A stretch of 64,000 bases of DNA, taken from positions 5,967 through 69,966 of the forward strand of contig JAWKQE010000028.1 of the NCBI GenBank assembly GCA_041390305.1, in the 5' to 3' direction. Positions 1 through 64,000 of this stretch are shown one piece after another. Made by a program: the position numbers and the translations under genes. The number at the start of each line of letters is the position of its first letter. The stretch's first letter is position 1. The stretch is from Candidatus Eiseniibacteriota bacterium. GTDB taxonomy: Bacteria; Eisenbacteria; RBG-16-71-46; CAIMUX01. The notes beneath the pieces were generated by a model. That model was not told the DNA's origin. It was given only the letters and a program-made list of their open reading frames with translations, and did not search any database.

Positions 1-11
1 AGGGCGGTCCG

Positions 12-356
12 CTAGTCGTCGACCCGCTTCCTCATTTCCTTGATCTTCCCGCGCCTCGACTTTTCGTCCATGCGACGCCGCTTCGACGCCACCGTCGGCT
101 TGGTCGCCGTGCGTGGCTTTGGCTTCCGGTTCCGTCGTTCCAGCTCTTCCCACACGCGCGCGAGGGCGCGGAGCTTGTTCGCGGACTGGGAGCGGCTCTC
201 CGTTCCCACTTTGACGATCCCGGTGGGACGGTGGGTGACGCGGACGGCCGTTTCCGACTTGTTCCGATGCTGCCCACCAGGTCCGGACGCCTTGTAGGGG
301 ACGACGTCACAGTCGGCGAGGAGGTCGAGCAGTTCCCGAGTCCAGCGAAGTGCCAT
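12..356 (-). CDS. arfB: Alternative ribosome-rescue peptidyl-tRNA hydrolase (ArfB/YaeJ, RF-1 domain)
   Basis: GPGGQHRNK catalytic GGQ motif; basic C-terminal tail (KPRTATKPTVASKRRRMDEKSRRGKIK); small size without codon-recognition domains. Confidence 0.85.
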   Translation of the reverse strand: MALRWTRELLDLLADCDVVPYKASGPGGQHRNKSETAVRVTHRPTGIVKVGTESRSQSANKLRALARVWEELERRNRKPKPRTATKPTVASKRRRMDEKSRRGKIKEMRKRVDD

Positions 357-382
357 GGTTGGATGTCGACGTTCCCGCGGCC

Positions 383-889
383 CTAGCCGTCGGTGCCGTC
401 GTCCTCCGTGTCGATCCGTCCGCCCGAGTAGATCCGGAACGTGCTCGCCCGCGGATCATCGCTCCGCGTCCATCCCTCGTCCTCCGCTACGAAGTCGAGC
501 CGCAGGAGGAGGAACGGTAGGCAGACATCATCATCCTGAGCGATGACCTGAAGCGTCGCGTCCGGAAACTGGGCCCGGCGGACCGACTCGGCCCATGCCA
601 GCATCGGGAGGAAGAGGCTCATCTCCCTCTGATCGGGCTGGAGGACGGCTCGGAACACTCCATCGGGCCGGAGTAGGCCGAATCCGAGGTGTTCCTCGCC
701 GGCGTACCAGTGGCTGCACCGCGGGTCCGTGGCGAGTTCGTTCAGGAGCTCCTCCGGAAGGAGCGGGGCGGCGGAGCCTTCGGACAGCTCGAGGTCCGCC
801 ACGAGTGTACTGGCCAGGCGAGTCGGCTCGGCGTCGGTGCGTGTCCAGAGGGTCCGGGTCCAGGCGTTCATGCGGGGGAGTCTGGACAA
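383..889 (-). CDS. Hypothetical protein, possibly a degenerate GNAT fold
   Basis: 168-aa ORF with ordinary composition, co-directional with arfB. The GNAT resemblance (LGFGLL...MLAWAE...LLRLDF) is weak. Confidence 0.55.
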   Translation of the reverse strand: MSRLPRMNAWTRTLWTRTDAEPTRLASTLVADLELSEGSAAPLLPEELLNELATDPRCSHWYAGEEHLGFGLLRPDGVFRAVLQPDQREMSLFLPMLAWAESVRRAQFPDATLQVIAQDDDVCLPFLLLRLDFVAEDEGWTRSDDPRASTFRIYSGGRIDTEDDGTDG

Positions 890-1016
890 CTGAGTTCCCT
901 CCGTCTAGCGTTGAGTACGCCGTGGCGGACACGGAGGTCACCTCGGGGAGACGTGCCGGGACGGACACTTCCGGTCACACCCTGACTACCCGCCCGGACA
1001 GGATCGCGCGACACCG

Positions 1017-1724
1017 ATGGACATCTCGCTCCAGTTCGAAATCACACCGCAGCCCAACGACACCACGTGTGGGCCGTGCTGCCTCCATGCAGTCTACCGC
1101 TACTTCGAGAAGCACGTTCCTGAGGCACAGATCCTCCGGGAAGTCCCGATGCTGGAGGAGGGCGGCACGCTCGCCGTGCAGCTCGGCATCCATGCGCTTC
1201 GAAGCGGGTTCCACGCGACGCTCAGCACCCTCAACATCCAGGTCTTCGATCCGACCTGGTTCGACCCCGAGCCCGTCGTCGACCTTCCGACCAAGCTGCT
1301 TGCCCAGCGCACGGCGAAACGGCGGAAGAAGCTCCGGGTCGCAACCGACGCCTATCTCGAGTTCCTGGAGCTCGGCGGGAAGATCCGCTTCGCGGCCGCC
1401 ACTCCGGACATGATCCGGAATACCCTGAAGCGAGAACTTCCGATCCTGACCGGCCTCTCCTCGACCTATCTCTACCGGAGCGCACGCGAACGTCCGGACG
1501 ACCAGGAAGAGGACGATATCCGGGGGGAGCCGGTGGGGCACTTCGTCGTCCTGTGCGGGTATGACAGCGAAACGCGCGCGGTGAGAGTCGCCGATCCGCT
1601 CGCGTCGAATCCGATGGGGTCTGGCCACATCTACTCCGTGGCGATCGATCGCGTGATCGGAGCGATTCTCCTCGGCGTCCTGACCTACGACGCCAACCTG
1701 CTCGTGTTGGAGCCAGACCGCTGA
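1017..1724 (+). CDS. C39-like (papain-fold) cysteine peptidase
   Basis: QPNDTTCGPCCL (Gln, Cys), GHFVVLCGYD (His) and VADP (Asp); first gene of an ATP-grasp operon. Confidence 0.8.
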   Translation: MDISLQFEITPQPNDTTCGPCCLHAVYRYFEKHVPEAQILREVPMLEEGGTLAVQLGIHALRSGFHATLSTLNIQVFDPTWFDPEPVVDLPTKLLAQRTAKRRKKLRVATDAYLEFLELGGKIRFAAATPDMIRNTLKRELPILTGLSSTYLYRSARERPDDQEEDDIRGEPVGHFVVLCGYDSETRAVRVADPLASNPMGSGHIYSVAIDRVIGAILLGVLTYDANLLVLEPDR

Positions 1725-1744
1725 ATGAGAAATGGAGACTGTCG

Positions 1745-3352
1745 ATGAGATCCGGCAAGGGTTTCCAGAACGGTGCGGCCACCACCATCGTGGTGGTGAA
1801 CAATCCGAAGAACTGGCCGATCGAACTCCCGGGCGTCGAGATCGTCGCCGCGAAGCGCTATCTCACCGAGCCGGAGTTCGGCGCCGTGCGGCGGACGAAG
1901 GTCTACAACCTCTGCCGCTCCTACTCCTACCAGAGCCTCGGCTACTACGTTTCGCTCTTGGCCGAGGCGCGAGGTCATCGGCCGCTTCCAAGCATCCAGA
2001 CGGTGCAGGAGATCCGAAACCCAGCGGTACTTCGTCTTCGGTCACAGGAGTTCGACAAGCTCATCCAGTCGTCGCTCCGGCCGATCCAAGGCGACGAGTT
2101 CATTCTGAGCATCTACTTCGGCCGCAACATGGCAGCGAAGTACGATCGCCTCGCTCTCGCGCTCTACAACTCCCATCCGGCCCCTCTTCTCCGCGCCAGG
2201 TTCGAGCGACTCGAGGGACACTGGCGGATGGACTGGCTGCGTCCGGTGCCCGCGAGCGAGATCCCGGACCACCACCGACCCTTCGTCGTGCAGGCGGCGC
2301 AGGAGCACCTGGGGAGGCGAAGTCACGGCGGAAGGCGCAAGCGCCAGATCGATCGCTATGACCTCGCGATCCTGGTGGATCCCCGCAACGCGAATCCACC
2401 GTCGGATGAACGTGCACTCGCCAAGTTCGAGAAGGCGGCGGAACGCGCCCGCGTCCGGGTCGAGCAGATCCAGCCGAACGACGCCGGTCGCCTGCTCGAG
2501 TTCGACGCGCTCTTCATCCGCGAGACGACTGCGGTCGATCACTATACCTACAGATTCGCTGTGCGCGCCGAGGCGGCGGGACTCGTCGTCATCGACGATC
2601 CCGAGTCGATCGTCCGGTGCACGAACAAGGTCTATCTCGCGGAGGCGCTCGAGAAGCACCGAATCCCAGCGCCGCGTTCCGTCATCGTTCACGACGGAAA
2701 CGTAGGGGAGATCGCGGAGCGGCTCGGCTTTCCGGTCATCATCAAGCAGCCGGACAGTTCGTTCTCCCAGGGCGTCTTCAAGGTGAACAGCCAGGACGAG
2801 CTGGGTGAAGTCGTGGAGAAGCTCCTCGAGGATTCGGATCTCCTCATCGCGCAGGAGTTCCTCCCCAGTGAGTTCGACTGGAGGGTAGGAGTCCTCGAAG
2901 GGAAGCCGCTCTACGCATGTCGGTACTACATGGCCCACAAGCACTGGCAGATCATCCAGTGGAAGGGCGAAGACCATTCCTACGGCAAGGTGAAAGCGAT
3001 TCCGATCGACGAAGTACCCCGCTCCGTTCTCCGAAATGCGATCCGCGCGTCCCGCCTCATGGGGAACGGACTCTACGGGGTCGATCTCAAACAGCGGGGT
3101 GAGCGCAGCTACGTCATCGAGGTGAACGACAACCCCAGCCTCGAGGCCGGATACGAGGATCAGGTGGCCGGAATGGAGCTCTACGAACGGATCGTCGACT
3201 TCTTCGTCCGGAGGATCGAGGCGAGTCGCGCCACCGGGAGCGCCGTCGGCCAGGCTTCGCTCTCGCGTCGGGCCGTTCCCGAGTCGGCACAGCGAACCGG
3301 TAGGAGCGTACGGAAGAAGGACGCGAGCGACAGGAGGACGGCGAAACGATGA
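1745..3352 (+). CDS. RimK-family ATP-grasp ligase with N-terminal RLAN-type domain
   Basis: RCTNKVYL, PVIIKQPDSSFSQGV, QEFLPSEFDWRVGVL, GVDLKQ and VIEVNDNPS ATP-grasp motifs; N-terminal NLCRSYSYQSLGYYVSLLAEARGH. Confidence 0.9.
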   Translation: MRSGKGFQNGAATTIVVVNNPKNWPIELPGVEIVAAKRYLTEPEFGAVRRTKVYNLCRSYSYQSLGYYVSLLAEARGHRPLPSIQTVQEIRNPAVLRLRSQEFDKLIQSSLRPIQGDEFILSIYFGRNMAAKYDRLALALYNSHPAPLLRARFERLEGHWRMDWLRPVPASEIPDHHRPFVVQAAQEHLGRRSHGGRRKRQIDRYDLAILVDPRNANPPSDERALAKFEKAAERARVRVEQIQPNDAGRLLEFDALFIRETTAVDHYTYRFAVRAEAAGLVVIDDPESIVRCTNKVYLAEALEKHRIPAPRSVIVHDGNVGEIAERLGFPVIIKQPDSSFSQGVFKVNSQDELGEVVEKLLEDSDLLIAQEFLPSEFDWRVGVLEGKPLYACRYYMAHKHWQIIQWKGEDHSYGKVKAIPIDEVPRSVLRNAIRASRLMGNGLYGVDLKQRGERSYVIEVNDNPSLEAGYEDQVAGMELYERIVDFFVRRIEASRATGSAVGQASLSRRAVPESAQRTGRSVRKKDASDRRTAKR

Positions 3353-4593
3353 GTGCCCCGTTGCGGCTCTTCGAGGGCTACGGTGTCGAGCTGGAGTACA
3401 TGATCGTCGACCGGAAGACGCTCGACGTCCGGCCGATCGCGGACCGGCTCCTCGAAGGAAAGGCCGGCGAGCAGGTGTCGGACCTCGAGGACGGCGCGAT
3501 GGGGTGGTCGAACGAACTCGTCCTGCACGTGCTCGAGTTCAAGACGAACGGCCCCGCCCCGCGTCTCGAGGATCTCCCCCGGGAGTTCGCGCGATCCGTG
3601 CGGGACGCGAACGAGATCGCGGAGCGTCTGGGTGCCTGTCTCATGCCGACGGCGATGCATCCGTGGATGGATCCGCTTCGCGAGACGCAACTCTGGCCGC
3701 ACGACTACAGCCCGGTGTACGCCGCGTTCGATTCGATCTTCGGGTGCTCGGGGCACGGCTGGTCGAACCTCCAGAGCACGCACATCAATCTGCCGTTCGC
3801 GAACGACGACGAGTTCGGTCGTCTCCATGCCGCGATCCGGGCCGTGCTGCCCCTGCTTCCCGCGCTCGCCGCGAGCTCTCCGCTCGTGGAGGAGCGGATC
3901 ACCGGGATCGCCGACAACCGCCTCGCGTTCTACAAGACGAATGCGAGCCGGATTCCGAGCGTCACCGGGGCTGTCGTGCCGGAGCCGGTCTTCGCGCGCG
4001 AGGTGTACGAGCGGGATCTGCTCGGTGGACTCTACCGCGACATCGCGCCGCTCGACCCGGACGGCCTGCTCCAGGAGGAGTGGCTCAACGCGCGTGGAGC
4101 GATCGCGCGCTTCGACCGGATGGCGATCGAGATCCGGGTTCTCGACGTCCAGGAGTGTCCGAGTGCGGACCTCACGATCGTCGCCCTGACGACCGCGGTG
4201 GTGAAGGCGCTGTGCGAGGACCGCTGGGTGTCACAGGACGAACTCCGGGGACTCGACACGATGGCGCTCTCCGAGGCGTTCACGAGCACGTCTCTCGCCG
4301 CCGGGGCGGCGTCGATCGAACTCCCGGACTGGCTTCGCGTGTTCGGGCTGTCGAAACCCACGACGGCGGCCGAAGTCTGGAGCCATCTGTTGGAGCAGAC
4401 GGCCACGGAGAACGCCGACGATCCGCTCCGGTCCACGGGCCACCTTCGCTCCTTCGCGGAACGGATCCTGAGAGACGGCTGTCTCTCGAAGAGGATCTCG
4501 AGACGTCTGCCGGGAGACCCGGAACGGGCCGCGATCCGTGAGGTCTACGAAGAACTCTGCGACTGTCTGGCGCAGGACCGGATGCTTCCGTGA
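3349..4593 (+). CDS. Glutamate-cysteine ligase family 2 (GCS2/YbdK-like) carboxylate-amine ligase
   Basis: YGVELEYMIVD, NELVLHVLEFKT, QSTHINLP, ARGAIARFDRMAIEIRVLD; ATGA overlap with the upstream gene. Confidence 0.88.
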   Translation: MSAPLRLFEGYGVELEYMIVDRKTLDVRPIADRLLEGKAGEQVSDLEDGAMGWSNELVLHVLEFKTNGPAPRLEDLPREFARSVRDANEIAERLGACLMPTAMHPWMDPLRETQLWPHDYSPVYAAFDSIFGCSGHGWSNLQSTHINLPFANDDEFGRLHAAIRAVLPLLPALAASSPLVEERITGIADNRLAFYKTNASRIPSVTGAVVPEPVFAREVYERDLLGGLYRDIAPLDPDGLLQEEWLNARGAIARFDRMAIEIRVLDVQECPSADLTIVALTTAVVKALCEDRWVSQDELRGLDTMALSEAFTSTSLAAGAASIELPDWLRVFGLSKPTTAAEVWSHLLEQTATENADDPLRSTGHLRSFAERILRDGCLSKRISRRLPGDPERAAIREVYEELCDCLAQDRMLP

Positions 4594-5324
4594 GTCCGTC
4601 CCGACCTCCCGTCGTCGTCACGTGCGAACACGGCGGGAACCGGATTCCGAAGGAGTATCGGGCCCTCTTCGCCGGTGCGGACGATGTTCTCCGTTCCCAT
4701 CGCGGTTGGGATCCCGGCGCGCTCCTCACGGGGCGAGCCCTTGCCCGGTCGACGGACGCCCCGTTCGTCGAGGCCACCGTGACCAGGCTGCTCGTCGACC
4801 TCAACCGCACGAAAGACGGGGCGGGGCGGTTCTCGGAGTTCACGCGAGAGCTCCCGGAGGACGAGCGGCGACGGATCCTGTCCACGTACCACGACCCTCA
4901 CTGGCGATCGGTGCGGCGAGCGATCTCCGCGGCACGCCGAGGGCGCCGGTCGGAACTCGTGATCCACATCGCGTCACACAGCTTCACGGCGCATCCGGGA
5001 CGGATCGGCGGGAAGCCACGTCCAGACCGAAGCTACGAGGTCGGGCTGCTCTACGATCCGAGCCGCCCGGGGGAAAGGTCCTTCGCGGAGCGGTGGCGCC
5101 GTGCGATCCTCTCCAGCGATCCAGAGCTTCGGGTCCGGATGAATCTTCCGTATCGTGGGTGGACGGACGGAATGACCAGTGTGTTTCGAGCGGAGTTCGG
5201 CTCTGGCTATGTTGGGATCGAGCTGGAGTGCAATCAGGAGACGCTCGCTCGTCCCGATTCAGCGACGCGGCTGCGCCGGGTGCTGTCGTCGACGCTGCCG
5301 GAAGTGGTGTCGCGGACATTCTGA
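4590..5324 (+). CDS. N-formylglutamate amidohydrolase family protein
   Basis: [46 protein letters not shown]; GTGA overlap with the upstream gene. Confidence 0.88.
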
Positions 5325-5361
5325 CACGACACGGCTAGCCTGGACTCCGAAGGGAGACGGG

Positions 5362-7326
5362 ATGGCGATGAAGAAGGCGGACAGATCCCGCCAGAAGGCG
5401 AGCACGGATACGAAGCGCTCGTCCGCCAGGGAGATGGCGAGCAAGGAGACGACTCCGATGGCCAAGGCATCGAAAGCGAAGAAGAAGACCACCGGCGCGA
5501 AGGCGAAGGCGGTGAAGTCCAAGTCGAAGGCGAGGAAGTCGGAGCCCGCGAAGCCCAAGGCCGCAAAGACGAAAGCTACGAAGTCCAGTGTCGCGAAGCC
5601 AGCGCCGACGAAGCCTGCGAAGCCAACCACGACCAAAGCGACCAAGCCGACGAAGCCGAAGGTTGCGAAGCCGACTCCTGCGGCACCGACGGCTCAGGCC
5701 GAGCAGAGGACGCAGGACGCCAATGTCGAGCTCGTGGCTTCGACCGAGAACCACGGGCCTGTTCCGCCCCTTCCCGACGTAACGGAGCTCGACCTATCCG
5801 CCTTCTCGAGGCAGATCCGTCTTCGCCCCCTGCAGAAGGGCGACTTCGACGCGATCCTGGATCTCCAGAGGCGGTGCTTTCCGGGGATGAACCCTTGGAA
5901 GCGCGCACAGTTCTTGAGTCAGCTCGAGATCTTCCCGGATGGCCAGATGTGTGTCGAGTACGAGGGCGTGATCGTCGCGTCCTCGTCCAGCCTCATCGTG
6001 ACCTTCTCTGAGTACTCCGCATGGCACGATTGGCAGGAGATCGCGGACGGCGGGTTCATCCGGAATCACGATCCGCTGGGCGACACGCTCTATGGCATCG
6101 AGATCATGGTCCATCCCGAGTACCGGGGCATGAAGCTGGCCCGTCGCCTCTACGACGAGAGGAAGCGGCTCGCCCGTGAGCACAACCTCGAACGGATCAT
6201 GGTCGGAGGTCGGATTCCCGGATACGGGCGCTATTCGGACGACCTCACTGCCCGCGAATACGTCGAGAAGGTCATCGACAAGACGCTCTTCGATCCGGTG
6301 CTCACTCCGCAGATCTCGAACGGGTTTACGCTCAGGCAGCTGGTTCCGGACTATCTCCCCTCGGATCGCCAGTCTCTCGGCTACGCGACGATCCTGGAGT
6401 GGGTGAACCTCGATCACACACCGGAGACGTCGATCGGCTCCCAAGCCGCGAGGATCTGCGTCGTTCAGTACGAAATGCGACGCGTCGAGAGTTTCGAGGA
6501 CTTCGCCGCGCAGTGTGAGTACTTCGTCGATACGGCCTCGGACTATCGGAGCGACTTCGTTCTCTTTCCGGAGCTGATCACGACACAGCTCCTCTCGATC
6601 ATCGATGCTCGCGATCCGGCCGAGTCTGCCCGGCGACTCGCCGAGTACACGCCACAGTATCTCGATCTCTTCGGCGAACTCTCCGTGCGGTACAACGTCA
6701 ACATCATCGGTGGATCCCAGTTCGTCATGGAGGAGGACAAGCTCTACAACGTCGCGTTCCTCTTCCGTCGGGACGGGACGGTGGCGAAGCAGTACAAACT
6801 CCACATCACGCCGGCCGAGCGCCGGTGGTGGGGGGTGGAGCCGGGGGATCGGATGGAGGTCTTCGATACGGATCGGGGGAAGATCGCGATCCAGATCTGC
6901 TACGACGTCGAGTTCCCTGAACTCTCCCGCGTCGCGGCGGCGAAGGGTGCGCGGCTGATCTTCGTTCCGTTCAACACCGACGAACGGCACGGCTACCTCC
7001 GAGTGCGGCACTGCGCACAGGCCCGTTGCATCGAGAACCACGTCTACACGGCCATCGCCGGGTGCGTCGGCAACCTCCCGTTCGTGGACAATGCTGACAT
7101 CCACTATGCGCAGTCGGGTATCTTCACCCCGTCGGACTTCTCGTTCAGTCGGGACGCGATCGCCGCGGAGTGCAGCGCCAATATCGAGACCGTCATCTTC
7201 CACGACCTGGACCTGGGTCTTTTGCCCAAGCACAAGGCCGGCGGCGCGACGCGGAACTGGGACGACCGGAGGGTCGACGTCTATAAAGTCCACTACGAGG
7301 ACGATGTAGACAGGATGGAGATCTGA
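5362..7326 (+). CDS. Bifunctional GNAT acetyltransferase / carbon-nitrogen hydrolase (nitrilase family) with a Lys/Ala/Pro-rich N-terminal tail
   Basis: GNAT motif A ([14 protein letters not shown]); nitrilase triad contexts FPEL (E), QYKLH (K), ICYDVEF (C). Start placed at ATG 5362 after AGGGAG. Confidence 0.88.
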
Positions 7327-7430
7327 GTCATCCTACGCAGGTAGGAGGCCGATGAGGGAGGAAGGGGATCGCTCCCGAGCGGTCCCGACCGCTGAAGCGG
7401 TACTCGTAGCGACCAAGGAGGGAGCCAGGG

Positions 7431-8111
7431 ATGACGCAGCCGATCGAATGGTGGTACGCCGAGGGGAACGAGCAGAAGGGCCCGGTCAACCTCGAGGAGA
7501 TCAAGGAACTGGCTGCCACGGGCGTTGTCGGAGCGGACACACTGGTCTGGCACTCCGGGATGGCCGGATGGACGCCGGCTGGTCGGGTCGCGGAGCTCGG
7601 GCTTCGGCCGACCCCTCCGTCCGCCGGGCTCGGCGCGGACGATTCGCTGGACATCGGTGGCTCGAGCGATCCGTCTCCGCTCGGCTCGTCGTCCGGCGTC
7701 GGGGGCGGAATGGACGAACCGGCGCGACCCGCGCCGCCTCGCTCCAGCTCCGGAGCTGGGTCCTACTCCGGATCCTCGTCCGGGACGGGTGACCTCGGCG
7801 GATTTCCCACCGGCGGGGGCTACGGCCACACCGCGATGCCGATGCGGAACGTTCCGAACAACATGGTCCTCGCGATCCTCTCGACCGTGCTCTGCTGCCT
7901 TCCGCTCGGGATCGCTTCCATCGTGAAGGCCTCCCAGGTGAAGGCGATCGCGGAGTCGGGTGACATCGAGCGGGCCGAGAAGGTGGCCGCGGAGGCCAAG
8001 AAGTGGGCGCTCTGGGCGATCGGTCTCGGGCTGCTCGCACAGATCCTCTACTTCCTTCTCGTCGGCAGCTCGGCGTTCCTCGGCATGATGGATGCGGGGA
8101 AAGATTTCTGA
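7431..8111 (+). CDS. GYF_2 (DUF4339) plus CD225/dispanin membrane protein
   Basis: N-terminal WWY..G..QKGP...LVWHSGMAGW; Ser/Gly linker; C-terminal LAILSTVLCCLPLGIASIVKASQV...AKKW. Confidence 0.85.
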   Translation: MTQPIEWWYAEGNEQKGPVNLEEIKELAATGVVGADTLVWHSGMAGWTPAGRVAELGLRPTPPSAGLGADDSLDIGGSSDPSPLGSSSGVGGGMDEPARPAPPRSSSGAGSYSGSSSGTGDLGGFPTGGGYGHTAMPMRNVPNNMVLAILSTVLCCLPLGIASIVKASQVKAIAESGDIERAEKVAAEAKKWALWAIGLGLLAQILYFLLVGSSAFLGMMDAGKDF

Positions 8112-8118
8112 GACTCCG

Positions 8119-8592
8119 ATGAAGGGACTCGGAGCCCGCATCGGCGCGGTGTCCGCGCCCGGCCTCGCGGACGCGAAGAGGCGAGGGAGGGCGTCCGTCC
8201 TCCTCGTCTCGGCTGGACTCGTCGGAGTTCCACTCGTCGTCGGTTGGTTCATCGCAGTGTTCGGTCGGACAGGGACCGACCTTCTTCCTCCCTGCCTCTT
8301 CCACGAGCTGACCGGCTTTCACTGCACGGGATGCGGCAGCACGCGGGCGCTCCTTGCGTTACTCCACGGGAACATCGCCGAGGCGTGGGGGCAGAATCCG
8401 CTGCTCCTGCTCGTCCTCCCCTGGCTCGCCTACGGAGCTTTCGACTGGGGACTCGTTCGATTCGCGCCATCACACGGGCTTTGGCGCTGGAACGTGCCGG
8501 GCCGGCTCTATTGGGGCTTCGCGGCTCTGGTCATCGCCTTCACGGTGGTACGGAACCTCCCCGCCGTGAGGTTTCTCGGCCCACTTCCCTAG
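8119..8592 (+). CDS. DUF2752 family membrane protein
   Basis: PCLFHELTGFHCTGCGSTRA...A...NPL motif; typical partner of CD225 genes. Confidence 0.85.
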   Translation: MKGLGARIGAVSAPGLADAKRRGRASVLLVSAGLVGVPLVVGWFIAVFGRTGTDLLPPCLFHELTGFHCTGCGSTRALLALLHGNIAEAWGQNPLLLLVLPWLAYGAFDWGLVRFAPSHGLWRWNVPGRLYWGFAALVIAFTVVRNLPAVRFLGPLP

Positions 8593-8671
8593 CGGGGGCG
8601 CGAGGTTCGGCTCCTCTACCGCGTCTGCCAGTGTGGTTCACGCGTGGCACAATACGAGGGTGCGGTAGGAA

Positions 8672-8699
8672 TCGCCGCGCAGACGTCGCCGCGCAGACG
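8672..8699. repeat. Perfect 14-bp tandem duplication (TCGCCGCGCAGACG x2)
   Basis: Read directly in the gap between convergent genes. Confidence 0.8.
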
Positions 8700-8734
8700 G
8701 CCGTGCGCTCTGCATCCCAGGCGTCCGCGGTTTC

Positions 8735-9268
8735 TCAGTGACCGTTTCCCGCCAAGGTGTCCCGGCAGTCCGTACAGAACTCGTCTCTCTTGAGGTCGAT
8801 CTCTTCCGCGACCGCGGAGAAGTGCATCGCGCAATCGGGATCCGCGCAGTGGACCAGGCCGAGCAGGTGCCCGGCCTCGTGCAGAACCTCTCGGCGCATC
8901 CTGGATTCCAGGAGGTCCGGGTCGTCGGGGAGTCCGTACAGGGTCGGCCTCAGTCGATGAATCGATACGATTCCCGCGGGGCCGTGAAGTCTCGCTTCCC
9001 CGAACACGAACGTGAAGATCGCCGAGTAGAGATCGACATCGGCAAGACCGAGTACGAGACTGTCCGACTCGCCTGCAACCGTTTCCAGCGGGGGAAGCAG
9101 TCGTCGGCAGTCGAACTGCGCGCGCCGCGGCTCGTACGCACCCTGGAGGTCGAGTGTGTCGGGATGGATCGACACGGGGAGACTCGTCGCCTGCGCGAGG
9201 AACGTCGCCGCCTTCTCGAGAAGACCTGGCGGAAGGGCACCGACGGCGACCAGTGTCCATCCCCGCAC
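8735..9268 (-). CDS. Archaemetzincin (peptidase M54) zinc metalloprotease
   Basis: HEAGHLLGLVHC..PDCAMHFS...D.K...FC..C metzincin and Cys-Zn motifs; FVFGEA motif. Confidence 0.9.
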   Translation of the reverse strand: MRGWTLVAVGALPPGLLEKAATFLAQATSLPVSIHPDTLDLQGAYEPRRAQFDCRRLLPPLETVAGESDSLVLGLADVDLYSAIFTFVFGEARLHGPAGIVSIHRLRPTLYGLPDDPDLLESRMRREVLHEAGHLLGLVHCADPDCAMHFSAVAEEIDLKRDEFCTDCRDTLAGNGH

Positions 9269-9272
9269 GAAG

Positions 9273-10739
9273 CTAGCCCTTGGTCAGGTGGAGCGTCTTG
9301 ATCTTGTTGTAGACCGTCGTCCGGTCGACCCCCAGCACCCGCGCCGTCTTCGAGATATTCCAGTCCGTGGCGTTGAGCACGCGTAGGATGTGATCCCGTT
9401 CGACCTCGGAGAGCGCACGTAACTCGGCGGGCGTGACACCGTCGTCCTCTTCCTCGATCGCTTCCGGTTCCGTCTCCTGGGTCCCGTTCAGCTTCGAGGT
9501 CGTGCCGTTCAGCGTCGAGTTCAGGATGGCGGCCTTCCCGTTCTTCTCCACCTCGATCGGCAGATCACCCACCCGAAGTACGTTCTCGTGGCGTCCACGG
9601 AGAACGACGAGTGCACGTTCGAGAGCGTTGGCCAGCTCGCGCACGTTCCCCGGCCACTCGTAGGACTCCATTACCTCCATCGCAGAGGGGTCGATCTCCG
9701 GGACGGGTTGGTTCATGGAGCGGGCGACCCGTTCGAGAAGTGCCCGCGAGAGCTGGGGGATGTCGCCGCACCGCTCGCGAAGCGGTGGAAGGTGGATGTT
9801 GAATACGTTGAGGCGATAGTAGAGGTCCTCACGGAAGTTGCCGGCCCGAACCTCTGTCATGAGGTCCCGGTTCGTGGCGGCGATGAGCCGGAAGTCGGCT
9901 CTCACTGCTTTCGTGTCGCCGAGCCGCGTGATCTGCTTCTCCTCGATGACGCGGAGGAGTTCGACCTGGAGTTTGGGGGAGATCTCGCCGATCTCGTCGA
10001 GGAAGAGCGTGCCGCCGTCGGCGAGCTCGAACTTCCCCTTGTGCCGGTAGTGCGCTCCGGTGAACGCGCCGCGCTCGTGCCCGAAGAGTTCGCTCTCCAG
10101 CGTTCCTTCGGGGAGCGCGCCACAGTTGACCACGACGAGCGGCATGTACGCGCGTGGCGACATGGCGTGAATGGCCCGTGCGACGAGCTCCTTCCCTGTA
10201 CCTGACTCACCGGTGACGAGCACGCTCGTCTCCGTGGGTGCGACCGTTTCGATCAGTGCACACGCGCGCAGAATTGCGGGGCTGGTGCCGAGAATCGGCT
10301 GCGGCTTGACCACGGCCGCGAGGTGGTCACGGAGGTGCCGGTTCTCCTGTTCCAGGTCCCGATGCTCGGCGATGTTCCGGATGAGGTGCGTGAGCTGCTC
10401 CGGGTCGAACGGCTTCGTGACGTAGTCGTAGGCGCCGTCCTTGAGCGCCTGGACCGCGGTGTCGACCGAGGCGAACGCCGTCATGATGATGACCCGGGTC
10501 GTCGGCGATGCCTCCCGGACTCGGCGCAGCAGCTCCAGCCCGTCCATGCCCGGCATCTTGATGTCGACGAGAGCGGCATCCCAGGGACTCTCCTTCAGGA
10601 TGCGGAGTGCTTCCCGCGCATCGGGCGCCGATTGCACCGTGTGCCCGTCCTCCTCGAACCAGCTGGAGAGCGAGTCGCGGACGACGTTCTCATCGTCGAC
10701 GACGAGGAGCCGCAGTTTCGGCAGGGTCTTCTGCGTCAT
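9273..10739 (-). CDS. NtrC-family sigma-54 response regulator (REC-AAA+-Fis HTH)
   Basis: VVDDE, DIKMPGMDG, GESGTGKE, ESELFGHERGAFTGA, LFLDEIGE and a C-terminal HTH. Start moved to MTQK at 10739, overlapping the kinase stop. Confidence 0.93.
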   Translation of the reverse strand: MTQKTLPKLRLLVVDDENVVRDSLSSWFEEDGHTVQSAPDAREALRILKESPWDAALVDIKMPGMDGLELLRRVREASPTTRVIIMTAFASVDTAVQALKDGAYDYVTKPFDPEQLTHLIRNIAEHRDLEQENRHLRDHLAAVVKPQPILGTSPAILRACALIETVAPTETSVLVTGESGTGKELVARAIHAMSPRAYMPLVVVNCGALPEGTLESELFGHERGAFTGAHYRHKGKFELADGGTLFLDEIGEISPKLQVELLRVIEEKQITRLGDTKAVRADFRLIAATNRDLMTEVRAGNFREDLYYRLNVFNIHLPPLRERCGDIPQLSRALLERVARSMNQPVPEIDPSAMEVMESYEWPGNVRELANALERALVVLRGRHENVLRVGDLPIEVEKNGKAAILNSTLNGTTSKLNGTQETEPEAIEEEDDGVTPAELRALSEVERDHILRVLNATDWNISKTARVLGVDRTTVYNKIKTLHLTKG

Positions 10740-12733
10740 GATCGATCCCTTTCGGACAAGGGGGCGCTCCGGGCGGGCGACTTCCCGGCGGAGGACTGCC
10801 GTGCGTTCGGGACGCGATTCTCGGCACCGTCCCGATCCGGCACGCCGTCCCGTGGCGCGTCGTTGTCGGGGCGCGCGCCGCGAATCCACAGCTCACTCTC
10901 CGGAGTCGCGGGCACAGCGTTTGCCGGGTCCGGCCCATGGAGCGGGAACTGGAGACAGAAGGTGGTGCCGTGTCCCACCTGGGACTGCACGTCGACGGTG
11001 CCGCCGTGACGCTGGACGATTCCGTACGTGACGGCGAGCCCGAGCCCGGTCCCCGCGCCTTCGCTCTTCGTCGAGAAGAAAGGCTCGAAGATTCGTGCGC
11101 GGATCTCCTCGGGGATGCCGATTCCGGAGTCCTGGATCTCGATCGTGATCACTCCGTCCGGAGCTCCGACGTGTCCCGATCCCTTTGGCGCCGGCTTCTT
11201 TGCGAAGCGGGTGCGAACCGTGAGGGTGCCGCCGTCCGGCATCGCGTCGAGCGCGTTCAGGATCATGGCGAGGAGTGCCTGTTGGAACTCTGATCGGTCA
11301 CACACGAGTTCCGGAATCCCCGGCTCCAGCTCTCGCACCAGGGAGACGTTGCCGAGGTCCGCGCGGTGCTGCACCAGCTTCACCGCGCGCTCGACGATCG
11401 CATTCACGTCTGTCGGTTCGTGTTCCAGGATACCCTGGCGGGAGAAGAGGAGGAGGTTCCGCACGATGTCGCCGCAGCGCGCCGTTTCGGCTTCGATCGT
11501 CGCCAAGGTCTCGTCCACTTCCTTGGCCTTGGTCTCCCTCTCGGCTGCGTCGGACGCGATCAGCTTCGGAAGACGTCTGCGGACCAGCTTCGCGTAGACG
11601 AGCACGCCTGCCAGCGGGTTGTTGATCTCGTGTGCGACGATGGCTGCGAGCTTTCCGAGCGACGCCATCTTCTCCGTGAAGACCATCTGGTCGCGCGTAC
11701 GCTCCAACTCCTTCGTCTTTTCCTCGATGCGTGCTTCCAAGGTCTCGTTCCAGTTCTCCAGCTCGAGCTGGGCGGTCCCGAGCCGCTCCGACATCACGTT
11801 GAATGCGGATGCGAGCTCTCCGGCCTCCGCCGGCAAGTTGTTCGGAATGCGGTGGGTATGGTCCCCTGAGGCAAGGGTGTGGATCCCACGGAGTACGGTG
11901 TGGAGCGGACGGTGGACGGTCCGCCAGGCCAGCCAGCCGATGACGCCGGAGATGAGGAGTACGGTCGCGATCGCGACCGCGATCATCTGCTTCCGTGCGT
12001 CGACGATGGCGGCTTCCAGTTCCGCGGTGGAGAGTTCGAGGTCCAGGATTCCGAGGACTGCCTGGTTCGGCGGGTGGTAGTGACAGCTCGCTGTGGAGCA
12101 CGAGGTCTCGTTGAGCACCGGAATGCCGAGGCCGAGTGTCTGCTCGCCGCTTGGCAGGGAGTACTGGACCAGCCCATCCCGCAGGCCATCCGGAGCATGC
12201 ATCCGACCGCCGGAGTGGCACCCCTGGCACACCTGGCTCTGCATGTCGCTCGTCGAACCGATCTCGGCCTCGTCCTGGGAGAAGACGACGACCCCCTTCG
12301 GGTTGATGAGACGGAGTGCGCGAACGCTCTCCCTGCGGCCGATGTTCTCCAGGATCTGCTCGAGGTGTCGACGGTCGTTCTCCAGCATCGAGAAGTGCGT
12401 GCTGGAGATGATCGTCTCGGCCATGCCGACGGCGCGTTCCTCCAGCATGTTCATGAGATGGGCGCGGTGGAGTCCCAGTGCGAGCCAGTCACTGGCGCCG
12501 AGTAGACCGACCAGAGTGCAGACGAGGATCAGGACCATCCGCCATCCGAGCGATCTGGGTATCTCGCGGGCGGCTCGGCCGAACGCACTCGGCGCGCCGA
12601 AGGCCCCAGTTCCGCTGCCGCGGGTGGCGGGGTTGTTGCTGTCGGACCCGTTCATCGGACCGGTTCCGGAACCGCTGCCGGGTTCCTTGTCGAAGGTAGC
12701 CATGGTGCGCACCTCCGAGGAGTACATCGTCAC
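10736..12733 (-). CDS. Membrane sensor histidine kinase (HAMP-HisKA-HATPase) with c-type heme motifs in the periplasmic domain
   Basis: Two TM helices, HAMP, AHEINNPL H-box, LNALDA, DSGIGI, EPFFSTK, GTGLGL; periplasmic CQGCH and CSTASCH. Start may be 12703. Confidence 0.9.
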   Translation of the reverse strand: MTMYSSEVRTMATFDKEPGSGSGTGPMNGSDSNNPATRGSGTGAFGAPSAFGRAAREIPRSLGWRMVLILVCTLVGLLGASDWLALGLHRAHLMNMLEERAVGMAETIISSTHFSMLENDRRHLEQILENIGRRESVRALRLINPKGVVVFSQDEAEIGSTSDMQSQVCQGCHSGGRMHAPDGLRDGLVQYSLPSGEQTLGLGIPVLNETSCSTASCHYHPPNQAVLGILDLELSTAELEAAIVDARKQMIAVAIATVLLISGVIGWLAWRTVHRPLHTVLRGIHTLASGDHTHRIPNNLPAEAGELASAFNVMSERLGTAQLELENWNETLEARIEEKTKELERTRDQMVFTEKMASLGKLAAIVAHEINNPLAGVLVYAKLVRRRLPKLIASDAAERETKAKEVDETLATIEAETARCGDIVRNLLLFSRQGILEHEPTDVNAIVERAVKLVQHRADLGNVSLVRELEPGIPELVCDRSEFQQALLAMILNALDAMPDGGTLTVRTRFAKKPAPKGSGHVGAPDGVITIEIQDSGIGIPEEIRARIFEPFFSTKSEGAGTGLGLAVTYGIVQRHGGTVDVQSQVGHGTTFCLQFPLHGPDPANAVPATPESELWIRGARPDNDAPRDGVPDRDGAENRVPNARQSSAGKSPARSAPLSERDRS

Positions 12734-12974
12734 GATTCCGTTGCGGCGTGACGTTTTCTCTGAAGGTGCATCCGGGGCGGTCGGTTCTGGCGGAGTTCGG
12801 TCAGGATCTACAACCCGAAGCTGCAGCTCAGCAACTCACTTCCCCGAGACCGGAACGGGGAGCCCACTCTCTCGAGCGGACCCCCGTGTCGGCGATGCAC
12901 TCACATCCGAGACTCAGGATGCCTCCGAACGTCCCTCGCGTCACATCAGGCGAAGTACGTACTCGGGCGGAGAG

Positions 12975-14181
12975 TTACGAACGGACCATCTCCTTGGAGA
13001 CCCAACCATGCCGGAGACGTCGTCCCACCTCCGACTTCCAGGTCCTCTGCCTTTCTTCCTCGAGCGTGTCCCTCTCGAAGACCGGAAGGTAACGCGCCGC
13101 CAGGTAGAAGGCGGTGACGCCGACCGTCACGATCATGAGAGTCACGGCGACTTCGGTCCACGCAGGGATGTAGGTGTAGCCTGAGACGACCTCGAAGCCG
13201 GTCACGCTCACGTTCAGTCGGTTGATGATGAACCCGAGCAGAGCGAGCTGGGCGGCGTGGTAGAGCCAGCGGCTGTTCCGCGTAGATCTTCGTGCTGTTG
13301 AAGAGCACGATCGGCAGCGCGAACCCGGCCAGGATCTCGAGGATGAAGAACGCGCCTGCCCGATCGAGCGGCCAGAGCGTCGTCAGCACTCCCCGGTGGA
13401 TGAGGTCCGCGAACCGGACGACCAGGTAGAGCACCATGACCACGGACGCGACCTTCGCCGCGTTCTGCAGCACGTCCGCCTCGATCTCCCGTCCAAAGGC
13501 CCGCGCACTGAGGTTGGACTCGATGATCGTCATGACGAGACCGACCGCAATGGCGGAGAGGAAGAACAGAAGAGGCAGGAACGGCGTCCACCAGAGCTCG
13601 TGGAGCCGGCCCGGCACGAGGAGGAAGAGGCTGCCGAGTGACGACTGGTGCAGCATCGAGAGACACACCGCCGCCACCGTGAGCGGGAAGGTGAGCTTGT
13701 GCGCGACCTTGGTCGAGCGACGCATCTTCAGCTTCTCGAAAACCATGGCCGACGCTTCCGCGGCCAGCACCGTGGTGTAGAGCGTGACGCACCAGGCGAC
13801 CTCGAACATGACCGAGTGCGGGTTCCACATCACCATCGGATGCCAGATCCGCCAAGGTAGACCGAGGTCGAAGATGAGTCCGCCCACGACGAGCAGATAG
13901 CCGATGAAGGCGGTGAGAACGGCTGGACGGGCCAGCGGGCGATACTTCTCGATTCGCAGGATGTAGACCATGGCGCTGATCGTGAAGCCGCCCGCGGCCA
14001 GTCCGACCCCGCAGACTACGTCGAACCCGACCCAGAGACCCCAGGGGAAAGTGTCACTGAGGTTCGTGCTCGCACCAAGTCCTTGGGTGAAGCGAAGGAA
14101 GGTCGCGTAGAGTCCGGAGACGAGACAGATGAGTCCGATGAGCCGGAACATGGTGAACTTGCGAAGGAATCGATCGGTCAT
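12975..14181 (-). CDS. NrfD/HybB/HmcC-type integral membrane subunit, frameshifted near 13278
   Basis: TNLSD.FPWGLW..FD...G, YRPLARPA...AF.GY, SVMFEV..CV..Y and MLHQSSLG. The family C-terminus (NSRWLYHAAQLALLGFIINRLNV...Y.P.W.E...) continues in another frame to the stop at 12975; one extra G restores the frame. Confidence 0.85.
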
Positions 14182-15071
14182 CACACACCTCCCTTCCCCG
14201 GGTCACTCGGATCGATCCCGGCTCCAACGCCTTCCTCTTTCAGCTCGAAGCTCTCTGTTCTGTCGTCACCATTCTTCCGGATGCGTTCCGCCGTGAGGGC
14301 CATGCGTCGCCGGATGATCCAGTTGACCGCGAGGAGGCCCGTACCAGCGGTGCCGACCGCGGTCGGAATCTGGGAGAGCACCACCCACGTCTTGTGCGGG
14401 AGGGACTCGTTCGGGATGCGTGGATCGAAGGCCGCCATCACCTCGGGCGGTCCGATGACGAGCACCGACGTTCCGCCGGCTTCGTTCGTACCGTAGACCT
14501 GAGGCGCGTAGCTGTCCGGGTCCTCCGAGATCCGGCGCCACGCTTCGGCGAGGAGTTCTGAGCGCTCTCCGGAGACGGTCGCTTCGGCCGGGCAGGCTTC
14601 GGAGCATGCCGTGGGCTGGCCGTTGGCGAGGCGATGCGGACAGAGCTGACACTTGCGAACGCGCGGAGTGACGGAGTTCCACTCGTAGCGCGGGACACTG
14701 AACGGGCACGCCACCATGCAGTAGCGACACCCGATGCACTTCTCGAAGTCGTACTCGACTGGGCCGATCGACGTCTTGTGGAGAGCACCGACCGGGCACG
14801 CGGATGCGCAGCTCGGCTCGAGGCAGTGCATGCACATCCGGCGCAGGTAAACGTCCCCGACTTCTTCCACGACACAGTAGTCGGTGGCAGAGAGCGCGAG
14901 CCCTTCCGTCTCATCCGACTCTGGGAGGCCGTTCTCCGCTCGACAGGCTTCCATGCAGGCTCCGCAGCCTACGCAGAGGTTCGCGTCGAACAAGATCCCG
15001 TACATCTTTCCACCTCCTCCTCCCTCGCCGTGTTCCCCTGGGCGAGACCGTTCTGTTTCTTTGTCACTCAT
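14181..15071 (-). CDS. HybA/HmcB/NrfC-type 4x[4Fe-4S] protein with C-terminal membrane anchor
   Basis: CVGCGACMEAC, CMHCLEPSCASACP, CIGCRYCMVACP, CQLC...CSEACP; hydrophobic C-terminal helix. Confidence 0.92.
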   Translation of the reverse strand: MSDKETERSRPGEHGEGGGGGKMYGILFDANLCVGCGACMEACRAENGLPESDETEGLALSATDYCVVEEVGDVYLRRMCMHCLEPSCASACPVGALHKTSIGPVEYDFEKCIGCRYCMVACPFSVPRYEWNSVTPRVRKCQLCPHRLANGQPTACSEACPAEATVSGERSELLAEAWRRISEDPDSYAPQVYGTNEAGGTSVLVIGPPEVMAAFDPRIPNESLPHKTWVVLSQIPTAVGTAGTGLLAVNWIIRRRMALTAERIRKNGDDRTESFELKEEGVGAGIDPSDPGKGGV

Positions 15072-15753
15072 GGTGGCGCGCCTTGAGGTGGAGGAACTCC
15101 TCCGTCAGCGACGACCACTCTTCCGGATCCAGCGTGCCGCCGATGTCCTCGACCGGCTGGCCACCGTCCTGGATGACGCTTCCGCTCGCCATGCAGAGGC
15201 GATAGCGGAACCGATCGTTGGCGTCCTGCATCCAGTGCTCCGCGAGGCTCCCGGTGAGGAGGTTCGAGAGGTCCTGGAAGAGGCGGGGTGACTTCACCTT
15301 GAAGAGCCAACCCTTGCCGAAGTTGTCCTTGAAGGCCGCGCCCTTGTCGCCGCGGGCGGCCGGGTTCACGCCGACGATCTCTCCACCGACCGGCGAGAGG
15401 AGGTGGGCCGTCTGGCCGTTGCGCTTCACGTGGATCGCTTCCGAGCCCTGGTGGACGTGCATGCCGACCTCGGGAAGGTCGAACTTCGCGTCCTGTCCGA
15501 TGAGGCGACGGGCGAAGTCGTCGACACCGACATACGCCGTGTCTTCAGAGACCCAGTGCACCCAGGTATGGCCAGGGTGATAGGCGAGGGCCGGAGCGAG
15601 CTTGAATCCACCGACTGTCTTGGAATCTACGTTCACGAGCGCTTTCTGGAGCGCTTCACCCTCCGCGAGCAGGACGACATTGCGACGTCTTTCACGGAGC
15701 AGATCCACGGTCACGAAGACCGCGAACGTCAGCACTGCGAGCAGGACCACCAT
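15064..15753 (-). CDS. Membrane-anchored glycine-cleavage-H-like (barrel-sandwich hybrid) protein lacking the lipoyl lysine
   Basis: AYHPGHTW, VGVDDFA..L.G, SPVGGEIV.VN, GKGWL motifs; N-terminal hydrophobic helix; extra C-terminal helical domain. Confidence 0.85.
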   Translation of the reverse strand: MVVLLAVLTFAVFVTVDLLRERRRNVVLLAEGEALQKALVNVDSKTVGGFKLAPALAYHPGHTWVHWVSEDTAYVGVDDFARRLIGQDAKFDLPEVGMHVHQGSEAIHVKRNGQTAHLLSPVGGEIVGVNPAARGDKGAAFKDNFGKGWLFKVKSPRLFQDLSNLLTGSLAEHWMQDANDRFRYRLCMASGSVIQDGGQPVEDIGGTLDPEEWSSLTEEFLHLKARHHE

Positions 15754-16200
15754 GATTCACCTCCGAGTTAGATCTCTTCCGTTTCGTTCGCGGGGCCCCG
15801 GTGGCGGTGTTGCCGTTGTCGGAGTTCCCGGCGTTTCCGGGGTGAGAAACGTCACGCAGCGTGCCAATGGGCGGGACGCGATCCGTGATTCGTGCAGGTG
15901 ACGGGGACACTTGGGGATGCAGTGGCGCGACTGACGTGGAGTGCCGGTCCACGGTCGAGTGCGGCACTGTGGAGGTCTTCGACGGATTCTGCTGTGGTGA
16001 GGCTCGGCAGGTGGGTGAAGTCGTTTCGTTCGAGGGCGTTTGGAGGGCAGATCCGGCGATTGTCGGGGTTCTCCACAACCGTCGAGGTTCTCGACAGCCG
16101 TTCGCGTGGTCCGGATCGTGCTGGAGGTTTTTCGTGGGCGCCGAAATGACGACGGGGAGACCTGACGAGAAACTATGGCACGATACAGCTCGGGAGCCGA

Positions 16201-16243
16201 TACACTGTACGTAGTGCACGAAACGTACATTACGTACAGTGTA
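16201..16243. promoter_or_regulatory. Perfect 13-bp inverted repeat, probable toxin-antitoxin operator
   Basis: TACACTGTACGTA (16201-16213), a 17-bp spacer, then TACGTACAGTGTA (16231-16243), directly before the antitoxin RBS (GGAGG). Confidence 0.7.
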
Positions 16244-16255
16244 GGAGGTGCCCGG

Positions 16256-16510
16256 ATGGTCCGATTCAGCGTGACGGAGGCGCGAGACAAGCTCTCGGAG
16301 CTATGCAACCGGGTCTCCTACCAAGGAGAGAGGATCGTGCTGGATCGGCGAGGGAAGGCGGTCGCTGTCCTCATCTCGCTCGAGGACCTCGAAGTTCTGG
16401 AGCGTGCAGAGGACGCGGCGGACCTTCAGTCGGCCAGGGAAGCCGTCGCTGAATCCGAGACCGAGGGGACCGTCTCCCTCGATGATCTTCGCGAGGAACT
16501 CGGGCTCTGA
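16256..16510 (+). CDS. Phd/YefM family antitoxin
   Basis: SVTEARDKLSELCNRV...GERIVL.RRGK.VAVLISLEDLE; acidic C-terminus. Confidence 0.9.
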   Translation: MVRFSVTEARDKLSELCNRVSYQGERIVLDRRGKAVAVLISLEDLEVLERAEDAADLQSAREAVAESETEGTVSLDDLREELGL

Positions 16511-16764
16511 AACACAGAGTCGAGTTCACCCCGCGGGCCGCGAGGGATCTGAGAGGGCTCGACCGACGAGAACAACGGCGGCTCCTCGCGCGCATCGAGA
16601 GGCTCGCCGAGGAGCCCCGGCCGAACGGTGCGAGGAAGATCGAGGGCGAGGATGGCCTCTACCGAGTCCGTCAGGGTGTGTTCCGGATCCTGTACCGCGT
16701 CGAGGACGCGCGGCTCCTCGTTCTCGTGATTCGGATCAGGCACCGTCAGGATGTATACCGCTAG
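16507..16764 (+). CDS. RelE/StbE family toxin with CTG start (not in the ORF track)
   Basis: Manual translation: (M)KHRVEFTPRAARDLRGLDRREQRRLLARIERLAEEPRPNGARKIEGEDGLYRVRQGVFRILYRVEDARLLVLVIRIRHRQDVYR*. GAGGA lies 9 nt upstream and the start overlaps the antitoxin stop (CTGA). Confidence 0.88.
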   Translation: MKHRVEFTPRAARDLRGLDRREQRRLLARIERLAEEPRPNGARKIEGEDGLYRVRQGVFRILYRVEDARLLVLVIRIRHRQDVYR

Positions 16765-16886
16765 GCTGATGGGGTAGGTTCGCGGAGTACGCGTGTGTCA
16801 TGGCCCATGCCCGAATCCGGATCGATGGGAGATGCCGTTTGACTCTTCGGCGAGTCAGCCCCTCAGCTCTCTCCGCCTCGCCGACC

Positions 16887-17774
16887 ATGGCCTGGACGGT
16901 GTTCGTTTTCAGCCTCGTCATCCTCCACCTGCTGCACGGTCCGACACCGGACGCTCGCGGCCAGACATCGCTGGACTCGGCGATCGCAAGTGACTGGCAG
17001 GCGGCAGACGGCGTCGTCCTGGTAACCGCCATCGACACGGTCGCAGTGATCCAGCCACCAGCCGCTTCGCCGGGGGGAGAGCGTGATTTGGTGTTAGCGG
17101 CAATCGTGGATTCGACCATCTCTGGGGACTTTCCTTCCGCCATCGAAATCGGTATCCGCTACACGCCCGGAGTCGGGCGTCGTCCGGTCTTGAATCAGCA
17201 GTACTTGATGACACTGTGGAACTGCGGTGACGTCTGGCGCATTCTTCCCGGACGCTACTGGCAGACCACTCGAGACTCCGTGAGCATTCCCCGTCTCGGA
17301 ACCTTCGCGCTCTTCGCCGTCATCGATTCTGTTCGCACTCTCCGATCGCTGTGCAGCGCCGAGGCGCAGTCCGCCGGCAGCGACGCGGTCATTCGTGGCA
17401 GGATCGTGGAGGATCTCGAGTACCCATCGGATGCCGCCCCACGCTTCCACCATTGGAACCGGGCGACACTCACGGTCGCGCTCTCCGCTGTTCTCAAGAA
17501 CACGACTGCTGAGACCTTGGACCTCGCCACACCGGTGGCCATCGAGATTCCGTTCCGGGAGGGGGCGCGTCCGTGGTTCCATGTGGATCACGACTACGTG
17601 CTGTTCCTGACTGGAACGGCCTCCGGCTGGATGCTCAATCCCACGGTCTTCTCAGGATGGGAAGTGGTCGGCGATTCCGCGTACGTTGCCCGGGTCACCC
17701 CATGTCGCAATCCGGTAAACCCTGGCGGCCGAGCGATCCCCTCGGCGGCTCTCATCGCGATTGCGGGCCAGTGA
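16887..17774 (+). CDS. Hypothetical secreted protein with apparent internal duplication
   Basis: Hydrophobic N-terminus (MAWTVFVFSLVILHLL); two similar segments (DGVVLVTAID...YLMTL and DAVIRGRIV...YVLFL). Start uncertain (16800 possible). Confidence 0.6.
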   Translation: MAWTVFVFSLVILHLLHGPTPDARGQTSLDSAIASDWQAADGVVLVTAIDTVAVIQPPAASPGGERDLVLAAIVDSTISGDFPSAIEIGIRYTPGVGRRPVLNQQYLMTLWNCGDVWRILPGRYWQTTRDSVSIPRLGTFALFAVIDSVRTLRSLCSAEAQSAGSDAVIRGRIVEDLEYPSDAAPRFHHWNRATLTVALSAVLKNTTAETLDLATPVAIEIPFREGARPWFHVDHDYVLFLTGTASGWMLNPTVFSGWEVVGDSAYVARVTPCRNPVNPGGRAIPSAALIAIAGQ

Positions 17775-17914
17775 GAGACCCAGGAGATGGCGTCGCGATC
17801 GATGGCACGCACTGAGGGCGCCGAAACTGTGGCGGAACGAGACCCCTGTCCCCGACAACCCCCTCGCCTTCGGCAGGTCGGTTTCCGGCCTTCCCCCGTG
17901 CTACCCTCTTCCCC

Positions 17915-18502
17915 ATGACGAGCGACTCCAACATCACGCAGCTCCTCGAGGAAGCGAACCGCGGGGACACCGGGGCGCTCGATGCGCTTCTCGAGGCGGT
18001 GTACAGAGAGCTCAGCGTGATGGCCGACCGGCGGATCCGGGCTCAGCGGGAGGAGGGGAAGCCGGTCACGCTCGACCCGACCGCGCTCGTCCACGAGACG
18101 TATCTGAAGCTGGCCCAGCAGCGGAGCGAACTCCGCAACCGTCGCCACTTCTTCGCGATCGCGTCCCGGATCATGACCCGCGTCCTCCAGGACCACCTCC
18201 GGAACCGGACGGCGGCGAAGCGAGGGGGGCATCAGGTCCAGGTGACCCTGAGCCGGATCGCCGACCTGCTCGAGTCTCCGGATCTCGAGGCATCGCAGCG
18301 GCGGGTCGAACGGATCCTCGCCGCGATCGAGCAGTTGGATGACGAATCGCCCCGACGGGCGGAGCTCGCCCGGCTCCGGATCCTCTGGGGGCTGGAACTC
18401 ACCGAGATCGCCGAGACGCTCCAGGTGTCGCTCGCGACGGTGAAGCGGGACTGGCGGTTCGTCCGCGCCTGGCTCGCGGAGCAGGTGGAAGCTCCCGAGT
18501 GA
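17915..18502 (+). CDS. ECF-type sigma factor (TIGR02999/PF07638-like)
   Basis: ITQLL....GD..A...L...VY.EL, TLDPTALVHETYLKL, RRHFFAIA.R.M.R.L.D, EIAE.L.VS..TVKRDWRFVRAWL. Confidence 0.9.
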   Translation: MTSDSNITQLLEEANRGDTGALDALLEAVYRELSVMADRRIRAQREEGKPVTLDPTALVHETYLKLAQQRSELRNRRHFFAIASRIMTRVLQDHLRNRTAAKRGGHQVQVTLSRIADLLESPDLEASQRRVERILAAIEQLDDESPRRAELARLRILWGLELTEIAETLQVSLATVKRDWRFVRAWLAEQVEAPE

Positions 18503-21400
18503 CCGACCGCTTCGAGAGGCTCGCGGAGCTCTTCGAACGCTGTTCCGATCGCTCCCCGGAAGAGGTCGCCCGCATTCTGGACGAGGAGTGCGCCGACGAT
18601 CCCGATCTTCGCGCCGCGGTCGAAACTCTGCTCGCCCGCGACGCGGAGCCCGAAGTGCTGGAGAGCGCGGTTCGGGACGTCGGGCACGTGTTCGAGGATT
18701 CCCGTCACGACCACCACGTCGCGCCGGAAGACACACCCGAGGCGATCGGTCGCTACGAGATCATCGGAGTGCTGGGCTACGGCGGGATGGGAACGGTCTT
18801 CTCCGCGCGGGACCCGGATCTCGGAAGGCTCGTTGCGCTGAAGCTGCTGCCGCGCGGATGGGAGCGCGAACCGTCGCTACGAGCAGTTCCGTCGCGAAGC
18901 AGCTTCCAGCAGCCTACGCACCCTAACATCGCCGTCCTCTACAGCCTCGAGGAGAGTGGTGGGCCGCGCGTTCCTCACTATGGAGCACATCCTCGGCGAG
19001 ACCTTGGGGCACCGTTTGGAACGCAAACCGCCGACGCTCTCCGAGTCGATCTCCTGGGGGCGGCAGATCGCGGATGCTCTCCAGATGGCGCACGCGAACG
19101 GTGTCACCCATCGCGATCTCAAGCCGGCGAACGTGATGATCAGTGATGGTGGCTCGCTCAAGGTGCTCGACTTCGGGCTCGCGGTAGTCGGAGTCGACGC
19201 GGGCCGTGGCACCTCGTCGAGTTCCGGCCTCCCGGCCCCGGAGACGAAGGGGGGCACTACTCCGGCCGGAAGTCCCGGATACATCAGTCCGGAGCAGCTC
19301 CGCGGCGGAAAGGCGACGGCCGCGGCAGACGTCTGGGGCTGGGGCTGCGTTCTGTTCGAGTGCCTGACCGGCACCGAGGCGTTCCCTGGGGAGACACCGC
19401 TCGAGCGGGTTACGAACACGCTCGAGCGCCGGCTGGACGCTTCGCGGTTTCCGGCGGAGGTCCCGGAGAAGTTGGCGGAACTCGTCCTGTCGTGTCTCTC
19501 GCCGGACCCGAAAGACCGGCCGAGTTCCATCGACGAGCTCCAGGAGCGGCTGCGCGAAGTATCACGTCGCTCGAGCGATCGACCGTCATCGCGTGTGCGA
19601 ACGTACTCGGTCGGCCTGGTGCTCGCGCTCCTGGTTGCGGTTGTGTTCCTCTCGTGGCGCGCTGCGGAGGACGAGCGCGCGCGTGGAGGCGCGTCGTCGT
19701 CCGGCACGAGTAGCGCTTCCTCCACTTCTCCACGTCGCGTGACCTTCTCCGGGTTCGTCTGGGGATTCGATCTCGCGGGGTCGGGAGATCGGGTCGCGTG
19801 CGTCACGAACCCCGGCGACATCGTCGTCGTGGACCTGGGCACCGATGCGGAGCGGGTGCTGCGGAACGATCCGACGCTCCAGGCGGTGTCGTGGTCGCCC
19901 GACGGAACCGAGCTCCTCGCGTACAGCCTCGGCAAGGAGAAGGACGGTTCCTTCCTTCTCTCGACTTCGACAGGAGAGATGAGACCGGTCGGGCCGCCGA
20001 ACTTCCAGGGCCGTTGCTGGTCACCGGACGGAACGCGGATTCTCGGACCGATCTCGAAGACGCACGTCGCACAAGGGCCGGTCTATCTGTACGACGTGGC
20101 GTCGGACTCCGTGACCGCAGTTCCGTTGCCGGACGATCTCGCCCACGTCGAGTACGACTGGTCGGCCCGAAACGGTTGGATCCTCGTCCTCGGAACCCGT
20201 CCGGGAGAGTCGCGAGGCGCATGGATGGTACCCGAGTCGGGCGGCGAGGCGATTCAGGTCGGCGGAGCGGATACCGATCGGGCACGCTGGGCGCCGGATG
20301 GACAGCATCTCCTCGTCGTGGATCGTCCTTCGGACAGGACGGTCCTCAGCGCACTCACGTTGTCGCCGCAGCTGCTCGCTGGCGAGGTCGATCGGCTCGT
20401 GTCCCCGGGAACGCGGATCTCGCATTCGACGCGAGTGCTCGAACTCCCCACGACCACGACGGGGTTCCGGGTCGCACGCGACGGACGGACGATTGCGTTG
20501 CTCGGACAGATTCCTCAGTCGACGCTCTGGCGCCTGGTCCGGCGCCCGGATGGCTCTGGGTTCGACTCGACGCCGATTTGGGGCGGGACCGTGCTCGCCG
20601 GCGGACCGAAGATCCGGCCCGGCGGGGAGGAGGTCGCGTTCCTCGCGGGTCCCCTCGAGACGACCAAGATCCTGCGCCTCCCTCTCGCCGGTGGCGAGCC
20701 CGTGTCGATGACGGATGTCGGGCTGGGGAAAGCGTTCCTCGCCTGGTCTCCCGACGGGACGGAACTGGCTTTCGGAGCCGACGACGAGGGGCGGGAGCAG
20801 CTGCGGATCGCGTCGACGATCGATGGCAGTGATCGGCCGGTGCCGGGCGCGGAGGGGCGCGCGTACCTCGAGTGGCTCGAGGCGGACCGCATCCTCTATC
20901 ACTCGCTTCAGGACGACAACCTGAACTTCCGGGTCGTGTCTCCGAGTGGAAACGACCAGCGCCCGCTCTTCGACCCGCCGCGGGAAGGGACACTGTTCCA
21001 GGTCGCCGCGTCCCACTCCGGCGATTGGCTCGCCGTGGCGGGCGCGAGGGGAGGTCGCACCGAGATCGACGTGTGGCTGGTTTCGCTCGACTCTCCGGAC
21101 GATAGGCTGCTCTTCGACGGCACGGCGGTTCCGATCACCTGGTCCGAGGACGACGAGTGGGTCTACCTCGTGCGCGAGACTCGAGAGTCACGGTTCGTCG
21201 GCGAGTCCGTCGGGGAGGTTCTGCGAGTGCGCGTTTCAGACGGGACCGTCGAGCCGGTCGTCGCGCTGCCACCCGGCGATCTGCGGCGTTGGACCGACGT
21301 CGACATCTCTCCGGATGGCAGGACGGTTGTGTGCGCACTGAGCCAGGATCAGAAGGACGTCTGGATCGCGGACATTCCGAGAGGGGTGCTCGCTCCCTGA
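18499..21400 (+). CDS. Ser/Thr protein kinase with TM helix and PD40/TolB-like beta-propeller; frameshifted around 18880-18963
   Basis: LGYGGMGTV, VALK and HPNI are in the first frame; MEH, HRDLKPAN, DFGLA, GSPGYISPEQ and DVW..G are in the second; repeated WSPDG motifs; GTGA overlap with the sigma gene. Confidence 0.85.
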
Positions 21401-21401
21401 A

Positions 21402-21440
21402 GAAACGGCCCCTGGAGCGGTGAGCTCCAGAGGCCGTTTC
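21402..21440. terminator. Hairpin between convergent genes, probable bidirectional terminator
   Basis: GAAACGGCC-C-CTGGAGC / GGTGA loop / GCTCCAG-A-GGCCGTTTC. Confidence 0.65.
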
Positions 21441-21526
21441 GAGTGCGGCCCCTACGGGGTTTCGTGTGTCGGCTGGTTCCTTCGCGGCCCCGTGAGGATC
21501 ACGGGGCGTACGCGCGGGCTTGCCCC

Positions 21527-22117
21527 CTACCGGTAGTCGCGCTTCAGCTCGCCCCAGCTGACATTGCGGTCACCGGGCGCAGGGTTCTCTTCGTCGCCGG
21601 CGTCGGAGTTGTCCTGGACGACCGTGATCGTGACCGGACGACGATACTCGCCATGGGTCGCGCCGGTGTTGTTCAGGCTACCGAACCATGCCGCCTGCCA
21701 CGTGTACTGGCCCGCGGCCATCGGAGCCGGTGCCTGTAGTGTGACCGGGAACGTGACGCCGGTGCCCTGTCCGTCGTTGCCCGTCCCCGTGGGGCCGGTG
21801 GCGCGGTCGACTTCGTTGTCGTCCTGGTCGTAGAGCAGGCCACGGATCCAACCGCTCTCCCATCCACCGTTCATCGTGATCGTGACGAGTTCGCCCGGGG
21901 CGTACTCGGCCTGGTCGGCGACCGCCGTCACGGTGCCGCGATGCTCGTGGCACGCGTTGCAGGTCGGAGTGTCGTCGGTGTGGCAGGTTGCACACACGTT
22001 GTTGAAGAAGGTGGGTCGCGCCCAGCTCGTGGAGACGAGTGTGATCGAGGCGAGGATGAGGAACGTGCTCGCAATCAGGAAGCGGGGACGGCCCGAGAGT
22101 TGGTGACGATCGAACAT
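21527..22117 (-). CDS. Secreted diheme c-type cytochrome with Reeler/Ig-like domain and C-terminal SWGELKRDYR tail
   Basis: AGGAGG RBS, signal peptide (…VSTSWA), CATCH and CNACH motifs, beta-rich domain. Confidence 0.75.
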   Translation of the reverse strand: MFDRHQLSGRPRFLIASTFLILASITLVSTSWARPTFFNNVCATCHTDDTPTCNACHEHRGTVTAVADQAEYAPGELVTITMNGGWESGWIRGLLYDQDDNEVDRATGPTGTGNDGQGTGVTFPVTLQAPAPMAAGQYTWQAAWFGSLNNTGATHGEYRRPVTITVVQDNSDAGDEENPAPGDRNVSWGELKRDYR

Positions 22118-22418
22118 GGAGAACCTCCTGCCCACCGTGAGGTGGGTGGCTCGGAAGGTGCGAGCAGACGCTCGGGGCGAACGCCGACTTGCACGCGCTT
22201 CAGTGGGCCCCGTCAGGGATAATGCCGACACGCGCGGCCCGCGCCGGACGCAGGTGGTGCTGCGAGCGTTGGCACCATAGTCGTTGGCTGAGATTTGGCG
22301 GTAGTCAGGGGAACCCGAAACGGTTCGATGCAGCGTATGGCCGACAGTGTTGGCACTGACTGGGTTTTGGTCGTCGTCCGGTACGCTCTGGCGAACTCTC
22401 TCCGCGCGAGGAACCGGC

Positions 22419-22661
22419 TCAGTCCGAGAGCAGCGCGAGCTTCGACACCATGAAGATACCGCTCTCGAGATGCCCACTCACCCGAGCGCGGCGGACGGTG
22501 TTGCAGAAGCCGTCGTCGGCATGGGCATCGCCGTGATCGTCGATCCCCGTGCCGCGCACGAAGTAGACCTTCCCGTCGAATCGGACCGCGAGATCGCATC
22601 CATCGCCGGGGAAACCGAACTGGCACTGTGCACACCCGGCTTCGACGATCTGGTCTTCCAT
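22419..22661 (-). CDS. Small Cys/His-rich protein (DUF6370-like)
   Basis: EAGCAQCQF...CDLAVR.DG..YFV.G..IDDHGDAH..DGFCN.VR.A.VSG; GAGAGGAG RBS. Confidence 0.7.
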   Translation of the reverse strand: MEDQIVEAGCAQCQFGFPGDGCDLAVRFDGKVYFVRGTGIDDHGDAHADDGFCNTVRRARVSGHLESGIFMVSKLALLSD

Positions 22662-22838
22662 GGTGGCGGCTCCTCTCCCGTTTGTCGCCGGAGGCGTGGA
22701 CACACGCATCGAGTGTCGGCTTCGGTACCGTGACCTGCTCGCAATCGGGAGACGGATCTCGATGCCGAAACGGATCGTTTCATGGCCGATGCAAGGGTGG
22801 CTTGGATCTGGCCGTCGTCCAGCCTCGAGGGATCACGG

Positions 22839-23120
22839 CTAGTTCTCCATTCCGATCGAGAACATGGACTCCAGGTCGTGCTTCGAATAGGCCCGGAAGG
22901 CGATCATCGTCTCCGTGTCTTCGATGCCCGGCAGGCTACGCATGTGGTTGGTCACGAGATCGGCCAGGTCTTCGTTCGCGGCGACACGGATCAAGGCGAC
23001 GAGGTCGAATCGACCGCCGACCGAGTAGACCTCGGAGATGCCGTCCATCTCCGCGAGCTTCTCCGCAACGAGGTTCACCTTGGAATGCTCGACACTCAGC
23101 AGGACGATCGCGGTCACCAT
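22839..23120 (-). CDS. Stand-alone Lrp/AsnC ligand-binding (RAM) domain protein
   Basis: MVTAIVLL...VAEKLA...GISEVYSVGGRFDLVA...LPGIEDTETMIAF. The long upstream extension in the ORF track is a shadow of the kinase gene. Confidence 0.88.
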   Translation of the reverse strand: MVTAIVLLSVEHSKVNLVAEKLAEMDGISEVYSVGGRFDLVALIRVAANEDLADLVTNHMRSLPGIEDTETMIAFRAYSKHDLESMFSIGMEN

Positions 23121-23390
23121 GGCATTCCCCTTCCGTCGTGGATCCTCGAGGCAAGGCGGGCTGAGAATAGCACACCCTGAGGGGGGCAGCGCCGGATCCC
23201 TCTGACGCGGAACCGGTTGCCGCGATTGGCCGTCCCGCCTAGGATGAGTGTCCGACGTAGACGCGGTGCCGCAGCCGGTCAGATCCCCCTGAATCCGAAG
23301 GCGTCCCTCCGCGTATCCAATCTCTGGCGGATGGGACGACGACCTGTGGTGCAGGGCGTCGTGCTTGGGCAGTTTCGATACGAGGGTCTG

Positions 23391-24809
23391 ATGGAATCCG
23401 GCGACCTCCTCGGACACTACGAGATCCTGGAGAAGCTCGGTCAGGGCGGGATGGGGGTCGTCTACAAGGCGCGGGACACGAAGCTGGACCGTCCGGCCGC
23501 CCTCAAGGTGCTCCCTCCGGCCCTCATGAAGGACGAGGAGCGGCGTCGTCGGTTCATCCAGGAGGCGCGGGCGGCGTCCGCCGTGAACCATCCGGCCATT
23601 GCCCAGATCTACGGGATCGAGACCGTCGACCAGGTTCCCGGAGTTTCCGGACTGGAGGGTGAAGGGCTCACCTTCATCGCGATGGAGTTCGTCGACGGAG
23701 CGACCGTCCGGCAGCTCATCCAGCGAAACGAGCTCGACGTCCTCTCCGCGATCGAGGTGGGGATCCAGGTGGCCGGAGCGCTCCAACGTGCGCACGAAGC
23801 CGGGATCGTCCATCGCGACATCAAGTCCGACAACATCATGGTCACGCACGACGGCCATCCCAAGGTACTGGACTTCGGCCTCGCGAAGCTCGTCGACCCG
23901 ACGGACTCGTCGGCTCCGGGCGAGTCGGTGAACGACCTCCAGACCATGGTCATGCGCACCGGCGCGATGACGCAGGTGGGAGCGGTCATCGGAACGGTTG
24001 CGTACATGAGCCCGGAGCAGGCGCGCGGGCTCCCCGCCGATCAACGCTCGGACATCTTCTCGTTCGGGATCGTTCTCTACGAGATGGCGACGGGAACGCT
24101 GCCGTTCCAGGGGGAGAGTGCGCTCGACACGATGCATGCGATCGCATTCGGGGAGACGCGGCCGCTCAGCGATCTCCGGGCCGGGCTGCCGTACTCCCTG
24201 CAGAAGGTCGTGAACCGCTGTCTCGAGAAGGACGCCACGAAGCGGTTCGCGAGCATGGCAGATGTCGAGTCGGAGCTGCGCGAGGTGAAGCGCGAGCTCG
24301 AGTCGGGCGTGACGCGTTCGGCCCCGATGCTCGATCGCGCGATGGACAAGCTGAGAGACCTGACGGGTGGGCGCGCGTCGCGGGAAGGGATCTCGAACAA
24401 AGGGCTCGTCTTCCTCGTCGTCTGGTCGATCATCCTCGTGACGCTCATCATCATCGTGCTGGCGAACAACGGTGGGATTGGTGGGGTCGCGCCCTTCCTC
24501 GTCATCGGTGCCTTCGTCTACCGGAGGTTCCGGACGAAGCGGAGCCGTTCCGTTCGGAAGTTCTCGAACAAGGCGAAGAAGGACAAAGCGATCCGGCTCA
24601 TCAGCAGCGATGGCGACACGGTCTTGATCGTGCTCGATCACGCGCCGGCCAAGACGTTCCTCAAGCTGAACTCGCTCCTCGAGTCGACGAACGGTGGGCT
24701 CTACTCGGGAGAGCCACTGGAGCTCGAGTTCCGGGAGGGAGTCGACGAGGAGGGGATGCGGGAGCTCCTGACGCGACCCGGCCTACTCTACGTGCGAGAC
24801 GCAGAGTAG
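23391..24809 (+). CDS. Ser/Thr protein kinase (PknB-like catalytic domain) with two C-terminal TM helices
   Basis: LGQGGMGVVY, ALK, HRDIKSDN, DFGLAK, GTVAYMSPEQ, SDIFSFG. Confidence 0.92.
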   Translation: MESGDLLGHYEILEKLGQGGMGVVYKARDTKLDRPAALKVLPPALMKDEERRRRFIQEARAASAVNHPAIAQIYGIETVDQVPGVSGLEGEGLTFIAMEFVDGATVRQLIQRNELDVLSAIEVGIQVAGALQRAHEAGIVHRDIKSDNIMVTHDGHPKVLDFGLAKLVDPTDSSAPGESVNDLQTMVMRTGAMTQVGAVIGTVAYMSPEQARGLPADQRSDIFSFGIVLYEMATGTLPFQGESALDTMHAIAFGETRPLSDLRAGLPYSLQKVVNRCLEKDATKRFASMADVESELREVKRELESGVTRSAPMLDRAMDKLRDLTGGRASREGISNKGLVFLVVWSIILVTLIIIVLANNGGIGGVAPFLVIGAFVYRRFRTKRSRSVRKFSNKAKKDKAIRLISSDGDTVLIVLDHAPAKTFLKLNSLLESTNGGLYSGEPLELEFREGVDEEGMRELLTRPGLLYVRDAE

Positions 24810-24839
24810 GCCGGTGTCGGTGCGGCCAGTCGTCAACCC

Positions 24840-25706
24840 CTACTTGACGACAACGAGGCTCCCGCTCGTCCGGGTCTTTCCCGAGGTGAAGACCGAGTAA
24901 TAGACGCCGGCGGAAACTTCACGGCCGTGATCATCACGTCCGTCCCAAGCGACCAGGTGGTCACCTGCAGCGAAGAAGCCGCTCCGGAGCGAGCGGATCT
25001 GACGTCCCATCATGTCGACGAGGACGAGGCTCGCCTCCTGATCGGACGGAAGCTGGAGACGGATCGTCGCGTCCGAACGGACCGGCGACGGGAAGACGGA
25101 GAGCTGGACCGAGTTCGCCGCGAGGACCTCGGGGTCGATTCCACTCGTGTCGCCTTCGGGGACGTCCGCGGTGAAGGTGTAGATGTAGTCACCGTTGTTG
25201 AAGCCGTTGTTGTTCGCGGCATTCCCGGCGAGGTAGAAGCTCGCGGTGCCGGATCCCGAGGCGGGAGCGGTCCATTCGATCTCCCAGCTCGCGGCGTCAG
25301 GCTGCCCCGCGAAGGTACCGGCGGCCCTGTGCTTGATGTAGTCACGCAGGGGGCCGGCGCCTGCCGAGACCTGGACGAGCGTGGGATCGACGGCGGCGAG
25401 GTCGCCGGCCTGATCTCCAGCGGCGTCGATCACCGTCGCCTCGAAGCCCCAGCGCGACTGGCCGGGATCCGCGATCATGACCTCCAGCGTGTAGACCGTG
25501 CCGGGGGTGTACCCAGCGGGAAGTCCGTTGATGACGAGGGAGCCGTCCCCGCTGTTGAGCTCGAAGGAGTTGTGGCAAGGGGCGTCCTTGCAGGTCTGGA
25601 ACGCGGGCGGATCGCCGGCCCGGCCGTCGACGGGGCCGGTGGAGTTGGCGAGTAGAGTGGTCGGCGCGAGCGCAGCTACCGCGATCGCCGCAGCGAACGG
25701 CACCAT
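24840..25706 (-). CDS. Secreted Reeler/choice-of-anchor-V-like protein with C-terminal FlgD-Ig domain
   Basis: Signal peptide, CKDAPCH, GY.PG..Y.L.V...WGFEAT, W.APASG.G...FY.AGNAANNNG; C-terminal PSP...GR.IRSL..G...G.H...WDGRD..G..V.AGVY. Confidence 0.75.
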   Translation of the reverse strand: MVPFAAAIAVAALAPTTLLANSTGPVDGRAGDPPAFQTCKDAPCHNSFELNSGDGSLVINGLPAGYTPGTVYTLEVMIADPGQSRWGFEATVIDAAGDQAGDLAAVDPTLVQVSAGAGPLRDYIKHRAAGTFAGQPDAASWEIEWTAPASGSGTASFYLAGNAANNNGFNNGDYIYTFTADVPEGDTSGIDPEVLAANSVQLSVFPSPVRSDATIRLQLPSDQEASLVLVDMMGRQIRSLRSGFFAAGDHLVAWDGRDDHGREVSAGVYYSVFTSGKTRTSGSLVVVK

Positions 25707-25984
25707 GTGTCGGGTCGGACGTGACAAGGTGGGGCCTCCTGATTGCATGTTGTAGTGGGCAGTGGATCAGGGGAGTGCGGGCGTACACGAAATCGGGACG
25801 TGGTCCCGAGCCTGAATCTGCAAGCCGATGGATTCGTGTACGAGCTGCTCGCCCGAACCCTAGTCGGAGGTGGACCGGGCCTGATACGGAAAAACTCCGA
25901 CCGACCCGGAGCCGGGGGACTAGTGGGTTGCTGCCCTTAGGCTTCGGGCGACATGAGGGTACGAGCGCTCCGACAGGGTGAAGG

Positions 25985-27610
25985 TCAGGGGACCTCGACC
26001 GTGACTGTCGTCCGCTCTCCCGCCGCGATCTCGATGTCCTGCTCGAGGCGGTCGCCCCCGATCACCTGGACCTTGACGAGGTAGCTTCCTGGCGGGATGT
26101 CGAAGTGCTGCGGGTTGGAGTCCGGGTTCGGACGCGCCCGTCCGGAGCCGATCACGGTTCCGTCGAACGTCGTGACCTTCACGGTTGCGTCCACCAGGGT
26201 GCCGTCCGCGCGTGCGACCCGGATCACGGCCTCGCCGCTCGCGAAGTCGTGCATCAGCTCCTGGGTCTTGCCCGCGGCCACCGTGACCGGGCGGAACCGG
26301 TGCGTGACGTTGTCTCCCATTTCGATGGCCGTCAGCTCCACGTCGTACTCGCCCGGAGTGATGGAGACGGTTTTCGGGTTGGTCGCGGCGTCACGATACG
26401 TGCGGCCTTGCGCCGCGACTTCCTTCGTTCCGCGGACGTACACCTTGAAGAGGACGTCGGAGAGTCGGTCGTTCCGCGTCGCGCCGATCGAGAGCGTTCC
26501 GCTCGAGAAGTCGAGCAGCTTCTCGACCGTCGAACCGTTTGCGATCTCGATCCCGAACTCCTGGCGCCGGTTGCCCTCGAGTCCCAGTGCGAGGATGGTC
26601 ACGTCGTACGCGCCGTCCGCGAGGGGGATCTCACGCGGGTTCGTGGCCGGCGAGCGATAGGTCCTGCCTCCGCCCACTTTGCTCCGGGAGCCACGGTCGA
26701 ACACCTGGATCGCGACGTCCTGCAGCTCGCCGTCCATCACCGCCTTTACGACGAGTCGCCCGGTGGGGATGTCTGCCGGCAGGGCGACAGCGGTCTCCAT
26801 GGCGCCGGAGAGCTCCGCGGCATTGTCCGCGGTGAGGTAGAGGCCGTCGCCGGCCTGGGCCGCACACTCGAGAGAGGAGACGTCCTCCTTCGCGACGTCG
26901 AAACCGATCACGTGGAGGACGAAGTCGACGCCCGCGGCCTTCGCTTCCTGTACGAGCGCACACGGATCGCCGCCGCAGGTCTCGAGGCCATCGCTCACCA
27001 GGATCACGGTCGACTTCCGTCCGCTCGTCCTCGCGATGTCGACGGCCCTTCGAAGGGCGGCCGTGATCGGAGTCTTTCCCTTCGGGTTGAGCGTTTCGAT
27101 CGTCTTGGAGAGAGCCGCGCGATCGAGCGGTCCGAGAGACGTGACGGTTTCGATATCGTCGCAGTCTCCCTCCGAGCGGTGTCCGTAGGCGATCAGGGCG
27201 ACGTTGCGATCGTCGCTCAGTTCTCCGATGAGGTCGCCGAGGACCCGGCGCGCGATGACGATCTTGTTCTCGCCCTGGATCTGCCCCCACATCGACCCCG
27301 ATCCGTCGAGGACGAGGAGGAGGTCCGAGTTCCCGCCGACGGAGGCGCCGAGACCTTGCGTTGCGGCGATTGCGGTCGCCGTCGGCGCAGGGGCCGGCGT
27401 CGCGGCCGCGGAGGTCTGGGACGCCAGGAGTGCGGGGAGAAGAACGGACACGCAGAGGGAGACCACGAAGGCCACGGCGACGGCGATGGAGCGTGTGGAG
27501 TGGGCAGGAGAGATCGGCCGGGGACTTCCGCTCGATCGACGCATCCGGAACGCCGCGTCGAGTAGTCCGCGACTTCCGTTCGATCGAAGCATCCGGTGGG
27601 TCGTGGTCAT
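25985..27610 (-). CDS. Secreted von Willebrand factor A domain protein with three tandem beta-sandwich repeats
   Basis: LVLDGSGSMWG (MIDAS), G.TPI..AL, VILVSDGLETCGGDPC; three repeats of about 90 aa (G...V....GRTY...TNP..I....G.YDV). Confidence 0.85.
   Translation of the reverse strand: MTTTHRMLRSNGSRGLLDAAFRMRRSSGSPRPISPAHSTRSIAVAVAFVVSLCVSVLLPALLASQTSAAATPAPAPTATAIAATQGLGASVGGNSDLLLVLDGSGSMWGQIQGENKIVIARRVLGDLIGELSDDRNVALIAYGHRSEGDCDDIETVTSLGPLDRAALSKTIETLNPKGKTPITAALRRAVDIARTSGRKSTVILVSDGLETCGGDPCALVQEAKAAGVDFVLHVIGFDVAKEDVSSLECAAQAGDGLYLTADNAAELSGAMETAVALPADIPTGRLVVKAVMDGELQDVAIQVFDRGSRSKVGGGRTYRSPATNPREIPLADGAYDVTILALGLEGNRRQEFGIEIANGSTVEKLLDFSSGTLSIGATRNDRLSDVLFKVYVRGTKEVAAQGRTYRDAATNPKTVSITPGEYDVELTAIEMGDNVTHRFRPVTVAAGKTQELMHDFASGEAVIRVARADGTLVDATVKVTTFDGTVIGSGRARPNPDSNPQHFDIPPGSYLVKVQVIGGDRLEQDIEIAAGERTTVTVEVP
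27523..27596. repeat. 26-bp imperfect direct repeat (48-bp period) in the VWA gene 5' end
   Basis: GACTTCCGCTCGATCGACGCATCCGG (27523-27548) and GACTTCCGTTCGATCGAAGCATCCGG (27571-27596), two mismatches. Confidence 0.75.
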
Positions 27611-28091
27611 CGAGCTCTCTCCTCTCAGGTGGAATACCTCGGGGACGGCGCCTCGGAAGACACTTATTGCCTTCGGCAACTCGTTGCCACTACTTTCGTA
27701 CCCGTCGTCGCCGGGAACACGTTCCGGAGGTGCGCGCCGGCAGCGGGGCGCCTCGAAGCGATGACACAACGACGAGAGAAGCGATGAAGCGTCTGATCCG
27801 AGAAATGGGTGGACGACTCCCGTTCACCTGAGCACGTGCCGTCTCGCGGCAGCGTGTCTGCGTGCTTCGTCGAACCCATGGTTTGCTTGGCAATCACTAG
27901 GTTCTCGTCGCGGTCCCTGCCGCTCTGATCGTTCGGTCTGTCCGATCTCGAATGTCAGAGTTCTCCAGGCGGGGAAGCCGATGGTCTCCATCGAACGGTC
28001 CACCCCTCGTCCTGGCCCGAAGTCTTCCAATCGACGGATAGATCGTCGTCATCGTTCGCGACGCCACCTCATGGGGCGACTGGAGGAAGCA

Positions 28092-28358
28092 ATGACAGGT
28101 CGATGGGACGGACTCCCGCCCGATTGGGAGGAGGTGTCCCGCTTCGACGGAGGGGATGGTGGGTGCGGGGAGATGCTTCTCGACCTGCGGATCCACTTCC
28201 GACCGCTCGATCCCGGTGTCCGCGTCGCCGTGCTGGCCTCGAGTGAAGGTGCGCCGGTGGAGATTCCGGCCTGGTGCAGGGTCACGGGGCATCACCTTCT
28301 GGTCGCGCATCCACCGTACTACCTGATCGAAGTCCGAGAGACGCAACCTGAAGCCTAG
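28092..28358 (+). CDS. TusA/SirA-like sulfur-carrier protein
   Basis: FDGGDGGCGEMLLDL (Cys at the TusA CPxP position) and EIPAWCRVTGH; GGAGG RBS. Confidence 0.8.
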   Translation: MTGRWDGLPPDWEEVSRFDGGDGGCGEMLLDLRIHFRPLDPGVRVAVLASSEGAPVEIPAWCRVTGHHLLVAHPPYYLIEVRETQPEA

Positions 28359-28442
28359 CTGTCACGCGTCGCGGGACGGTTCTCGGCGGGGCCGGGACCG
28401 GGGACGGCGGAAGCGCCGGACAGCAAACGAAGGAGAGTGGAG

Positions 28443-28808
28443 ATGAGCAACAAGTTCTGTGTTTCGATCACCGAGTGCAAGAAGGACGGGGACATGGCCA
28501 CGGTCGGGTTCGTCGTCGCGAACGCCGCCCTCGGCAGTGAGAAGGAGACGATGGTCTTCCTGTCCGCCGACGGGGTCTGGTCCGCGGTCAAGGGCGAGTA
28601 CGAGAAGATCGTCGAGGGCGAGCCGTTTGCGCCGCTCAAGGAGCTGGTCGACAAGTTCGTCGCGGGCGGTGGGAAGATCCTCGTCTGTGCTCCGTGCCTC
28701 AAGAAGCGTGGACTCGATGCATCGAACCTGATCGAAGGTGCAACTCCGGCCGGAGGGGCGGCGCTCGTCGAGTTCCTCGACGGCGGTACGCCCTGCATCT
28801 CGTATTGA
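28443..28808 (+). CDS. DsrE/DsrF/TusD-like sulfur relay protein
   Basis: ATVGFVVANAALG...MVFLSADGV, L.EL...F...GGKILVCAPCLKKRGL....LIEGA..AG. Confidence 0.85.
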   Translation: MSNKFCVSITECKKDGDMATVGFVVANAALGSEKETMVFLSADGVWSAVKGEYEKIVEGEPFAPLKELVDKFVAGGGKILVCAPCLKKRGLDASNLIEGATPAGGAALVEFLDGGTPCISY

Positions 28809-28943
28809 GTCGAAGAAGAAGCGGCTCGACTCGCGGCCCACGGAGATCCAGGTGAGAAGTGACCACGCTCGTCTGGGCCGGGAGGAGAGGGCGTACTTCT
28901 GGAGGATCTCCGCATGAGGGGAGTCTGACGAAGGGAGGAAGAG

Positions 28944-29711
28944 ATGGGAGAGTCGATCGATCTCGCGAACATCGACGTAGCTCGGGTCTTCGACGGGGGA
29001 GATCTGGACTGCGGTTCCGGGCTCGTGTTGCTCATCCGGGAGAACATGCTCGAGGTGCCGGAAGGTTGTGTCCTCGAGATGCGCTCACGGGAATCCACCG
29101 TGGCCGACGACCTGCCGCCCTGGTGCAGGATGGTCGGTCACGACTTCCTCGGCTCGCTTCCACTCGAGACGTCGGGTCGCGGCGATGGAACCGTCCGCTA
29201 CTTCGTGCGTCGCGGTAGCGGGGCGGCCGCAGCCGCCGAGGCCAAGGCGCTCGAGTCGGACAAGGAGAAGGCGCAAACGTACGAGTGGCGGCTGCGCGTG
29301 AGGTCGACGGGCCATCTCGAGAGCACGGCCTATTGCCGGAACTTCTCCTTCCAGGCCGGTCAGCCCGCGAGCTTCGAGGAGAAGGACGCGCATCCGTCTG
29401 CGGTCGAACTCCTGCTCGGTTCGCTGGGTGCCGCCCTCACCACCGGGTTCGCGTCCGAGGTGGCGCGGGCCGGGCTCGACGTCGACGACATCGAGCTGAC
29501 CGTGAAGGGACGGCTCGGGAATCCGCTCGCGCACCTGGGGCTCGGTGAGGGAGATCCCGGACTGGTTGCGGTGGAGGTGAAGTGCTTCGCTTCGACCATG
29601 GCGGACGAGTCCGCAGTGCGAGAGGCGTGGCAGCGTACCGTCGAGAGATCTCCTGTCGCGGTCACTCTGGGCCGGGCGACGGAGCTCACGCTCAAACTGG
29701 CGATCGTCTGA
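28944..29711 (+). CDS. TusA-like plus OsmC/Ohr-like fusion protein
   Basis: N-domain FDGGDLDCGSGLVLLIR...DLPPWCRMVGH; C-domain PSAVELLLGSLG, DDIELTVKG, RSPV..TL. Confidence 0.8.
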   Translation: MGESIDLANIDVARVFDGGDLDCGSGLVLLIRENMLEVPEGCVLEMRSRESTVADDLPPWCRMVGHDFLGSLPLETSGRGDGTVRYFVRRGSGAAAAAEAKALESDKEKAQTYEWRLRVRSTGHLESTAYCRNFSFQAGQPASFEEKDAHPSAVELLLGSLGAALTTGFASEVARAGLDVDDIELTVKGRLGNPLAHLGLGEGDPGLVAVEVKCFASTMADESAVREAWQRTVERSPVAVTLGRATELTLKLAIV

Positions 29712-29781
29712 GAACGACGCATCCAGGTCGAAGGTGCCGCGGTTGCCGCCGAGTGCGCGCTGCGTCACGGAGGTCGAATCC

Positions 29782-30958
29782 ATGTTCGATGTCACACAGG
29801 TCGGCAGTTGGCCACGTTCCCGAGAGCTCCTCGTCGCGCTTCGCGATCATCAGAAGGGACGGATCACGAGAGAGGAGTTCGAGCGGATCGCGGACGTCGA
29901 GGTCGATCGCTGTGTGGACGCGCAGCTCGAGGTCGGCGCGGACATCATCGTCGATGGAGAGATGAGGCGGGACAGCTTCTACTCGTTCGTCACGAACAAG
30001 CTCGACGGCACGCAACTCATGTCGCTCGCCGAGATGCTCGATACGGTCGAGGACAAGGCGAGCTTCGAGGAGATGCTCTCGACGCTCGACGTGCCCGCGT
30101 CCGCGATCAAGAACCCGACGTGTGTCGGCAAGCTCCAACGGAGAGAGCCGCTCGCCGTTCGCGAGTACGAGTACGTCCGCGCACGGACGGACAAGCCGGT
30201 CAAAGTGCCGCTTCCGGGGCCCTACCTCCTCACCCGGTCCATGTGGGTCGGACAGTTCTCGAAGGCGGGATACGGGGACAAGCTCGAAATGGGCGAGGAC
30301 GTCGTCCGGATCATGCAGGATGAACTGTTCGAGCTCGCGGAAGCCGGATGTGACTTCGTCCAGTTCGACGAGCCGGTGCTGACCGAGATCGTGATGTCCG
30401 AGGAATGCGACCGTCGCACCTTCATGAGCGACCTTGGCTACCCGCCGGGATGCGGGTTCAGAACTCGAATACGCTGCCGACCTCCTCAATCAGATCGTCG
30501 ACGGAGCCCGCGACCGCGTGACCCGCAAAGGTCTCGTCATGCCGCGGATCGGAATCCACGTCTGTCGGGGCAACTGGAGCCGCGATGAGAGCGTCCTCCT
30601 GACCGGGGACTACACGCCGCTCCTGCCCGCGTTCGAGAAGATGCACGTCGACCAGTTCGTGCTCGAGCACTCCACGCCGAGGGCCGGTGACGTCCAGATC
30701 GTGGCGCGGGCTCTGGCCGGTCGAGAGCTCGGCCTCGGGGTGGTGAACCCTCGGACGGAGACCGCCGAGTCGCCGGACGAGATCGTCCGCCGGGTCGAGG
30801 AACTGCTCGAGTTCCTGTCGCCCGACAGGATCTTCCTGAACCCCGATTGTGGGTTCGGGTGTTTCGCCAACCGGTGCGTCAACGATCACGAAACGGCCAA
30901 GGCGAAGACGGCCAGCATGGTCGAGGCGGCGCGAATGCTGAGAGCGCGATACCAGTAG
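29782..30958 (+). CDS. Single-barrel cobalamin-independent methionine synthase-like (MetE C-terminal/core family) zinc enzyme; frameshift near 30427
   Basis: VGSWPR, DIIVDGE.RR, VQFDEP; Zn ligands HVC, E (FVLE) and PDCGF. The two ORFs 29734-30588 and 30434-30958 join into one domain. Confidence 0.85.
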
Positions 30959-31108
30959 GTCGGAACTCCTTCGGGCTGGTGGAGCCGTTGCGGTCTGATC
31001 CGCACGGCCTCCACCGGTGCCAGGCTGTTTTGGCGCGGCGCCTGCGGTCGGCGTAGCTTGGTCCAGCGTGGCTTTGAAGCCGACTCGACCTGTGCGACAA
31101 TCCCCTCC

Positions 31109-32791
31109 ATGGAGTTTCTACTGGAAGGGATGGTCGGTGGTCGCTACTACCGACGCACACTCGGGGCAGGTCGCTACGTCGTCGGACGCGCGGCCGAGAG
31201 TCAGGTTCATCTCGTCGACCGGTCCGTCTCCCGGGAACACGCCGTCCTCCATCTGACCGACAGCTCGTTCGTGGTCGAGGATCGAGGCAGCCGGAACGGG
31301 ACGTTCGTCAACGATCAACGGATCGAAGGGACGCGCGAGGTCGGGATCCACGATCGGATCCGCTTCGGCGCGATCGAGCTCACCCTGCTGAGCCCTGAAG
31401 CGTCGATGCCGAGCGGAACGGGAATCGGAACTCCCAGGATCCGTACCGGCGATGACGACTCCGACCTGGCCAAGACCCACATCTCGCTCGACGACCTCCA
31501 GGTTCCGGCCACCGGGCAGGCCGCGCTCTTCCAGGCGATGACGGAAGCGGCCCCGCTGCTGGTCCAGCCGAAGCCGCTCGAGGAGATCTTCCAGGCGGTA
31601 CTCGATCTCGTTGCGAAGGTGATTCCGTCGCGGCGCACGCTCATCCTCCTTCGCGACACGGAGGACGACTCCCTTCGGCTCGAAGCGTCTCGTCCGTCCG
31701 GGCGCGAGCAGGAGGAGCTCATGATGAGCCAGAAGATGCTCCGCACCGTGCTCGAGGATCGGAACGCCCTTCTCGTCACCGATGCCCAGGCCGACGAGCG
31801 GTTCCAGGCGCAGGAGAGCATCGTCGCGTTCGACGTCCGTTCCGCCCTCGTAGCTCCTCTCTTCGACAACGAGCAGGTGATCGGACTGATCTACGCGGAC
31901 CACGACGATCCGTTCGTCCGCTACGACCAGGACCAGCTCCGGGCCTTCACGCTCCTCGCGAACCTCATGGCGATCAAGATCACGCAGACGAAGCTCATCG
32001 AGGAGCAGCGGGAGAAGGAGCGCCTGGCCGAGGAGATGGCGACGGCGTCGCGGATCCAGATCGGGCTCCTCCCGAAGTCGACGCCGGACCTCCTCGAATA
32101 CTCGCTCTTCGCGAAGCAGCGTTCCTGCTATGAGACGGCAGGTGACCTCTACGACGTCGCCCTCCTGGGTGACGGGTCGCTCGTGCTCGTGGTCGGTGAC
32201 GTGAGTGGCAAGGGGCTCGGTGCGGCGCTGCTCATGTCGAACATCATGGCTGGGCTCCGCGTCCTCTACGAGGAATCGTCCGACCTCGCACGACTCGTGA
32301 GTCGACTGAACGACCAGCTCCACGGTTCCACCGAAGCGACCCGGTTCGCGACGCTGTTCGTAGGGAGGCTGGATCCCAGGACGCACCGGCTCACCTACGT
32401 GAGCGCGGGACACAATCCGCCGTTCCTCGTCCTCCCCGATGGTGAACATCGCGAACTCGCCGCGACGGGCATTCCCGTCGGCATGATGCCGGGCGTTCCG
32501 TACTCGACCGCCGAGGTCGAGATCCCCGAGAACGCGCTTCTCGCCGTCTTTACCGACGGGATCCCAGAGGCGTTTCTCGAAGGGGACGACGAGGAGAAGG
32601 TCTTCTACGACGAGGCCAGGATGCTGGAGTCGATCAGGCGTCGGATCTCGGATCCCGTGGAGGCCATCGGGAAGGGGATCCTGGACGACCTGTTCGAGTT
32701 CCTCGGCGCGACAGAGCCGGGCGACGACATCACGCTTCTCCTCCTCGGTCGCTGGCGGAACCGGGATCCGGAGCGGACCCGACCCTCGTAG
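31109..32791 (+). CDS. FHA-GAF-PP2C (SpoIIE/RsbU-like) phosphatase
   Basis: FHA (VGR...SVSREHA...DRGSRNGTFVN), GAF (SALVAPL...IGLIY.D), PP2C (AGDLYD, VGDVSGKG, FTDGI.EA, DDITL). Confidence 0.9.
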   Translation: MEFLLEGMVGGRYYRRTLGAGRYVVGRAAESQVHLVDRSVSREHAVLHLTDSSFVVEDRGSRNGTFVNDQRIEGTREVGIHDRIRFGAIELTLLSPEASMPSGTGIGTPRIRTGDDDSDLAKTHISLDDLQVPATGQAALFQAMTEAAPLLVQPKPLEEIFQAVLDLVAKVIPSRRTLILLRDTEDDSLRLEASRPSGREQEELMMSQKMLRTVLEDRNALLVTDAQADERFQAQESIVAFDVRSALVAPLFDNEQVIGLIYADHDDPFVRYDQDQLRAFTLLANLMAIKITQTKLIEEQREKERLAEEMATASRIQIGLLPKSTPDLLEYSLFAKQRSCYETAGDLYDVALLGDGSLVLVVGDVSGKGLGAALLMSNIMAGLRVLYEESSDLARLVSRLNDQLHGSTEATRFATLFVGRLDPRTHRLTYVSAGHNPPFLVLPDGEHRELAATGIPVGMMPGVPYSTAEVEIPENALLAVFTDGIPEAFLEGDDEEKVFYDEARMLESIRRRISDPVEAIGKGILDDLFEFLGATEPGDDITLLLLGRWRNRDPERTRPS

Positions 32792-32998
32792 CGCGACTGT
32801 CGCCTCGGTGCGCCCGCGTTGTGGGAGCGCACTCGAACGGGTCTCGTCCAAACCGGGAGTCGGAGGAGACCCAGCTCGAATCCTGCGGTTCGAGAAACGA
32901 AGACGGCCCCGCGATCGCGGAGCCGTCGAGTCGTGTGGGTCATCTCGAATGCGCCGGACGGAGCGTGGTGCCGTGTCGGCGCATCGAGGGAACGAAGC

Positions 32999-33610
32999 CT
33001 ATCCGTTCAGCGCTTCGTGGACCTTTCCGACCATCTCCGGCCCAGGGCGGAGCGTCTTGTCGCCCTCGTCCTTCCACTTGGAGGGACAGCCTTCGTCCTT
33101 CTTCCGGGAGAGGTAGATGTTGGCCTTGAACTTCCTCATGAGCTCGTCGATGTTCCGGCCCATGTTGTAGAAGTTGACCTCCGCGTTGAAGAGCGTGCCG
33201 TCGGGCGCGATGATGAACGATCCGCGGAGAGCGAGACCGGACCCCTCGTCGTACACGCCGAACAGCCGCGACACGCGACCGGTCGGGTCGGCGCCCATCA
33301 GATACTGGACGTTGGCCAGCTCCTTCTCGTCCCGCTTCCAAGCGAGGTGAGTGAACTCGGTGTCCGTCGACACCGTGATGAGCTGGGCTCCCATCCGCTC
33401 GAAGCGATCCTGCTGCTCTGCCAGAGCAGCGAACTCGGTCGCTCACACGAAGGTGAAGTCGGCGGGGTAGAAGAACAGGATCGTCCACTTCCCGTTCGCG
33501 GTGAGGTTCTCGAGCGAGACCTTGGTGAAGTCGTGGCTCTTGGGGTCGTAGCAGGTGAGCTCGAAGTTCGGCACCTTGTTGCCGACCTTGACCTCGCGGA
33601 TCTCAGTCAT
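32999..33610 (-). CDS. ahpC: Selenocysteine-containing 2-Cys peroxiredoxin (AhpC/Prx1 type); UGA at 33445-33443
   Basis: Continuous frame of 203 codons from ATG 33610 (GGAGGA RBS) to TAG: ...FFYPADFTFV-UGA-ATEF...; resolving Cys in EGCPSKW; ALRGSFII.PDG motif. Confidence 0.9.
33404..33442 (-). promoter_or_regulatory. Bacterial SECIS element
   Basis: After the UGA: GCGACC..., an 8-bp stem GCUGCUCU/AGAGCAGC with a GGC apical loop beginning after 20 nt, and a lower stem GCGA-CC/GG-A-UCGC. Confidence 0.8.
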
Positions 33611-33788
33611 CTCGTCCTCCGTCTGGAATCATCGTTCTCTGGGCCCGGGGCCGCGGCGAGCCCGACGCCGATAGCAAACGAGGATTCTGGCACAGGGGAC
33701 GCCGTCCCAGAACCTGTGTTTGAACACGGGATTCCACGTACTCGTGACGGTAGCGACCGATGATGAGGAAGACGAGGCTCGCCCGGAC

Positions 33789-35924
33789 TCAACGTTCGAG
33801 CGTCACCTTCCGGACCGCGGAGCCGCTCGGCGAGTCCATGCGCAGGAAGTAGATCCCCGCCGGGACCGGGGCCTCGCCCAAGCCGGCTCCATCCCACGTG
33901 ACGACGTGAGGTCCAAGGTCGAGTGGACCTCGGAGGAGCGTGCGAACCAGGCGACCCTGTACGTCGAAGACCATGAGGGAGATGGCCCCGGGCGTTGCGA
34001 GATCGAGGTGCACCTCCGTCTCCGTGTGGAACGGATTCGGCGTGACCCGCGCGATCGTGGCGTCGGTGAGCGCGGAGGGGGACTCGCCGTCCCCCGGCGA
34101 CGGGATTCCGGCTGGGTCCGGTGCGATCGTCGTGGCGTCGTCATCGAGCAGAAGTGCGAGAGCGCTCCGGCTCGCGGCGTACCCGCCCCACTGGTAGAAC
34201 TCGTACTCCGCGCTCTCCCCGGGGGCCAGGACGCCGAGCGTCTTCTCGAAGAAGAGGTTCTCCATGTTGCCGCAGCTCCCGGACGGGAAGATCGGGTACT
34301 CGCCCGTGCTGTTTCCGAGGGCGGGTTGGCAGAGGAGATGGACGTAGTCCGGCATCGCAACCGCGGTCTCGTCGGGTGCGATCACTCCGATCGCGTAGTA
34401 GGACGCGTTGTCGAACGCGGCGAACCAACTGCCCGCGATGCCTGCCGGAGGGAAGCTGAGTTCTCCGCCGTAGTCGATCGGATCGTCCGGAAGGATACCG
34501 CGGTCCCCGATCTGTCGGTCGGACGCGCCGTAGAGCCACTGTTCCCGGCCCCAGACGAAGTCGAAGTCATGACTCTGCGTGTCGATGTTCTGCACCACGT
34601 AGCGATGCCGGAAGTAGTGTCGATCGGCATAGAACTCCACGTCCCGTTCGACGTGGACCTTCTCGTCCAGGCCGTAGTTCCCGCCGGAGCGGAAGTGGAA
34701 GACCATCGAGTCGAGGTCTCCGGACACCGGCCACGCGAGGGAGTCGTCCTGCCACTTGATGTTGCTCGGGTAGGTGCCGGTGCCGTCATTGACCGGTGTG
34801 TCGTCGAGGTGGACGGCGACGCGCTCCATACAGTCCACGGTGTGTGGATCTCCGGTGACGAGGTCGGTCACGTGGAGGTCGACGATGCATCCCGGACCAT
34901 GCGGAGTGGTGAAGCTGGAACCGAGGATCGCCGTGTGGATATACCGGTTCCAGACGAGGTAGCCGTTCCGGAAGTTGCGGAGTCCGATGTCACCGGTCTG
35001 GTAACGGTCGACGTGAGTGGCCGCGAGATCACTCGGTGTATCGAACTCGATCGTGACGCGAGTCACACTCGATCCGGTGAGGTCACACTCGAAGGCGATG
35101 ACGTTCCCTTCCGCCTGCACGTTCGCAACACCCGGGCCGGACACGATGAGTCCGGTGATTTCGTTGGCCTGAGGAAAGACCGGGATCCGGATCTGCGCGT
35201 TCGCGACGGAGGTGGATCGGATGAGGCCGAACTCGCGGATCTCGTGATGGAAGCCGCCTGAACCGTTGGGCGAGGCGAAGAAGGCCGTGTAGTCGTCGGA
35301 CGCATCGGGGAGGCCGGACGTGGTGATGCCGGTCCAGCGACGCACGCTGTAGAGCGAGAAACTCGGTGTGTCGGACTGGCCGACGTCCGCGCCCCGGTAC
35401 GCGGTGACGGTGGCGGTGTAGGTCCCCGTCGGACGCGCTTCGCCCTCGCCCGCGCCGATGTCGAAGACGCCGGAGTAGATCCCGTCTCCAGGAACCGCGT
35501 CGTTGCCGGTGCCGTCATCGACGAGTCGGGCCCGCACGCGTGGGTTTGCCGCGGACACGACCACGACCGAGTCGCAGTCGGTGGCGAGATCGATCCCGTC
35601 TCTCACTTCGGCGGTGATTCGGGCGCTCCCGAACCAGGAGTACGACGTGCGATCGAGGCCTGGGGTGACGGTGAGTGTCGCGCGTTCTGCCGGGATCCGG
35701 TCCAGGTCGAGGGTCGCGGGTGGGTCCGTGGGGTCGACGATGCCAAGGGGCAGATCGGCCGCCGTGTAGACGTCATACCCGTACGGCTCGGGGCTCTCCT
35801 TGTCCCAAGGGTTCCAGGTGGGTGGAGGATCCGCCGCGATGGCCGTGTGGAGAGAGCCGACGAGAATGCCGCCGGCGGCGATGCAGAGGGTGACGATCCT
35901 ACCGAGAGAGGTGAGAGCGGGCAT
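33789..35924 (-). CDS. Large secreted protein with a choice-of-anchor-X-like motif and C-terminal FlgD-Ig domain
   Basis: Signal peptide, LVDDGTGNDAVPGDGIYSG Ca-binding-like motif; C-terminal PNPF...FDVQGRLVRTL...G.H...WDG......AGIYF. Confidence 0.75.
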   Translation of the reverse strand: MPALTSLGRIVTLCIAAGGILVGSLHTAIAADPPPTWNPWDKESPEPYGYDVYTAADLPLGIVDPTDPPATLDLDRIPAERATLTVTPGLDRTSYSWFGSARITAEVRDGIDLATDCDSVVVVSAANPRVRARLVDDGTGNDAVPGDGIYSGVFDIGAGEGEARPTGTYTATVTAYRGADVGQSDTPSFSLYSVRRWTGITTSGLPDASDDYTAFFASPNGSGGFHHEIREFGLIRSTSVANAQIRIPVFPQANEITGLIVSGPGVANVQAEGNVIAFECDLTGSSVTRVTIEFDTPSDLAATHVDRYQTGDIGLRNFRNGYLVWNRYIHTAILGSSFTTPHGPGCIVDLHVTDLVTGDPHTVDCMERVAVHLDDTPVNDGTGTYPSNIKWQDDSLAWPVSGDLDSMVFHFRSGGNYGLDEKVHVERDVEFYADRHYFRHRYVVQNIDTQSHDFDFVWGREQWLYGASDRQIGDRGILPDDPIDYGGELSFPPAGIAGSWFAAFDNASYYAIGVIAPDETAVAMPDYVHLLCQPALGNSTGEYPIFPSGSCGNMENLFFEKTLGVLAPGESAEYEFYQWGGYAASRSALALLLDDDATTIAPDPAGIPSPGDGESPSALTDATIARVTPNPFHTETEVHLDLATPGAISLMVFDVQGRLVRTLLRGPLDLGPHVVTWDGAGLGEAPVPAGIYFLRMDSPSGSAVRKVTLER

Positions 35925-36253
35925 GTGCGGCTCCGTGTCGTGTCGTGCCTTGGGTGTCAGAGCGGTTTGCCGCGTGCCGCGCCGTTTCCATCGTCCTGTC
36001 CCGGTGGTGCGCCGTGGAAGCGCGCCCGGCAGGAAGTGGGGAGTGGCGGGCCGATCCCCGTTACATGGCGAGTTCGTACCGACAAGGGTAGCAGATCCGG
36101 CTGGAACAAGACGGCGTTGCCGTGGGAACCGTCGCGGCGTCTCCGGCCGGAACGAAGCGGCGTCTCCGTTGGGGCTGAACCGACGTCGACATCCGGGCAG
36201 AAGTCGTGTTCCCGGGCCGGGCCGAAGTGCGGCATCTCCGGTCGGACTGAATA

Positions 36254-36286
36254 GGGTCAGCCGGGTGGATGCCACCCGGCTGATCC
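36254..36286. repeat. Strong 15-bp inverted repeat in a long intergenic region
   Basis: GGGTCAGCCGGGTGG / ATG / CCACCCGGCTGATCC (one G-U pair). Confidence 0.7.
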
Positions 36287-36931
36287 TCGGGTGCGGAGCA
36301 GCGGACGTTGCCGTGGCGCTACGTGGGTGTGCCGTTTCGATACGCCGCTCCGTCCACGCACGGGCACGCGTCCAGCGCGCGCGAAGGCGGAGCCGACCGG
36401 CGGCCTTCCAGCTCGGTGCCGAATGGACCGAGTGCGGCGATAGGAGGAGCGCCAGCAGCTGGATGAGGGTTCAAAGCCGCCGGCCGGAGTCCAACTCACA
36501 TTTCGTCGTCGACGCCAGCGTCCGAGTCGATTCTCGATCCCAGCGCTGGTGGGCAGGAGTCTCGTCGACGATCCGAAGGCTACCCAGCAACGGCACCTCA
36601 GTCCAATCAGCACGGATCCCGTTCATCTGAGGCGGCACTTATACTTGCGCGGACTCTCGTTGGAACGTCGATGCCCGCCGCGTGCCGGAATCGCGTATGT
36701 GGACCGGGACGGGATCCCCGAGCCTGTATTAGGAGTCCTACTCCAGATCCGTCTGGCGACCCGTATGACACGCGTCGTGCATCAGGGATATCCCTCAGTG
36801 CAAGTAGGCGATCCCTCTCCCCTCTAAAGATGACTCCGAAGCCTGACGACCACGGAACTGGTCCAGATAAGTTCCCCTTTGCTACGTCGACCGCAGTTCG
36901 GTTTGGCGTGGTCCGCGGAAGGAGCGAAGTC

Positions 36932-37813
36932 ATGTGCGGTGCTCGTGCGTTTCGGATTCTCGGTTCCATCACTCTGTCCCTCCTCCTGGCCGTCCCTGCC
37001 CTCGCCGACAACGTCAAGATCGGAGTGTTGGCGAAGGACGGTCCGGTCAAGGCACTCAAGATGTGGGAAGCGACAGGTGACTACCTCAACGCCCGCGTTT
37101 CGGGAACGACGTTCGAGATCGTCCCGCTTGGGTTCGACGAAGTCTATCCCGCGATCGCGGAAGGGACGGTGCAGTACTTCGTGGTCAACTCCTCCATGTT
37201 CGTGGAGGCGCAAGGGAAGTACCACGCGCAGGCCGTCGCGACGATGATCAACTCCCGCCAGGGCAAGCCGCTCCAGTCGTTCGGAGGCGTCATCTTCACG
37301 ACTCCGGAGACCGGCATCGAGTCGATGGCCGACCTCAAGGGGCACACCTTCATGGCTGTCGACGCCAGCTCGTTCGGTGGATGGCAGATGGCGCTCAAGG
37401 AGATGAAGGACGCCGGGCTGGATCCGGAGAAGGACTTCACCAAGCTCGAGTTCGGGAAGAAGCACGACAACGTCGTCATGGCGGTACTGAACGGTGCCGT
37501 CGATGCGGGGACCGTCCGCACGGACACTCTGGAGCGGATGGCGGCGGATGGAATGCTCGATCTGTCCGAGATCAAGGTGATCCATGAGCAGCATCACGAC
37601 GGGTTCCCGTTCGTTTGTAGCACAGCGCTCTACCCGGAGTGGCCGATCGCGGCGACGAGCAAGGCGTCGCCTGAGGTGACGCAGGCCATGGTCGATGCGC
37701 TCCAGAAGATGAAGCCCGAGGACGAAGCAGCGAAGTCTGCCAAGGTCGTCGGCTGGGCGCCCGTCCTCGACTACGCACCCGTCGCAAAGCTGCAGGCGAC
37801 TCTCGGTCTCTGA
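36932..37813 (+). CDS. PhnD/SsuA-type (phosphate/phosphite/phosphonate) periplasmic binding protein
   Basis: Signal peptide; KMWEATGDYL, FGGVIF, DLKGHTFMAVDASSFGGWQM, HDNVVMAVLNG.VDAG.VRTD, STALYPEWP; AAGGAG RBS. Confidence 0.85.
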   Translation: MCGARAFRILGSITLSLLLAVPALADNVKIGVLAKDGPVKALKMWEATGDYLNARVSGTTFEIVPLGFDEVYPAIAEGTVQYFVVNSSMFVEAQGKYHAQAVATMINSRQGKPLQSFGGVIFTTPETGIESMADLKGHTFMAVDASSFGGWQMALKEMKDAGLDPEKDFTKLEFGKKHDNVVMAVLNGAVDAGTVRTDTLERMAADGMLDLSEIKVIHEQHHDGFPFVCSTALYPEWPIAATSKASPEVTQAMVDALQKMKPEDEAAKSAKVVGWAPVLDYAPVAKLQATLGL

Positions 37814-37828
37814 TTGAGGAGGGCCTCG

Positions 37829-39601
37829 ATGGACCTCGGATTCGTCACTCGCTCGATCCGCCCGAAACTCCTCGTGTCCCTCACGGTCGTCCTGGTCGGA
37901 GCGACGATCGGGACGAACGTGATCGTCACGCGTCTCCAAGCCTCGAGGCTCGAATCCGGCAGCGTACGGATGGCGGAGTCGATGAGGGCGTCCGCCGAAA
38001 CGCTGCAGGCCGATCTCACGCGAAATGGTGAGGAGATGGCGACACTGATCGCGGACGAGGCACGGGCCTCGGGCGATGCTCTCACCGACCTACTCGCACG
38101 GGTGGCTCCGGCGGCGATCCTCTCGAACGACTTCATGGCCCTCGTCAACTACGTCAAGGGTGTGAACGAGAACCCCGGTGTTGCCTATGCCGCCTTCGTG
38201 TCGGAAGACGGCCGTCCGCTCACTCGGTACCTCGATCGGGAGAAACCGGCTCTTCAGCCACTTCTCACGAAGGCCGACGGAAGCAACCGGAACGTGGCCG
38301 AGGTGATCGAAGCGAGCCGGAATCGCGAAGGATTCTGGGTGTTCGAGAAGCCGATCACGGTGGAGGGGCGGTCCCTGGGAACCGCGGTTCTCTGCCTGGA
38401 CCGGAGTCTCGCCGCGGAGCAACTCCGTCGGATCGACGAGTGCTTCGCCAAGCTCTCCGAGACGCAGGAACAGTCGATCACCGACGCCGAAGCAATGGTG
38501 CGGGAGACCGGGAAGACCGTTGCCGCGGAATCGGCATTGGTGCTGTGGGTCGGTGCGGCGATTTCGGCGCTGCTCGTACTCCTGGTCGCGCACTGGAACG
38601 CCACGAGTGTCCTCCACGGGCTCCAGGGGATCGTCCGGATGCTCCGCGACATCTCGGAGGGTGATGGGGATCTCACGCAGCGGCTCGAAGTGAAGTCGCG
38701 GGACGAGCTGCTCGAGGTCGCCACCTGGTTCAACCGGTTCGTCGAGAAGACCCGTGCTCTCGTGGAGGAAGTGAAGGAGGCGTCGGCGGGGCTCGCGTCG
38801 ATGGCCGAGGAGCTCTCTTCCACGACCGTCCGGATCGCGGAAGGAACTCGCCAGGTGAGTTCGCAGGCGGAGAACGTCGCGACGGCGGCCGAGGAGATGA
38901 GTTCCACGGTCGAGGACGTCGCGCGGAGTACGAGCGAAGTAGGGCTCGCGGCATCGAACGCCGATCAGGCGGCGAAGGACGGCGAGTCCGTGATCCTCGA
39001 GTCCGGCCAGGCCATGTCGGAGATCGCGAACGTCGTCGGAACGGCGGCCCACACGGTGGAGAGTTTGGGACGCGCGGCTCAGGAGATCACCGTCGTCACT
39101 GACGTGATCCACGACATCGCGGACCAGACGAACCTCCTTGCGCTGAACGCCGCCATCGAGGCCGCGAGAGCCGGCGAGCACGGTCGTGGCTTTGCCGTCG
39201 TCGCCGACGAAGTACGGAAGCTGGCCGAGAAGACGGTGAAGGCGACCGGCGAGATCAGCGAGCGGATCAGCGCGATCCACGCAGAGAGCGAGCGCGCGGT
39301 TGAGGCGATGTCGCGTGGTAGCGACGCCGTTCAACGTGGCCAGGAGTTCGGACACCAGGTCGCGTCCGCGATCGAGGGTATCCGCGCCAAAGTCTCGAAC
39401 GCCGCAGAGCAGACGTCACAGATCGCCGCCGCCATCGAGGAACTCTCGGTGACGAACCACGAGACCGCACGGAACGTAGTGGAGATCGCGCGAGAGGTGG
39501 GCAGCACGTCGTCCGCGGCCGAGGAGATCTCTTCGACATCCGAGGAGCTCTCGCGTCGGGCGGAGGGACTGAGGTTGCTGACCGGTCGATTCCACACCTG
39601 A
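37829..39601 (+). CDS. Methyl-accepting chemotaxis protein
   Basis: Two TM helices, HAMP (GDGDLTQRL...DEL), signalling hairpin [38 protein letters not shown]. Confidence 0.95.
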
Positions 39602-39622
39602 TCGTAACGACACGAGTACAGC

Positions 39623-39657
39623 AGGGCCCCGGGATCCAGCGGATGCCGGGGCCCTTT
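39623..39657 (+). terminator. Probable intrinsic terminator after the MCP gene
   Basis: AGGGCCCCGG-G-ATCC / AGC / GGAT-G-CCGGGGCCCT followed by TT. Confidence 0.65.
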
Positions 39658-39669
39658 GCGTTCCTCGAG

Positions 39670-39723
39670 GTCGCGTTCGCGTCCCTGGCGGTTGCGTTCG
39701 CTTCCCTCGCGGTTGCATTCGCT
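39670..39723. repeat. Degenerate 21-bp tandem repeat (about 2.6 copies)
   Basis: GTCGCGTTCGCGTCCCTGGCG / GTTGCGTTCGCTTCCCTCGCG / GTTGCATTCGCT. Confidence 0.7.
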
Positions 39724-40008
39724 CCTCGCTGTCGCGTGCGCACCCAAGGCGGTTGCGCTCACGTGACTCACGGTCGCCGTCGTGAGCCGGCAGGCCACGG
39801 GCCGCCCATTGCCAAACGACCCGCCCGAAACCGATTGGACGATCGTCCGGCTTCCCCGAAAGAAAACGGTGAAGCTTGCCTGGACCGGGCCGATTCGCAC
39901 CACGGGCACCAGAAGGTTTTCAGGGGAGCTGGGGTTCGCCATGCATTCATGGAACTCGGGTCGCTCCGTGTGCTCTCGGGCGCACACGGAGCCGGTTGCG
40001 CGTCGTCT

Positions 40009-40053
40009 GGTTCAGCGGTCCGTGCACCGTTCGGTTCAGCGGTCGGATCACCG
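40009..40053. repeat. Direct repeat GGTTCAGCGGTC x2 with 24-bp period upstream of the secreted glycan-active gene
   Basis: Copies at 40009-40020 and 40033-40044, each followed after 4 nt by CACCG. Confidence 0.65.
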
Positions 40054-40081
40054 GTCGCGTCCCCTCACGGGTGACACGCCT

Positions 40082-41992
40082 GTGCACCGTGCGGGAGGTC
40101 GCCTCGCGTCCGCGCTCTGGGTGCTCACACTCGGGGCGGTTCTGCTCGCCTCCCCGCTGCTTGCGGACCCGGCGCGAAGCCAACCGTTTCCCAACGAAGA
40201 CGCCCCACTTGGCGTGAATCTGAGCGGTGTCGTCGACTGGAGTTCGGCGATCCCGTTTACAGACGCATTCCGTCACGCCCGGCCGTGGATCCCTCAGCTG
40301 CAGGACAACTCCGTCTGGGACACGGGGGAACCGCTCGACATCGGCGCGAACGGGTACCCGGCTTCACTCACCGAAGGGCAGGCGGCGGGGACCGTCCTGA
40401 TCACGGCACAGGGAGGGAACTACCCCGAAGGTGACTACGTCTGCCTCTACGACGGGACGGGGCAGCTCGACTTCCGTCTCGATGCGCACATCGTCTCGAG
40501 CGCACCGGGTCGCTTGGTCGTCCACATCTCTCCGTCGGCCGACGGGCTCACTCACATGAAGATCCTCGCGACCGACCCGATGGATCCTGTGCACAACATC
40601 CGGCTCGTCCTTCCCGGCTACGAGAGTACGTACGAGACGGAGCTGTTCCATCCGGACTTTCTCGCCTCGCTCGCGAACTTCCGCGTTCTCCGCTTCATGG
40701 ACTGGATGCGGACCAACAACTCGGCCCAGTCCGCGTGGAGCGGACGGTCCTGGCCGGATTTCTTCAGTCAGGGGACGGAACGCGGCGTGTGCGTCGAATA
40801 CATGGTCGCGCTCTGCAACGAACTCGGAGCCGACCCGTGGTTCTGCATGCCGCACCTCGCGGACGACGACTACGTCACCCAGTTCGCGACCTACGTGCGG
40901 GACCATCTCGACCCCGAACTCCGGGTCTACGTGGAGCACTCGAACGAAGTCTGGAACGGCATCTTCTCCCAGGCTGGATACGCGCAGCAGCGCGGGCTCG
41001 AGCTCGGGCTCTCGACCAATCCGTACGAGGCGCAGCTTCGCTACCACTCCCGGCGTAGCGTCGAGATCTTTCAGCTCTGGGAAGCGGTGTTCGGCGGGTC
41101 CGATCGTCTCGTACGGGTGCTCGCTGCCCAGCACGCGAATCCGTGGACCGGTACGACGGTGATGGATTGGCAAAGCGCCTACCTCCACGCGGACGCACTC
41201 GGGACCGCGCCCTATTTCGGCGGATCGCTCGGAACGCCGGGGAACGCGGAGATCACGCGGACCTGGTCCGTCGAGCAACTCCTCGCCGCGTGTGCCGACG
41301 AGATCGTCCTCGAACGGGCGATCACGCAGCAGAACGAGAGTGAGGCGTCGAGTCGAGGGCTCGGTCTCGTCGCCTACGAAGGAGGGCAGCATCTGGTCGG
41401 CGTGGGCGGCTGGGAGAACGATGCGACGCTCACCGCGCTCTTCCACGCCGCGAATCGGGATCCCGGCATGCGTGCCCTCTACCTGGCCGACCTGACCGGA
41501 TGGCACGACGCCGCGAACGGTGGCGTCCACGTGGCCTTCAGTCACATCGGGGAGTACTCGAAGTGGGGAAGCTGGGGGCTGCTCGAACGGCAGAGTCAGG
41601 ACCCGTCGACCGCCCCCAAGTGGATGGGCATCGTCGACTTTCTGGACTCACTCGTGGAGACGAGTGCGGCGGGGGATGGGCGCAATCCGAGCGTCGGCAC
41701 AGGCACGACGCGCGAGGCTCCGATCGTAGCGTGGCCGAATCCGTTCCGAGGGGAGCTCCAGTTCGCCGTCGTGCGGGGGACGCCATACGAAGAGCCCATT
41801 CTCGTCCACGTACTCGGCGTGGATGGACGACGATATCGCACACTCGAGGTCGATGCGGCGACCCTGCGAGGAGTGTGGGACGGTCGGGACGACGGAGGAC
41901 GGCTCCTTCCGTCGGGTTCGTACTATCTCGACGCAGAGTCGACTGGCGCGGAAGGTCCCGCCGGTCCGGTTCGTCTCGTCCTGGTTCGTTGA
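40082..41992 (+). CDS. Secreted glycoside-hydrolase-like / 'cellulose-binding' family protein with C-terminal FlgD-Ig domain
   Basis: Signal peptide, LGVNL..VVDWS...PF.DAF..ARPW, LRFMDW..TN, VEHSNEVWN, VAYEGGQHL, GSWGL; C-terminal PNPF...WDGRDD.G..LPSG.Y. Start is approximate. Confidence 0.7.
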   Translation: MHRAGGRLASALWVLTLGAVLLASPLLADPARSQPFPNEDAPLGVNLSGVVDWSSAIPFTDAFRHARPWIPQLQDNSVWDTGEPLDIGANGYPASLTEGQAAGTVLITAQGGNYPEGDYVCLYDGTGQLDFRLDAHIVSSAPGRLVVHISPSADGLTHMKILATDPMDPVHNIRLVLPGYESTYETELFHPDFLASLANFRVLRFMDWMRTNNSAQSAWSGRSWPDFFSQGTERGVCVEYMVALCNELGADPWFCMPHLADDDYVTQFATYVRDHLDPELRVYVEHSNEVWNGIFSQAGYAQQRGLELGLSTNPYEAQLRYHSRRSVEIFQLWEAVFGGSDRLVRVLAAQHANPWTGTTVMDWQSAYLHADALGTAPYFGGSLGTPGNAEITRTWSVEQLLAACADEIVLERAITQQNESEASSRGLGLVAYEGGQHLVGVGGWENDATLTALFHAANRDPGMRALYLADLTGWHDAANGGVHVAFSHIGEYSKWGSWGLLERQSQDPSTAPKWMGIVDFLDSLVETSAAGDGRNPSVGTGTTREAPIVAWPNPFRGELQFAVVRGTPYEEPILVHVLGVDGRRYRTLEVDAATLRGVWDGRDDGGRLLPSGSYYLDAESTGAEGPAGPVRLVLVR

Positions 41993-42017
41993 GGTGTCGG
42001 GTTACTGCCCAGGTGAC

Positions 42018-43460
42018 TTACTCCGTCACGCTCTGCCTCAGGATCTGCGTGACGCCGTCGCCGAGCACTTGGACCCAGTCGCTCGGGAAGTGGTGACCGC
42101 CGCGGTGGGTGAACACCTCGTACGGTTGGCCCCACTCCCGCCAGAACGTCTCCGCGTGGGACGCGCTTTCCTGGATCCGTTCGTTGTCGGCCGTGCCGTA
42201 CACGAGGCGCAACGGATGGGGACGAGTGGGATCGGGGACCCTCTCGGGCCAATCGCCACCCGCGGGTGCGACCGAGAGCACGCCGCCGTAGACATCGGGA
42301 TACCAGGCTGCGAGGAGGAGCGACCGGATGCCGCCCTGCGAGAAACCACCGACGTGGATCGGGGTGAAGTCGAACCGGGCGTCGCCCAGAAGCGGCGCGA
42401 GTTGGGCCTGCAGGTATCTGTGTGTCTCATGGATGTCCGGCCCCCAACTCCGCCGACCACCGCCGAGATCCTGGGGGGCGTCGACGGAGATGGCCACTGC
42501 ACCTCGACCGCTGACGACTCGTGCGAGATCGTCGAAGTCCTCCTTGTTCGTTCCGTATCCGTGCATGAGGACGAACACGGGCCATCCTCCGCTGGGGGCT
42601 GTGCCGTCAGGTATGGAAACGAGGCACGTCGTCGGCACGGTCGACGGAGTCTGTGGTTCCGTCCCGGACGCTGGTCCTGGCCCGATCCAGGGAATGCAGT
42701 GACTCCCGAGGATGATCGCGAACGTGACGGCGGCGGCCGTTCTGTGCCCACGGGACCAGTCCCAGAAGAGCAGCTGCGAGCCGGCGTAGAAGCCCACGTG
42801 CAGCAGGTAGCTCAGCACGAATCCGTGTGGGCCGGAGAGGATGAGGAGAGGCATGAGTACGGCCGCGACGAGCGAGAAGGCGAAGTAGTACGTGCCGAAG
42901 TAGCGGCCGACCAGCCGGGTGATCGGAACGTGGACGAGCCCGAACACCGGCACGGCGAGCAGGACGATCATGGCCCGTCCGAAACCGGCCGCAGCGAGCG
43001 CATGGACGAGTGCGACGAGCATCGTCTGCTGGAAGAGGATCTCGAACGTCTTCGAGAACGCGTAGCGCGGATCACCGCGTAGCCAGTAGACGTGCGGTGC
43101 GTCCGTGATCCTCTTCTCCGGGGGACGTCCGTTGCGTCGCGCGAACCACACGACCCCGAGTTGGATCCCCAGCCCTACGAGGATCCAAACGACGTCAGCC
43201 GGACGAAGGGCCGCGAGCACGGGCTGTAGCGGACCGCGGAAGAGAAGTGCCGCCACGGCGACGCCGAGGGAGAAGTAGACCGAGGTCGTGTGCCAGCCGT
43301 GGACGTAGTCCAACCCCTTCCGCACGAGGAGCACGAAACCACCGCCGATTCCCACCCAAACGGCGACCCACGTGAGGACGACGGCCGCGAGGTCGCCCCA
43401 GGAGGTTACGGACGGCCACAGAGGTGAGCCGGTCGCGGCGAGAGATAGGCACCCGATCAT
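42018..43460 (-). CDS. CPBP/Abi-like membrane domain fused to an alpha/beta hydrolase (phospholipase/carboxylesterase)
   Basis: Multi-TM N-half with FEILFQ, FGLVH and LLH; C-half LMHGYG, GFSQGG nucleophile elbow, GTAD, GGHH. Confidence 0.7.
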   Translation of the reverse strand: MIGCLSLAATGSPLWPSVTSWGDLAAVVLTWVAVWVGIGGGFVLLVRKGLDYVHGWHTTSVYFSLGVAVAALLFRGPLQPVLAALRPADVVWILVGLGIQLGVVWFARRNGRPPEKRITDAPHVYWLRGDPRYAFSKTFEILFQQTMLVALVHALAAAGFGRAMIVLLAVPVFGLVHVPITRLVGRYFGTYYFAFSLVAAVLMPLLILSGPHGFVLSYLLHVGFYAGSQLLFWDWSRGHRTAAAVTFAIILGSHCIPWIGPGPASGTEPQTPSTVPTTCLVSIPDGTAPSGGWPVFVLMHGYGTNKEDFDDLARVVSGRGAVAISVDAPQDLGGGRRSWGPDIHETHRYLQAQLAPLLGDARFDFTPIHVGGFSQGGIRSLLLAAWYPDVYGGVLSVAPAGGDWPERVPDPTRPHPLRLVYGTADNERIQESASHAETFWREWGQPYEVFTHRGGHHFPSDWVQVLGDGVTQILRQSVTE

Positions 43461-43463
43461 CGA

Positions 43464-44357
43464 TCAGCCCTCGGACCCGGCGCGGACGCGGGTCAGCCCG
43501 TGTTGGGTCAACTGGTCCCAGACGGCCGGACGTACGTCGTCGACGAAGAGCTGGAGGTGGGGGAACGGAATCTCGATGCCGGCCGCGTCCAGTGCGAGTT
43601 TGCTTCGCTCGAGAACGTCCGCATAAGTGGCCCGTTCGTCTCCCGCGTCGTCGATCCAAACGCGCACGAGGAGGTCCACGCTCGAGCCGCCGAGGTTCGA
43701 GACGATCACGTCAGAAGCGATCTTGCCGATCCCCTTCACTCCGTCGATTGCGGTCAGGAGGACCTCGCGCGCCTGGAGGATGTCCTCCTTGTACGCGATG
43801 CCGACAGGAACGTCGACTCGCGTCTCGCCGTGCTTGCTGTGGTTCTCGAGCACGCTGTCGATGATCGTCTTGTTGGGGATGACGACGTACGTGTTCCGAA
43901 CCGTACGGATGCGGGTCGTCCGCATCGTGATGTCCGTCACGCGGCCGTACTCGTCCTCCGCGGTGATCCAGTCACCGACGACGAACGGCTTGTCCCAGAA
44001 GATCATGAACCCGGCGATCGAGTTCGCGATCGAATCCTGGGCCGCGAAGCCGACCGCGATCCCCGCGACGCCCAGTCCGGCCAGTGCCGCCGCGACATTG
44101 ACCCCCATCTGGTCGAGCGCCATGACGAGACCCAGAACGACGACCACGTACTTGTACATGCTCCCGATGAGCAGCTGGATCAGCTTCTCGTGGACGCTGG
44201 CCCGCTGGAGGGCGGCCCGGAGTGCCTTGGAGGAGATCCGGTAGAAGACGATGAACGCGATGAAGATGATGATGCCCACGATGAGGTTGGGCAGGAATGA
44301 CACGATCTGCGTGATGAGCTCGCTGACGTCGAGCCGCTCGATGATCTGGTTCCACAT
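43464..44357 (-). CDS. mscS: Small-conductance mechanosensitive channel
   Basis: LAGLGVAGIAVGFAAQDSIAN..AG..I....PF.VGDWI, I.MR.T.I.T...V.IPN; AAGGAG RBS before ATG 44357. Confidence 0.92.
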   Translation of the reverse strand: MWNQIIERLDVSELITQIVSFLPNLIVGIIIFIAFIVFYRISSKALRAALQRASVHEKLIQLLIGSMYKYVVVVLGLVMALDQMGVNVAAALAGLGVAGIAVGFAAQDSIANSIAGFMIFWDKPFVVGDWITAEDEYGRVTDITMRTTRIRTVRNTYVVIPNKTIIDSVLENHSKHGETRVDVPVGIAYKEDILQAREVLLTAIDGVKGIGKIASDVIVSNLGGSSVDLLVRVWIDDAGDERATYADVLERSKLALDAAGIEIPFPHLQLFVDDVRPAVWDQLTQHGLTRVRAGSEG

Positions 44358-44611
44358 GCTTCGGAGGTCTCCTTCGAGGCCGGGGTCCATGGGGGGGCCG
44401 GTCGTCCGGTGACCGGTAGGGCTGTTTCCGATCCTACCGGAAGTGGGCGGCAGAGGAACCGGTCCTTGGCCTATCAGGGTCCGAAGTGCGACAATCTCCG
44501 ATCGATCCGAGCTGCGGCCCCGCGAGGGGGCCGCGAGATCCGGCAAGGGTGAGCGTGGCTGAACCCACCGCGAAGACGGTTTCGCGGACAACGGAGCCCG
44601 AAGGAGATGGA

Positions 44612-46066
44612 ATGGTGAAGAGTGCGAGCGGCGGTGGCGCGAGGAAGAAGGCCGGAGGGAGCTCCTCCCAGGGCCCCAAGAAGAAGCGGGAAGGTGGGCG
44701 TCCGGCGAGAGTGCACGGACGGGTGGTTCGGGGGGCGGGTCGACCCGGCCGTACCGGAAGGCGCGAGGACGCAGAGCCTGCCGTAGCCGAGACACGACTT
44801 CGGATCGCCGAGCGCGAGTTCGTCCTCGAGCGATACCCCGCGAGTTCCGATGCAACGCTGCGGGCGTGGAGTGCGGCCGAGGAACACCTGCTCGGGCGGA
44901 TTCTGGAGCTGGGCGACGACGGCGGTCCGCTGCTGATCCTCGGGGATCCGCACGGAGCACTCACGACCGTCCTCGCCGTCGTGTCGTCCCGTCCTCTCGT
45001 CCGGTGGACGGACTCCCACCTGGCCACGATCGCTCTGGAGAAGAATCTCGAGTCCAACGGGGTCGATCGGGGGCGTGTCGAACTCGTGCCCTCGAGCACG
45101 GATCCCACTTCGCTCAGCACGAAGTTCGGCACCGTTCTGATGGTGATCCCGAAGACGCTGTCTCTGCTCGAGTACCAGCTCGAGTGGATGAAGCCCTGCC
45201 TGACCGAAGGTGCGCGCGTTCTGGCCGGAGGGATGACGAGACACCTCTCGCCCAAGGTCGAAGCGATCCTCGAAGGCCGACTCGGCCCGTCGCAGATCTC
45301 GAAGGTCTGGAAGAAGTCCGTGGTCTTCGAAGTGAAGGCCGAGGATCTGGAGCAGGACGAGGATGCGCTCACGCCGTCCTACTACGAGATCGATCTGATG
45401 GGCGGGGATGCGGACACCTTCGTCGTGGACGTGGAGCTGGTCGGCGACTCGGATGACGATGCCTCGGGTGACGACGACTCCGCCGGCGAGGACTTCGCTG
45501 ACACCGCCGATGATGCCTCCGATGAGGACGACGCCCCCGGCGCTCTCCGCATCTTCTCCTTCCCGGGTGTGTTCGGAGGTGGACGTCTCGACCGGGGAAC
45601 GGAGCTTCTCCTGAGCTGTCTCCCCGACCTGGCCGACGAAACGGACGTGCTCGACCTCGGCTGCGGGAGTGGAGTGATCGGCCTCCTTCTCCAGGTCGGG
45701 AATCCCGCGATCCGTCTTCGACTCGTCGACGAGTCTCATCTGGCGGTTGCGTCGACCAAGCTCACGTTCGAAGAGAATGGAGAAGGGACGCCGGACGTCC
45801 GCGTCGCCGACGGATGCGAGGGAACCGAGCCGGAGTCGCTCGATCTCGTCGTGAGCAACCCGCCGTTCCATGCGCAGCATGCACTCACCGTGGAAGAGGC
45901 GACCCGGCTCTTCCGGCCGATCCGCGAGGTGCTTCGTCCAGGTGGCGAACTCTACGTGGTGGGCGCGCACGGTGTGGATTACGGGCCGACGCTCCGTCGC
46001 TTCTTCCCGGAAGTCGAACGGATCGCGACCGATCGGCGCTACGCCGTCCACCGTTGCCGTAGGTAG
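44612..46066 (+). CDS. rlmG: 23S rRNA m2G1835 methyltransferase-like protein (RlmG) with a basic N-terminal tail and an acidic insertion
   Basis: LRAWSAAEEHLL, IPKTLSLLEYQL, PGVF....LDRGT.LLL, VLDLGCGSGVIG, VSNPPFH. Confidence 0.8.
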   Translation: MVKSASGGGARKKAGGSSSQGPKKKREGGRPARVHGRVVRGAGRPGRTGRREDAEPAVAETRLRIAEREFVLERYPASSDATLRAWSAAEEHLLGRILELGDDGGPLLILGDPHGALTTVLAVVSSRPLVRWTDSHLATIALEKNLESNGVDRGRVELVPSSTDPTSLSTKFGTVLMVIPKTLSLLEYQLEWMKPCLTEGARVLAGGMTRHLSPKVEAILEGRLGPSQISKVWKKSVVFEVKAEDLEQDEDALTPSYYEIDLMGGDADTFVVDVELVGDSDDDASGDDDSAGEDFADTADDASDEDDAPGALRIFSFPGVFGGGRLDRGTELLLSCLPDLADETDVLDLGCGSGVIGLLLQVGNPAIRLRLVDESHLAVASTKLTFEENGEGTPDVRVADGCEGTEPESLDLVVSNPPFHAQHALTVEEATRLFRPIREVLRPGGELYVVGAHGVDYGPTLRRFFPEVERIATDRRYAVHRCRR

Positions 46067-46192
46067 CCAGGCTTCCGCGACCGGCCGTCACTCCTGCTGG
46101 AGGCGTAGCTTGCGACGAATGCGTGGCCCGTTCCGGCCGGTTCTCGTTCCACGATCGTCGGCGAATCTGTCTCGGACGATGCGCGAGCCTGC

Positions 46193-48286
46193 CTAGTTTG
46201 CCCGGTTCGGCCTCAGGAGCACGGCCGTCGCGCCGGCCATCTCCTGCGCTTCGAGGATGTCGCGGGCGATCTCGTAGGTGCGGGTGAGGAGGCGGGAGCG
46301 TTGGAGTGTCAGCGTCTCCTCGCTCCGCACGGTCCCATCGCCCTGCTGCTCGAAACGACTCGCAAACGCGACTTCGCGGTTGTGGATGTCGACGTGGGCG
46401 GGAACCGCGACGATCGCATACCGGCTCGCTTCGAGTTCGACGGTGATCCGGCGCGTCCAGGTCGCCGGGTAACCGTTTTCCACCGGGTACCGACGCTCCA
46501 CCTGCCCGATGAGGTCGAGACCCGCATCGAACGGGAACGGAAACGGCGCGAGGCGCGGCAGGACGTCGTCCACAGTCACGCTCTCGGTCTCGAATACGAA
46601 CGAGAGGAGAGCGCGTCCGGGAGAGGTCTCGCGGATCTCGGCCGACCGAACTTCGGCGTCGGCGTAGGTGGACCGGATCTGCGACTCGCAGTATTGCTGA
46701 ACCGCGTCACGCCGAGGGGTGTCGTTCCTCTCCGCGGTCGCGTCGAGGGCGGAGAGGAGAAGGGACCCTGGCTCGCCGTCGAGGATCATCTCGACGTCGC
46801 CGCGCGTGGCTCCGTCGCTGCCGACGGTCATGCGCACCTCGGTGAGGTGGCTGTTGTGTTTCGCCGCCGGTCTCGGAGTCGTGACGATCTCCGAGGTACC
46901 GTCCGTCCGCACCAGGACGGCTTCCACGCCTTCGCAGCGCCAGGGGAGTTCGCCCAGTGGGTAGTGACGTGCGGTCGGATCGATCCAGACCGGGTCGCTC
47001 CCGAGCTGGGTGAGAACGAGGATGTGGTTGAAGCTCCAGTTGGGGAATTTCACATCGAGCGGTCCGTGCTCGCGTGTGACGACGAGTGCGGGATCGGCGT
47101 CGTACCCTGCTTCTCTCAGCAGTGCGACGAGGAGGATGGCTTTGTCCTTGGAGTCTGCCCGGCCGCGCTCGAGGACCTTCGCCGGTTTCGATGGGGTCAG
47201 GCTCCCCTGACCCAACTCGAGGTCGATCGCCGGGAGCTGCTGGACGTAACGCGTGAGTGCGGAGATCTCGCGACGCGCCCGCTCCGATCCGTCGTCCGAG
47301 AGCGAACTCCGGCCACTCGACATCGATGCCCCACCTGCCACGAGGATTCCAGGGAGCGCGTCCGAGATCCTGTCGTCCGGCTTCAGGGCCTCCGCCAGGT
47401 GGTTCGTCCAATAGGACTCGGTCACCTCGTCCCAGGTCGTCCAGTCGGTGTGAGCGAACCTCGCATAGGCGAGGTACTCCTCGTGCGGCGGCATGCGGGG
47501 TTCCGGGACGAACCCGGGGACGTCACGCAGTGTCCACGTGAAGGTCTCGCTGAGGCCGAGCCCTGGGTTCTGCTCCTCCGAGATCACCGGTGCGCCGATC
47601 CGAGCGCATCGGTAGTACCGATAGCGCCAGTCCCACTCCCGACCTTCCTCGTCGTAGAGGACCTTGGGTACGGTGAGGCGATACTGTGCGAAGACGACCG
47701 GGTCGTACTCCTGCACGGCCCACGAGTCGTAGAGGTACGGCTCTCGTCGGCGCAGGCGGTAGCGGTACTCGTAGCTCGCGCCCGGCACGAGTCCATCGAA
47801 GGCGAGTCGCACCGTGTTCTTCTCGATCGACGCGTTCTCGGCGGCGGTGTCTCCCGCGTGCACTTCCGGGAGAGGCACGCTCGCGCGCCCCAGATCGACT
47901 TCCTCTCTCCGGATCGGGAGCACTCGACCTTCGGGCGTGTGGATGCGCGCCTCGAGGGAGACGAGCTGCTCGCCGGGGAATAGGTCGATCTCCACGTGGG
48001 ACCGCGCCTCGACGTTTCGAAACACGCGTACGATCCGGTGGAAGACCTGATCGGTCGCGAGGCCGCGGTCGGTGGTATAGAGCTCGGTGTCCACCGTGGC
48101 CAGGACGACGACCGCATCGTGGTCAGGGTACTGCTCGGCCGTGGGTAGCGGAGGGAGATCGTAGAGCCGCTGGATCTCCGCCATGGTGCGGAAGGCAGGA
48201 CGGCATCCGCCAGTGAGGACCAGAAGGAGAAGAAGGATCCAGAAGGACCCACGGATCGCTGCTCTCGGCTCGTTCGGGTTCGTCAT
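46193..48286 (-). CDS. DUF3857 plus transglutaminase-like domain protein (putative lipoprotein)
   Basis: LTGGC lipobox-like; DUF3857 (IVRVF...G..., L.F..L.PG...EYRY); TGase region PAKVLERGRADSKDKAILL, FNHIL, WIDPT. Confidence 0.8.
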   Translation of the reverse strand: MTNPNEPRAAIRGSFWILLLLLVLTGGCRPAFRTMAEIQRLYDLPPLPTAEQYPDHDAVVVLATVDTELYTTDRGLATDQVFHRIVRVFRNVEARSHVEIDLFPGEQLVSLEARIHTPEGRVLPIRREEVDLGRASVPLPEVHAGDTAAENASIEKNTVRLAFDGLVPGASYEYRYRLRRREPYLYDSWAVQEYDPVVFAQYRLTVPKVLYDEEGREWDWRYRYYRCARIGAPVISEEQNPGLGLSETFTWTLRDVPGFVPEPRMPPHEEYLAYARFAHTDWTTWDEVTESYWTNHLAEALKPDDRISDALPGILVAGGASMSSGRSSLSDDGSERARREISALTRYVQQLPAIDLELGQGSLTPSKPAKVLERGRADSKDKAILLVALLREAGYDADPALVVTREHGPLDVKFPNWSFNHILVLTQLGSDPVWIDPTARHYPLGELPWRCEGVEAVLVRTDGTSEIVTTPRPAAKHNSHLTEVRMTVGSDGATRGDVEMILDGEPGSLLLSALDATAERNDTPRRDAVQQYCESQIRSTYADAEVRSAEIRETSPGRALLSFVFETESVTVDDVLPRLAPFPFPFDAGLDLIGQVERRYPVENGYPATWTRRITVELEASRYAIVAVPAHVDIHNREVAFASRFEQQGDGTVRSEETLTLQRSRLLTRTYEIARDILEAQEMAGATAVLLRPNRAN

Positions 48287-48399
48287 CACGCCTTGTTTCG
48301 TTCGGGATCCCTCCGCTCCGGCGTTCTGGAGAGTAGTCGACCGAACCACGGGAATCCAGGTGCGAACCGGACGCGCTCACCGCTACGTCCTCTTCCGCC

Positions 48400-49137
48400 C
48401 TATCGACCGAGCGCCCTCTGGATCGTGTCGGCGACTTGGGTCGTCGGCTCGAGCGCGTGGATCTCCGCTGCGAGCGGAAGGCTCGGATCGGGAATCGCCG
48501 CGTGGAGGGGGTTGTACCAGACCGCGGCAACCTGGGCGCGGGCCGCTCCGGCGATGTCGGATACCCAGGAGTCTCCCACCATCACGGCGCATTCCGGACG
48601 AACCCCGAGCCACTCGAGAGCGATACGGAAGATCCCGGGTTCCGGCTTCGACACTCCCACCGCCTCGGACACGACGAGTTCGTCGACGAGGGAAGAGAGC
48701 CGGAGCGTCCGCATCTTCTCTTCCTGCTCGGCCGTCATGTTGTTCGTCACGACCGCGAGCCTGTAGTTCCGTCGCCGGAGTTCCTCGAGGAGGGCATGCG
48801 ACCCGGGCACGACCTCACGCACGGCTTGATACGCCTCTCGGTAGTGAGACGCGAGCCGGACGGCATCCTCTCGAGTGGCGCCACCACGGAAGCGCTCGAG
48901 AAGTCGGAACATCCTTTCTTCTCGTGCTTCGTCGACATCGATCTCTCCGGCCAGTACACGGAGATGGATCTCCTCGAGAACCTCGCGGTTCGCATGGAGG
49001 ACGTCGTCCAGCGGGGTCGCCGCGAGCGCGGGCTCCACCTGCCGGATCGCCTCGACTGCCCCTCGGGCGCTGCGCCGATGGTCGAACAATGTGTCGTCGA
49101 GGTCGAGAAGGACGGCTTCCGGTCGCTCGGGGGTCAT
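48400..49137 (-). CDS. HAD-superfamily hydrolase (YjjG/subfamily IA)
   Basis: LLDLDDTL, VVTN, SKPEPGIF, MVGDSWVSDI..A. Confidence 0.9.
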   Translation of the reverse strand: MTPERPEAVLLDLDDTLFDHRRSARGAVEAIRQVEPALAATPLDDVLHANREVLEEIHLRVLAGEIDVDEAREERMFRLLERFRGGATREDAVRLASHYREAYQAVREVVPGSHALLEELRRRNYRLAVVTNNMTAEQEEKMRTLRLSSLVDELVVSEAVGVSKPEPGIFRIALEWLGVRPECAVMVGDSWVSDIAGAARAQVAAVWYNPLHAAIPDPSLPLAAEIHALEPTTQVADTIQRALGR

Positions 49138-49277
49138 GGGCCGGACAATGAGCGAATCTGGAGCCGGCGTCGAGTTCCGGGTTGGTGCGCCGGGGCCCGG
49201 TCGAGCGCAAGGTGTGGTCTACGGATACCGGGAGGGCCGTTCGCTGCTTCAGCGGAGGTCGGGCCAGCGGATGTGCC

Positions 49278-49307
49278 TTGCAAAGGCCCCATAAGTAGTT
49301 ATAAAAT
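49278..49307 (+). promoter_or_regulatory. Sigma70-like promoter for the serine operon
   Basis: TTGCAA (49278-49283), 18 bp, TAAAAT (49302-49307), in a conspicuously AT-rich patch. Confidence 0.5.
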
Positions 49308-49383
49308 ATCATGTTTACGAGGTTGATAGTGTCCCCGCCGAGATACGCGGAAGCAGCACGGCTTCTTGCGGGAAACCCGCAGT

Positions 49384-49455
49384 GGTCCGCCCGGGTTGCT
49401 CGTGCCAATCTCCGATCTTGGTGGAATCGGCATCCGGAAGGAAGCAGCCCGGACC
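49384..49455 (+). ncRNA. Candidate structured RNA containing an SRP helix-8-like core
   Basis: TCCGGAAGGAAGCAGC at 49433-49448 matches the conserved SRP core, but the upstream CAGG is missing. An alternative fold is GGTCC/GGACC plus GGGTTGCT/AGCAGCCC. Confidence 0.3.
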
Positions 49456-49511
49456 GGCGGCGGTCCCCATCGACCGCGCCGGACCCAATCGATGACGCAG
49501 AGGGAGACAGC

Positions 49512-50786
49512 ATGGCACGCATCCGCCCCTTTCGAGCCCTGAGGCCCTATCCCGAGCTCGCCGCGAAAGTCGCGAGCCCGCCGTACGACGTGCTCTCGAG
49601 TGAGGAAGCGCGGGTCATGGCGGACGGCAATCCCGTCTCCTTTCTCCATGTGAACAAACCGGAGATCGACCTGCCTCGGGACACCGATCCGTACGCTCCG
49701 GAGGTCTACGCGAAGGGCGCCGAGAATCTCCAGCGCCTCATCGACGACGGTGTCTATCTCCGCGAGGAGAAGCCAGCGCTCTACCTCTATCGCCAGGTGA
49801 TGGGTGACCACGTCCAGACCGGGATCGCGGTGGGCGCGAGCGTCGAGGAGTACGAGACCGGCCGGATCAAGAAGCACGAGCACACGCGGCAGAAGAAGGA
49901 AGACGACCGCACGCGCCACATCGATGCGCTGGACGCCAACACCGGGCCGGTCTTCCTCACCTACAAGGCGCGTCCGGAGATCGACGCGCAGGTTGCGAGG
50001 CTCACCGAGGACGCTCCCGTCTACGACTTCGTGGCCCCCGACGGCATCCGTCACACCGTGTGGGTGGTGGACGAAGACGCGGAACGCGATACGCTGGTCC
50101 GTGCGTTCGCGGAGATCGACGATCTCTACGTCGCCGACGGCCACCACCGCTCCGCCGCGGCGACACGCGTCTGTCAGGCCCGTCGTGCCCAGAATCCGAA
50201 GCACACGGGGGAGGAGCCCTACAACTTCTTCCTCTCGATGATCTTCCCGGACGATCAGATGATGATCCTCGACTACAACCGGATCGTCCGTGACCTGAAC
50301 GGTCTCTCCGAGGACGAACTGCTCGGGAAGATCGGGTCCAAGTTCACGGTCGAATCGCTCGGCGATGCGAAGGCGAGCCGGACCGACATCCTCCACGACC
50401 CGCTCCGGCCGGGCCGGGCGAAGTCGTTCCTGATGTATCTCGGGGGCCGCTGGTTCCACCTCGACGCGCGTCCCGGCACATGGCCGGAGGATCCGGTCGC
50501 GCGTCTCGATGTGGCTGTACTGCAGGACAACCTCCTCGCGCCGATCCTCGGCATCGGGGACCCGCGCTCCGACGAACGGATCGACTTCGTTGGTGGAATG
50601 CGCGGACTGGTGGAGCTGGAGAAGCGGGTGGACTCGGGAGAGTTCCAGGTCGCTTTCGCGCTCTACCCGACGTCGATCGAAGACCTATTCGCCGTGGCCG
50701 ACGCGGGGCAGGTGATGCCGCCGAAGTCGACCTGGTCTGAACCGAAACTACGGTCCGGCTTGATCGTGAGACCACTCACGGACTAG
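49512..50786 (+). CDS. DUF1015 family protein
   Basis: PF.AL.P......VASPPYDV, HEHT...K..DR, GPVFL.Y, YVADGHHR.AAA, MPPKSTW.EPKLRSGL. Confidence 0.9.
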   Translation: MARIRPFRALRPYPELAAKVASPPYDVLSSEEARVMADGNPVSFLHVNKPEIDLPRDTDPYAPEVYAKGAENLQRLIDDGVYLREEKPALYLYRQVMGDHVQTGIAVGASVEEYETGRIKKHEHTRQKKEDDRTRHIDALDANTGPVFLTYKARPEIDAQVARLTEDAPVYDFVAPDGIRHTVWVVDEDAERDTLVRAFAEIDDLYVADGHHRSAAATRVCQARRAQNPKHTGEEPYNFFLSMIFPDDQMMILDYNRIVRDLNGLSEDELLGKIGSKFTVESLGDAKASRTDILHDPLRPGRAKSFLMYLGGRWFHLDARPGTWPEDPVARLDVAVLQDNLLAPILGIGDPRSDERIDFVGGMRGLVELEKRVDSGEFQVAFALYPTSIEDLFAVADAGQVMPPKSTWSEPKLRSGLIVRPLTD

Positions 50787-50817
50787 AGTGCCCGGTTCGA
50801 TTTCCAAGGAGACATAC

Positions 50818-51699
50818 ATGAAGATCCTTCTCTCCGATTCATTCGACGCCTCGCTCCCGAAGAAGCTCGAGGAGTTCGGCGAAGTCACGAACGACAAGAG
50901 TCAGCAGTCCAGCGCGAACGTCGTCCTCATCCGGTCGAAGACGACGTGTGATCGCGAGTACATCGACAAGGCGCCCGAACTCCAGCTCATCATCCGCGGC
51001 GGCGTCGGGCTCGACAACGTGGACGTGGAGTACGCGAAGTCCAAGGGCATCCAGGTCTTCAATACGGCCGAGGCTTCGGCCGTGGCCGTTGCCGAACTCG
51101 CCTTCGCCCTCATGATCGCCGTTCCGACCCGGATCGTCGAAGGCCACATGGGGATGAAGGAAGGCAAGTGGCTGAAGAAGGAACTCGGCCGGACCGAGCT
51201 CCTCGGGAAGACCCTCGGCATGATCGGCGTCGGTAACATCGGCACCGAGGTGGCGAAGCGGGCCAAGGCGTTCGGGATGACCGTGATCGCGAACGATCCA
51301 CAGAAGGCAACCCACGAGCACGCGGAGATGGTGTCGTTCGAGGATCTGCTCACGCGTTCCGACTACATCTCGATCAACGCTCCGCTCACGGACACGACGC
51401 GCAACATCATCCGCACCGAGACGATCGCGCGGATGAAGGACGGCGTCATCCTCGTGAACACGGCCCGCGGCAAGATCGTCAACGAGGTCGACCTGACCGC
51501 GGCGCTCGAGTCGGGGAAGGTGCGGAGCTACGCGACCGACGTCTGGTACTCCGACCCGCCGGCGAACGACAGCCCGCTCCTCACGGCGCCGAACGTCATC
51601 ATGACGCCGCACATCGGAGCGTCCTCGGACGAGAACATGCTCCGTATCGGCGATGTGGTCATCCGGATCATTCGCGACTTCGTTTCGCACAGCGCGTAA
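50818..51699 (+). CDS. serA: D-3-phosphoglycerate dehydrogenase (short form, no ACT domain)
   Basis: IRSKT, RGGVGLDNVD, AVAELA, GVGNIG, VNTARG..V.E, DV...DPP, TPHIGAS; located between DUF1015 and serC. Confidence 0.8.
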   Translation: MKILLSDSFDASLPKKLEEFGEVTNDKSQQSSANVVLIRSKTTCDREYIDKAPELQLIIRGGVGLDNVDVEYAKSKGIQVFNTAEASAVAVAELAFALMIAVPTRIVEGHMGMKEGKWLKKELGRTELLGKTLGMIGVGNIGTEVAKRAKAFGMTVIANDPQKATHEHAEMVSFEDLLTRSDYISINAPLTDTTRNIIRTETIARMKDGVILVNTARGKIVNEVDLTAALESGKVRSYATDVWYSDPPANDSPLLTAPNVIMTPHIGASSDENMLRIGDVVIRIIRDFVSHSA

Positions 51700-51782
51700 G
51701 CGGCGCGCCGCCCGGAGCGCGGACGCCGATCGGTTCTTTTTGAGTCCCGCGTGGGCGGGGCGATTCAGGAGGTAGAAAGAGA

Positions 51783-52865
51783 ATGGCTCGCATCTGGAAC
51801 TTCTCCGCGGGTCCGGCCACCCTTCCCGTCCCCGCACTCGAACGTGCGCAGAAGGAGATGCTCGACTGGGCCGGCACCGGGATGTCGATCATGGAGACGT
51901 CCCATCGGTCCAAGGAGTACGAACAGGTCCACAACGAGGCGGCGGACTCGTTCCGTCAGCTCCTGAAGCTGGACGACGACTTCACCGTGCTCTTCCTGCA
52001 GGGCGGTGCTTCCCAGCAGTTCGCCGTCCTGCCGATGAACTTCCTCCCGGCGGGTGGTTCGGCGGACTACGTCAACACGGGTGTCTGGTCGAAGAAGGCG
52101 CTGGCCGAGGCGAAGGCGCTCGGGAATGCGCGCGAAGCGGGCACGGCTGCGCCGGACTTCACGTCCGTGGTTCGGAAGGGCGGGCTCGAGCTCGACCCGA
52201 ACGCGGCCTATGTCCACTTCACGTCGAACAACACGATCAAGGGGACGCAGTACTACGAGTTCCCGGACTGTGGCTCGACGCCGATGGTCTGCGACATGTC
52301 CTCGGACTTCCTCTGGCAGCCGTTCGACGCGAACCGGTTCCACATGATCTACGCGGGCGCGCAGAAGAACATCGGCCCCGCCGGCGTGACCGTGGTTCTC
52401 CTCCGGAAGTCCTGGCTCGAGAAGGCGAACAAGGACATCCCGACGATCTTCCAGTACGGGATCCACGCCGAGAACAACTCGCTCTACAACACCCCGCCGA
52501 CCTTTGCGATCTACATCGTGCGGAACGTGCTGGACTGGGTGAAGGCCGAGGGCGGGCTCGAGGCGATGGAGAAGCGGAACCGCGCGAAGGGTGACCTCCT
52601 CTACTCGGCGATCGAGGCCCACGGTGACTTCTACCGCTGCCCGGTCGAGAAGGACAGCCGGAGCTACATGAACGTCGTCTTCCGTCTCCCGACCGAGGAA
52701 CTCGAGGCGAAGTTCGTGGCGGAAGCCAAGGCCGTCGGCCTTTCCGGCCTCAAGGGACACAGGTCCGTGGGCGGATGCCGCGCGTCGATCTACAACGCGA
52801 TGGAGAAGGCGGGTGTACAGGCGCTCGTCGACTTCATGGACACGTTCGCGAAGTCGAACGGCTGA
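51783..52865 (+). CDS. serC: Phosphoserine aminotransferase
   Basis: NFSAGPA.LP, SHRS, QGGASQQF, SNNTIKGTQ, DMSSD, YAGAQKNIGP.G (PLP Lys), NTPP, RS.MNV.F, GHRSVGG.RASIYNAM. Confidence 0.96.
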   Translation: MARIWNFSAGPATLPVPALERAQKEMLDWAGTGMSIMETSHRSKEYEQVHNEAADSFRQLLKLDDDFTVLFLQGGASQQFAVLPMNFLPAGGSADYVNTGVWSKKALAEAKALGNAREAGTAAPDFTSVVRKGGLELDPNAAYVHFTSNNTIKGTQYYEFPDCGSTPMVCDMSSDFLWQPFDANRFHMIYAGAQKNIGPAGVTVVLLRKSWLEKANKDIPTIFQYGIHAENNSLYNTPPTFAIYIVRNVLDWVKAEGGLEAMEKRNRAKGDLLYSAIEAHGDFYRCPVEKDSRSYMNVVFRLPTEELEAKFVAEAKAVGLSGLKGHRSVGGCRASIYNAMEKAGVQALVDFMDTFAKSNG

Positions 52866-52881
52866 TCCTGCTCGGAATCGT

Positions 52882-52925
52882 CGGCCGTGTTGGGTGGGGT
52901 TTGCTTTCGCTGCCCCACCCGGCCG
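52882..52925 (+). terminator. GC-rich hairpin after serC
   Basis: GGGTGGGG/CCCCACCC plus flanking CGGCC/GGCCG; no U-tract. Confidence 0.4.
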
Positions 52926-53080
52926 GGCGGGGCTTGCATCGTCACGACGCGCGGACCCGCGGATTTCTGTGTCTGCGGCCGCGGCCTGGCACGACAGATC
53001 GTGCGCACGTTTCCGACATTCTGTAGAAGTGTGCTACGATCCCTCTCTTGGCGTGCACATGCCATGGGAGGAACGTTCCC

Positions 53081-54685
53081 ATGCTTCGTTTCCTCTTCGC
53101 CTTCCGCCGACCTCGACCTACCGGACGTAGGTTCCCCTCGACACTTCACGGACTCGTGATGGGCCTCGTCGCCTTCACTCTCGTGTCCACCGCTTTCGGC
53201 TGCAGTGAGGACGAACTCTACGACACCGCATCCGATCAGGTCCGCCTGCGGGTCTCGCTCGTGGCGCAGGATGGTACCCCGGTCGAGACGGATGTCTCGG
53301 CAGTCCCCTATCCGAACTCGAAGGATGGAATCGTCGTGCACGCGATCTCTGTCGGTGGTGTCGCGGAGCTCCTGATCGCGCCGGGTGACTACACCGTCCA
53401 GGTCGATGGCGGATACGTGACGCGAGACGGAAAGGTATCCACGTCCCGGGATCTCTATCTCCACCATTTCGAGGCGGGCGACGACGTGTCACTGTCGGGC
53501 ACGTTCTCGGGTCTCGTCCTCGGTTTGCGGGACGGTGCTACCGGCGGGTGGCTCGAACTGGAGGAGGTTCCGGCTGGCTCGTTCGTCTTCGATGGCCGCG
53601 GCTCGTTCGCACACACACCCTCGCTCCTGGAAGACGGGAGGCTGTTCTTCCGCGATCTGGCCGACGACGAGTACGTGCTGGCCTACGAGTCCGCGGGCAG
53701 CGAGCCGTTTGCGCCGCTGACCTGGTTTCCGGGCACCGGGGTCCGATCGGAGCGCGACACGATCGAAGTCCTGCCCGGGACCCCTGCCGAAGTGGAAATG
53801 ACGCTGCTGCGGAGGGGGTATCTCGACCTTTCCTGGACGACACCGTTGCCCGACGGATTCGAGTGTTCGTACGTGCTCAACGAAGCTTCCGGCTCCGATG
53901 AACTCGCGTCTGGAGTCGGGAGTCGCGTTCTGATCGCGAATGCTCCCGTCGGCGAGCCGTTCCAGGCCCGCGGTGAGTTCACCTGGGAGTCCGAGGGGGG
54001 GACGTTCATCCGGACCTCTTACCTGAGGCTGCCCGAAGTCGTCCTTACTCCGGGAGACACGACCCAGTTCGAGATGGCGTTCCAGGGAGTTCAGGTCGTC
54101 GACACGCAATGTGGAGCTGGCTGTTCGCGACGTGTCACCGCGAACACCGTAGGGGCGGCCCTCTCCGAGTTGTCCTACTGCACGGGGCTCGGGATGGACG
54201 GCCGCTGGGTGCTTTTCCAGGCACGCGAGGAGCTCTCGCTGGATCTCCGGATCTCGCTCCCCCATGGTGCCGGTTTCGATACGTACTGGCCCGGTGTCGC
54301 CGATGCCCAAGATCGGGAGTCGCTCGTGCTCGAGGACGGAGATTCGAGGACGGTTGAGCTCGATGCACTCCTCGGCGGGACCGTGCGGGGCCGGGTCCTC
54401 GGCCCGGACGGAGAGCCCCTCTATATCTCGGCTCTCCGGGGCCTGACGATCCGAGTCTCGAAACCCGGCGCTTCCGTGGTCACCGTCTACGTCGAGCCGG
54501 ACGGTGGGTTCTCGGCGTCCGCGCTCCGTCCGGGGGACTACACGATCTCCGTACAGACGGGCGAGCGTTCCGATTTCGTCGACACCTGGTGGCCCAACGC
54601 CGGCACCCTCGAAGAAGCTGAGGTCCTGACGCTCTCGGAGGGTGACAAGGTCCACGGCCTCGACATCCGGATGCGGAGGAAGTAG
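53081..54685 (+). CDS. Lipoprotein with repeated carboxypeptidase-regulatory-like (prealbumin-fold) domains
   Basis: AFGC lipobox; three T[WY][FW]PG/N...E....L.G motifs; G.V.G.V.GPDG...G.FS...L.PG.Y. Confidence 0.7.
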   Translation: MLRFLFAFRRPRPTGRRFPSTLHGLVMGLVAFTLVSTAFGCSEDELYDTASDQVRLRVSLVAQDGTPVETDVSAVPYPNSKDGIVVHAISVGGVAELLIAPGDYTVQVDGGYVTRDGKVSTSRDLYLHHFEAGDDVSLSGTFSGLVLGLRDGATGGWLELEEVPAGSFVFDGRGSFAHTPSLLEDGRLFFRDLADDEYVLAYESAGSEPFAPLTWFPGTGVRSERDTIEVLPGTPAEVEMTLLRRGYLDLSWTTPLPDGFECSYVLNEASGSDELASGVGSRVLIANAPVGEPFQARGEFTWESEGGTFIRTSYLRLPEVVLTPGDTTQFEMAFQGVQVVDTQCGAGCSRRVTANTVGAALSELSYCTGLGMDGRWVLFQAREELSLDLRISLPHGAGFDTYWPGVADAQDRESLVLEDGDSRTVELDALLGGTVRGRVLGPDGEPLYISALRGLTIRVSKPGASVVTVYVEPDGGFSASALRPGDYTISVQTGERSDFVDTWWPNAGTLEEAEVLTLSEGDKVHGLDIRMRRK

Positions 54686-54687
54686 CG

Positions 54688-56202
54688 ATGAGAGCGCCAC
54701 GAACCTGGGTGTGGGCTGTTCTCCTCCCTCTGCTCGCACTATCCGGCTTCTCGTGCTCGGACGATGACCCGACCGGCGTGCGCTACACCGCGGCGATCGA
54801 AGGCAGCATCACGTTCGCGGAACCCCCGAGCTCGGTCTATGGGCGCGCTACACCTACCTCTGGAAGTGAGAACTCTGGGTCGGCCGAGTTCGACGTCGAA
54901 CCGGACGGTGAGTTTTCCGTGTCCCTTCCCCCAGGCGAGTACCTACTCGATTTTCGGGTGAGGTTCGGTGATCAGAGTCGCCATCTCTATGTGGGAGACT
55001 CCGAGGTGTCCTACTCGGGCCGAATCCGTCCGATCCGGGTCGACGAACGTGCGAGAACGAGAGAGGTGCACGTTTCGCTGGGTTCGTTGGAGATCCTGGT
55101 GGAAGCGCTGCCTGAGTGGGAAGGCGACGAGGTGCGACTCGACTCGCCGCTCGAGGCGAAGGTCGGAACGGTCGAGAACGGAGTCGCGACCTTCCTGGAT
55201 CCCTGTGTACCAGCCGGCAGGTACACGCCCGTACTCCGCCACGGTTCGATCTCCTACTACTTCCCTTCGGCACAGCACTGGTTGGAAGCGGACACGGTCG
55301 AGGTCGTCGCCGGATTCGCCACGAGCTGTTCGTTCGACCTGACTCACCCCGCGCGGATCCAGGGGACGGTCGATGGAGGTGAGAGGCGGCGCCATCTGGG
55401 CGTTCGTTCGACGGTGAATGGACTGGGTGCTTACTACGAGCTTCCGCTGGACGGGACGTTCGACATCCCGGTCTTCTACGACGGGGAGGTCGAGGTCGCC
55501 GTCTCCGACGACACAGGCCAGATCTACACAATCACGGATGAAGAGCATCGGCCGTGGACGTTCCAACTGACTCGGGGAGGTACCACCCGAGTCGACGTTC
55601 CGAACTGGGACGTCCGAATCGAGTTCGAGGGCGTGTCTTTCATCGCCGACGTTGCGGGGGGAGTGTCCTTCCGTTCGGTCGACGTCCCGATCTCGTATTC
55701 GCGCGGGTGGGGGGACTTGGAGGATGGAATCGTCGGACTCGTGCCGCCCGGTCGCTACAAGGTCGAGGCCGTGGTCGGTGGGTGTGGACGGCCCTGGCTC
55801 ACGACCTGGTATCCCGACGCGGAGGACAGCTCGTCGGGCACCGTGGTCGAGTTGAACGATGACCCGGCTTCCCGGGTCCTGCGCTTCGAGCTGAGACGGG
55901 CACCCAGGATCGAGGGCCACCTTCGGTATCGAGGTACGCAGATCGGGGTCCGGGGTACGGTGTCACTCTTCGAGATCGGATCGGACGACGGCTTGTGTCC
56001 CCTGTCCATGTCGGGGCGGGGAGACGGCCGTTTCCTCCTGCAGGGCATCTCTCCAGGTACCTACTTCGTCCGCGCGAGATGGAGCACCCCCGACGGCCTC
56101 GCCGAAGTCTGGTATCCCGGTGTCGACTCCAGGGAAGAAGCGACGCCGATCGTCCTGGAAGAGGGCGACTCGATGGAAGGGATCGACCTTTGGGCCGACT
56201 AG
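54688..56202 (+). CDS. Paralogous lipoprotein with repeated carboxypeptidase-regulatory-like domains
   Basis: GFSC lipobox; YYFPSA, TWYPDA and VWYPGV repeats; starts 2 nt after the upstream paralog's stop. Confidence 0.7.
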   Translation: MRAPRTWVWAVLLPLLALSGFSCSDDDPTGVRYTAAIEGSITFAEPPSSVYGRATPTSGSENSGSAEFDVEPDGEFSVSLPPGEYLLDFRVRFGDQSRHLYVGDSEVSYSGRIRPIRVDERARTREVHVSLGSLEILVEALPEWEGDEVRLDSPLEAKVGTVENGVATFLDPCVPAGRYTPVLRHGSISYYFPSAQHWLEADTVEVVAGFATSCSFDLTHPARIQGTVDGGERRRHLGVRSTVNGLGAYYELPLDGTFDIPVFYDGEVEVAVSDDTGQIYTITDEEHRPWTFQLTRGGTTRVDVPNWDVRIEFEGVSFIADVAGGVSFRSVDVPISYSRGWGDLEDGIVGLVPPGRYKVEAVVGGCGRPWLTTWYPDAEDSSSGTVVELNDDPASRVLRFELRRAPRIEGHLRYRGTQIGVRGTVSLFEIGSDDGLCPLSMSGRGDGRFLLQGISPGTYFVRARWSTPDGLAEVWYPGVDSREEATPIVLEEGDSMEGIDLWAD

Positions 56203-56292
56203 TCCCTCGACTTCGAGGCTGGCCCGTCGGTCGCATGCGTCATGGGCTGCGGGGACTCTGGCCTCCGCTCGCCCTGCCCCGGGTCGGCCGAG

Positions 56293-56766
56293 TCAGATCC
56301 CGCCCGAAGACTCCGTCTTCGTCCCCCGGAACACGCGCGACACCACGATCGACCCAATGAGAGCCGCGCTTCCGATCGTCGCCACGAACCAGGTTTCGAG
56401 CCCGCCCCGCAGATACATCGTGTAGCAACTGATGCTGGACGCGATCCAGATCATCGCGATCGTGACGAGGCGGGCGCGGAGGGGCATCCCTTCCTCGCGG
56501 TTCAGATAGCGGAGGTAGGGGCGGAAGATCGGTGCCTTGACGAGTTTGTCTTCGAGCCAGGGACAGCTGCGGGTGAAGCAGTACGAGGCGAAGAGGAGGA
56601 AGATCGTCGTCGGGAGTCCGGGGAGGAACACTCCGATGAATCCGATCGCGACCGAGAGAACGCCGAGGAGCGCAAAGGTCCAGCGACGGATGGAACGTCC
56701 CGGTGAGATCGCGAGTGCCCGCGCTTCACTTCCGTTCCGGTCCATCTGTTCGTCGCGTTCGTTCAT
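56293..56766 (-). CDS. YbaN/DUF454 inner-membrane protein
   Basis: LG.IG.FLPGLPTTIFLL.A..CF.RS...L...L....F..YL.....GMP.RA. Confidence 0.88.
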   Translation of the reverse strand: MNERDEQMDRNGSEARALAISPGRSIRRWTFALLGVLSVAIGFIGVFLPGLPTTIFLLFASYCFTRSCPWLEDKLVKAPIFRPYLRYLNREEGMPLRARLVTIAMIWIASSISCYTMYLRGGLETWFVATIGSAALIGSIVVSRVFRGTKTESSGGI

Positions 56767-56818
56767 CGGGTCCAGGCGTGTCCTCGGGCCGGTGTCGATC
56801 CGTTTCGTCGTGGTTCGA

Positions 56819-57286
56819 TCAGTTCTGCGTCCCGGTCGCCCCGGTTCCGGTGGCCATGGTCCCGGCCGTCTCGGTTCCGGCGCAGCCGTGACAGACGCCG
56901 CGGAAGATGACCTGGGCTTCGTCGATCACGGACGCGACGCCCTCGGGAATCTCGAGACAGGGCTTCGATCCCTCGATGCACGGAACGTCGAGCACGACCT
57001 GGCACACTCGGCACACGAAGTGGTGGTGCCAGTGATCGCTGGCCTCGTAGAGCGCGCGGCCTGGCCCTGCGTCGGCACACATGACGAGGCCCACCTGCTG
57101 CAGGTCACCGACGACGTTGTAGACGGACTGCCGGTGGATGTCCTCGCCCCGGTCGACCAGGATCGCGAGGATCTCGTCCGCGGAGTGGTGCCCGCCGATC
57201 TCGCGCAACAGTGAGTAGACGACCTGCCTCTGGCGGGTCACCCGGAGCCCCTTCTCGCGGAGGCGCTGGACTACGGCATCAGTCAT
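56819..57286 (-). CDS. Fur-family transcriptional regulator (PerR/FurA-like)
   Basis: LR..GLRVTRQR, HHSAD, QSVYN....L...GL, HHHFVCRVC...DV.C, and a second CHGC. Confidence 0.9.
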   Translation of the reverse strand: MTDAVVQRLREKGLRVTRQRQVVYSLLREIGGHHSADEILAILVDRGEDIHRQSVYNVVGDLQQVGLVMCADAGPGRALYEASDHWHHHFVCRVCQVVLDVPCIEGSKPCLEIPEGVASVIDEAQVIFRGVCHGCAGTETAGTMATGTGATGTQN

Positions 57287-57372
57287 CTATGGTCTCGTCT
57301 CCGGAAGCGGCCTATCGAGTCTGCTCGTGAGGACAAGGGTCCCCTGTTCGGTTCGGTTGAGTCAAGGATGCG

Positions 57373-57419
57373 TTTGGACAGAGTCCAAAACGACGCAATT
57401 GGCTGTCATCAAGCCAATT
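57373..57419. promoter_or_regulatory. Two adjacent inverted repeats upstream of the Fur-family gene (probable operator)
   Basis: TTTGGAC-AGA-GTCCAAA (57373-57389) and AATTGGCT-N7-AGCCAATT (57397-57419) in an AT-rich patch. Confidence 0.55.
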
Positions 57420-57522
57420 AGAGTTTGTCGTGGCTCGCCGGGTATCCGCCCCCAACGAGCGGCGGCCAGCGGGAATCGTCCTGCTGGCCGCCAAGTGCCA
57501 TGGCTGATCCGGGGGTGTCCGG

Positions 57523-59331
57523 TCAGTTGTTCTTCTGCATCGCCTTCTTGAACGCCTCGGCCATCGCGGTATTCCCACGGTTGCCGGCGGCCGCGGGAGC
57601 CGCCGACTTGCGGTAGCTCTCGAAGCTCGCGCGTTCCTCACCGTCCTGGACGGCCTTCATGCTGAGACGGATCTTGCCGTCCGGCTGGACTTCGATCACG
57701 GCGACCTTCACCGGCGTACCGGAGGAGAACCGCTTCTCGAGGTCGGTGCCGCGGCGTTCGCCCGTCTCCTCACGAGGACAGAGCCCGCGCGTGCGCGGCC
57801 CGTACATCGGAAGGTCGACGAAGAGTCCGTACGGCTTGATGTTCGCGACCACGCCGTCGACGATGTCGCCGACCGACGGTGTCTTCTCCGGCGCGCTGCT
57901 CCGAGCGGCACGGCCGCCGCCGCCCTGGGCGGAACCCTCGCCGGCATCGGCCGCGGCGTCGCGCGGGAGCTGGTCCTTGATGGAGAGCGAGATCCGCTTC
58001 CGCTCCGTGTCGACGTTCAGCACCGTCACGTCCACCCGCTGTCCGACCTCGAGCACGTCCTTCGGATGCTTCGTCGGGGTGTGCGCGATCTCGGAGACGT
58101 GGACGAGTCCGTCGATGCCGGGAGTGAGTTCGACGAACGCTCCGAAGTCCTGCATGCGAACGACGGTGCCCTGCGTCTTCTTCCCCTGCCAGTACTGCTC
58201 GGCGATCTCCGTCCAGGGATCCGGCTGCGCGGCCTTCATGGAGAGTCCGATCCGGAGGCGCCCCTTCTGGTCCTTGTCCATCCGGAGCACCCGGACGCGC
58301 ACTTCCTGTCCGACCTTCAGTACTTCGTTCGGATCGGAGACGTGTCCGTACTGGATCTCCGACACGTGAACCAGGCCCTCGAGTCCGCCGATGTCGACGA
58401 ACGCCCCGAACGGCTGGATCCGCGCAACGCGGCCGTCGAGCTCCGAACCTTCCTTCAGCGTCTCGAGAAGCTTTCCGGCCTTCGCCTTCTCTTCCCGACG
58501 GAGGAGTGCCTTCCGGGAGACGACGAGGTTCTTGCCGCCATCGCCGATGTCCTGAACGAGGAACTCGAGCGACTGACCGAGATACGCGGAAGGTTCATTG
58601 CAGTAGCCGAGTTCGATCTGGGAGAACGGGCAGAACGCCCGCAGGCTTCCGACGTGGACTTCGAGCCCGCCGGCGTTGATCGACGCGACCTTGCCGCTGA
58701 TCGGAACGCCCTTCTCCTTCGCTTCGCGCACCGTCTGGAGTGCTTCGTCCGCCCGCAGCTGGACGGAGGGTGCGAGAAGGATCTGATCGGTGGCCGCGAC
58801 GACGAAGAGTTCGATCTCGTCACCCACCGCATACTTCATGCTTCCGTCGTCGGCCTTGAGGTGCTGCGTCTCGACCGCGCCCTCGCTCCGTCCACCGAAG
58901 TCGATGAAGGAGGTGTCGTCGCCGATCTGGATCACACGACCCTTCACCTTCGTCCCGACCTCGACCTCGTCACCGACGGACTTGGTCGAATCGAACTGGT
59001 CGAGCATCGCGCCGAACTCGGCGCGCTTCCGTGACTCGATCTGCTCTTCTTCCTCCTCGGCGGTGGCCTTGGGTGGATCCGCCTTCGGAGCGTCGGCCTT
59101 CGCTTCGACGCTTGCCGCCGGGGCTTCCGTCGCCGCTGGTGTCTCGGTCGTCGCCGGTGAGTCCACCTCCGCCTTCGCTTCCGCCGGAGCGCCCGCCTTG
59201 GGCTCTTCTGCGTCCGTCTTCGCTACAGGAGACGCCGCCGAGTCATCTGCGGGCTGCGCGACAGCATCCGCCTCCGTCGCTTTCGGGGTCTCTGGCTCGT
59301 GGGTCTCGGATGGCTGACGGTCTTCGGACAT
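57523..59331 (-). CDS. Ribosomal protein S1-like protein (five S1 domains, long acidic N-terminus)
   Basis: S1 repeats: GTKVKGRV, GVPISGKV, GSELDGRV..IQPFGAFVDIGG.EGLVHVSE, GTVVRMQDFGAFVEL.PG.DGLVHVSE, GDIVDGVV..IKPYGLFV. Confidence 0.8.
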   Translation of the reverse strand: MSEDRQPSETHEPETPKATEADAVAQPADDSAASPVAKTDAEEPKAGAPAEAKAEVDSPATTETPAATEAPAASVEAKADAPKADPPKATAEEEEEQIESRKRAEFGAMLDQFDSTKSVGDEVEVGTKVKGRVIQIGDDTSFIDFGGRSEGAVETQHLKADDGSMKYAVGDEIELFVVAATDQILLAPSVQLRADEALQTVREAKEKGVPISGKVASINAGGLEVHVGSLRAFCPFSQIELGYCNEPSAYLGQSLEFLVQDIGDGGKNLVVSRKALLRREEKAKAGKLLETLKEGSELDGRVARIQPFGAFVDIGGLEGLVHVSEIQYGHVSDPNEVLKVGQEVRVRVLRMDKDQKGRLRIGLSMKAAQPDPWTEIAEQYWQGKKTQGTVVRMQDFGAFVELTPGIDGLVHVSEIAHTPTKHPKDVLEVGQRVDVTVLNVDTERKRISLSIKDQLPRDAAADAGEGSAQGGGGRAARSSAPEKTPSVGDIVDGVVANIKPYGLFVDLPMYGPRTRGLCPREETGERRGTDLEKRFSSGTPVKVAVIEVQPDGKIRLSMKAVQDGEERASFESYRKSAAPAAAGNRGNTAMAEAFKKAMQKNN

Positions 59332-59444
59332 GGGACGCACTCCTTCAGTAGTTGCTCGAGGCCGGCACACGATCGACGATGTGCCGAAGCCGAACCGCGA
59401 GACTATCGCATCAGGAACGTCCGAGGAAAGGAGGAGACCCGTAG

Positions 59445-60413
59445 ATGTCTCCGAACCTCACGAACCCCGGCCTGCCCTCCGGCGGGGAGGGTCTGGAGGC
59501 ACCCGTCGCCGTTGGATCGTTGCTTCGGAGCATGGACCGGGGCGCGGAACTCCTCGTACTCGGGGTGGCACAGGATGCGGGCGTTCCCCACGCGGGATGT
59601 CGGCGGCCGTGCTGCGCGCGCGCGTGGGCCGATCCGTCCCTCCGACGGGCTCCGGCCTGCCTCGGGATCGTCGACAGCCGAACGAGTGCTCGATGGCTGA
59701 TCGAGGCGACACCCGAGCTGCCGCTCCAGCTCCAGCGGCTCCTCGACTGGTCGGACTCCGCGGCCATCCGGCCGCGGCCGATCCTCGACGGAGTCTTCCT
59801 GACCCATGCGCACATCGGTCACTACTTGGGTCTCGCGCAGCTCGGCCGGGAGTCACTCGGAACGCGCGGGGTGCCCGTCTACGCCATGCCGAAGCTCGGC
59901 CGGTTCCTGGCACAGAACGGCCCATGGAGCCAGCTCGTCTCCCTCGGGAACATCGAACTCCGGATCCTCGGCGAAGGGGAGCGGGTCGAGATCGGGCCGG
60001 GACTCTCCGTCGAGCCGATCGAGGTGCCGCACCGCGGCGAGTTCTCCGAGACGGTCGCGTTCCGGATCGTAGGGCCGCGGCGGTCCGTCCTCTTCCTGCC
60101 GGACATCGACCGCTGGGAGGAGTGGGGGCGGTCTCTCGAGGACGAGGTCGGCCTGGTGGACATCGCCTATCTCGACGCCACCTTTTTCGACGAGTCGGAG
60201 CTGCCGAGTCGCGCCCGGTCCGAGATCCCACACCCGCCGGTGGTGACCACGATGGAGCGGCTGGATCGCCTCGGTCCGGATCTGCGGGGGCGGGTCCGGT
60301 TCCTCCACCTCAATCACACCAACCCACTTCTCGATCCGTCGAGTGACGCCAGCCGCGAACTCGAGAGACGTGGATATCTATGCGCGGAAGAAGGGGACAG
60401 GGTGGAGCTGTGA
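59445..60413 (+). CDS. Metallo-beta-lactamase-fold hydrolase, PqqB-like family
   Basis: LGVAQDAGVPHAGC, LIEATP, FLTHAHIGHYLGL, VPHRGEFSET, FLPDIDRW, DATFF, HLNHTNP. Confidence 0.8.
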   Translation: MSPNLTNPGLPSGGEGLEAPVAVGSLLRSMDRGAELLVLGVAQDAGVPHAGCRRPCCARAWADPSLRRAPACLGIVDSRTSARWLIEATPELPLQLQRLLDWSDSAAIRPRPILDGVFLTHAHIGHYLGLAQLGRESLGTRGVPVYAMPKLGRFLAQNGPWSQLVSLGNIELRILGEGERVEIGPGLSVEPIEVPHRGEFSETVAFRIVGPRRSVLFLPDIDRWEEWGRSLEDEVGLVDIAYLDATFFDESELPSRARSEIPHPPVVTTMERLDRLGPDLRGRVRFLHLNHTNPLLDPSSDASRELERRGYLCAEEGDRVEL

Positions 60414-60436
60414 TTCAGTCAATATACTGGTGCGAT

Positions 60437-60502
60437 TGTGGTTACGCGTGAATCCGGCATTGTGGACGGAGTTGTCCACGATGTGGGTATGGATGTGGAC
60501 AA
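60437..60502. promoter_or_regulatory. Cluster of DnaA-box-like 9-mers
   Basis: TGTGGTTAC (60437), TGTGGACGG (60461), TTGTCCACG (60472), TGTGGGTAT (60482) and perfect TGTGGACAA (60494). Confidence 0.45.
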
Positions 60503-60636
60503 AGGCGTACTGGTGACACTACTGATGCGACAACTCGTACGAGTGCTGTCACATATGCTGACAATGGTGCTGGTGAGTCTGCCCGCCGAGTGGGTCGCCG
60601 GGCGAGATCCCGTTCGCGGGAACCGATAGCAAGGGA

Positions 60637-62037
60637 GTGACACACACCGCGAAGCACACCTCCTCGTGGAGGCGGGAGCTCTACCTTCTCGGGCTGTTCG
60701 TCGCCGTCCTGGTCATGGGGACCGCCGTCATCCTGAACCCGGCAGACGCCTACCTCGGACCGGGGCTCGCGTTCGACCAGCTCGGGCTTCGGCTCGCCGT
60801 GGGGCTCGGGTTCGGACCGACCGCGGTCGTGCCGCCGCTCTACCCACACTACCTCGCGATCTTCTACCGGTCCCTGGGCTACAGCCACATGGCCGTCCTT
60901 CTGTCCCAGGTGGTCCTGCTCGCCGGGTTCGCGACCTCGGTCTCGCTGATCGTTCGCTACACCGGGCTGAGTTCCCGCTACGCCTGGCTCGCGGGCGTCT
61001 TCACCGGCTTCTTCCCTCAGGCGATCGCGCTCCTCCGTCACTTCACGCCCGCGCTCCTCGTCGCGTTTCTCTGGGCGGTGGGCGTCCACGCGTGGATCCG
61101 GAATCGTCCCTACCCGTCCTGGTTCGAGACGGTCCTGGCCGGGACGGTGTTCGGAATGGTGCTGCTGGGACGGTTCGGTCTCCTCGTCCCGATCCTCGTC
61201 CTCCTGCTCGGTCGCCGGGCCTTCGGGGGGCGCACGTGGGCACCGCGCGGCAGGGCGGCGTCGGCCGTCCGGCTCGCGCCCCGCATCGTGCTGGCGGTCG
61301 TGGCGCTCTCGGCCGTCGTGACTCCGTGGATCGTTCGGAACAGCCGGCTCTACGACGAGCTGGTCTTCGTCGACACCACCTGGGCCGTGCGCTGGCGGGC
61401 CGCGACGATCCCGGGGGAGCACACGCTGGACTTCGTGATCCCCGGCCGGACCACCCGCGTCCCGGATCACACTCCCATCCTCGAAAACCGACTCGCGCTC
61501 GGTGACGTGGTTGGGTTCGCGTGCGCCGAGCCCTGGAAGCTCGTCCGGATCTGGGGACGTCGAGCGACGACGTTCGTCGGGTTCTCGGGGTGGAACGACG
61601 CCGTCACGCTCGATCGGTTCCCGTACGAAGGCCCGGCCTACCAGCTGCTCCAAGCGCTCATCTACGGCATCCTGCTCTCGTTCGCGGCGGCCTGGGTGGT
61701 GCTGCTCCGCGCCCGCGGCCGGCCGGAGCGCCTTCTCGGGAAGACGTGGCTCGCACTCGCCGGGATCGGCATCGTCACCGGCGGGATCGGCGACGTCCGC
61801 GTCTATGCGCTTCCGCTCCTCGTCCCGATCGCGATGCGAGGGCTCTGGGGGCTCCTCGTCCAGCTACGTGTTCGTCTCCGTCCACGGGAAGGAGAAGAGG
61901 GCGGACTCCTCCGTGCCTACGAGAACACGGATCCGCTCCCGAAAGGAGTCCGCGCGGCGACCGGGCTCCAGTGGTCGGCGTGGATCTCGCTCGTCGTCTC
62001 GGTGTGGGTACTCGGGATCCTGGGCCTGCTCGGGTAG
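60637..62037 (+). CDS. Multi-pass membrane protein, GT-C (ArnT/PMT-like) glycosyltransferase-like
   Basis: PPLYPHYLA...G....V.L.QV, many TM helices, PWIVRNS motif; GTG start after GGGAG. Confidence 0.6.
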   Translation: MTHTAKHTSSWRRELYLLGLFVAVLVMGTAVILNPADAYLGPGLAFDQLGLRLAVGLGFGPTAVVPPLYPHYLAIFYRSLGYSHMAVLLSQVVLLAGFATSVSLIVRYTGLSSRYAWLAGVFTGFFPQAIALLRHFTPALLVAFLWAVGVHAWIRNRPYPSWFETVLAGTVFGMVLLGRFGLLVPILVLLLGRRAFGGRTWAPRGRAASAVRLAPRIVLAVVALSAVVTPWIVRNSRLYDELVFVDTTWAVRWRAATIPGEHTLDFVIPGRTTRVPDHTPILENRLALGDVVGFACAEPWKLVRIWGRRATTFVGFSGWNDAVTLDRFPYEGPAYQLLQALIYGILLSFAAAWVVLLRARGRPERLLGKTWLALAGIGIVTGGIGDVRVYALPLLVPIAMRGLWGLLVQLRVRLRPREGEEGGLLRAYENTDPLPKGVRAATGLQWSAWISLVVSVWVLGILGLLG

Positions 62038-62161
62038 CTCACCGCACTCGCTCGGCCGGGCCCGAGGCGACGATTTCGGACTCTCGCGTAGACGATCGCC
62101 GATTCGTGCGTTGCAGTTCCGCGGTCGCGCGAAAGGGAGAGGTCGAGTAGTCTCCCGCGTC

Positions 62162-62611
62162 ATGAGTGCACCAGACGTCATCCTCTATACCGACGGCGCA
62201 TGCTCCGGAAACCCGGGACCGGGTGGATGGGCCGCCATCCTCGCCAGTCCTTCCTCCGGAAAGCGGGTCGAACTCACCGGCAGCGATCCGGAGACCACGA
62301 ACAACCGGATGGAGATGATGGCGGTGCTGGAAGGGCTCCGGCAGATCAAGAAGGCTCCGTCCAAGATCCACGTGGTGAGCGACTCGAACTACGTGATCAA
62401 GGGGCTCACCGAGTGGATCCAGGGGTGGGAGCGGAACGGTTGGAAGACCGCGAACAAGAAGCCGGTCAAGAATCGTGAACTCTGGATCGATCTGGTCACG
62501 GAAGTGCGCCGACACCAATGCACGTTCGAGTGGGTCCGGGGCCACGACGGCCACCCCGAGAACGAGCGGGTCGACCAGCTTGCGGTAGAGGCGTACCAGA
62601 AGTACCTCTGA
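62162..62611 (+). CDS. rnhA: Ribonuclease HI
   Basis: YTDGACSGNPGPGGWA, TTNNRMEM.A, DSNYV, W..NGWKT..KKPVKN.ELW, WVRGH.GH.ENER.D.LA. Confidence 0.96.
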   Translation: MSAPDVILYTDGACSGNPGPGGWAAILASPSSGKRVELTGSDPETTNNRMEMMAVLEGLRQIKKAPSKIHVVSDSNYVIKGLTEWIQGWERNGWKTANKKPVKNRELWIDLVTEVRRHQCTFEWVRGHDGHPENERVDQLAVEAYQKYL

Positions 62612-62737
62612 TACGCCTCGCAGTGACGACGCGGCCCCACCTACCCGCAGCATCGTGACGGGACGGCTGCTATCTACGCCCCAGCGCCCGACCGACTGGT
62701 GCCTGTCCGGCTGCTTGCGCCGACAGGTTCCGTGAGC

Positions 62738-63826
62738 TCAGTTCGTGATGGAGATGTGCCCGCTTCCCGAGTCGAGCGAGACTCTCGCGTCTCCGTGTCC
62801 GACTTCGAGTGCGACCTCCTCCTTGTCACGATGGTGGAAGGTGGCGCCTTCGACGTCGACTTCGACCCGTCCGTTCCCGGTCTCCGCGACCACGTCGGCG
62901 GAGGCGTCTTCCGGGAGGATGAGGTCGATCCCGCCGCTCCCCGTGTCGACGACGAAGCTGCCGTCACCCATATGCGCGAACTCGAGCGTGACGTTGCCGC
63001 TCCCGGTATCGACGTTCGCATCCTCGGCCGAGAGACCGATGCCGCGGACTCCGCCGCTTCCCGTATCGACGACCAGCTCCTCACACGTCACGTCGCGGAG
63101 GGCGACGTTTCCGCTGCCGGTGTCCACGCCGACATAGGGGCCACGCACTCGTTCTGCTTCGACGTTTCCGCTTCCGGTGTCGCAGCGGAGTTCGCCCGTG
63201 ACGTCTGCGATGTTGATGTGCCCCGCCCCGGTATCGGCCGAGACCTCGCCGGTCACGTTCTCGGCGACGATCGGACCTGCGTTGATGTCGAGCGACAGGT
63301 CTCCACGTACGCCTTCGGCTTCGATCCGTCCGATTCCGTGCTCGACCCGGAGACGTCCGCCTTCGGGCACGTAGACGTCGACGTCTGCCCAGACTTCGAG
63401 CCCTCGACCCGATCCCCGCACGTGGATCCGGTCACCGCCGACCGAGCCGAGCAGATGACGGAGCCAGCCTTCGCGATGGCTTCCTGTGCTCCGTACCGAG
63501 ATCGAAGACTCGGAGTGCCCGAGCGGTGGGTAGACGAAGTCCCGTTCCTCGTCGAGGGGGAAGACGATGTCGATCACACTCCTCCGGCCCTCGTCGGACT
63601 CGATCCGGAGGAGCTTCCGGTCCGCGTCCTCCCCGCGGACGTGGATGTCGACTCGAAACTCCTTCCCCTCGTGACCGTGAACCTCGATCTTTCCAATGAG
63701 GTTCGTCAGGACGACCGACTCGGCGCCCAACTCGAGCGACTGGTCGAACTCCTCGGCGTTCGCCGGTCCGCCGGTCAGAAAGACGCCGGCCGCCGCGCAA
63801 ACCAAAAGAGCACAAACGGTTTTCAT
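62738..63826 (-). CDS. DUF4097 beta-strand-repeat (adhesin-like) protein
   Basis: Signal peptide; repeated DTGSG.V motifs; C-terminal GDARVSLDSGSG.I.I. Confidence 0.85.
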   Translation of the reverse strand: MKTVCALLVCAAAGVFLTGGPANAEEFDQSLELGAESVVLTNLIGKIEVHGHEGKEFRVDIHVRGEDADRKLLRIESDEGRRSVIDIVFPLDEERDFVYPPLGHSESSISVRSTGSHREGWLRHLLGSVGGDRIHVRGSGRGLEVWADVDVYVPEGGRLRVEHGIGRIEAEGVRGDLSLDINAGPIVAENVTGEVSADTGAGHINIADVTGELRCDTGSGNVEAERVRGPYVGVDTGSGNVALRDVTCEELVVDTGSGGVRGIGLSAEDANVDTGSGNVTLEFAHMGDGSFVVDTGSGGIDLILPEDASADVVAETGNGRVEVDVEGATFHHRDKEEVALEVGHGDARVSLDSGSGHISITN

Positions 63827-64000
63827 GGACCCTCCTTCGTCACAGGGGTGGCGGGGGCGGTGCTGGTCGCGTCGAAATCATCACGACGCCGGGTTCGTCC
63901 ACGGTCGGCGGGGATGACGCTGCGCTGCCTGCCCACCCTCCCAAGGAACCGACTCCCCAATTCAGTACGAATTCGGACCTCCGAAGGTTGCAATCGAAGT

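Follow-up and report, generated by a model that had tools for sequence, protein, structure and literature searches.

A six-gene cassette of uncultured bacteria may join a haem-motif sensor kinase and a sigma-54 activator to an Hmc/Cbc4-like electron module

Results

Six genes on the minus strand of the 64,000-nucleotide stretch of Candidatus Eiseniibacteriota DNA analysed here (the window) constitute a conserved cassette, which we read, with a probability of roughly one half, as a self-contained, self-activating and haem-sensed redox-response system with an Hmc/Cbc4-like module for electron transfer from quinone to the periplasm. New here are a putative promoter with its palindromes, a PAS/Cache sensor with two haem-c motifs, a glycine at the lipoyl position of a GcvH-like protein and a 16-cysteine iron-sulfur protein devoid of a Tat signal.

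The six-gene arrangement is conserved far beyond chance

All six genes were found between 8735 and 15753 at the positions given in a preliminary description of this DNA, and profile matches together with motifs bore out the identities proposed there (GcvH-like protein, ferredoxin, NrfD/HybB, heme kinase, NtrC regulator and archaemetzincin):

15064-15753, minus strand: GcvHL, GcvH-like protein (PF01597, E 2.5e-15)
14181-15071, minus strand: FeS, HmcB/HybA-like ferredoxin with four [4Fe-4S] clusters (best NCBIfam matches HmcB, E 1.9e-62, and HybA, E 3e-56)
12975-14184, minus strand: NrfD, NrfD/HybB/HmcC-like membrane subunit (PF03916; frame broken near 13284)
10736-12733, minus strand: HK, sensor histidine kinase (HAMP, HisKA, HATPase; motifs CQGCH and CSTASCH)
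9273-10739, minus strand: RR, NtrC-type regulator (REC, sigma-54 AAA+ domain with GAFTGA, HTH_8)
8735-9268, minus strand: M54, archaemetzincin (NF033823, score 147.8 versus a cut-off of 145)

Three of the five junctions overlap (GcvHL/FeS, FeS/NrfD and HK/RR) rather than four as described before. The first of these overlaps holds only with the FeS start at 15071, the start call of the relatives being 15005, while HK and RR share the sequence ATGA, in which the RR start lies on the kinase stop. RR and M54 are separated by 4 nt, and nrfD and the kinase gene by about 240 nt.

Synteny upheld the co-conservation of the six genes: the full set is present in the same order at 48 of 79 related loci from other genomes, and at 22 more the order is kept as far as the contig end. 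No further neighbouring gene is conserved around the cassette at the 79 loci. The records, which derive from uncultured bacteria, carry at least seven phylum labels, and all known copies of the cassette come from metagenome-assembled genomes; the cassette is absent from Malonomonas rubra, the sole cultured match to the sensor domain. A published description of the six-gene operon was not found in the literature.

The nrfD gene, previously taken as a single open frame, is broken by one additional nucleotide (an extra T) at ~13284 when compared with intact 405-aa orthologues of 91% nucleotide identity, and its last ~100 residues run in another frame to 12975. A Ser/Thr kinase gene 5 kb away carries a second frameshift relative to its relatives, which points to assembly indels, and an assembly error is the most likely origin of the nrfD frameshift. 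If the frameshift and the weak -12 promoter element (see below) were real, the operon would be a decaying pseudogene cluster. We regard this as scarcely credible: the inserted nucleotide does lie outside any long homopolymer and the -12 element does read GTGA, but the remaining five are intact, at 75-98% identity to the genes of relatives, the same GTGA block occurs in relatives with intact nrfD, and the second frameshift nearby suggests indels of the assembly.

The operon appears to be self-activated

The region upstream of GcvHL contains the following predicted regulatory elements:

16080..16096, minus strand: enhancer (UAS) site 1, predicted, a 17-bp palindrome (TGTCGAG-AAC-CTCGACG) conserved in Eisenbacteria relatives
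16061..16077, minus strand: enhancer site 2, predicted, degenerate (TGTGGAGAACCCCGACA; two mismatches to site 1)
15968..15984, minus strand: enhancer site 3, predicted (CGTCGAAGACCTCCACA)
15852..15866, minus strand: sigma-54-type promoter, predicted (TGGCACG-CTGC-GTGA)

The putative promoter is located ~100 nt before the GcvHL start, and site 1 about 215-230 nt upstream of the -24 element. The latter, TGGCAC, is perfect, and the promoter block is invariant in two loci (L080 and L081) and retained in a third (L084); the palindromes, too, are conserved in relatives. The -12 element is atypical (GTGA versus TTGC), an observation that counts against our preferred reading. Of the 79 loci, 42 have canonical -24/-12 elements at 60-110 nt ahead of GcvHL, about five times the background (expected rate 0.107 per 400 bp). 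The only cluster of such palindromes in the 6.4-Mb genome is the one upstream of the cassette. In other phyla, the core GT[CTG]GA-N5-TC[CAG]AC has a density of 0.77/kb in the DNA ahead of GcvHL versus 0.047/kb elsewhere in the same loci, i.e. with a 16-fold enrichment across phyla. By its domain complement, RR is a complete NtrC-type sigma-54 enhancer-binding protein; GAFTGA is kept in 57 of 58 orthologues, and the genome carries two rpoN genes. Taken together, the operon appears to be self-activated. Because a sigma-54 promoter and enhancer sites belonging to the cassette itself are predicted, FeS and NrfD may serve as a regulated output, whether in place of a role as sensor input or in addition to it.

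A periplasmic sensor with two haem-c motifs

HK comprises, in this order, a TM helix, a periplasmic PAS/Cache domain containing the motifs CQGCH and CSTASCH, a second TM helix and the HAMP, HisKA and HATPase domains. With a spacing of 43 residues, the two motifs show the conserved forms CxxCH and Cx2-4CH. Foldseek matched the sensor of the AF2 model (pLDDT 83.3) to WalK, DctB, KinD and CitA, and also to the haem-c PAS sensors GSU0935 (3b42, rank 2, E 5.6e-6) and GSU0582 (3b47, rank 26, E 5.1e-4). The model thus argues for a periplasmic PAS/Cache fold with two predicted haem-c attachment motifs. Judged by motif, the six-gene form encodes no c-haem protein other than the kinase.

This last feature would fit a dedicated quinone-pool sensor, in which FeS and NrfD serve only to link menaquinol to the haems of the kinase, whose haem domain replaces HmcA or CbcS, and the true outputs are genes located elsewhere. 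The tight co-conservation of the genes and the resemblance of FeS and NrfD to HmcB and HmcC, which have a cytochrome as partner, also favour such a sensor, which is possible, if somewhat doubtful. Against it, GcvHL, HK, RR and M54 occur together without FeS and NrfD at five loci and in two whole genomes, so the kinase is not strictly dependent on an FeS/NrfD wire. Moreover, the sole enhancer-site cluster lies upstream of the operon itself, leaving no external regulon visible, and some variants encode a separate cytochrome c3. The earlier proposal of a quinone-pool redox-sensing or relay system that is not a respiratory enzyme therefore stands in part: the co-conserved genes and the missing catalytic subunit agree with it, while the cytochromes in sister variants, the operon's own predicted promoter and the kinase loci without FeS/NrfD qualify it.

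The FeS/NrfD pair resembles quinone-linked modules and lacks a linked catalytic subunit

FeS contains four [4Fe-4S] sites, and an alignment of 59 orthologues shows all 16 of their cysteines in every sequence. The protein shares 43% identity with the HybA of the same genome, which has a Tat signal (MADRRSFLK). NrfD (PF03916 score 60.5 versus a cut-off of 25.8) has about 10 helices, as judged by eye from ten hydrophobic segments of an intact orthologue, and no haem ligands; it is 40% identical to the genome's own HybB, and its sequence places it in the HybB/HmcC subgroup.

The window FeS begins ~10 residues ahead of its first cluster motif and has no Tat signal, nor was one found on any of the cassette's proteins. 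Such a signal (RRxF) is present in only one of 67 FeS relatives, and at many loci there is too little space for it ahead of the first cluster motif. Sister variants of the cassette do encode FeS proteins with a Tat signal, sometimes plus a cytochrome c3. The missing signal counts against our preferred reading, which would require a signal-less four-cluster protein to be exported to the periplasm. The C-terminus consists of a membrane helix followed by RRR (...AVGTAGTGLLAVNWIIRRRM..., seen in the sequence only), and the charge pattern past this helix (RR, then acidic residues) matches that of the sister proteins with a Tat signal, which implies that both are oriented alike.

If FeS stays cytoplasmic because it has no signal, the module could face inward: FeS would be tail-anchored in the cytoplasm and, with the GcvHL domain, pass electrons from a cytoplasmic donor to NrfD. 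The 66 signal-less orthologues, the lack of space for a signal, the cytoplasmic GcvHL domain predicted below and the expectation that a cassette spreading between phyla should be self-sufficient all speak for this arrangement. We nevertheless consider it improbable in view of the shared post-helix charges, of NrfD, which shows the canonical N-in topology with its periplasmic loops more conserved than the cytoplasmic ones (0.71 versus 0.55; 48 orthologues), and of GcvHL, which has no conserved Lys or Cys to carry a redox group.

As described before, no catalytic subunit is encoded beside the cassette, either in the sequence that flanks it in the window or as a conserved neighbour at the 79 loci. 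A consistently co-encoded hydrogenase, molybdoenzyme or large multihaem subunit was not found at these loci, and the multihaem HmcA as well as the cytoplasm-facing HmcE and HmcF are neither present in the window nor conserved among the 79. Cytochromes do occur in sister variants, as in locus L092, where c3 is encoded between nrfD and the kinase gene, and NapC-like proteins are encoded near some Krumholzibacteria loci. Apart from the cassette, the same genome encodes a complete hydrogenase operon, hybOABCD, that includes a HybA with a Tat signal and a HybB; FeS/NrfD as a split-off part of this hydrogenase was thereby ruled out.

An ordinary respiratory enzyme would require that a Tat-exported catalytic partner encoded elsewhere carries the signal-less FeS across the membrane. 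There is a precedent: pairs of a signal-less, tail-anchored FeS protein and HybB adjoin an FeFe hydrogenase with a Tat signal, and hitchhiking was proposed (bioRxiv 10.1101/2023.11.02.564894). The genome also encodes a [NiFe] hydrogenase and three molybdopterin proteins as potential partners. However, none of the 79 loci shows a linked partner of this kind, the hydrogenase is already supplied with HybA/HybB, and a full-length group-1 [NiFe] large subunit is present in only ~15 of 40 cassette-bearing genomes, which makes this explanation quite improbable.

GcvHL has an H-protein fold without a lipoyl lysine

GcvHL possesses one N-terminal membrane helix, for which the positive-inside rule predicts an N-out/C-in orientation, placing the domain in the cytoplasm. 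This disagrees with the earlier view that the protein takes the position of a catalytic subunit, since catalytic subunits are bound to the FeS protein on the periplasmic side. The AF2 model (pLDDT 85.8) and its Foldseek match to 1onl_A (E 1.9e-10, TM-score 0.89, target-length normalised) argue for a true H-protein barrel-sandwich fold. Scores remain below the GcvH equivalog cut-offs (TIGR00527, 58.3 versus 115.85; NF002270, 62.8 versus 117). The lipoyl-lysine position (ESVK motif at the hairpin tip, 8 residues before a conserved Pro) is occupied by Gly113; the lipoyl column is not conserved in the family alignment (24 members), which contains no conserved Lys or Cys. The C-terminus forms a 60-residue helical extension with a conserved QDGG loop. 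In sister variants, the N-terminus weakly matches the HmcD family PF28260.

M54 contains the zinc site HEAGHLLGLVH with the catalytic Glu kept and a Cys4 site (C..C and C..C), and it matches PDB 2x7m (E 8.5e-23). No signal peptide was found, which suggests a cytoplasmic location. The strict HExxHxxGxxH motif is present in 30 of 56 orthologues; six examples among the other 26 read HELGH-x5-H, with the Gly replaced.

Discussion

In our preferred reading of a self-activating redox-response cassette, the kinase haems would report the periplasmic redox state, or a haem ligand. The kinase would phosphorylate the activator, which would bind the palindromes and drive sigma-54-dependent transcription of all six genes (positive autoregulation). 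FeS and NrfD would form a minimal HmcBC/HybAB/CbcTU-like module through which electrons pass between menaquinol and c-type haems of the periplasm. In the same membrane, GcvHL with its cofactor-less cytoplasmic barrel may act as a docking or regulatory subunit, and the cytoplasmic archaemetzincin may process or remove a component, with the conserved, flexible QDGG loop of GcvHL as a possible site. Haem binding by the kinase, a single complex and action of M54 on GcvHL are each predictions.

A bolder and rather unlikely extension is a membrane-spanning signalling machine, in which FeS/NrfD, on the periplasmic side, would use the menaquinone pool to set the redox state of the two haems of the Cache-type kinase, and in which, on the cytoplasmic side, the archaemetzincin would read or cut the cofactor-less GcvHL, anchored in the same complex, at the QDGG loop. 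If true, electron flux through the quinone pool would be converted into sigma-54-dependent transcription and proteolysis, archaemetzincins and lysine-less GcvH proteins would gain a first function, and placement of a four-cluster ferredoxin in the periplasm independently of a Tat signal would be required.

Comparison with known systems

With archaemetzincins (AmzA; PDB 2x7m, 3zvs) the cassette protein shares HExxHxxGxxH, the Cys4 zinc site and a score above the NCBIfam cut-off, but it is bacterial and the fixed last gene of a two-component operon. To our knowledge, no substrate is known for any archaemetzincin. GcvH and LbpA, the lipoate-binding protein of sHdr sulfur oxidation, have the barrel-sandwich fold in common with GcvHL (31% identity and TM-score 0.89 for the T. 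thermophilus H protein), whereas GcvHL lacks the lipoyl lysine, is membrane-anchored and has the 60-residue extension.

The Geobacter proteins GSU0935 and GSU0582 (3b42, 3b47) likewise have a periplasmic PAS/Cache fold carrying a CxxCH haem. They are chemoreceptors, whereas the cassette output is a histidine kinase whose sensor bears two haem motifs, of which the second varies in its spacing (Cx2-4CH); identity is ~20% and global superposition poor (TM-score about 0.45, target-length normalised).

E. coli hydrogenase-2 HybA/HybB and the genome's hybOABCD contain the same type of FeS/NrfD pair, but the cassette has neither linked hydrogenase subunits nor a Tat signal. The Hmc complex of Desulfovibrio vulgaris (HmcABCDEF) is similar in that HmcB and HmcC are the best NCBIfam matches of FeS and NrfD and in combining a tail-anchored four-cluster FeS protein with an NrfD subunit of 10 helices that has no cofactor; sister variants also have a c3-type cytochrome and a GcvHL membrane anchor that weakly resembles HmcD (PF28260). 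In contrast to Hmc, the cassette lacks HmcA, HmcE, HmcF and the Tat signal of FeS, scores far under the equivalog cut-offs (211 versus 420 and 272 versus 550), and adds the GcvH-fold domain, the haem kinase, the sigma-54 activator and the M54 protease.

In Geobacter sulfurreducens, Cbc4 (CbcSTU) is a quinol:cytochrome c module of a cytochrome c, a 4x[4Fe-4S] protein and an NrfD-like protein, with no classical catalytic subunit (bioRxiv 10.1101/2025.04.14.648717); the FeS and NrfD composition of the cassette resembles CbcT/CbcU as described. A regulatory analogue is the BccR-controlled quinone oxidoreductase operon cbcBA, where a response regulator turns on a sigma-54 promoter as the redox potential falls (bioRxiv 10.1101/2021.04.15.440034). 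Neither of these Geobacter systems contains an equivalent of GcvHL or M54, and, unlike Cbc4 and cbcBA, the six-gene form has no separate cytochrome and includes regulator and kinase in its own operon. In HmcBC and CbcTU, the closest relatives of the pair, absence of a catalytic subunit is normal and the partner is a c-type cytochrome.

The window cassette and its conservation

The preliminary description had named six minus-strand genes between positions 8735 and 15753, and their identities were borne out by family searches.

Genes of the window cassette
15064-15753 (-), GcvH-like protein (GcvHL), 229 aa; PF01597, E 2.5e-15
14181-15071 (-), ferredoxin (FeS) with four clusters; top NCBIfam matches HmcB and HybA
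12975-14184 (-), NrfD-family membrane protein, nearest HmcC and HybB
10736-12733 (-), kinase, HAMP-HisKA-HATPase
9273-10739 (-), sigma-54 activator (regulator), REC-AAA+-HTH_8
8735-9268 (-), archaemetzincin (M54), at 147.8 narrowly above the curated cut-off of 145

Of the five junctions, three overlap rather than the four claimed, and a gap of ~240 nt separates nrfD from the kinase gene. Neither sigma-70 promoters nor terminators were found inside the operon on the coding strand, and an Rfam search of the window gave zero matches. Downstream, genes for a GYF_2/CD225 membrane protein and a DUF2752 protein (7431-8592, +) are convergent on the cassette end; the Eisenbacteria relatives L082-L084 have this pair after the cassette as well.

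The window nrfD is not one open frame. Compared with orthologues of 405 aa that are intact in four other assemblies (91% nucleotide identity), it carries an extra T near position 13284, after which the final ~100 residues read on in another frame. A gene for a Ser/Thr protein kinase with a C-terminal beta-propeller (18499-21400, +) is also split by a frameshift, into ORFs 18499-19146 and 18956-21400, while its orthologue in the Eisenbacteria relative L080 is a single 1010-aa protein. That both genes are frameshifted suggests indel errors of the assembly. In another metagenome contig (L097, 10505-11702), nrfD is likewise interrupted past helix 8, leaving one ORF of 319 aa and one of 73 aa, and this break falls in the same region as the frameshift in the window.

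A pattern scan covering one genome per species confirmed at least 389 GcvHL relatives, from which 79 loci were retrieved. All six genes occur in the window's order at 48 of these loci, and at 22 more the order is unbroken as far as the contig reaches. GcvHL, kinase, regulator and M54 occur without the FeS/NrfD pair at five loci. Record labels comprise Acidobacteriota, Krumholzibacteriota, Planctomycetota/Phycisphaerae, Gemmatimonadota, Binatia, Bacteroidota and Eisenbacteria, the close relatives being labeled Candidatus Eisenbacteria. All cluster members are metagenome-derived; the sole isolate match, Malonomonas rubra, possesses the same sensor type but lacks the cassette, and was dismissed as a cultured host. 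In the Acidoferrales loci (L029-L079), GcvHL and the FeS gene are separated by 400-700 nt devoid of a conserved ORF, and in other Terriglobia loci a second membrane-anchored GcvH-like paralogue fills this gap. The cassette is conserved and apparently new to the literature, as searches on the gene combination, on NrfD-like clusters and on archaemetzincin retrieved no account of this gene set.

No catalytic subunit is consistently linked to the cassette

The six genes had been interpreted as a membrane redox module devoid of a catalytic subunit, serving in sensing or electron relay rather than as a respiratory enzyme. When all ORFs within 10 kb on either side of the 79 loci were clustered in search of a catalytic neighbor, no extra gene was common to more than 14 loci. 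The flanks yielded lineage-local genes only, i.e. Mla, AcrB and DegT in Acidoferrales and a NapC-like cytochrome at five Krumholzibacteria loci. Alternatively, the FeS/NrfD pair could be a split-off piece of a hydrogenase. This was ruled out by a complete hydrogenase-2-type operon, hybO-hybA-hybB-hybC-hybD, on another contig of the same genome (C5:130978-136534; L090 4978-10534). This operon encodes its own HybB and a HybA with the Tat signal MADRRSFLK, and the pair in the window is therefore a paralogue and not a stray piece. Co-occurrence with a group-1 hydrogenase was also rejected, since a full-length group-1 [NiFe] large subunit is present in only ~15 of 40 cassette-bearing genomes.

Synteny over the 79 loci thus revealed co-conservation of the genes without a consistent catalytic subunit. 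The earlier interpretation as a sensing or relay system is partly supported. The quinone module may feed the sensor, be its output, or both.

Localization of the ferredoxin

All 16 cluster cysteines of the FeS protein are invariant in 59 sequences. The protein starts ~10 residues ahead of the first cluster motif, and a twin-arginine signal is present in only one of 67 relatives. Clear Tat signals are found on FeS in the sister variants L092, L094, L095 and L071. In L092, a cytochrome c3 gene is located between nrfD and the kinase gene, and the GcvH-like anchor weakly matches the HmcD family. A link between Tat signal and cytochrome gene is ruled out by L094 and L095, which have the signal on FeS and lack the cytochrome. 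The charge pattern following the C-terminal helix of FeS is identical in Tat-bearing and Tat-less variants, and NrfD exhibits the canonical N-in topology, with higher conservation in periplasmic (0.71) than in cytoplasmic loops (0.55). These findings lead us to favor, by a modest margin, a periplasmic location for the FeS domain. The known signal-less FeS/HybB pairs all stand beside a Tat-bearing FeFe hydrogenase (bioRxiv 10.1101/2023.11.02.564894), and no Tat-bearing hydrogenase partner is linked to the cassette at any of the 79 loci. Clade-wide loss of the Tat signal from an otherwise periplasmic-looking ferredoxin poses a concrete puzzle in protein export.

The GcvH-like protein and the putative haem sensor kinase

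GcvHL is modeled (pLDDT 85.8) with a single membrane helix, a barrel of the H-protein type and, at the C-terminus, a helical extension. This barrel matches the Thermus H protein with a TM-score of 0.89 (normalized by target length) at 31% identity. Gly113 occupies the lipoyl position, and neither Lys nor Cys is conserved in the family. From the charges following the helix (RERRR), the barrel is predicted to be cytoplasmic. There are, in addition, soluble Cys-rich variants and REC-GcvH fusions. These fit with a cytoplasmic protein-interaction role, which we infer for GcvHL; a role of M54 in the cassette is likewise our inference. The extension of GcvHL has a loop with a conserved QDGG, where model confidence is low. 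Every GcvH-like paralogue also has an xDGG motif in its C-terminal loop, and some of these paralogues are soluble with an N-terminal C-x12-C-x6-C-x2-C; the xDGG motif recurs on the tail (LGLTMADGG) of a small membrane protein in L092 (8677-8940), L094 and L096. A search of the window's own genome for other proteins with the xDGG motif gave no convincing one.

The periplasmic part of the kinase contains a pair of haem-c attachment motifs spaced by 43 residues. Motif 1 (CxxCH) has been lost in one acidobacterial subgroup. Motif 2 (Cx2-4CH) has invariant surroundings, N-x3-C...CH-x-H. Structure prediction (pLDDT 83.3) gives a PAS/Cache fold flanked by two long membrane helices, with WalK, DctB, KinD and CitA as structural neighbors.

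Promoter region and putative autoregulation

Canonical -24/-12 elements were detected 60-110 nt upstream of GcvHL at 42 of 79 loci (expectation 0.107 per 400 bp). In the window, the following elements were found:

15852-15866, sigma-54-type promoter block TTGGCACGCTGCGTGA; -24 perfect, -12 atypical; kept in Eisenbacteria relatives
16080-16096, 17-bp palindrome TGTCGAG-AAC-CTCGACG upstream of the promoter block
16061-16077 and 15968-15984, two degenerate copies of the palindrome

The three palindromes are the sole such cluster in the 6.4-Mb assembly. A core, GT[CTG]GA-N5-TC[CAG]AC, is found again ahead of the first gene at 22 of 78 loci, in other phyla, with a density of 0.77 per kb versus 0.047 elsewhere. 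Of 58 orthologues, 57 share the GAFTGA motif of the window regulator, and two rpoN genes occur in the genome. An external regulon was considered, but the genome search gave no further palindrome clusters, and the one isolated identical site, on contig C38, falls within a coding region. The simplest reading of these sequence elements appears to be positive autoregulation, the output being the products of the cassette itself. Divergently from the cassette, a PhdYeFM-type antitoxin gene is transcribed (16175-16764, +); the 5' end of the called ORF contains a perfect 10-bp inverted repeat, ACTGTACGTA...TACGTACAGT (16204-16240).

Comparison with known systems

Present in hundreds of uncultured species, the cassette joins three orphans, namely partnerless HybAB/HmcBC-type modules, lysine-less GcvH-fold proteins and bacterial archaemetzincins. 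Its predicted built-in haem sensor and putative dedicated sigma-54 switch render the system testable. The FeS/NrfD pair resembles HmcBC, HybAB and Geobacter CbcTU in its presumed working; these link quinones with periplasmic cytochromes and lack a classical catalytic subunit, and Cbc4 (CbcSTU) has been described as such a quinol:cytochrome c module (bioRxiv 10.1101/2025.04.14.648717). In Geobacter cbcBA/BccR, a response regulator controls a quinone oxidoreductase via sigma-54 (bioRxiv 10.1101/2021.04.15.440034), and the Geobacter c-haem PAS sensors GSU0935 and GSU0582 are also structural neighbors of the predicted kinase sensor. The parts cannot be placed in Hmc, Hyb or GcvH in the strict sense, as they fall short on defining features. 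The lysine-less H-protein fold, the predicted haem kinase within the operon and the archaemetzincin of the cassette are all absent from the Hmc, Hyb and Geobacter Cbc systems.

Follow-up and report, generated by a model that had tools for sequence, protein, structure and literature searches.

A MetE-like enzyme, predicted to be a selenoprotein, in a conserved cassette with TusA-like, DsrE-like and OsmC-like proteins

Four co-oriented genes at positions 28092-30958 of the window (the whole 64,000-nt stretch of Candidatus Eiseniibacteriota DNA analysed here) form a dedicated, conserved cassette, and the sequence evidence indicates that its MetE-like enzyme is very probably a selenoprotein. The predicted selenocysteine (Sec), residue 216, would be an extra catalytic residue outside the Zn site, which is Sec in this clade and Cys elsewhere. 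Besides the enzyme, the cassette encodes a TusA-like protein, a DsrE-like protein and a fusion of a TusA-like and an OsmC-like domain.

The four-gene cassette and its conservation

Each gene of the cassette in the window has its own Shine-Dalgarno sequence (Table 1). The four genes and the motifs quoted in the sequence-only reading, made from the letters of this DNA before the present analysis, were all recovered at their positions. These include the D-G-G-D-x-x-C-G motif of the two TusA-like domains, which reads FDGGDGGCGE in the free-standing protein (carrier 1) and FDGGDLDCGSG in the fusion.

Table 1. Coordinates in the window of the cassette genes and of the elements around codon 216 of the enzyme gene
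Feature	Coordinates	Strand	Evidence
TusA-like carrier 1, 88 aa	28092..28358	+	Pfam TusA 25.4 bits, slightly below the 28.6 cut-off; orthologue profile
DsrE-like protein, 121 aa	28443..28808	+	PF02635 48 bits (cut-off 22.7); CxxC
TusA-like/OsmC-like fusion	28944..29711	+	PF02566 41.7 bits (cut-off 27.5); weak TusA match
MetE-like enzyme, codons 1-215, ending ...RRTFM	29782..30426	+	PF01717 74.7 bits (cut-off 21); MetE structure/homologue alignment
Leftover 'A' of predicted Sec codon	30427..30427	+	ATG-TGA-GCG in relatives, ATG-A-GCG in the window
MetE-like enzyme, codons 217-392 and stop	30428..30958	+	PF01717 43.6 bits (cut-off 21)
SECIS-like hairpin ACCCGC-CGGGAT-GCGGGT, intact in the window	30440..30457	+	Pairing and synonymous-site conservation

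The co-conservation of the four genes, on which the sequence-only reading depended, is borne out by synteny: the same genes occur in the same order in 77 of 78 informative loci, which span about ten phyla. Their co-occurrence is far beyond chance. Among 80 loci there was no further conserved neighbour, no other gene family being present in more than nine of them, and no conserved neighbourhood link to sel genes. In one relative (G012) the TusA-like protein is fused directly to the enzyme. The cross-phylum cassette, the lack of any other conserved neighbour and this fusion strengthen the functional coupling of carriers and Zn enzyme that had been proposed.

Cys-type enzymes in other clades have a different set of partners, namely an ACAD-like flavoprotein, a cytoplasmic SBP-like protein and an OsmC-like protein. 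A sulfur relay is therefore not required throughout the enzyme family. The literature searched contained no functional data on Rv1679, Rv1680 or moeX, the namesakes of this alternative set. Cultured carriers of the Sec form are Desulfopila aestuarii DSM 18488, Desulfopila sp. IMCC35008 and Desulfobulbus alkaliphilus DSM 24258, and a cultured carrier of the Cys form is Ammoniphilus resinae.

Codon 216 of the MetE-like gene

Codon 216 is TGA, within ATG-TGA-GCG, in all 77 loci with the gene, and it is never TAA or TAG. The genes, identified on genome contigs from Eisenbacteria, Gemmatimonadota, Desulfobacterota (with cultured Desulfopila and Desulfobulbus among them), Acidobacteriota, Planctomycetota, Bacteroidota, Chloroflexota and others (about ten phyla), read RRTFM-TGA-ATLATRRD in 77/77 cases, and TGA likewise occupies the position of the frame break described below in 8/8 relatives. 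The Cys-type homologues read RRTFM-C-ATLATRxD, and column 216 is invariant in alignment A5. Downstream of the TGA, a putative SECIS hairpin begins 12-13 nt after the codon (nt 16-17 counted from the U of UGA) and has a stem of 5-6 bp and the loop CG[U/G]GA[U/C]. Of the stem pairs, the inner five are formed in 74-76 of the 76 distinct Sec genes, compared to just 1-3 of eight Cys genes for four of these five. Stem cells were paired in 94.6% of cases, against 25-49% when the partners were slid, and the stem contains G-U pairs and one compensatory change. Within the stem, the synonymous sites of codons +5, +6 and +9 are frozen. Of the Sec machinery, the genome encodes two tRNA-Sec genes, SelB (367 bits) and SelD (378 bits), the SelD gene itself containing a TGA.

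The restriction of this stop to TGA, the hairpin and frozen sites specific to Sec genes, and the tRNA-Sec, SelB and SelD genes together lead us to predict that the enzyme is a selenoprotein. Gene callers and databases annotate the gene differently. When the 214-aa N-terminal fragment was used as query (candidate lengths ~118-375 aa), ~1,940 clusters were obtained at E <= 1e-30; all 120 of those listed are fragments of 218-224 aa that carry the name hypothetical protein or methionine synthase II. Such fragments would suit an enzyme that is split or truncated into two ORFs by an ordinary stop, with an incidental hairpin beside it. We consider this highly improbable: no locus has TAA or TAG, homology runs on in frame directly past the TGA to homologues that have Cys, the hairpin and frozen sites occur in TGA genes only, and machinery for Sec insertion is encoded in the genome. 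The reading of TGA as another amino acid was rejected. The hairpin of a Prx selenoprotein elsewhere in the window has the same spacing from its UGA.

The copy of the gene in the window is frame-shifted at this codon. The first frame ends with the ATG at 30424-30426 and homology resumes at the GCG at 30428, one base out of frame; the window reads ATGAGCG at 30424-30430, where an intact Sec codon would give ATGTGAGCG. Relative to the same-genus copy in G001, the missing 'TG' is a single uncompensated 2-nt gap, and it accounts for the +1 frame shift. Of the single-barrel MetE-like gene described in the earlier reading, the HxC, E and C Zn ligands are kept, and what does not stand in the window is an unbroken frame, which is interrupted at 30426/30427.

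The two-base gap is most likely an assembly indel. The frame past the gap is open for 176 codons and the hairpin is still intact. The dN/dS ratio against the G001 copy is 0.05 for codons 1-215 and 0.11 for the 176 codons downstream, and purifying selection acts on the gene of the window on either side of the gap. The MetH gene of this assembly, otherwise conserved, lacks 1 nt, which suggests that the assembly contains indel errors. This MetH deletion is the only usable evidence on indel rates; the nucleotide comparison with G001, at ~80% identity, has many compensating gaps, and the comparison at the ORF level is confounded by spurious high-GC ORFs. A real deletion, maybe a very recent one, is a possibility that we do not favour; it would leave the gene broken and the cassette without its enzyme in this genome. 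It is consistent with the sequence as given, which is frame-shifted, with the gene being single-copy in the genome and with TGTG being a slippage-prone repeat.

The enzyme and its small partner proteins

The enzyme is ~390 aa long and consists of a single barrel, the N-terminal folate-binding half being absent. Its Zn ligands are H260 (30557-30559), C262 (30563-30565), E296 (30665-30667) and C357 (30848-30850), and S9, E60 and D196 align to the homocysteine-binding residues of MetE structures and homologues. The roles of these residues are as in the core methionine synthase study (PMC7857596), and both sets of columns are invariant in alignments A1 and A5. The score against TIGR01371, the model for the canonical two-barrel MetE of ~750 aa, was 76-111 bits compared to a cut-off of 930, which makes the enzyme a non-member. 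The best NCBIfam match, PRK04326, scored 171-193 bits, far under its cut-off of 406, and the identity to MesD (3RPD) was 17%, the Mes families A-D being defined by <30% mutual identity. Both results place the enzyme outside the characterised Mes families, as the sequence-only reading had supposed.

An AlphaFold2 model of the enzyme (pLDDT 89, pTM 0.91) had MetE barrels and MesD as its best structural matches in the PDB. Residue 216 lies in the loop 210-224 of the model, after the strand 192-196, and is borne by a ~15-residue insertion past the DEP strand. The model thereby suggests that a flexible loop holds residue 216 on the side of the barrel where the active site lies, its nearness to the Zn being argued from barrel topology only.

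Carrier 1 can be assigned to the TusA family through its relatives. PF01206 was matched by 17 of 19 orthologues, and the orthologue profile matched E. coli TusA (1DCJ/3LVJ) with E=7e-10. Cys25 (28164-28166) is present in 76/76 orthologues within the motif (D/E)-x-x-C-G, and Cys62, in PAWC, is kept in 74/76. The CPxP active-site motif of the TusA family is not present in the orthologues of this carrier, which have D-x-x-C-G instead. Persulfide carriage by such divergent TusA-like domains, with their C-G motif in place of CPxP, is putative. The DsrE-like protein has the motif VCAPC; Cys6 (FCV) is conserved in 77/77 orthologues, and Cys82 and Cys85 (C82-x-P-C85) in 78/78. When the DsrE-like protein was searched against PDB sequences, matches to DsrE/TusC were weak, and the best matches, to BurrH repeats, were spurious.

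Cys23 and Cys61 of the TusA-like domain are present in 80/80 orthologues of the fusion protein, and this domain is its sole region with invariant Cys. The peroxidatic and resolving Cys pair of OsmC/Ohr is replaced (LGAAL, RSP) in all fusion orthologues (alignments A2 and A4), and the free-standing OsmC-like partners of the Cys-type enzymes likewise have neither of the two OsmC/Ohr cysteines. Judged by these residues, the OsmC-like domain does not serve as a thiol carrier; it is probably a docking or adaptor subunit. The earlier count of three Cys-based carriers holds for the TusA-like domains and for the DsrE-like protein with its invariant Cys, and has to be given up for the OsmC-like domain, where both canonical cysteines are replaced. 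It had also been proposed to look for Sec at the carrier positions. No in-frame TGA was found in the carrier genes among 76-80 orthologues of each, and the predicted Sec is in the enzyme instead. One apparent 'stop' in a carrier gene (locus L079), considered as a Sec codon, was the natural stop codon.

Possible functions and relation to known systems

We propose that the cassette is self-contained and that its carriers operate a chalcogen or redox relay onto Sec216. As a whole explanation, we give this an even chance. The three small genes would provide dedicated thiol carriers, namely the TusA-like protein, the DsrE-like protein with its CxxC and a TusA-like domain joined to an OsmC-like adaptor that has no Cys. 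The TusA/DsrE relay might load a chalcogen or an oxidising equivalent onto Sec216, or remove it, and the adduct would be a persulfide, a selenosulfide or a mixed Se-S bond. This adduct would then react with the thiolate, activated by Zn, of a homocysteine-type amino acid, from which it would follow that the cassette acts on a sulfur amino acid, by transferring sulfur or selenium or by a redox step, and is not the ordinary methionine synthase of the cell. The choice of substrate and of transferred group, and the direction of the reaction, are our inference, and this specific chemistry is offered as a tentative suggestion.

An unlikely alternative is a true methionine synthase whose methyl donor is unconventional. 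In this reading, Sec/Cys216 would act as a cobalamin-like nucleophile that passes a methyl group to Zn-bound homocysteine, or it would bind a methyl-chalcogen, and the TusA-like and DsrE-like proteins would clear away the sulfur or selenium left behind, or restore residue 216. The full set of MetE Zn and homocysteine residues is kept, the closest folds are those of MetE and MesD, and MesD also needs a dedicated partner and often occurs alongside other methionine synthases (PMC7857596). The ACAD-like oxidoreductase among the alternative partners is reminiscent of the MesD/MesX pair, which depends on oxygen. However, every relative with the cassette also has MetH, and G017 and G023 have MetE too. 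Searches of the window and of 16 loci, one of them from a Firmicute, found no SAM, B12 or T-box leader. No methyl-donor protein is conserved nearby, and we know of no precedent for methyl transfer via a Sec residue. The co-occurrence of MetH and the absence of SAM and B12 riboswitches make it unlikely that the cassette is a housekeeping methionine synthase. MetY was over the cut-off in 0/41 relatives, whether or not the cassette was present, which makes this profile uninformative. The role in an alternative methionine or homocysteine synthesis suggested by the sequence-only reading gained no support.

The cassette could also be a thiol-dependent reductase of an oxidised sulfur amino acid, in which Zn binds the substrate (methionine or homocysteine in oxidised form, for example as a sulfoxide, mixed disulfide or persulfide), Sec216 is the redox nucleophile and the DsrE CxxC and TusA cysteines form the resolving relay. 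Sec mostly stands in for redox-active Cys (PMC1794560), which fits such a reductase, and catalogues list DsrE-like UxxC proteins and OsmC-like selenoproteins as redox families. Neither the CxxC nor the paired carrier cysteines vary, and the ACAD-like flavoprotein that is the partner in other clades is a redox protein. We nevertheless regard a reductase as doubtful, since the OsmC-like domain has neither catalytic Cys, neither a thioredoxin nor a reductase is conserved in the neighbourhood and, to our knowledge, no MetE-fold enzyme performs redox chemistry. More speculatively, and with a similarly low probability, Sec216 might be a protein-borne 'supernucleophile' that replaces cobalamin, is fed by the carriers and relays a methyl group or chalcogen to Zn-bound homocysteine. 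If so, the cassette would be a selenium-dependent route to methionine or to a homocysteine C-S/C-Se bond that requires neither folate nor B12, and the flavoprotein-assisted Cys-type version would be its aerobic counterpart.

Under our preferred prediction of a selenoenzyme served by thiol carriers, the prokaryotic selenoproteome would gain a widespread family found in about ten phyla. No PF01717 or methionine-synthase-like entry was found in the selenoprotein catalogues searched (PMC13188914, SAO), and no description of a MetE-like selenoprotein was found in the selenoproteome literature searched or in NCBIfam. This would be the first case of selenocysteine in a MetE-fold enzyme found in that literature, which also yielded no described pathway combining such carriers with a core MetE, in agreement with the earlier reading. 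The association of TusA/DsrE sulfur trafficking with an amino-acid-binding zinc enzyme would imply an as yet unknown sulfur or selenium amino-acid step, mostly in anaerobes. The prediction also corrects the annotation of a gene that is routinely called as a truncated protein. Since cultured carriers of the Sec and Cys forms exist, the question is directly testable.

Among known systems, MesD/MesX (Price et al. 2021, PMC7857596; 3RPD) resembles the cassette in its single MetE-type barrel with the folate-binding half absent and the Zn and homocysteine residues kept, its dedicated co-encoded partner and its frequent coexistence with MetH or MetE. The model of our enzyme matches MesD 3RPD with TM 0.72/0.82 at the 17% identity given above. 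Unlike MesD/MesX, however, the 80 loci have no DUF1852/MesX or corrinoid-protein neighbour, and the partners are TusA, DsrE and OsmC-like proteins. The enzyme also has the extra Sec/Cys216 on an inserted loop, and methionine-synthase activity is only putative here. The C-terminal barrel of canonical MetE (T. maritima 1XDJ/1XPG and E. coli MetE) shares the fold (TM 0.72, 22% identity), PF01717 and both the zinc ligands (H-x-C, E and C) and the homocysteine contacts (S/E/D). It differs from our enzyme, which has no N-terminal barrel and carries the ~15-residue insertion with Sec/Cys216.

The TusA-TusBCD/DsrEFH-DsrC relay is similar to the cassette in that co-encoded TusA-fold and DsrE-fold proteins with conserved Cys serve a downstream enzyme. 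In contrast to that relay, the cassette has D-x-x-C-G rather than CPxP and a DsrE-like protein that is a single subunit with CxPC, and its putative acceptor is a MetE-like selenoenzyme rather than DsrC, TusE or MnmA. Catalogued prokaryotic selenoprotein families include DsrE-like UxxC and OsmC-like UxxT proteins (PMC13188914), and Haft's SAO system includes the DsrE-like SaoD (bioRxiv 10.1101/2022.07.06.499078). The cassette shares with these the occurrence of Sec in place of the Cys of homologues, the truncation of database entries at UGA and conserved neighbourhoods with DsrE-like proteins. It differs in that its DsrE-like protein is a Cys form and its OsmC-like domain is Cys-less, whereas the predicted Sec is in the enzyme.

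A conserved TGA at the break in the MetE-like gene

The cassette comprises four genes in one orientation, each preceded by a Shine-Dalgarno sequence, and all the motifs quoted for them in the sequence-only reading were found in the window. The Pfam TusA model is matched by 17 of 19 orthologues of the TusA-like protein, and the orthologue profile retrieves E. coli TusA (E=7e-10). The MetE-like gene is not a single ORF in the window: it is broken after ATG 30424-30426, and homology resumes one base out of frame from GCG 30428. In thousands of homologues of ~380-400 aa this region reads RRTFM-C-ATLATRxD. All eight relatives recovered by whole-genome search have ATG TGA GCG at the site, showing that two bases (TG) are missing from the window's ATG-A-GCG. 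Scanning a TusA-OsmC alignment against one genome per species gave 80 loci. An in-frame TGA occupies the break site in 77/77 loci having the MetE-like gene, and TAA or TAG never does; these loci are from Candidatus Eisenbacteria (the window's own lineage), Gemmatimonadota, Desulfobacterota, Acidobacteriota, Planctomycetota, Bacteroidota, Anaerolineales, Krumholzibacteriia, Fibrobacterota and Myxococcota.

Features of the cassette, related loci and Sec machinery (C-handles, contigs of the window's own genome unless marked; L-handles, extracted loci)
Feature	Position	Length	Sequence	Pfam match
Cassette	window 28092-30958 (+)
TusA-like protein		88 aa	FDGGDGGCGE	TusA, 25.4 bits, just under cut-off
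DsrE-like protein		121 aa	VCAPC	DsrE, 48 bits
Fusion of second TusA-like and OsmC-like domains		255 aa	FDGGDLDCGSG	OsmC, 41.7 bits
MetE-like catalytic barrel				Meth_synt_2, 74.7 and 43.6 bits
MetE-like frame A	window 29782 to ATG 30424-30426		...RRTFM
MetE-like homology past break	window, from GCG 30428	176 open codons	ATLATRRD...
Peroxiredoxin gene	window 32999-33610 (-)		DFTFV-U-ATEF
tRNA-Sec genes	C8:53298-53393; C38:46236-46333
SelD	C14:64505-65428		SCAG-U-ASK
SelB	C15:75472-77343
MetH lesion	C3 ~68560-68585		DTEEAR
DsbD/CcdA-type gene, Ammoniphilus resinae	L099 2935-3606
Cassette without adjacent enzyme, Verrucomicrobiales	L081 4001-4750
TusA-MetE-like fusion gene	L010 (G012:C25) 748-2260

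The MetE-like gene is single-copy in its own genome, and its hairpin is intact past the break. Against the same-genus genome, the codons before the break give a dN/dS of 0.05 and those after it 0.11, so the break is either recent or artefactual. In MetH of the same genome, outside the window, one missing G in a conserved motif divides the gene into two frames, a sign of indel errors in the assembly. We consider the two-base gap in the MetE-like gene to be probably an assembly artefact.

SECIS-like hairpin and Sec machinery

The MetE-like gene carries a hairpin, ACCCGC-CG[G/T]GA[T/C]-GCGGGT, starting at nt 16 from the U of UGA. The geometry fits the E. coli fdhF element, whose spacer is 11 nt long and whose loop has G23/U24. 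Each of the five inner pairs is present in 74-76 of 76 distinct Sec genes, G-U variants and a single compensatory change (C-G to A-U) included; at four of the five positions, just 1-3 of eight Cys-type genes can pair. A formal count found 94.6% of cells paired, compared to 25-49% with the partners slid. The four-fold degenerate stem codons Thr+5, Arg+6 and Ala+9 are almost frozen (entropy 0.19-0.27 bits), whereas comparable codons immediately outside the stem vary freely (1.3-1.9 bits). The genome encodes SelB, two tRNA-Sec genes and a SelD that is itself a selenoprotein with an in-frame TGA. SelB was detected in 39/41 relatives, indicating that Sec is used by the whole class. We conclude that the MetE-like enzyme is a predicted selenoprotein with Sec at residue 216, the position of the in-frame TGA.

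A peroxiredoxin selenoprotein gene with an in-frame TGA lies 2 kb downstream. Its hairpin, GCUGCUC-UGGCA-GAGCAGC, starts at the same spacing as that of the MetE-like gene (16 nt, counted from the U of UGA), and the TGA context TGAGCGACC is common to both genes.

Conservation of the cassette and the enzyme family

The gene order TusA - DsrE - TusA/OsmC - enzyme is kept across the 80 loci; the Verrucomicrobiales locus, which has TusA, DsrE and TusA/OsmC but no enzyme gene beside them, is the sole exception among 78 informative loci. No other gene family occurs in more than nine of the 80 loci. The free TusA lies 3' of the enzyme in Acidobacteriota and some Planctomycetota. At one locus (L010) a Cys-type enzyme carries a directly fused TusA domain, with TusA and DsrE genes ahead of the fusion gene; the frame of this fusion gene is broken near 1991-2004 in the MAG. 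Invariant cysteines were found in the TusA-like protein (Cys25, Cys62), the DsrE-like protein (Cys6, C82-x-P-C85) and the fusion (Cys23, Cys61). The OsmC-like domain has lost both catalytic cysteines and is not a Cys-based carrier. Sec in the carriers, also raised by the sequence-only reading, was not seen: none of their cysteines is ever TGA in orthologues.

In the enzyme tree, all Sec forms fall within one clade together with two Cys revertants, one of which (P0002) retains DsrE and OsmC neighbours; the sister clade and a third one consist of Cys forms. C114 (NPTC) and C361 (GFGC) are invariant in the Sec and sister clades, are A or T in the third, and may provide an additional redox or metal site. 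Ammoniphilus resinae has a Cys enzyme in the TusA/DsrE context. Directly upstream lies a DsbD/CcdA-type membrane protein weakly matching the rhodanese/DsbD selenoprotein TsoB, which hints at a possible link to thiol-disulfide electron transfer. Several Cys forms (L100, L101, L102, L013, L017) occupy an alternative conserved four-gene context with a Cys-less OsmC-like protein, an ACAD-like flavoprotein of the Rv1679 family and a cytoplasmic (signal-peptide-less) SBP-like protein of the Rv1680 family; no functional data for it turned up in the literature searched. The two contexts share the Cys-less OsmC-like partner.

Probable function and relation to methionine synthases

The Zn ligands and the homocysteine-holding S/E/D triad, roles taken from Price et al. 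2021 (PMC7857596), are conserved in the MetE-like enzyme, making a homocysteine-type amino acid its likely substrate. The sequence-only reading had suggested an alternative methionine or homocysteine synthesis. The reading as a housekeeping methionine synthase is weakened because every cassette-bearing relative has MetH, two have MetE as well, and the loci searched, a Firmicute among them, showed no SAM or B12 leader. The MetY profile scored below cut-off in 41/41 relatives, cassette present or absent alike. The Cys/Sec exchange points to a catalytic role for residue 216, as nucleophile or redox centre, and the enzyme's dedicated partners have persulfide-carrier folds. Given these features and the likely substrate, we favour a role in which the carriers would service Sec216, in a chalcogen transfer or a redox step on a Zn-bound thiolate.

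The MetE-like Sec/Cys216 family is not covered by Price et al., and no PF01717 or methionine-synthase-like selenoprotein appears in a 2026 selenoproteome review, classical surveys, Haft's preprint (bioRxiv 10.1101/2022.07.06.499078) or deep-Sep. No NCBIfam model reaches cut-off for Sec or Cys members. Searching with the N-terminal fragment of 214 aa (candidate lengths ~118-375 aa) gave ~1,940 clusters at E <= 1e-30; each of the 120 matches listed is a fragment of 218-224 aa, annotated as hypothetical protein or methionine synthase II. In the confident AlphaFold2 model (pLDDT 89, pTM 0.91), residue 216 lies on a loop of lower confidence (210-224) that follows the strand ending in the homocysteine-binding DEP motif. 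Among solved structures, the closest in fold are MetE barrels (22% identity) and MesD 3RPD (17%).

Follow-up and report, generated by a model that had tools for sequence, protein, structure and literature searches.

A predicted selenocysteine-containing 2-Cys peroxiredoxin encoded through an in-frame UGA in an Eisenbacteria genome

The window is a stretch of 64,000 nucleotides of DNA from Candidatus Eiseniibacteriota bacterium. On its minus strand, a peroxiredoxin coding sequence of 203 codons (32999..33610), identified by translation and a Pfam match, runs from an ATG at 33610 to a TAG at 33001..32999. The frame reads MTEIREV...FYPADFTFV-TGA-ATEFAALAEQ...EGCPSKW...ALNG-TAG, and its single in-frame interruption is the TGA at codon 56 (33443..33445). 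An earlier sequence-only reading had started the gene at ATG 33610, read FYPADFTFV-UGA-ATEF, and described the frame as open on both sides with UAG as its own stop. All these statements held. With codon 56 read as selenocysteine (Sec), the peptide across U56 would be FTFV-U-ATEFAALAEQQDR.

A mechanical listing of open reading frames split the gene into two pieces, one of 55 aa (33443..33610) and one of 131 aa (32999..33394). The sequence-only reading had noted only the last 131 aa on its ORF track, which matched, the 55-aa piece being listed in addition. It had also expected annotation pipelines to truncate the gene, and the two pieces were indeed all that the listing contained.

A Shine-Dalgarno sequence, GGAGGA (33615..33620, minus strand), was seen in the sequence, with the ATG 4 nt further on. 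Related genes carried GGAGG or AAGGAG at the matching site before their ATG. Past the stop codon by 72 nt, a hairpin of 11 pairs followed by T-rich TTCGTTTCT (32902..32927, minus strand) resembled an intrinsic terminator. The downstream neighbor, an FHA-GAF-PP2C phosphatase gene, is convergent. The peroxiredoxin gene is therefore solitary, with a ribosome-binding site and a terminator of its own.

The upstream neighbor on the same strand (33789-36275) encodes a secreted protein of 828 aa that ends in ...VTLER-TGA at 33791-33789, so that TGA also serves this organism as a normal stop codon. Its C-terminal region (...GIYFLRMDSPSGSAVRKVTLER) resembles FlgD-Ig or T9SS-type sorting domains. In the 178-nt upstream spacer, an imperfect 18-nt palindrome, CCnGTGTTnnAACACnGG / CCCGTGTTCAAACACAGG (33730-33713, minus strand), raised the possibility of a regulator site. 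This idea was dropped because 33 related genes had no counterpart of it upstream, and the palindrome is probably a chance or lineage-specific feature.

The product, with C in place of U, matched the Pfam family AhpC-TSA (PF00578) at 3.3e-34 and 117.9 bits (cut-off 26). Hundreds of Cys-form peroxiredoxins shared 62-70% identity with it over the full length. In an alignment with 11 Cys homologues, column 56, occupied by the TGA, was an invariant Cys. This agreed with the earlier placement of the UGA at the peroxidatic residue of Prx1/AhpC, where these proteins have FVCPTE, and the alignment with Cys orthologues that had been proposed as a check put their C opposite the TGA codon. The UGA thus occupies the peroxidatic site of a PxxxTxxU motif (P49-T53-U56).

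T53, R129 and C175-P176-x-x-W179 were also invariant in the Cys-homologue alignment. The nearest solved structures were those of AhpC from Salmonella and E. coli (2e-42), in which the resolving-Cys motif EVCPAKW aligned with EGCPSKW of the product. The resolving Cys was accordingly placed, by alignment with homologues and AhpC structures, at the TGT of codon 175 (33086..33088, minus strand). The product showed the features of typical 2-Cys enzymes, with a resolving Cys in the C-terminal arm (vCPxxW) and the active-site Thr and Arg. The AhpC-TSA match, the Cys column at the TGA, the invariant resolving Cys and the AhpC structures together assigned it to the typical 2-Cys peroxiredoxins of the AhpC/Prx1 subfamily.

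Within this subfamily the product stood apart from the curated equivalogs. It scored 184.8 bits with the AhpC equivalog TIGR03137 (cut-off 272) and 179.5 bits with the PrxU equivalog NF040737 (cut-off 270), below the cut-off in both cases. With AhpC (TIGR03137; structures 1yep, 4o5r and 1we0) it shared the typical 2-Cys architecture, the FTFV-x-xTE segment and the C-terminal vCPxKW motif. It differed from AhpC in having Sec for Cys, an N-terminal extension of about eight residues and a longer C-terminal tail.

With PrxU it shared the peroxidatic Sec, a SECIS about 20 nt downstream and membership of one superfamily, at about 41% identity. The true PrxU of this genome was a different gene on contig C6 (L026, G000:C6:27049-27621, minus strand), which scored 379.7 bits and had relatives at loci L018-L024. 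This PrxU contained FTFV-U-PTE followed by a GGCGGC-GGUC-GCCGCC hairpin. It lacked the resolving Cys, having ATPAGW where the window protein has GCPSKW.

Downstream of the UGA, a putative bacterial SECIS hairpin was located at 33412..33430 (minus strand). Its stem is formed by 33430-33423 and 33419-33412, and its apical loop is GGC (33422-33420). The hairpin, GCUGCUCU-GGC-AGAGCAGC, contains 8 bp with a predicted folding energy of -13.2 kcal/mol. The spacer between the UGA and the hairpin is 12 nt long, and the loop begins 20 nt past the UGA.

A published model of the bacterial SECIS (PMC13188914, Fig. 2A) has a loop of 3-9 nt, a stem of 4-16 bp, a spacing of 16-37 nt and a minimum free energy of -7.5 kcal/mol or lower. 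In the first two loop positions it also requires a G, with G or U as the usual next base (PMC13188914). The hairpin at 33412..33430 satisfied every criterion of this model, as the sequence-only reading had proposed from the 8 bp, the G-starting loop and the 20-nt distance.

On the other hand, folding of a 62-nt segment containing the hairpin gave an energy no better than those of shuffled sequences (z = -0.33). The lack of significance by energy was attributed to the GC-rich DNA, and the hairpin was therefore argued from comparative evidence. No Rfam family matched the hairpin region, even at E <= 10, as expected from the shortness of bacterial SECIS elements and the lack of a general Rfam model for them.

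For this comparison, a DNA scan was made with one genome per prokaryotic species, and the best 80 loci were taken (69-86% identity). The same codon was TGA in 79 of these 80 loci and TGT in the remaining one. The loci with TGA spanned at least eight phyla (Krumholzibacteriota, Acidobacteriota, Planctomycetota, Nitrospirota, Thermodesulfobacteriota, Myxococcota, Rokuibacteriota and Gemmatimonadota). TGA at codon 56 was also present in two relatives from the window's own family and class.

The Sec loci were compared with each other in a set of 82, which contained 79 distinct 75-nt segments and showed 69-87% identity to the product. In the codons upstream (D-F-T-F-V) and downstream of the TGA, the amino acids were kept while third positions varied. 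This indicated that the sequence before as well as after the TGA is translated and kept by purifying selection. On this comparative evidence, the TGA at codon 56 is maintained by selection.

The hairpin itself behaved differently from its surroundings. Its six codons (GCU GCU CUG GCA GAG CAG, for AALAEQ) showed zero third-position variation across the 82 Sec loci, compared with 0.5-1.85 bits in the flanking codons. The first four, GCT, GCT, CTG and GCA, are minority codons in this genome, with usages of 11%, 11%, 23% and 9%. Rare first-position changes in the Sec loci resulted either in a GUC or GGG loop, which is still G[G|U], or in a stem one pair shorter. No base-pair covariation was found in the hairpin across the Sec loci. 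The invariance supports a constraint on this segment, without proving the pairing.

The opposite case was provided by Cys-form loci, of which seven yielded DNA. Five of these seven lacked the hairpin, even where the AALAEQ peptide was kept. Taken with the frozen codons of the Sec loci, this indicates a constraint at the RNA level that goes with the TGA.

The hairpin persisted in the other two Cys-form (TGT) loci, unchanged in L125 and with a single G-U pair in L124. Both are Logan contigs (of SRR24079437 / SRR24079447), and both genes adjoin desulfoferrodoxin genes. Their hairpins look like 'fossil' SECIS elements left from a recent Sec-to-Cys conversion.

These comparisons bear on whether the gene is active at all. 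A nonsense mutation from Cys (TGY) to TGA would have inactivated the peroxiredoxin gene and left fragments at most. Standard gene calling does yield two fragments, and the orthologue was absent from two genomes of the same genus (G001 and G002), which would fit a gene dispensable in the lineage. Such a pseudogene, however, would not be expected to share its TGA with 82 independent loci in many phyla, with amino acids conserved and synonymous variation on both sides, or to retain a frozen SECIS hairpin after it, in a genome that also holds the full Sec machinery described below. We regard it as extremely improbable.

An error of sequencing or assembly, in which the true codon is TGC or TGT, would require only one changed base. 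The TGA in this assembly is based on one consensus sequence and on its conservation elsewhere. Against an error, the exact hairpin of the Sec forms is present here and is made of codons that are rare in the genome (GCT 11%, GCA 9%). The gene also fell within a clade of 41 members, all of them Sec forms (SH-aLRT 97). The hairpin alone is no absolute proof, because the Cys forms L124 and L125 keep it. With the hairpin and the all-Sec clade together, an error is just as improbable as a pseudogene.

The Sec-decoding machinery was found in the same genome, a metagenome-assembled genome (MAG) of 6.39 Mb in 90 contigs that is 86% complete. SelA (contig C9, 497 bits), SelB (C15, 367 bits, full-length match) and SelD (G000:C14:64505-65428 = L010:1501-2424, 378 bits) were all above their curated cut-offs. 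A tRNA-Sec on C8 was called by ARAGORN and matched Rfam RF01852 at 72.5 bits (threshold 47). The sequence-only reading had held that the gene implies a complete Sec machinery and had named its absence as a ground for refutation; the proposed search for selA, selB, selC and selD recovered all four.

The selD gene is a selenoprotein gene too. It contains one in-frame TGA, in SCAG-U-ASK, at the classical position in the catalytic loop. These results together indicate that this candidate-phylum organism uses selenium and has at least three selenoproteins, namely the window peroxiredoxin, PrxU and SelD. Counting the genome of the window itself, 23 of 41 searched genomes had a TGA-bearing peroxiredoxin, which indicated that the Sec trait is widespread in the lineage.

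A further tRNA-SeC call by ARAGORN, with a UCA anticodon, lay on contig C38 (G000:C38:46236-46333 = L025:2237-2334, minus strand). This call raised the question of whether the UGA might be decoded as something other than Sec, either as Cys or Trp through near-cognate read-through or a non-canonical UCA tRNA, or through a reassigned TGA. The C38 candidate, however, lies inside a 362-aa ORF, matched nothing in Rfam at E <= 1 and folded no better than shuffled sequences, and was rejected as a false positive for these reasons. The canonical tRNA-Sec is present with SelA, SelB and SelD. In addition, TGA is the commonest stop among long ORFs of the genome, ending 1086 of 1728, and it closes the neighboring gene. 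Decoding as another amino acid is therefore also highly improbable, if marginally less so than the two alternatives above.

The 79 TGA loci among the best 80, the frozen hairpin and the contrast with the Cys forms together made it very unlikely that the TGA is a nonsense mutation, the result of a sequencing error or a reassigned codon. We interpreted the gene as encoding a cytoplasmic typical 2-Cys peroxiredoxin of the AhpC/Prx1 type, in which the peroxidatic Cys would be replaced by Sec through decoding of the UGA with the help of the SECIS (probability roughly 0.93, judged from sequence and comparison).

In the expected course of events, translation would start at ATG 33610 and meet the UGA at 33445-33443 with the hairpin at 33430-33412, which is shaped as a bacterial SECIS. 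As in the established bacterial pathway, SelB with GTP and Sec-tRNA(Sec) would bind the apical GG loop and deliver Sec in competition with RF2. By analogy with the Prx1/AhpC cycle, T53 and R129 would activate the selenolate of U56, which would attack the peroxide and be converted to a selenenic acid. Cys175 of the partner subunit would then resolve this to a selenenylsulfide, and a thioredoxin-like reductant would restore the enzyme.

Two candidate reductases were searched for in the same 86% complete genome. The best match to AhpF (TIGR03140) reached 60.6 bits against a cut-off of 502.9, and the best match to a canonical low-Mr TrxR reached 87 bits against 343. This genome differs from the AhpC/AhpF system in having no AhpF above the cut-off. 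The two genes may lie in the absent 14% of the assembly, or the lineage may use another route of peroxiredoxin reduction.

Sec-containing peroxiredoxins were already known, as the sequence-only reading had stated. The peroxiredoxin family (Prx, PF00578, with the motif (Pxxx)TxxU) appears in a list of prokaryotic selenoproteins with experimental verification (PMC13188914), where the prototype from Eubacterium acidaminophilum is credited to Sohling et al. (2001). Sec-Prx genes were also reported in 2006 from Geobacter, Syntrophus, Anaeromyxobacter, Syntrophomonas, Alkaliphilus and Symbiobacterium (PMC1794560). The window gene is like these in its AhpC-TSA fold, in the Sec that replaces the peroxidatic Cys in PxxxTxxU, in the position of the SECIS just downstream within the coding sequence, and in the selA/B/C/D trait of the host.

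It differs from the known family in coming from an Eisenbacteria MAG, a new host lineage. It also belongs to a subfamily with UATE, a retained resolving Cys and an 18-nt hairpin invariant across phyla. In the library searched, no papers combined Krumholzibacteriota or Eisenbacteria with selenocysteine or selenoprotein. The gene is a new member of a known selenoprotein family in a new lineage, and its 2-Cys subfamily is different from PrxU.

Since Sec-peroxiredoxins are known already, the finding is mainly one of an annotation gap and not of new biology. An antioxidant enzyme gene is automatically annotated as a 131-aa fragment or missed. The same misannotation affects at least 79 public genomes of Acidobacteriota, Krumholzibacteriota, Planctomycetota, Nitrospirota and others. 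No full-length Sec product of these 79 genomes was among the protein-database matches, of which the best was a Cys form at 70% identity, compared with up to 86% for the DNA loci. The practical value lies in correcting the annotation. Sec decoding and peroxiredoxin chemistry, as they are understood, are unchanged by this gene.

Three features are of modest evolutionary interest: a SECIS that stays invariant across phyla, its fossil remains in Cys forms, and a probable lateral transfer of the gene. In a quick ML tree, the window gene grouped with Krumholzibacteriota MAGs and Acidobacteriota. The nearest copy (L027, in the Krumholzibacteriota MAG JAKLEB010000001.1) was 86-87% identical. On the other hand, the copies from the window's own family and class (L015 and L016) were 63-68% identical and lay elsewhere in the tree, and the same-genus genomes G001 and G002 had no copy. 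This patchy distribution suggests that the window gene was acquired by lateral transfer. In keeping with an Eisenbacteria host, the protein P0056, filed at NCBI under 'Candidatus Eisenbacteria bacterium', was identical to the product of a genome of the same order (G025).

Sec and Cys forms were interleaved family-wide in this tree, with 13 changes between them, of which at least two were forced by well-supported branches; the sampling behind these numbers was uneven, the Cys forms being taken from the protein database and the Sec forms from the DNA scan. That all Sec forms carry the identical hairpin, and that two Cys forms still have it, would fit a family in which Sec is ancestral and has reverted to Cys repeatedly. 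The trend reported earlier for Prx was from Cys to Sec, opposite to a Sec-ancestral reading (PMC1794560).

All these observations could be joined in one tentative scheme, to which we give clearly less than even odds. The gene would belong to an uncatalogued 2-Cys (U...C) AhpC/Prx1 selenoperoxiredoxin subfamily, with one invariant 18-nt SECIS, GCUGCUCUGGCAGAGCAG, in at least eight phyla, lying outside the curated NCBIfam equivalogs and truncated in MAG annotation. Sec would be ancestral in it, and repeated Sec-to-Cys reversion would have left the fossil SECIS of L124 and L125. Krumholzibacteriota-like bacteria would have been the donors of the Eisenbacteria copy in a lateral transfer.

One further copy from the same family as the window genome (L017, G009:C8:174094-174694) gave two adjacent matches in different frames, which covered query residues 3-90 and 86-202. 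This copy is probably frameshifted or mis-assembled.
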